This document shows, one piece after another, positions 1 through 6,935 of a stretch of 6,935 bases of DNA; positions within the stretch are counted from its first letter, which is position 1, and every line of letters starts with the position of its first letter. The notes beneath the pieces were generated by a model. That model was not told where the DNA came from, searched no databases, and saw only the letters and a program-made list of their open reading frames with translations. This DNA comes from Candidatus Iainarchaeum sp. (GTDB taxonomy: Archaea; Iainarchaeota; Iainarchaeia; Iainarchaeales; CSSED10-239), in the NCBI GenBank assembly GCA_028700115.1, contig JAQVTI010000022.1, forward strand, positions 1 through 6,935. The letters are read 5' to 3'. The translations under genes were made by a program, and so were the position numbers.

Positions 1-82
1 AAAAAGAAAGTAAGACTTGGAAGAAATATTCTGTGGTTTAAAGAAAATGATTAAGATGAAAAGAAAGATGTTTTTGTTGTTT

Positions 83-652
83 TTAAATTAAATTATTAAT
101 CTGCTCTTTTATTTTAATGATGGTATCAAAAAATTCGTAACCACTAAAAATTATTTTTTCACCGGGCTTAAATTTTTTTAATATTTTATTTTTTATACAT
201 ACCCCCTTTGCTGTGTGTTGCTTGTGAGTTATAGAGACCCTTATATTTTTTAATTCTCCAAAAATGTCATAACATACTTCGTCTTTTTTTAAATTCTTAA
301 TGTTTGCAATCTTTTGACGATATTTATCCTCCCATAAATTATATATTTGTGTTAAAATTATATTTGTTAGAATTTGGTGTCCACCAGATTCAAATTTTTT
401 ATATATTTCATCAGTAGTTTCAGAAGCAATTAATGGGAGTCCTTCACACACATAATAAATAGGAATCGGATTTTCACAATTTGGCCATATTTTTTTTATT
501 ATCCAAGGATATTTTACTGGTTTTACAAAATCTAAATATACATTTGTTGCTGAAATATAATTTAAATATAATTTAAGTAACTCATCAATTTCTAATAGGA
601 ATTCTGATTTAATCATTGATAATTGTCTTTCAGCAGACATATTTTCACACAT
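83..652 (-). CDS. Hypothetical protein with C-terminal HEPN-like Rx4H signature; candidate partner or antitoxin of the upstream RnlA-like::RNase HIII gene
   Basis: 189-codon ORF starting 9 nt after the stop (662-664) of the 598-aa ORF on the same strand, so probably co-transcribed. No clear SD; an alternative ATG lies at 640. The C-terminal half reads ...ILTQIYNLWEDKYRQKI...FGELKNIR138VSITH143KQ (R codon 239-241, H codon 224-226). This is an R-x4-H spacing after helical-looking sequence, as in HEPN RNase active sites. I recognise no other family. Confidence 0.6.
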   Translation of the reverse strand: MCENMSAERQLSMIKSEFLLEIDELLKLYLNYISATNVYLDFVKPVKYPWIIKKIWPNCENPIPIYYVCEGLPLIASETTDEIYKKFESGGHQILTNIILTQIYNLWEDKYRQKIANIKNLKKDEVCYDIFGELKNIRVSITHKQHTAKGVCIKNKILKKFKPGEKIIFSGYEFFDTIIKIKEQINNLI

Positions 653-661
653 TAATAATTT

Positions 662-2458
662 TTATTTATCAATAATCTCTTTCACATTTTTAAAATTCAT
701 TTTAATATAATTATCTAAATCATGATCAGATAATTTAGATTCCTGCTTTAATTGTTTAATAAATTCGATTACATTTTGACCAGCACCCTTAGGTAAAACA
801 CAATCTATATTTTCTCCTAACGCTTTAATTTCATAAAGAAATTGGGCCCTAGCAATTACAGAAGCCACAGCTACTGAAATATTACTCTCGGCCTTTGGAA
901 TCTTTATTAGATGTATTCTTTTGCCTAAGTTCATCAAACTTTTCTCAACTAATCCATTATCTTCAAATTGATCAGCAATTACTGTTTCACAGTTTATATT
1001 CTGTTTAGACAGCTCAGTTAACAAATTTTCTAAAGATCTCGCATGTTCCCAAGCCAATAATTTATTTAAATTTCTTATTTTACTATATAACTCATTATAT
1101 TTTTTAGGTTTTACGGTTACATTTACCCAATAGATTTCTTTTTTAGTTTTTATTAAATCGAATAGTTCTAATATCTTTTTATCGTTTATTTTCTTAGAAT
1201 CTTTAATTCCACTATTAATTAAAAATGTAATGAAATCTTTATCTCCAGGAACATATGCCGCCACAGTAACTAATGGTCCAAAAATATCTCCTTTCCCAGA
1301 TTCATCTATGCCTATTGCACTAAAAGTATCTGCTTGATTTAATTTCTTATTTTCATCAAATTGAATTATATAAACAGATAATAAATCTCTCATTATTTCT
1401 AAAATATTATAAATAATTTTTTCGGCATCTTTAAAATCAATAATCGGTGGCTTTATAGGATCTGAATGAAATAACTCGTTTCTACTTTTTTGCCAAGTAG
1501 GCCACAATAAAGAAAATAATGTTGAATTAGTTCTATTTATCGTAGGAAATATATTTCTTAATCTTTCAATATTATTATTATCTTTTAAATAAGCACCAAT
1601 TTTATTATTTTTTATAGATTCTGAAGACAGATAAAAATCTTCAGAAAGCTCTCCTACATTATACAATAATTTTAATAAAAAACCTTCATACACAATACCT
1701 AATGGTCGCACTATTTGAGCATAATTTAAAATAGAATCTTTTTTATCTGAAACGATTTGGTATATAGATAACATATCTAATAATTCTACCGTATCATTTG
1801 AATATAAAAATTCAATTAATGCTCTTAATTTATATTTCTCTACTAATCGCTCGTGATATTTAAACATTTTCTCTTTAAATTCATCATAATTTATATCTAT
1901 TTCATTATGATTTTCTTCAAAAATTAATTTTAATGTATTATAGTTTTTTTCAGTACGTTTATTTATTATAAAATCCATAACATCTTTCAAATCTTTGCTT
2001 TCCTTTCCTTGGATATTTATAGTCCCATTATTATAAATTGTAATTGTTGTTGTTAAAAATTTATAATTCTTCTGGCCGTTGAATAGTTGTTCTTTAAATT
2101 CTTTAACTTTTAAAAAATCCTCAATTTTTTTTAAAATTAAATTGTCTAATTTAGAATTAAAACTTACAGATATACTTATCATTCTAGTGCCTTTTTCTAT
2201 TTTAATATTATTTTCTTTAAAATTAGATTCTATTTCTAAACGATTATTTTTTATTTGAGAGAAATCAATATTAGAAGTATTATCTTTTTTCGAATAAATA
2301 CGAATATATCCACATATTTCTTTATTTTTATGCACTAAAATTTGAAATCCATTATTTATTGGATTTGATTTTACAATAGTAAATGGCTGTTTTATTTTAC
2401 TTTTAATATAATTTTCGTCAACCTTAAATAGAACATTCATATAATTACACCATTTCAC
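662..2458 (-). CDS. Multidomain nuclease: two TBP-like (RNase HIII N-domain/RnlA NTD-NRD-like) modules + HEPN (Rx4H) domain + RNase HIII-type (RNase HII family) catalytic domain
   Basis: 598-codon ORF with a GTG at 2458; ATG at 2440 (MNVLFK...) is an alternative start. aa ~95-165 contain TITIYNNGTINIQGKES, matching the RNase HIII N-terminal TBP-like motif (Bacillus: ITAYQSGKVLFQGK). aa ~40-70 (GYIRIYSKKDNTSNIDFS) look like a second, more divergent copy. aa ~205-365 contain VRPLGIVYEGFLLK and WQKSR326NELFH331SD (R codon 1481-1483, H codon 1466-1468), an RN-x3-H HEPN motif. aa ~380-575 match RNase HIII throughout: GIDESGKGDIFGPLVTVAAYV, IKDSKK, ADQF, PKAESNISVAVASVIARAQFL, LPKGAG. The putative DEDE tetrad is intact: D385/E386 (1301-1306), D496 (971-973), E524 (887-889). 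Confidence 0.85.
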   Translation of the reverse strand: MKWCNYMNVLFKVDENYIKSKIKQPFTIVKSNPINNGFQILVHKNKEICGYIRIYSKKDNTSNIDFSQIKNNRLEIESNFKENNIKIEKGTRMISISVSFNSKLDNLILKKIEDFLKVKEFKEQLFNGQKNYKFLTTTITIYNNGTINIQGKESKDLKDVMDFIINKRTEKNYNTLKLIFEENHNEIDINYDEFKEKMFKYHERLVEKYKLRALIEFLYSNDTVELLDMLSIYQIVSDKKDSILNYAQIVRPLGIVYEGFLLKLLYNVGELSEDFYLSSESIKNNKIGAYLKDNNNIERLRNIFPTINRTNSTLFSLLWPTWQKSRNELFHSDPIKPPIIDFKDAEKIIYNILEIMRDLLSVYIIQFDENKKLNQADTFSAIGIDESGKGDIFGPLVTVAAYVPGDKDFITFLINSGIKDSKKINDKKILELFDLIKTKKEIYWVNVTVKPKKYNELYSKIRNLNKLLAWEHARSLENLLTELSKQNINCETVIADQFEDNGLVEKSLMNLGKRIHLIKIPKAESNISVAVASVIARAQFLYEIKALGENIDCVLPKGAGQNVIEFIKQLKQESKLSDHDLDNYIKMNFKNVKEIIDK

Positions 2459-2608
2459 AACCTTATAATATATAGTTGCATTAATTATATAAAAGGTTTC
2501 TAGATGATTTGTTCGGCGATTATTTTCTAAAACCTCTTAAATTCTTCCCCAAAGCATAAAATCATAAAAATAAAGAGATTTTTATTTATATTGATCACAT
2601 AATATAGT

Positions 2609-3304
2609 ATGGACTTTGTAAATTTTGAATCAGATATTAATACCATAACCACAACTGCCGGTTATATAGACGCGATAAAAAACGGAATTGTCCCTAAAAT
2701 CTTTAAATATAGACTTACTATAACTGATCATGATGTAATTGGATATATTGAAACAAAAGATAAAATTATTATTCTAGAGATTCAATGTAAAGATCAAAAT
2801 GAATATAATAGCACACAACTTGGAACAATAGACGGCTATAAATCAGAATATGGTTTTTTTACTTCTGGAGGAAATAATTTACCCCAATTTAGAAGAATAC
2901 ACTATACAGAGAACAACGCTTTTTTTGACTGGATAACTGATTACACAAATGTTGAAACTGATGTTAAACCAAGTTCTCCATTAAATCAGATAATTAAATC
3001 ATCAATTCATACAGTATATTGCTTTTCTAATAAATTCAAAAATCAAAAAACCATACTTGTTTTTCCTATTATTTGTATTTCTAATCAAAAAATAAATTCA
3101 GCAGTATATGTAACAAAATTAAAATACGAACAATTTACAAATCCCGCATTTAAGCGTTGGATTACAGAAACTTATAAAATAAAAGAATCTGAAATTAATT
3201 TTAATGGACAGATTCCTATAATTTTATGTAATAAAGAAGGATTAATTAAAATATTAGAAGACATAAAATGCTATAAAGATAAAATACGATTAGCATTAGA
3301 TTAA
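2609..3304 (+). CDS. Hypothetical protein (orphan, no family recognised)
   Basis: 231-codon ORF divergent from the 598-aa gene across a 150-bp AT-rich spacer. No SD precedes the only N-terminal ATG (cacataatatagtATG). The alternating hydrophobic strands DHD42VIGYIETKDKIIILE57IQ59CK61 are faintly reminiscent of a restriction-endonuclease-like core but are not canonical. Coding status rests on ORF length and the absence of competing ORFs. Confidence 0.5.
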   Translation: MDFVNFESDINTITTTAGYIDAIKNGIVPKIFKYRLTITDHDVIGYIETKDKIIILEIQCKDQNEYNSTQLGTIDGYKSEYGFFTSGGNNLPQFRRIHYTENNAFFDWITDYTNVETDVKPSSPLNQIIKSSIHTVYCFSNKFKNQKTILVFPIICISNQKINSAVYVTKLKYEQFTNPAFKRWITETYKIKESEINFNGQIPIILCNKEGLIKILEDIKCYKDKIRLALD

Positions 3305-3500
3305 TAAATAAGGAAACACTATTTAATTTAATTAGCATGTCGTTTGGCTGGTTTTTTGTAAATCCTCAACTTTTTCTTAAATTTTAACAATCTCACAAAT
3401 TTTGAGAGGTTTAAATTTGTTTTGTTGCAGTTATTTATATAATAGTTTAAAAATATATAACCAGTAATTTACTGAAAGTACATTAAAAGAAAGAAGAAAT

Positions 3501-4259
3501 ATGTCAGTTAAAGATTATATGCAAGTTTGTATTAATGGTCATAAGATAAATGGAATGACTTCCCGCCATCCCGAAAATAATAAAGATTTTTGCCCTAAAT
3601 GCGGTGCAAAAACAATTGACTCCTGTCCAAGGTGTGGTGCATTAATTGATGGAGATATAATTGTTAGTGCTGCACATTTCCCTAAATCAGTTTATGATTA
3701 TTGCGGAGAATGTGGTAAACCATTTCCCTGGGCAAAAAACAAAGTGCAAATAAATAGTATAGATAATACAAAAAAGGGAATGACTATAAATCTTAGAAAA
3801 CAACAAGACGAATTATCAAAATACAATACAATTTATGATCAATTAGAAATACATCCAGAAATAAAAAATGTTTCTGAATCTTTATTTAAAACGGAACATT
3901 ATTCTGAAGCAATAGAAGCTTCATTTAAGCAAATTATCTTATTAATTAAAGAAAAAACTAATTACCCAAAAGATAAAAATAATGAATCCGAATTAGATGG
4001 GGCAAAATTAATGCGCGAAGTTTTTAATTTATCTAAAAAAACTCCTCTATTAAAACTTAATAGTCTTGTAACTCAAACAGACATAAATGAACAAGAAGGA
4101 TTTATGAATATTTTCGTTGGAGCAGTCCAAGGAATAAGAAACCCAAAAGCACACGCTAATTTAAATTTAAAAGATCCTCAAAAAGCAATCGAATATATTC
4201 TATTTGCCAGTTTACTTGCAAGAAAAATTGATGAATCAAAATTAAATAAAAAAGAGTAA
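3501..4259 (+). CDS. Zinc-ribbon (DUF2321-like) + HEPN (TIGR02391/Ymh-type) protein
   Basis: 252-codon ORF. The N-terminus reads C10-INGH...FC31PKC34GAKTIDSC42PRC45GALIDG...YC68GEC71GKPFPW. These paired CxxC knuckles follow the pattern I recall for DUF2321. The C-terminus reads EAIEASFKQI...FMNIFVGAVQGIR213NPKAH218 (R codon 4137-4139, H codon 4152-4154), the RNPxAH signature of the Ymh/TIGR02391 HEPN family. Only a purine-rich weak RBS (agaaagaagaaatATG). Confidence 0.8.
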   Translation: MSVKDYMQVCINGHKINGMTSRHPENNKDFCPKCGAKTIDSCPRCGALIDGDIIVSAAHFPKSVYDYCGECGKPFPWAKNKVQINSIDNTKKGMTINLRKQQDELSKYNTIYDQLEIHPEIKNVSESLFKTEHYSEAIEASFKQIILLIKEKTNYPKDKNNESELDGAKLMREVFNLSKKTPLLKLNSLVTQTDINEQEGFMNIFVGAVQGIRNPKAHANLNLKDPQKAIEYILFASLLARKIDESKLNKKE

Positions 4260-4325
4260 TAGCACATACTATTAGCAAACCTATAAAGGAAAGAAAATAA
4301 TAAAATAGTAAAAAAATGTAACCAA

Positions 4326-5264
4326 TTATAAAAATCCTTTCAATTCATAAATCTTATATTCTTTATATTCCCAATCTATTTGCTTTTCTGTAAATTTCTC
4401 TCTCCAATAGGTGTGGCTATTTCTAACAGTTGAATCTCCAACCAGTATAGAATTTGTATCTGCTTTACTTTGAATTTTTACAACAATATTCATTGTTTCG
4501 CCTATTAAATCTTTGTGTTGTTTATTTTCACCACCAATTATTATAGATGTAACTTCACCAGAATCTAAACCGATTCTAAACTGGAGTTCTGGATATCCTT
4601 GAGATTTTAAAATTGGATTCATTATTTTTTCTATAAATAATTTCATAGTGCTTGCACAATAAACGGCATTGTCAGTCATACCTTGAAAATTCGGTTCTGG
4701 AAAATAAGCAATAATCCCGTCTCCTAAATATTTTAAAACAAATCCCTGGTAATTAGTAACTATATAATCCATTTCTCTAGAAAAAAGAGATATTAATTTT
4801 ACATTTTTATCAGGAGCCAAATTTTGACTTAATTTTGTAGACCCTTTTAAGTCAATAGATAATATTGTATATTTACGCGTATCATTGTTTAATTCTGATA
4901 AAAAATCTTCTGATTTATCTACGGGATTATAATTTTGAACCTCAATGTTTAGAAAGTGTTTTATATAATCTATTCTAGGTAATAATAATTTTTCTATGTC
5001 GTTTTCTTGTGGAGGATTATATCTTAATGGTAATTTGCCTAGATTTTTCATTAATTTATTATATACTTCTTTTTCAAGTATATGAATTTCATCAAATTTA
5101 TCAAACAAATACCATTCTCCATCAATTAATTTTCGGTCATACCTTTTAGGATCTGGCTCAAATCTAAATGTAACAATACCCGTCTCTTCATCTAAATTTT
5201 CTATGTGCTGTATAAAATCCATCCGGCCTATTTTATCAGATAATGGCATAATATCCCCCCACAT
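4326..5264 (-). CDS. Class III nucleotidyl (adenylate/guanylate/pyrimidine) cyclase-domain protein with unknown ~130-aa N-terminal domain
   Basis: 312-codon ORF. aa ~131-310 carry the class III cyclase motif series. These are YTILSID138LKGST (first metal Asp, 4851-4853), FVLKYLGD182GIIAYF (second metal Asp, 4719-4721), LQFRIGLDSGEVTSIIIGG, and DLIGETMNIVVKIQS (Asn retained; the usual Arg is Lys), then ILVGDST. ATG at 5264 lies 8 nt after the upstream stop. An alternative start is M6 at 5249, preceded by the G-rich TGGGGGGATATT. Confidence 0.8.
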   Translation of the reverse strand: MWGDIMPLSDKIGRMDFIQHIENLDEETGIVTFRFEPDPKRYDRKLIDGEWYLFDKFDEIHILEKEVYNKLMKNLGKLPLRYNPPQENDIEKLLLPRIDYIKHFLNIEVQNYNPVDKSEDFLSELNNDTRKYTILSIDLKGSTKLSQNLAPDKNVKLISLFSREMDYIVTNYQGFVLKYLGDGIIAYFPEPNFQGMTDNAVYCASTMKLFIEKIMNPILKSQGYPELQFRIGLDSGEVTSIIIGGENKQHKDLIGETMNIVVKIQSKADTNSILVGDSTVRNSHTYWREKFTEKQIDWEYKEYKIYELKGFL

Positions 5265-5272
5265 TAATTATC

Positions 5273-5551
5273 TTAATGATTATCTCCTCGTTGCAATTTA
5301 AGAATAAATTCCCTGTTTCTTTCTATTCTTTCTTCAATTTCTTTAAAATCTTTCTCTTTTAGATTAAAAAATTCATCTAAAGAAGAACCTAAATCACTAG
5401 TACTTTTTATATTTAATTTTATTGCGTCAAACCTTGGTTTTGAAGAATCTAAATAACGCTGTAATCGTTTATTTTCCTCATGTAGATCTTTAATCATATA
5501 ATTAACACTATTAAATCTGAATGTGTTATTTTTAAATATATTAAAATCCAT
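5273..5551 (-). CDS. Small (92-aa) predicted helical/coiled-coil protein, translationally coupled to the cyclase
   Basis: Listed as a 137-aa ORF (5273..5686). The internal ATG at 5551 has a good RBS (AAAGGTGAAATTatg), whereas the longer form would overlap the HNH gene by 46 nt and has no RBS. The sequence is charged and heptad-like (EENKRLQRYLD..., KEKDFKEIEERIERNREFILKLQ). No family recognised. Confidence 0.55.
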   Translation of the reverse strand: MDFNIFKNNTFRFNSVNYMIKDLHEENKRLQRYLDSSKPRFDAIKLNIKSTSDLGSSLDEFFNLKEKDFKEIEERIERNREFILKLQRGDNH

Positions 5552-5640
5552 AATTTCACCTTTAATAAATACCTTTAGTTTTTCAAGTTTATATAGCTTT
5601 CTGGAGTAAATGTCCGGTAATAAACATAAGAATTGGAAAC

Positions 5641-5868
5641 CTAATGGTTTCCAAAACTGTGTGTTCTTTTGTGGCATTCTTGACAAAGAATTTTACAATT
5701 CTCTAACTTATCTGATCCGCCATCAGAAACTGCTTTTATATGGTGTGCTTCCCAACCATACTCACTTTCTTTGCCACGACTTTCCCATAAAAGTTGTTTC
5801 TTACATTTTTCACATTTCCCATCAGCTCTATCCCAAGCCAGTTTTATTGTTGTTTCATCAAATGACAT
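5641..5868 (-). CDS. Mini HNH endonuclease (75 aa)
   Basis: The sequence is GKC-EKC...GWEAHHIKAVSDGGSDKLENCKILCQECHKRTH. It has a CxxC...CxxC zinc knuckle pair and an H-N-H core (HH...N...H). The ORF track starts at GTG 5877. ATG at 5868 is better spaced from the GGAG (taGGAGtgtgaagaatATG) that overlaps the upstream stop. Confidence 0.8.
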   Translation of the reverse strand: MSFDETTIKLAWDRADGKCEKCKKQLLWESRGKESEYGWEAHHIKAVSDGGSDKLENCKILCQECHKRTHSFGNH

Positions 5869-5881
5869 ATTCTTCACACTC

Positions 5882-6142
5882 CTAGTTTATTTTTCTCCCA
5901 TTTTTCTTTACATCAGCAACAACTCTGCTATAGCTACGTCCAACTGGTTTTATAGCAACAGATTGTCCTGCAATCTTTTTTGTAAGATTTTGCTTTGCAG
6001 AGGTATAACCTCTTTCACCCTTATCAGGGGCATCTACATTTGCTAGACGAATATAGTTAGATCCATTTACTTTAGTTCCAACTTTAAAAGTATCGCCATC
6101 AATTACTTGTGTTACTTTCCTATGTACAATTTTATTATTCAT
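5882..6142 (-). CDS. Truncated/minimal staphylococcal nuclease (SNase/thermonuclease)-like OB-fold protein (86 aa)
   Basis: Strong RBS (AAGGAG at 6151-6156, 8-nt spacer). VIDGDTFKV...IRLANVDAPDKGE...GYTSAKQNLTKKI...GRSYSRVVADVKKNGRKIN aligns by eye with SNase AIDGDTVKL...FRLLLVDTPETKH...YGPEASAFTKKMV...YGRGLAYIYADGKMVN. The protein ends where the SNase C-terminal helices would begin. Confidence 0.7.
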   Translation of the reverse strand: MNNKIVHRKVTQVIDGDTFKVGTKVNGSNYIRLANVDAPDKGERGYTSAKQNLTKKIAGQSVAIKPVGRSYSRVVADVKKNGRKIN

Positions 6143-6229
6143 AATTTTTTCTCCTTATTTTCTGTTTTCTAATATCTAACCCAATGACTAGACAAATCAC
6201 TAACTCTGTACAATAATTATTTCTTAGAA

Positions 6230-6319
6230 TTAAAGTGCACCAATAACTGCAACAATAATAGCAATGAAGATTATTGCAACAACAATCGCTGTTCCATACA
6301 TTATTACTTTCTTAACCAT
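6230..6319 (-). CDS. 29-aa hydrophobic single-TM peptide (MVKKVIMYGTAIVVAIIFIAIIVAVIGAL)
   Basis: Not in the supplied track because it is too short; I translated it by hand. Very strong SD (AAAGGAGG, 6327-6334) sits 7 nt upstream of ATG 6319, and the stop TAA is at 6230-6232. An in-frame upstream ATG at 6340 would add MQKGGHQ but lacks an SD. It is first in the minus-strand gene string. Confidence 0.5.
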   Translation of the reverse strand: MVKKVIMYGTAIVVAIIFIAIIVAVIGAL

Positions 6320-6442
6320 CTGATGTCCTCCTTTTTGCATTTTTAAAGGACTTAAAAATCAGTATATAAGTTCACTAAGTTAAAAATAAACCTTTATATT
6401 CTTAACCTTTCTTATTATATATTGACTAAACAAGTCCAATAA

Positions 6443-6485
6443 AATAAGTTAGAGACTCGTGATCAAACAAACTCTCTAACTTATT
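6443..6485 (-). terminator. Perfect 13-bp stem hairpin, possible rho-independent terminator downstream of the ATPase gene / tRNA-like element
   Basis: AATAAGTTAGAGA (6443-6455) pairs perfectly with TCTCTAACTTATT (6473-6485) around a 17-nt loop. On the minus strand the stem is followed by TTATTGG, a weak U-tract. The large loop and poor U-tract lower confidence. Confidence 0.4.
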
Positions 6486-6488
6486 CTA

Positions 6489-6553
6489 GCATATTTACGG
6501 ATTTGAACCGCTTTCTAATATTTAAATATTAAAATTGACCTTATCTCATATGC
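6489..6553 (-). other. Degenerate tRNA-like element (pseudo-tRNA, phage-type tRNA, or tRNA-derived att remnant)
   Basis: The minus strand contains the canonical T-arm GGTTCAAATCC (plus 6499-6509) with a 4-bp T-stem. Seven nt later the 3' end AATATGC pairs 6/7 with GCATATG at the 5' end, giving an acceptor-like stem. A central 16-bp AT palindrome (6516-6531) sits where the anticodon arm should be. However, the element is only 65 nt, the D-arm is truncated, no 7-nt anticodon loop can be drawn, and there is no CCA. Confidence 0.3.
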
Positions 6554-6563
6554 ATAATTTCTT

Positions 6564-6935
6564 TTATTTAATATCACCCTTTTGCAAATTCTCTAAATTT
6601 TGTAATGAATATGATCCTTCAAAATATTTTTTATAAACACTCACATCTTTTCTTTCATTAAAATTAGCCAATGTAAAAAGAGAAGTGCTCTGATCTTTGT
6701 TCTTTTCTGTAAAATATATTTGATCATGCCTTAATCCAGAAACCTTGAAATTTAATAAATCATAACAATGAGTAGTATATATTACTTGTGCAGATTTATT
6801 TTGATCACCATTAATATATTCATTTAAAAAACAAACTAGCTTTGGATGTAAACTTGATTCAATTTCATCAATTACTAAAATTCCCCCTGCATTTATATGA
6901 TGAACTATAGCTGCAGCTTTTTCAATAAATTCAAT
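6564..6935 (-). CDS. ABC-type/AAA_21-like ATPase, C-terminal 123 codons (5' part outside the window)
   Basis: Hand translation of the minus strand in frame with the right edge gives IEFIEKAAAIVHHINAGGILVIDEIESSLHPKLVCFL...QVIYTTHCYDLL...KGDIK*, with stop at 6564-6566. ILVIDEIESSLHP is a Walker B/D-loop and TTH is the H-loop, as in the SMC/ABC-like AAA_15/AAA_21 ATPases common in defence systems. No fused TOPRIM or nuclease domain follows. Confidence 0.7.
   Translation of the reverse strand: MEFIEKAAAIVHHINAGGILVIDEIESSLHPKLVCFLNEYINGDQNKSAQVIYTTHCYDLLNFKVSGLRHDQIYFTEKNKDQSTSLFTLANFNERKDVSVYKKYFEGSYSLQNLENLQKGDIK

Follow-up and report, generated by a model that had tools for sequence, protein, structure and literature searches.

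The window, that is, the whole stretch of DNA analysed here, is an entire 6,935-bp contig of a 0.96-Mb genome with 22% G+C, and the composition of the contig (26% G+C, tetranucleotide r = 0.987) agrees with that of its genome bin. The SSU rRNA of this genome scores best with the archaeal model (1365 bits), and the size of the genome agrees with that of a DPANN-type archaeon. Two neighbouring genes of this contig were analysed, a large one coding for an RnlA-like protein fused to RNase HIII (hereafter the fusion) and a small one lying directly behind it; their coordinates and those of their motifs are given in Table 1. A sequence-only reading of the window had placed the start of a 189-aa ORF 9 nt behind the 598-aa gene, and had likened this arrangement to that of rnlAB, with the small gene directly downstream on the same strand. 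Both statements were confirmed by the ORF coordinates. The same reading was correct in describing the small protein as bigger than RnlB (189 aa as compared to ~120 aa) and in assigning an Rx4H to it: the peptide that it quoted, FGELKNIRVSITHKQ, is present, and R138-x4-H143 is the sole Rx4H of the protein. An alternative in-frame ATG at position 640 would yield a protein of 185 aa and a gap of 21 nt behind the 598-aa gene. All of the database copies of the small protein (13/13) are called at 185 aa.

Table 1. Coordinates of the small gene, of the upstream gene and of their motifs in the window.
Feature	Position	Strand	Remarks
Small gene, 189-aa ORF (ATG start)	83..652	minus	Member of an unnamed HEPN-like family of ~200-aa proteins
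Codons of the Rx4H of the small protein, R138-V-S-I-T-H143	224..241	minus	C-terminal end of predicted helix 129-143
Codons of the Ex3R, E108-D-K-Y-R112, in the W-E-D-x-Y-R signature	317..331	minus	Predicted helix 92-118
Spacer of 9 nt, from the stop (TAA) of the 598-aa gene to the first ATG of the small gene	653..661	minus	
Upstream gene, 598-aa ORF, RnlA-like + RNase HIII	662..2458	minus	Probable start at ATG 2440, giving 592 aa
Codons of the Rx4H of the upstream protein, R-N-E-L-F-H	1466..1483	minus	Helical domain

The upstream protein is composed of two TBP-like domains, a helical domain carrying an invariant SRN[ED]LFH motif, and an RNase HIII catalytic domain. The latter was recognized by TIGR00716 rnhC (3.4e-51), by PF01351 (6e-29) and by RNase HIII in the PDB (1e-22). 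When residues 1-369 were compared with the PDB by Foldseek, the top seven matches were all E. coli RnlA (E 1.4e-6 to 6.8e-5), followed by TBPs; these RnlA matches were obtained with a low-confidence model (pLDDT 63.6), over 375-391 aligned columns and with TM-scores below 0.3. Comparison of the upstream protein with Pfam did not reveal any RnlA match. The SRN[ED]LFH motif is invariant in the three known homologues of the protein (alignment A4), and RNELFH is the sole Rx4H that the window copy contains. The succession of two TBP-like domains and a HEPN domain with a conserved Rx4H, typical of the RnlA / RNase LS family, is therefore the one found in the upstream protein. Taken together, the RnlA structures at the top of the Foldseek matches, the invariant motif and the RNase HIII domain support the identification of the gene as RnlA-like::RNase HIII, and on this point the sequence-only reading was borne out. 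Fusions of RNase LS-family HEPN domains to RNase H-type or TBP-like domains have already been noted (PMC3710099). A search of 5.8 billion clusters gave only two homologues of the big gene (at the loci L002 and L003), and the protein was not found elsewhere in the window's own phylum.

We then turned to the small protein. A word-indexed homology search returned nothing beyond the protein itself. When 1.84 billion cluster representatives were scanned exhaustively with HMMER, 270 relatives were obtained (E<=1e-3), nearly all of them 180-220 aa in length, with most alignments spanning residues ~78-188. Conservation was scored on an alignment of 62 sequences of this family (A1). In the aligned relatives, the arginine of the Rx4H (R138) is present in 60/60 sequences (100%) and the histidine (H143) in 58/60 (97%). 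Other strongly conserved positions are W107 and R112 (98% each), Y104 (90%), E108 (83%), and G132 and I141 (at least 90%), so that the consensus of A1 reads I-Y-Q-x-W-E-D-x-Y-R ... F-G-D-L-R-x-x-R-N-S-I-I-H-x-x-G-x-A and the family motif can be written R-x-S-I-[IV]-H, with an invariant Arg and a near-invariant His. Among the 150 best family matches, 138 keep the Rx4H in the same local context and 135 carry the W-E-x-x-Y-R signature. The residue that follows the motif Arg in the 138 sequences keeping the motif is N in 52 cases, R in 31, H in 26 and Q in 10 (119 altogether). Since 4.7% of shuffled versions of the small protein contain an Rx4H by chance (13% contain an Rx4-6H), such a motif taken alone is weak evidence. 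We nevertheless count it as real because it is conserved across the family, which indicates that it is under functional constraint.

HEPN domains are four-helix up-down bundles in which an Rx4-6H motif ends helix-3, and HEPN families often carry an Ex3[KR] in helix-2 (Anantharaman et al. 2013, PMC3710099). The AlphaFold2 model of the small protein, computed with A1 as alignment (pLDDT 92.4, pTM 0.85), is mostly helical, with long helices at residues 7-47, 92-118, 129-143 and 171-186. In this model the Rx4H forms the last six residues of the third long helix, while E108-x3-R112 sits in the second. An insert at residues 48-91, with a small beta hairpin, lies between helices 1 and 2, whereas the main insert of canonical HEPN domains lies between helices 2 and 3. 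Searches for relatives of this protein were divided in their outcome, profiles giving weak links to RiboL-PSP and structure comparison giving no HEPN structure. Foldseek did not retrieve any HEPN structure from the PDB or BFVD with the model (best E 1.2 and 0.17), and the matches obtained in these databases were coiled-coil-like noise only, an outcome that we do not take to refute a HEPN fold. Foldseek is weak for divergent all-helical bundles. No HEPN model of Pfam (E<=0.1), NCBIfam, PADLOC or PHROGs was matched by the small protein, and no PDB chain, RnlB included, was matched at E<=10 by either the single sequence or the profile.

At the level of the family, PF18735 (HEPN_RiboL-PSP) was matched by 6/62 members, the best at 1.8e-6, and PF18737 (HEPN_MAE_28990) by 1/62. 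The window protein had no match at the gathering threshold of PF18735 (28.4 bits), and a minority of its relatives reached E<0.01. Scattered sub-threshold matches of the family were to HEPN_Cthe2314, KEN domain, CARF_HEPN, RTasHEPN and Cas13a models, and no other superfamily was hit consistently. As a comparison set we drew 15 bona fide RiboL-PSP-HEPN proteins out of Bacteroidota genomes and aligned them. Comparison of A1 with this set by hhalign placed R138/H143 onto the RNxIAH motif with a score of 26 (P 0.005, probability <10%). The reversed template scored 17.7 and none of 30 column shuffles exceeded 13.7, the link being driven by about 30-60 columns. An HMM constructed from the same 15 proteins detected 21/150 family members at E<1e-3, with the listed matches grouped around the motif region. 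The proposal that the Rx4H is a HEPN-type signature is thus supported by its conservation, by its position at the end of predicted helix 3, by the Ex3R in predicted helix 2 and by the weak profile links to RiboL-PSP. We conclude that the small-protein family probably consists of distant members of the HEPN superfamily. The family is unnamed and is not part of PF18735; among curated groups, RiboL-PSP-HEPN / AbiD-AbiF-like proteins stand nearest to it.

Family loci were collected with a 15-sequence subset of the 62-sequence alignment. We obtained 13 loci in genomes, from at least nine bacterial phyla (Bacteroidota, Verrucomicrobiota, Patescibacteria, Proteobacteria, Desulfobacterota, Atribacterota, Chlorobiota, Chloroflexota and Nitrospirota), and 80 loci in metagenomes. 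An all-vs-all BLAST comparison of these ~90 loci did not reveal any recurrent neighbour apart from duplicate contigs. The 86 neighbours represent 57 Pfam families, each found in at most three loci, with RNase_HII in none. Many of the neighbours are of defence type, among them Type ISP R-M, AccI, Mrr, HNH, TIR, McrB-like AAA_5 and HicB; the remaining ones include housekeeping genes. A sample of 300 Bacteroidota genomes contained three with a family member, none of the 214 further genomes of the window's own phylum had one, and none was found in the viral contigs searched with family patterns. These genes are therefore widespread but sporadic, single-copy accessory genes devoid of a recurrent partner, and they often lie beside restriction or defence genes. 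Two candidate partners were considered and rejected. A second HEPN gene directly upstream is clear at one locus (L012) and possible at another (L089) among ~80 non-redundant loci, and an ion-channel gene (Ion_trans_2) occurs at only three loci.

The association of the small gene with the fusion was examined in the same way. At locus L002, whose big protein is 68% identical to that of the window, the same 9-nt spacer leads into both ATGs and the start of the small gene, of which 22 codons are present before the contig ends, 77 nt past the big-gene stop. The pair was seen only in the window and at L002, and the regions upstream of the two pairs are unrelated. At locus L003, where the big protein is 50% identical, the downstream gene is not the small gene and codes for a hydrophobic, membrane-type protein. 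P0006, which at 39% identity is the small protein's closest relative, is preceded by a gene coding for an 85-aa membrane protein, not by an RnlA-like gene, and neither an RNase HIII nor an RnlA-like gene was detected at the 13 genome and 80 metagenome family loci. The conserved co-occurrence with the upstream gene that a dedicated partnership would entail is largely absent: L002 alone pairs, while L003, P0006 and the ~90 family loci do not.

The suggestion that the small protein is a cognate RnlB-type antitoxin was likewise not supported. Like RnlB and LsoB (rnlAB, lsoAB; PDB 6y2p; PMC8266594), it is a small protein whose gene directly follows an RnlA-type gene and has the same orientation. 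Antitoxins of this type are labile proteins that neutralise the toxin by binding to it directly. However, RnlB has ~120 aa rather than 189 and folds as a four-stranded mixed sheet between two helices (PMC8266594), whereas the small protein is predicted to be mostly helical. It has no sequence similarity to RnlB, the RnlB chain of 6y2p is absent from the Foldseek matches of its model, it has a conserved nuclease-type motif of its own, and its family is not linked to RnlA-like genes elsewhere. A degenerate HEPN decoy, as had also been envisaged, is unlikely given the intact R/H and Ex3R core. We did not find any conserved neighbour of the big gene, other than the small gene, that could serve as antitoxin. 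Since the 9-nt linkage is conserved at L002 and no other conserved antitoxin candidate is present, we keep an inhibitory role under consideration. The resemblance of the upstream protein to RnlA in the fold search leaves room for a heteromeric role as well. For the small protein, either kind of HEPN-HEPN role nevertheless appears doubtful to us, albeit not negligible.

The two neighbouring genes have diverged to very different extents. The 90% cluster of the small protein contains 13 members, 94-95% identical to the window copy, and the cluster of the big protein has a single member. The 13 copies begin with MSVEEQLSMIKSEFILEI, exactly like the L002 fragment, which belongs to that set (the 12 other near-identical copies are P0155-P0166). 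The big proteins of the window and L002 are 68% identical overall, and 58-79% when the domains are taken separately. Nucleotide identity between the two loci is ~70-80% along the big gene, with a dip to 59% near its 3' end, and climbs to 89% from the intergenic junction into the beginning of the small gene. This asymmetry may indicate either that the small gene is much more constrained than its neighbour, or that it is mobile as a separate cassette. Under either interpretation, an autonomous function is a better fit than a co-evolving toxin-antitoxin interface.

The reading that we favour, with slightly more confidence than doubt, is that the small protein works on its own as a latent RNase of HEPN type and is transcribed together with the fusion; the two genes lie in a small defence island of a DPANN-like archaeon. 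It would act as a metal-independent endoribonuclease, an activity that in the HEPN superfamily leaves 2',3'-cyclic phosphate, and probably as a homodimer whose two Rx4H motifs are opposite one another, in the manner of other HEPN enzymes. Its own N-terminal half would probably keep it latent until infection or stress switches it on. Co-transcribed with the fusion, it would represent a second RNA-targeting effector and not a dedicated antitoxin of the RnlB type. A second RNA-cutting defence protein is likelier than an RnlB-style antitoxin because the HEPN motif is conserved and the family is normally solitary. It may be held against an autonomous RNase that the sequence links to curated HEPN families are all weak and concentrated on the motif region. 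An alternative is a helical family outside HEPN, in which the Arg/His pair and the W-E-D-x-Y-R signature would serve another role (e.g. nucleic-acid or ligand binding) and the likeness would be convergent. The failure of Foldseek to retrieve a HEPN match from the PDB or BFVD in spite of a model with a pLDDT of 92, the low hhalign probability over some 30-60 columns, and an insert topology unlike that of canonical HEPN domains are all consistent with this possibility. We consider it improbable, since convergence would have to account for the coincidence of three independent hallmarks, namely an Rx4H ending helix 3, a mostly polar residue after its Arg and an Ex3R in helix 2. Moreover, the weak matches recur to several HEPN models and to no other superfamily consistently, and the poor performance of Foldseek on divergent all-helical bundles takes weight from its silence here.

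Two further explanations assign to the small protein a role that depends on the fusion. It could be an inhibitory partner, a HEPN-fold antitoxin that pairs with the toxin or caps its HEPN dimer cleft and that, like RnlB, is lost upon infection. Its position directly behind an RnlA-like gene, as in rnlAB, the recurrence of the 9-nt junction at L002 and the lack of another conserved neighbour fit for an antitoxin, the regions upstream of the window and L002 genes being unrelated, would agree with such a function, and the loss of N-terminal polar residues in the subclade of the window copy could mark a changed one. However, the catalytic-type R/H and Ex3R are fully kept and strongly conserved, and elsewhere the family is solitary, no toxin-like partner being present at ~90 loci. 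P0006 has the same N-terminal changes but follows the gene of a membrane protein, and the big-gene homologue at L003 has a different gene behind it. In addition, a small protein conserved at 95% identity would have to accommodate big proteins sharing only 68% identity, and it bears no similarity to RnlB. These observations make an inhibitory partner decidedly improbable. The remaining explanation is an obligate co-subunit, the small HEPN and the HEPN of the big protein forming a composite active RNase, or the small protein activating the fusion. HEPN active sites span dimer interfaces, and RnlA needs to form a canonical HEPN dimer to be active (PMC8266594); the Rx4H is kept in both proteins and the two genes are tightly linked. 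Yet each gene family is found without the other, the two neighbours have diverged very unequally, and their HEPN-like regions share no specific similarity (the family HMM gave an E of 0.38 with the big protein), so that an obligate co-subunit is very unlikely. The autonomous RNase is therefore the reading that we retain in the comparison with known systems.

RiboL-PSP-HEPN proteins (PF18735) resemble the small protein in their size of ~200 aa, in being mostly helical, and in having an R-[NH]-x-I-[AV]-H near the C-terminal third. The 6/62 family members that match the Pfam model and the alignment of the motifs in register, both by hhalign and with the custom HMM, point in the same direction. 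One family member, at locus L012, is preceded at a distance of 7 nt by a RiboL-PSP-HEPN gene. The window protein and the majority of the family nevertheless fall below the Pfam threshold, and the family differs by its own W-E-D-x-Y-R signature and conserved N-terminal half, with no L-PSP fusion and no ParB operon. Anantharaman et al. (2013, PMC3710099) regarded RiboL-PSP-HEPN as a distant relative of AbiD/AbiF. We found no experimentally characterised RiboL-PSP-HEPN protein in the literature searched. A closer functional parallel is offered by the single-gene Abi proteins of HEPN type, which are stand-alone, have no dedicated antitoxin gene and lie in variable or defence regions. AbiV has a size of about 200 aa. 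Like AbiU2 and AbiJ, it has been classed as HEPN (PMC3710099). By analogy, we take these proteins as the working model for the small protein, which may thus be a latent RNase triggered by infection. It has no sequence match to the PADLOC Abi models, and AbiV typically lacks the canonical His (PMC3710099), which the small-protein family keeps. HEPN/MNT modules (HepT/MntA) also comprise a small HEPN RNase with an Rx4H, HepT acting as a dimer, and are abundant in archaea and bacteria. In contrast to these modules, no MNT nucleotidyltransferase gene adjoins the small gene or is among the neighbours listed for the family loci, and the small protein does not match the HEPN-T Pfam families. Its closest functional analogues are therefore the solitary HEPN Abi proteins, and not RnlB or HepT/MntA.

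Prokaryotic immunity and toxin-antitoxin systems count HEPN RNases among their commonest effectors, and many families of these RNases are unnamed and untested. The family delimited here comprises at least 270 cluster representatives for which there is no curated model, and is defined by W-E-D-x-Y-R followed by G-D-L-R-x-x-R-x-S-I-I-H. This definition gives annotators a handle, and it designates a small and simple candidate for single-gene RNA-targeting defence. One more HEPN family in a defence island is in itself unsurprising; the interest lies in the clean definition, in the possible pairing of two HEPN proteins and in the asymmetry of divergence. The case also calls for caution with the rnlAB analogy: a gene in the antitoxin position is not sufficient, since the partner found there is unlike RnlB and belongs to a family that is not associated with RnlA-like genes elsewhere. 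We know of no earlier toxin-antitoxin-like pair made up of two HEPN domains. If a normally solitary HEPN-fold protein had been co-opted here as a HEPN-to-HEPN regulatory partner (antitoxin or heteromeric subunit) of a 'two-headed' RnlA-like::RNase HIII nuclease, which we regard as a long shot, it would constitute the first all-HEPN pair of this kind, and in a DPANN-type archaeon.

The window copy has some peculiarities of its own within the family. HEPN motifs have a polar residue (N, D or H) directly behind the Arg. This residue is mostly polar in the family as a whole but is Val139 in the window copy (RVSITH), which counts against a HEPN assignment, and the near-identical copies have V or I at this position. 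In a part of the alignment that is less reliable, both the window protein and P0006 replace polar residues of the N-terminal half that the rest of the family conserves: D (90%) by N31, H (75%) by A76, R (90%) by K86 and N (68%) by F87. Because of these replacements, the catalytic competence of the window copy is less certain than that of the family. They are not tied to the pairing with the fusion, since P0006 carries them without an RnlA-like neighbour. Despite the N-terminal changes, the C-terminal core of the window protein is intact, and the R138/H143 motif is invariant across the 13 near-identical copies.

We compared the 189-aa protein (83-652) and the 598-aa RnlA-like::RNase HIII protein encoded directly upstream with their database homologues. 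The small protein was found at 94-95% identity in 13 database copies, including the partner fragment retained at L002, a locus carrying a homologue of the large gene. For the two-gene stretch of the window (83-2458) set against that of L002 (1362-3205), identity of the large protein was only 58-79% per domain, and at the gene junction the nucleotide identity between the two loci rose from 59% to 89% on crossing from the large gene into the small one. Judged by these alignments, the two neighbouring genes have diverged very unequally.

Just three homologues of the RnlA-like::RNase HIII fusion (662-2458) were found in the databases searched. In a Foldseek search with a low-confidence model of its N-terminal 369 residues, the top seven matches were E. 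coli RnlA (6y2p, 4i8o and others), followed by TBPs. This ranking supports a predicted TBP-TBP-HEPN-RNase HIII architecture, that is, a putative "two-headed" nuclease. The other two fusion genes differ in their neighbours. At L003, a second locus with a large-gene homologue, the fusion gene is followed after 4 nt by an ORF of hydrophobic, membrane type (1815-1949). At L002 (214-1365), the start of the fusion gene overlaps by 4 nt with a 206-aa coiled-coil-looking ORF, which is itself preceded by a 150-aa membrane-type ORF. No candidate antitoxin was common to the window, L002 and L003.

Other members of the small-protein family were examined with their neighbours. In the bacterial genome that carries L012 (5112-6561), the family member is preceded at a distance of 7 nt by a bona fide RiboL-PSP-HEPN gene. 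The 286-aa product of this upstream gene (28.7 bits, motif RHSIVH) also matched the family HMM weakly (2e-4). Here two related HEPN genes stand in tandem, an arrangement that may point to the branching origin of the family. The only neighbour type met more than twice was an Ion_trans_2 channel domain in the upstream gene (L005:5037-5789, L011:4330-5790 and L100:2144-3790), accompanied by pentapeptide repeats in two of the three proteins; three loci being too rare, the channel gene was rejected as a family partner.

In the N-terminal half of the small protein, both the window copy and P0006, its closest relative, show changes within residues 27-87 at polar positions (D to N31, H to A76, R to K86 and N to F87) that are 68-90% conserved across the remaining family. 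The Rx4H/Ex3R core is intact in both proteins. The start of the small gene (640-661) is ambiguous, as ATG 652 and ATG 640 are each kept in L002. Every database entry starts at ATG 640, and a conserved GTGA about 5 nt upstream of it could be a weak Shine-Dalgarno-like element.

The remainder of the contig (2609-6935) forms a compact defence island.

Features of the window beyond the two-gene pair
Feature	Position
Orphan 231-aa gene	2609-3304
DUF2321 zinc-ribbon + Ymh-type HEPN	3501-4259
PycC-like cyclase	4326-5264
HNH	5641-5877
Short SNase-like ORF	5882-6142
AbiLi-like ATPase fragment	6564-6935

Follow-up and report, generated by a model that had tools for sequence, protein, structure and literature searches.

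The closest described systems to the protein analyzed here are the toxins RnlA and LsoA (PDB 4I8O, 6Y2P and 5HY3), with which it shares the order TBP1, TBP2 and HEPN, the Rx4H motif, the subfamily-specific Glu and a functional tie to an RNase H. In RnlA, R318 and H323 have been shown to be catalytic, and R255 and E258 are subfamily-specific residues; substrate binding needs TBP1, activity needs HEPN dimerization, and HEPN activity requires a regulated change in the dimer state (PMC8266594). RnlA has been described as acting mainly on phage mRNA, and in E. coli, rnlA is followed downstream by rnlB (PMC3710099, PMC5308261). RnlA that is not neutralized is toxic to the host (PMC5308261). As stated in the first-pass annotation of this DNA and confirmed in the literature, RnlA cannot be activated without RNase HI, which stimulates its activity as well; E. 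coli RnlA also needs RNase HI for its restraint by RnlB, by a mechanism that the authors state is not understood (PMC5308261). In addition, Anantharaman et al. described in 2013 HEPN domains of RNase LS that carry, fused at the N-terminus, an RNase H-fold (type 1) domain and inferred that the RNA within DNA-RNA duplexes is their target (PMC3710099). The other point of reference is bacterial RNase HIII (Geobacillus 2D0A, Aquifex 3VN5 and Thermovibrio 4PY5), in whose canonical layout of approximately 300 aa a single TBP-like N-domain directly precedes the catalytic domain.

The window, that is, the whole stretch of DNA analyzed here, is a contig of 6.9 kb (6,935 nucleotides) that carries a gene in which the RnlA-like and RNase HIII parts are joined (Table 1; residue numbers refer to the 592-aa form unless stated). 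It is reasonably likely that the product is a stand-alone, "two-headed" ribonuclease of the RnlA/LsoA family with both nuclease centers intact, serving as an accessory effector against viruses or mobile elements through abortive infection or growth arrest; this is the main reading followed below. The gene had been reported as ORF 662..2458, and an ORF with these ends is indeed present in the ORF list on the minus strand, giving 598 aa from a GTG start at 2458; however, ATG 2440 appears to be the more likely start. The N-termini of the homologues align at this ATG (MIVSF.../MNVLF...), an SD-like GGTG is found 8 nt upstream of it, and a TATA-like box, TTTATATAA, is found approximately 45 nt upstream. 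An identical database protein (P0001, 592 aa) carries the name "ribonuclease HIII". The earlier 598-aa numbering equals the 592-aa numbering plus 6; therefore, R326/H331 are exactly R320/H325, and D385/E386 are exactly D379/E380. All the motifs quoted earlier were located in the translation, namely, TITIYNNGTINIQGKES at 132, SRNELFH at 319 (R320, H325), GIDESGKGD at 377 (D379, E380), ADQF at 489 (D490), KAES at 516 (E518) and LPKGAG at 549, and the VRPLGIVYEGFLLKLL motif contains E252.

Table 1. Features of the fusion gene and of the adjacent open reading frame in the window.
Feature	Position	Strand	Basis or remark
RnlA-like::RNase HIII fusion gene	662..2440	(-)	592 aa from ATG 2440 (more likely start); stop codon 662-664
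TBP-like domain 1 (RnlA NTD/TBP1 equivalent), aa 1-80	2201..2440	(-)	AF2 model, LsoA alignment, Foldseek
TBP-like domain 2 (RnlA NRD/TBP2 equivalent), aa 85-177, with TITIYNNGTINIQGKES	1910..2188	(-)	profile matches
HEPN domain, RnlA/LsoA (RNase LS) type, aa 183-362, all-helical	1355..1894	(-)	hhalign, Pfam matches of relatives, AF2
RPLGIVYE segment, codons R245-E252	1685..1708	(-)	first half of RPLGIVYEGF
Rx4H catalytic motif RNELFH (R320..H325), predicted	1466..1483	(-)	equivalent to RnlA R318/H323
RNase HIII (type 2 RNase H) catalytic domain, aa 372-592	665..1327	(-)	Pfam, NCBIfam, PDB, Foldseek
Catalytic D379-E380 (GIDESGKGD), predicted	1301..1306	(-)	invariant in 25 fused proteins
Catalytic D490 (ADQF), predicted	971..973	(-)	invariant in 25 fused proteins
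Fourth acidic residue E518 (PKAES), RNase HIII-type DEDE signature	887..889	(-)	nearly invariant
Co-oriented ORFan, 189 aa, 9-nt gap after fusion gene	83..652	(-)	candidate partner or immunity gene, unsupported

In the AlphaFold model of the whole fusion protein (mean pLDDT 88.2), two beta-rich modules (aa 9-75 and 87-177) are followed by an all-helical domain (183-362), and residues 372-592 form an alpha/beta RNase H domain. Sequence profiles and the predicted structure bear out the proposal that one polypeptide unites a complete RNase HIII catalytic domain with two TBP-like modules and with a HEPN domain that is of the RnlA/LsoA kind and has the Rx4H motif. Judged by its sequence, the C-terminus is a bona fide RNase HIII catalytic domain with the DEDE residues intact. 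It matches Pfam RNase_HII with E=6e-29 and NCBIfam rnhC (TIGR00716) with 174.3 bits against a curated cutoff of 161.2, covering profile positions 69-284; every one of the best PDB sequence matches is an RNase HIII chain (E=1e-22), and Foldseek places the model on Bst-RNase HIII with E=1.7e-13 and an rmsd of 3.1 Å. The D379-E380 pair is aligned with the DE of the solved RNase HIII chains, and E518 is aligned with the KAES of Bst-RNase HIII. The rnhC score above the cutoff, the DEDE residues and a TBP-like domain are thus shared with bacterial RNase HIII; in contrast to that enzyme, the window protein is approximately twice as long, has a sporadic rather than a housekeeping distribution, and has its catalytic domain set apart from the first TBP-like domain by a second TBP-like domain and a HEPN domain. 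In fact, the catalytic domain comes after the HEPN domain without an RNase HIII N-domain of its own, and the 180 aa of the HEPN domain separate it from the TBP-like domains, a layout different from the canonical one. Two short relatives (P0006 and P0076) do show the canonical layout, without the TBP2-HEPN part. They show that the RNase HIII part is able to exist by itself as an enzyme of ordinary appearance, which counts against the main reading.

The N-terminal 370 aa are RnlA/LsoA-like, with the order TBP1-TBP2-HEPN. Searches of this region against Pfam, NCBIfam, PADLOC and the PDB with the single sequence or a 3-sequence profile returned nothing useful, and the link to RnlA emerged only from a profile search of 1.8 billion representatives. 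By hhalign, the window-clade profile matches unfused RnlA-like proteins at 99.5% and E=1e-22; a profile built from fusions only matches LsoA at E=2.4e-5 in an HMM search, and positions 11-343 of the fused-family profile are colinear with LsoA residues 15-326, over approximately 310 residues. Similarly, Foldseek aligns the AlphaFold model with RnlA chains at E=3e-7 to 6e-5 and a probability of 1.00 over approximately 380 columns (RnlA has 355 aa). All 39 significant PDB matches are either RNase HII/HIII or RnlA, with RnlA as the sole fold family other than RNase H, and the best BFVD match is an "RNaseLS-like protein" (E=3e-7). The similarities of the C-terminal and N-terminal parts are much stronger than chance would give. 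The RnlA/HEPN similarity of the middle region, on which the first-pass annotation had staked its reading, is therefore present in both profile and structure searches. On the other hand, the window protein is only approximately 12-18% identical to RnlA/LsoA, has no match at E<=0.1 to Pfam RnlA_toxin (PF15935), RnlA-toxin_DBD (PF19034) or HEPN_RnaseLS (PF18869), and matches none of the PADLOC models; the missing matches count against the main reading. Since it has no curated Pfam match and yet its clade profile reaches E=1e-22 by hhalign, it is a divergent relative of RnlA and not a member by curated thresholds. Of the 65 family members in the alignment (64 relatives plus the window protein), RnlA_toxin and RnlA-toxin_DBD are each matched by approximately 27-28 and HEPN_RnaseLS by 17, and in one relative (P0015), a single chain scores above the Pfam gathering thresholds of RnlA_toxin, RnlA-toxin_DBD and RNase_HII.

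TBP-like domain 1 is divergent, reading ...IDFSQIK where ...QGK is usual; in the AF2 model, it consists of strands at residues 20-63 and a helix at 67-75, with pLDDT values above 90. In TBP-like domain 2, residues Q144 and G145 are invariant across the family, and Pfam DUF3378 gives a weak match at the TITIYNNGTINIQGKES motif. The family profile at this domain matches the N-domain of Aquifex RNase HIII (E=0.0012) and archaeal TBP (E=0.008), and it also matches KIYKRGSIQFQGK of LsoA; in addition, relatives match Pfam RnlA_toxin across this region. The TITIYNNGTINIQGKES module is best read as the second TBP domain of RnlA (NRD) rather than as the own N-domain of RNase HIII. Of the earlier description as an "N-domain motif", the TBP-like character holds, while the assignment is better moved to RnlA TBP2/NRD.

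The HEPN domain fits the HEPN superfamily, whose hallmark is an alpha-helical bundle in which a conserved Rx4-6H motif opens a long C-terminal helix region. When modeled alone, it is all-helical with a pLDDT of 91.9, and its top PDB neighbors in Foldseek are RnlA (TMq 0.60, rmsd 3.7 Å) and LsoA (TMq 0.57); the E-values to RnlA are non-significant (0.3-1.8), which counts against the main reading, and these matches serve as a fold ranking only. Just RnlA, LsoA and the HEPN protein 4NQF exceed a probability of 0.4, and TetR-family regulators are interspersed among the matches at probabilities below 0.1. Residues R320, H325 and E252 are invariant in the 25 fused proteins. RNELFH aligns with RHGLFH of LsoA, in agreement with the earlier statement that the LsoA motif ends in LFH. 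The second conserved segment, RPLGIVYEGF, whose residues G253 and F254 are encoded at 1679-1684, just past the segment listed in Table 1, aligns with ALRAIEGF of LsoA; E252 corresponds to RnlA E258, and G253 is nearly invariant in the fused proteins. It is worth noting that the window clade has Ile where RnlA has R255 (E minus 3); an Arg, R245, is found at E minus 7 on that same face of the helix, and the other fused clades retain K/R at E minus 3 in the alignment. The missing canonical basic residue sets the window clade apart from RnlA/LsoA and counts against the main reading; R245, which lies one helical turn earlier, may stand in for R255.

Both active sites are conserved across the 25 fused proteins, which are 53-70% identical to the window protein within its clade and 21-33% identical outside it; RNase_HII is carried by 27 of the 65 scanned family members. 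Only 2 close homologues of the window protein were found among 5.8 billion proteins, and the 90%-identity clusters looked up have 1-4 members each. The fusion is found patchily, in a MAG labeled as an Iainarchaeum-like DPANN archaeon, in Nitrospirales, in Chloroflexota and in a Clostridia MAG. Among the genomes with the fusion are GCA_028279725.1 (protein P0013) and eight GTDB genomes from the genome scan. The genome scan, which used a subclade HEPN alignment, samples only Chloroflexota-type members; the metagenome scan returned only contigs of genome types already found, and two query alignments found no relatives in IMG/VR contigs. In an NJ tree of the catalytic domains, most fused proteins group together and three lie elsewhere; as this tree carries no support values, it does no more than suggest one common origin for the fusion.

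The neighbors of the fusion gene in the window encode a PycC-like cyclase, a Ymh-HEPN/PD-Lambda-3_B-like protein and an HNH protein. Near its relatives are a type IIG RM system and a Schlafen-like gene (locus L003), Shedu SduA_C and HicA (L006), methyltransferases and an integrase (L008), an NgoPII RM system (L009), type I HsdR, PDDEXK and HNH genes (L019), and methyltransferases and a transposase (L021). In general, the fusion is rare, patchy and non-syntenic, and it usually lies beside restriction, Shedu or other defense genes. From this context, we infer a function in defense or abortive infection. These observations also bear on a different explanation, in which an archaeal lineage with a reduced genome uses the protein as its housekeeping RNase HIII, extended by an acquired RNA-binding or RNA-processing module, the enzyme removing primers and R-loops while the HEPN domain matures RNA. 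The database label of ribonuclease HIII and the intact catalytic domain agree with such a role, as do the closely related short forms P0006 and P0076, whose layout is that of ordinary RNase HIII and whose loci share synteny in a small HNH_3 gene; moreover, the L003 relative lies mainly among housekeeping genes (ribosomal protein, TIM, HIT and prenyltransferase), which also counts against the main reading. However, the 5.8 billion proteins include just three close long forms, one of them the window protein itself, the looked-up clusters are tiny, and the architecture is scattered over unrelated bacterial phyla. The neighbors are mostly restriction, Shedu or other defense genes, and even the short form P0006 is preceded by genes of Shedu and of a type I RM system. 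Nor is the "insert" confined to one lineage; it is homologous to RnlA toxins and retains their catalytic residues. The long-form loci lack synteny, and no conserved neighbor gene was found among the independent loci of the window clade (long form). The gene is thus not the conserved, syntenic housekeeping gene that the first-pass annotation had named as the finding that would speak against its reading, and a housekeeping role is quite improbable.

No RnlB/LsoB antitoxin gene accompanies the window gene, unlike in RnlA/LsoA, and no RnlB-like gene was found at the window locus or in the related loci examined. This absence counts against the main reading, since the restraint of self-toxicity is left without an explanation. 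A toxin-antitoxin or other two-gene system, in which the fusion toxin is restrained by the product of 83..652 as in rnlA-rnlB, would be compatible with the main reading except for acting alone. The same strand and the 9-nt gap are in keeping with it, as is the position of RnlB downstream of RnlA in E. coli (PMC3710099, PMC5308261). Furthermore, in bacterial clades, a conserved, overlapping and translationally coupled gene with TPR and cold-shock domains (TPR-CSD) follows at 8 loci (L009, L011-L014, L016, L017 and L020); therefore, partner dependence exists in the family. On the other hand, the product of 83..652 has no match in Pfam, NCBIfam or PADLOC and, among 5.8 billion proteins, no homologue except itself; it is unrelated to RnlB and to the TPR-CSD partner, an unrelated membrane protein occupies its position in the locus of the closest homologue (L002), and the genes downstream at the other window-clade and archaeal-type loci are unrelated or convergent. 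The earlier suggestion of 83..652 as the partner gene thus gained no support for an antitoxin role, and restraint by its product is rather doubtful. The 83..652 product had also been considered as a HEPN protein or antitoxin by its RVSITH motif, and this candidate was rejected: it has no homologues, and hhalign against the HEPN profile was negative, in a test that is insensitive in that it also missed the known Ymh HEPN.

The window clade lacks the downstream TPR-CSD gene. The RnlA-like plus TPR-CSD modules of Chloroflexota and other bacteria, with or without RNase HIII, belong to the same family and share the fusion at 21-33% identity, with both nuclease centers conserved; in contrast, the window locus has an unrelated ORFan at this place. 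The TPR-CSD genes match the PADLOC model "TPR" (PDLC01170), down to E=8e-47; no named system was found for this model, and no paper was found on "TOTE" systems, a name taken from a weak Pfam match. Some relatives, including proteins of the TPR-CSD modules and unlike the window protein, carry an extra insert of 70-130 aa between the HEPN and RNase HIII domains, in which no Pfam match was found at E<=10; the third TBP-like domain suspected here, which would be the own N-domain of RNase HIII, thus gained no confirmation.

Compared with RnlA/LsoA, the window protein adds a C-terminal RNase HIII domain of 220 aa, and its host is labeled as an archaeon. The 2013 fusions resemble it in that an RnlA-type HEPN domain is covalently joined to an RNase H activity; they differ in that their RNase H is of type 1, N-terminal and in place of the TBP-like region, whereas that of the window fusion is of type 2, C-terminal and alongside both TBP-like domains. 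Because of this difference in type and position, the two fusions are independent events. The earlier proposal of a Rosetta-stone link between RnlA and RNase H is right in that the fusion is real. The principle is not new, because the 2013 work had already predicted "two-headed RNases" that combine HEPN with RNase H (PMC3710099); what is new here is the C-terminal type 2 (RNase HIII) partner of an RnlA-type HEPN domain. A second, independent fusion of this kind, with the structurally different RNase HIII at the opposite end of the protein, argues that the association is functional and ancient rather than a quirk of E. coli, and the fusion lends independent support from genomes to the unexplained need of E. 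coli RnlA for RNase H.

Based on the domains described above, the main reading can be extended to a sequence of steps. The TBP-like domains would bind double-stranded nucleic acid, in the manner of RNase HIII and of TBP1 in the binding of the RnlA substrate; the RNase HIII domain would then bind RNA:DNA hybrids formed during replication or transcription of the invader (primers and R-loops) and cut the RNA strand; finally, engagement of the hybrid would license canonical HEPN dimerization and indiscriminate mRNA cleavage. The fused RNase H would thereby supply in cis the activity for which E. coli RnlA relies on RNase HI in trans. We infer the hybrid trigger and the coupling of the HEPN and RNase HIII active sites from these comparisons. 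In its strongest form, the protein would be a self-contained abortive-infection switch that senses RNA:DNA hybrids, with the RNase HIII and TBP-like domains as the sensor and allosteric release of the HEPN domain into an active dimer; we regard this form as speculative and rather unlikely. If it is true, RnlA-type toxins at large would have in RNase H the activating input that has long been looked for, E. coli RnlA would draw on host RNase HI in trans to the same end, and the type 1 and type 2 RNase H fusions would be convergent solutions to one need.

The two active sites may also work independently, with RNase HIII attacking primers and hybrids and the HEPN domain attacking viral mRNA, without allostery and without killing of the host. 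The conservation of both catalytic centers and the action of RnlA mainly on phage mRNA fit such a direct attack, and so does the idea of multiple cuts put forward by Anantharaman et al. for RNase LS-RNase H-fold and other two-headed RNases (PMC3710099). Nevertheless, nothing in the sequence confers specificity for the invader, un-neutralized RnlA is toxic to its own host, the HEPN activity of RnlA needs a regulated change in the dimer state, and the coupled model fits the sequence data equally; an uncoupled nuclease that spares the host is quite improbable.

On the main reading, a single-polypeptide fusion offers a model in which the coupling of HEPN and RNase H can be dissected with two point mutants, and RnlA-like toxins are extended to a MAG labeled as a DPANN archaeon. 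The fusion proteins are annotated merely as "ribonuclease HIII", and this set of proteins, including the two-gene TPR-CSD variant, probably consists of effectors of conflict systems.

The open reading frame that the first-pass annotation had assigned to the fusion protein is real according to the ORF list, and checking coordinates by translation placed every motif it named at the position given. The gene probably begins at the ATG at 2440, which would give a protein of 592 aa; homologue N-termini coincide with this codon, and a GGTG and a TTTATATAA box lie upstream of it. The window is a complete contig of 6,935 bp, and the database protein identical to the fusion belongs to a MAG labelled 'Candidatus ainarchaeum sp.', presumably the DPANN archaeon Iainarchaeum. 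The architecture proposed there, an RnlA-like N-terminal two-thirds followed by an RNase HIII C-terminus, is supported by both profiles and predicted structure. The C-terminal part matches Pfam RNase_HII (E=6e-29), NCBIfam rnhC (174 bits, cutoff 161) and solved RNase HIII chains (E=1e-22), and the model superposes on Bst-RNase HIII (Foldseek E=1.7e-13, rmsd 3.1 Å). The rnhC match covers profile positions 69-284, so that the N-domain is absent from it, and the DEDE set consists of D379, E380, D490 and E518.

Direct searches with the N-terminal two-thirds returned nothing except a weak DUF3378 match at the ...NNGTINIQGK motif, and a search of 5.8 billion proteins yielded only two close homologues, P0002 (68% identical) and P0003 (50% identical). 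They share the architecture of the window protein; in P0003 an assembly N splits off domain 1. A profile of residues 1-372 recovered 63 relatives from 1.8 billion representatives, and the resulting alignment of 65 proteins (the window protein, P0002 and these 63) was scanned with Pfam one sequence at a time. RnlA-toxin_DBD matched 28 of the 65 members, RnlA_toxin 27, RNase_HII 27, HEPN_RnaseLS 17 and DUF3378 16; in the fused relative P0015, RnlA_toxin, RnlA-toxin_DBD and RNase_HII all exceed the Pfam gathering cutoffs in one protein. A profile built from 25 fused proteins only reaches LsoA (5HY3) at E=2.4e-5, colinear over chain residues 15-326, with the family's FEGF opposite IEGF, W..cRnk.lHSDP opposite WHENRHGLFH, and the second TBP motif opposite KIYKRGSIQFQGK. 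Further hits of this profile are to the N-domain of Aquifex RNase HIII (E=0.0012) and to an archaeal TBP (E=0.008). In addition, hhalign of the window clade (the window protein, P0002 and P0003) against 12 unfused proteins of ~360 aa, 9 of which match RnlA-toxin_DBD, gave 99.5% and E=1e-22 over 222 columns.

AlphaFold2 modelled the full-length protein with a mean pLDDT of 88.2, and each of the 39 Foldseek hits in the PDB at E<=0.001 belongs either to RNase HIII/HII or to RnlA of E. coli. The RnlA hits (6Y2P, 4I8O and others) have E-values of 3e-7 to 6e-5 over ~380 aligned columns. The model has a low global TM-score to RnlA, which we attribute to a differing domain orientation, in keeping with the large domain rearrangements of RnlA between its states (PMC8266594). 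The top viral structure match is an 'RNaseLS-like protein' (E=3e-7). Modelled alone (pLDDT 91.9), the helical domain ranks RnlA first (TMq 0.60, rmsd 3.7 Å), then LsoA (TMq 0.57) and another HEPN protein (TMq 0.35), at Foldseek E-values that are not significant.

Across the 25 fused proteins, whose identity to the window protein is only 21-33% beyond the window clade, Q144 and G145 in TBP2, E252, G282, R320 and H325 in HEPN, and D379, E380 and D490 with their surrounding motifs in RNase HIII are invariant, and E518 is nearly so. It follows that selection acts on both nuclease centres. R255 of RnlA is subfamily-specific and has a role in substrate binding (PMC8266594). By our reading of the alignment, most fused clades carry K/R at the equivalent position, three residues ahead of the conserved Glu (E minus 3). 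The window clade has a hydrophobic residue there and an Arg at E minus 7, which would lie on the same face of the helix, and the substrate-binding residue may have moved by one helical turn.

The HEPN toxins RnlA and LsoA belong to TA systems directed against T4, and RNase HI is needed for RnlA activation, raises RnlA activity and associates with its second TBP-like domain (NRD) (PMC5308261). Substrate binding by RnlA needs TBP1, and its activity depends on canonical HEPN dimerisation, which the antitoxin RnlB blocks (PMC8266594). Anantharaman et al. described RNase LS HEPN domains joined to an N-terminal RNase H-fold domain of type 1, and further ones fused to a TBP-like domain resembling that of RNase HIII, and infer that their targets are RNA in DNA-RNA duplexes (PMC3710099). 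No description of a C-terminal RNase HIII fusion of an RnlA-type protein was found in the literature. The description that suits the window protein best is that of a two-headed RNase of the RnlA family, with a type 2 RNase H supplied in cis; new here are this independent type 2 RNase H fusion, within an already predicted kind of system, and the extension of the RnlA-like family to a MAG labelled as archaeal. Within a conflict-system role, the RNase HIII/TBP module might license HEPN activation by recognising hybrids, a suggestion we regard as doubtful. That the two conserved nucleases attack directly, uncoupled from each other, seems improbable.

The two genes flanking the fusion (189 and 231 aa) gave no family hit with Pfam, NCBIfam or PADLOC. 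The downstream 189-aa gene is an ORFan, with zero homologues among 5.8 billion proteins, and is absent from the homologous position in L002, the closest homologue's locus; an RnlB-like gene was found in none of the examined loci. TA-like pairing of the fusion with this co-oriented ORFan, which would be compatible with a conflict-system role, is a rather unlikely arrangement. The Rx4H-like string RVSITH of the 189-aa protein was considered as a HEPN motif, and no support was found for it.

In eight bacterial loci the gene that follows is conserved (~425 aa) and usually shares a 4-nt overlap with the gene before it. Its product combines TPR repeats and DUF7017 with a cold-shock-like OB domain at the C-terminus (TPR-CSD) and matches PADLOC PDLC01170, 'TPR repeats containing protein fused to cold shock-like domain' (E down to 8e-47). 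It makes up a two-gene module with the bacterial RnlA-like(-RNase HIII) gene, and is missing from the window clade and from the relative P0056. In locus L017 the partner stands after an unfused RnlA-like gene as it does after fused forms; RNase HIII is therefore optional in a broader family of two-gene modules, within which it has been gained or lost. One unfused relative has a cold-shock domain fused on.

Locations of the fusion gene, its neighbours and related genes
Feature	Locus	Coordinates	Strand	Evidence
Fusion gene ORF	window	662-2458	-	ORF list
RNase HIII catalytic domain	window protein	aa 372-592		Pfam, NCBIfam, PDB chains, Foldseek
Segment R245-E252, from the Arg at E minus 7 to the conserved Glu	window	1685-1708	-
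Downstream gene, 189 aa, co-oriented	window	83-652	-
Other flanking gene, 231 aa	window	2609-3304	+
252-aa protein	window	3501-4259	+	N-terminal DUF2321 zinc ribbon, C-terminal Hypoth_Ymh (TIGR02391) HEPN-type domain
PycC-like protein, 312 aa	window	4326-5264	-	nucleotide cyclase domain; 13 PADLOC PycC (Pycsar cyclase) models, best E=3e-21
ORF ahead of PycC-like gene, 137 aa	window	5273-5686	-
HNH endonuclease, 78 aa	window	5641-5877	-	E=1.5e-11
86-aa protein	window	5882-6142	-	weak likeness to staphylococcal nuclease, E=0.01
Partial gene, C-terminal fragment, 123 open codons to contig's right end	window	6567-6935	-
Short form P0006, 319 aa	L005	5721-6680
Short form P0076, 317 aa	L018	316-1269
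Unfused RnlA-like protein, 375 aa	L017	4191-5318		Pfam RnlA_toxin above cutoff
TPR-CSD partner	L009	5351-6625
TPR-CSD partner	L011	9377-10660
TPR-CSD partner	L012	9392-10672
TPR-CSD partner	L013	9410-10690
TPR-CSD partner	L014	4104-5504
TPR-CSD partner	L016	9404-10699
TPR-CSD partner	L017	5346-6632
TPR-CSD partner	L020	2168-3376

Two short forms, P0006 and P0076, are without TBP2 and HEPN. Aligned to one another they are colinear (62% identity); over TBP1 and over the catalytic domain they are 59-78% identical to the window clade, and a rough NJ tree nests them inside it. Since the long form is common to far more distant relatives (~30% identity), we take the short forms for a paralogous lineage that probably arose by deletion. 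A 73-aa HNH_3 gene precedes both, and genes of Shedu and of a type I RM come before P0006. P0006 and the long-form P0002 come from the same sample, and both contigs stop exactly 77 nt past the stop codon. Some fused relatives (P0008, P0014, P0019, P0022, P0023, P0031, P0048 and P0062; loci L011-L013 and L016) carry an extra 70-130 aa between HEPN and RNase HIII, with the conserved pattern ...W.I......V.AP......V.G......F...Y and no Pfam match at E<=10. This segment may represent the TBP-like N-domain of RNase HIII itself.

This is a rare family: between 1 and 4 sequences make up each 90%-identity cluster looked up, and the named ones carry 'ribonuclease HIII' as their sole name. That the protein is a housekeeping RNase HIII which gained an extra module is a reading to which we give little credence. 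Comparison of independent loci of the window clade found no conserved gene besides the fusion gene itself, and neighbours of the relatives are often defence or mobility genes (Shedu SduA_C, type I/II/IIG restriction-modification, Schlafen-like ATPases, HicA, integrase, transposase). In the window itself the PycC-like cyclase, the zinc-ribbon/Ymh-HEPN protein and the HNH nuclease are neighbours of this type. The dual-nuclease function in defence put forward in the first-pass annotation is putative and plausible, and fits this genomic context; we moderately favour an accessory conflict-system role with both putative nucleases active. Among the named hosts are a Nitrospirales MAG, a single Clostridia MAG and several from Chloroflexota, and the search found no relatives in viral contigs. 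The relative P0013, on a 240-kb contig, adjoins a 172-aa L16/L10e-family ribosomal protein and a 218-aa TIM, sizes that we take to be archaeal.

In the window, no recognised Pycsar effector lies near the PycC-like gene. The 252-aa zinc-ribbon/Ymh protein matches PADLOC PD-Lambda-3_B (E=1e-10) and Aga_HEPN, and is a second HEPN protein on the same 7-kb contig as the fusion. The HNH and staphylococcal nuclease-like genes are small and adjacent, and the reading frame of the former overlaps the 137-aa ORF at its listed start.
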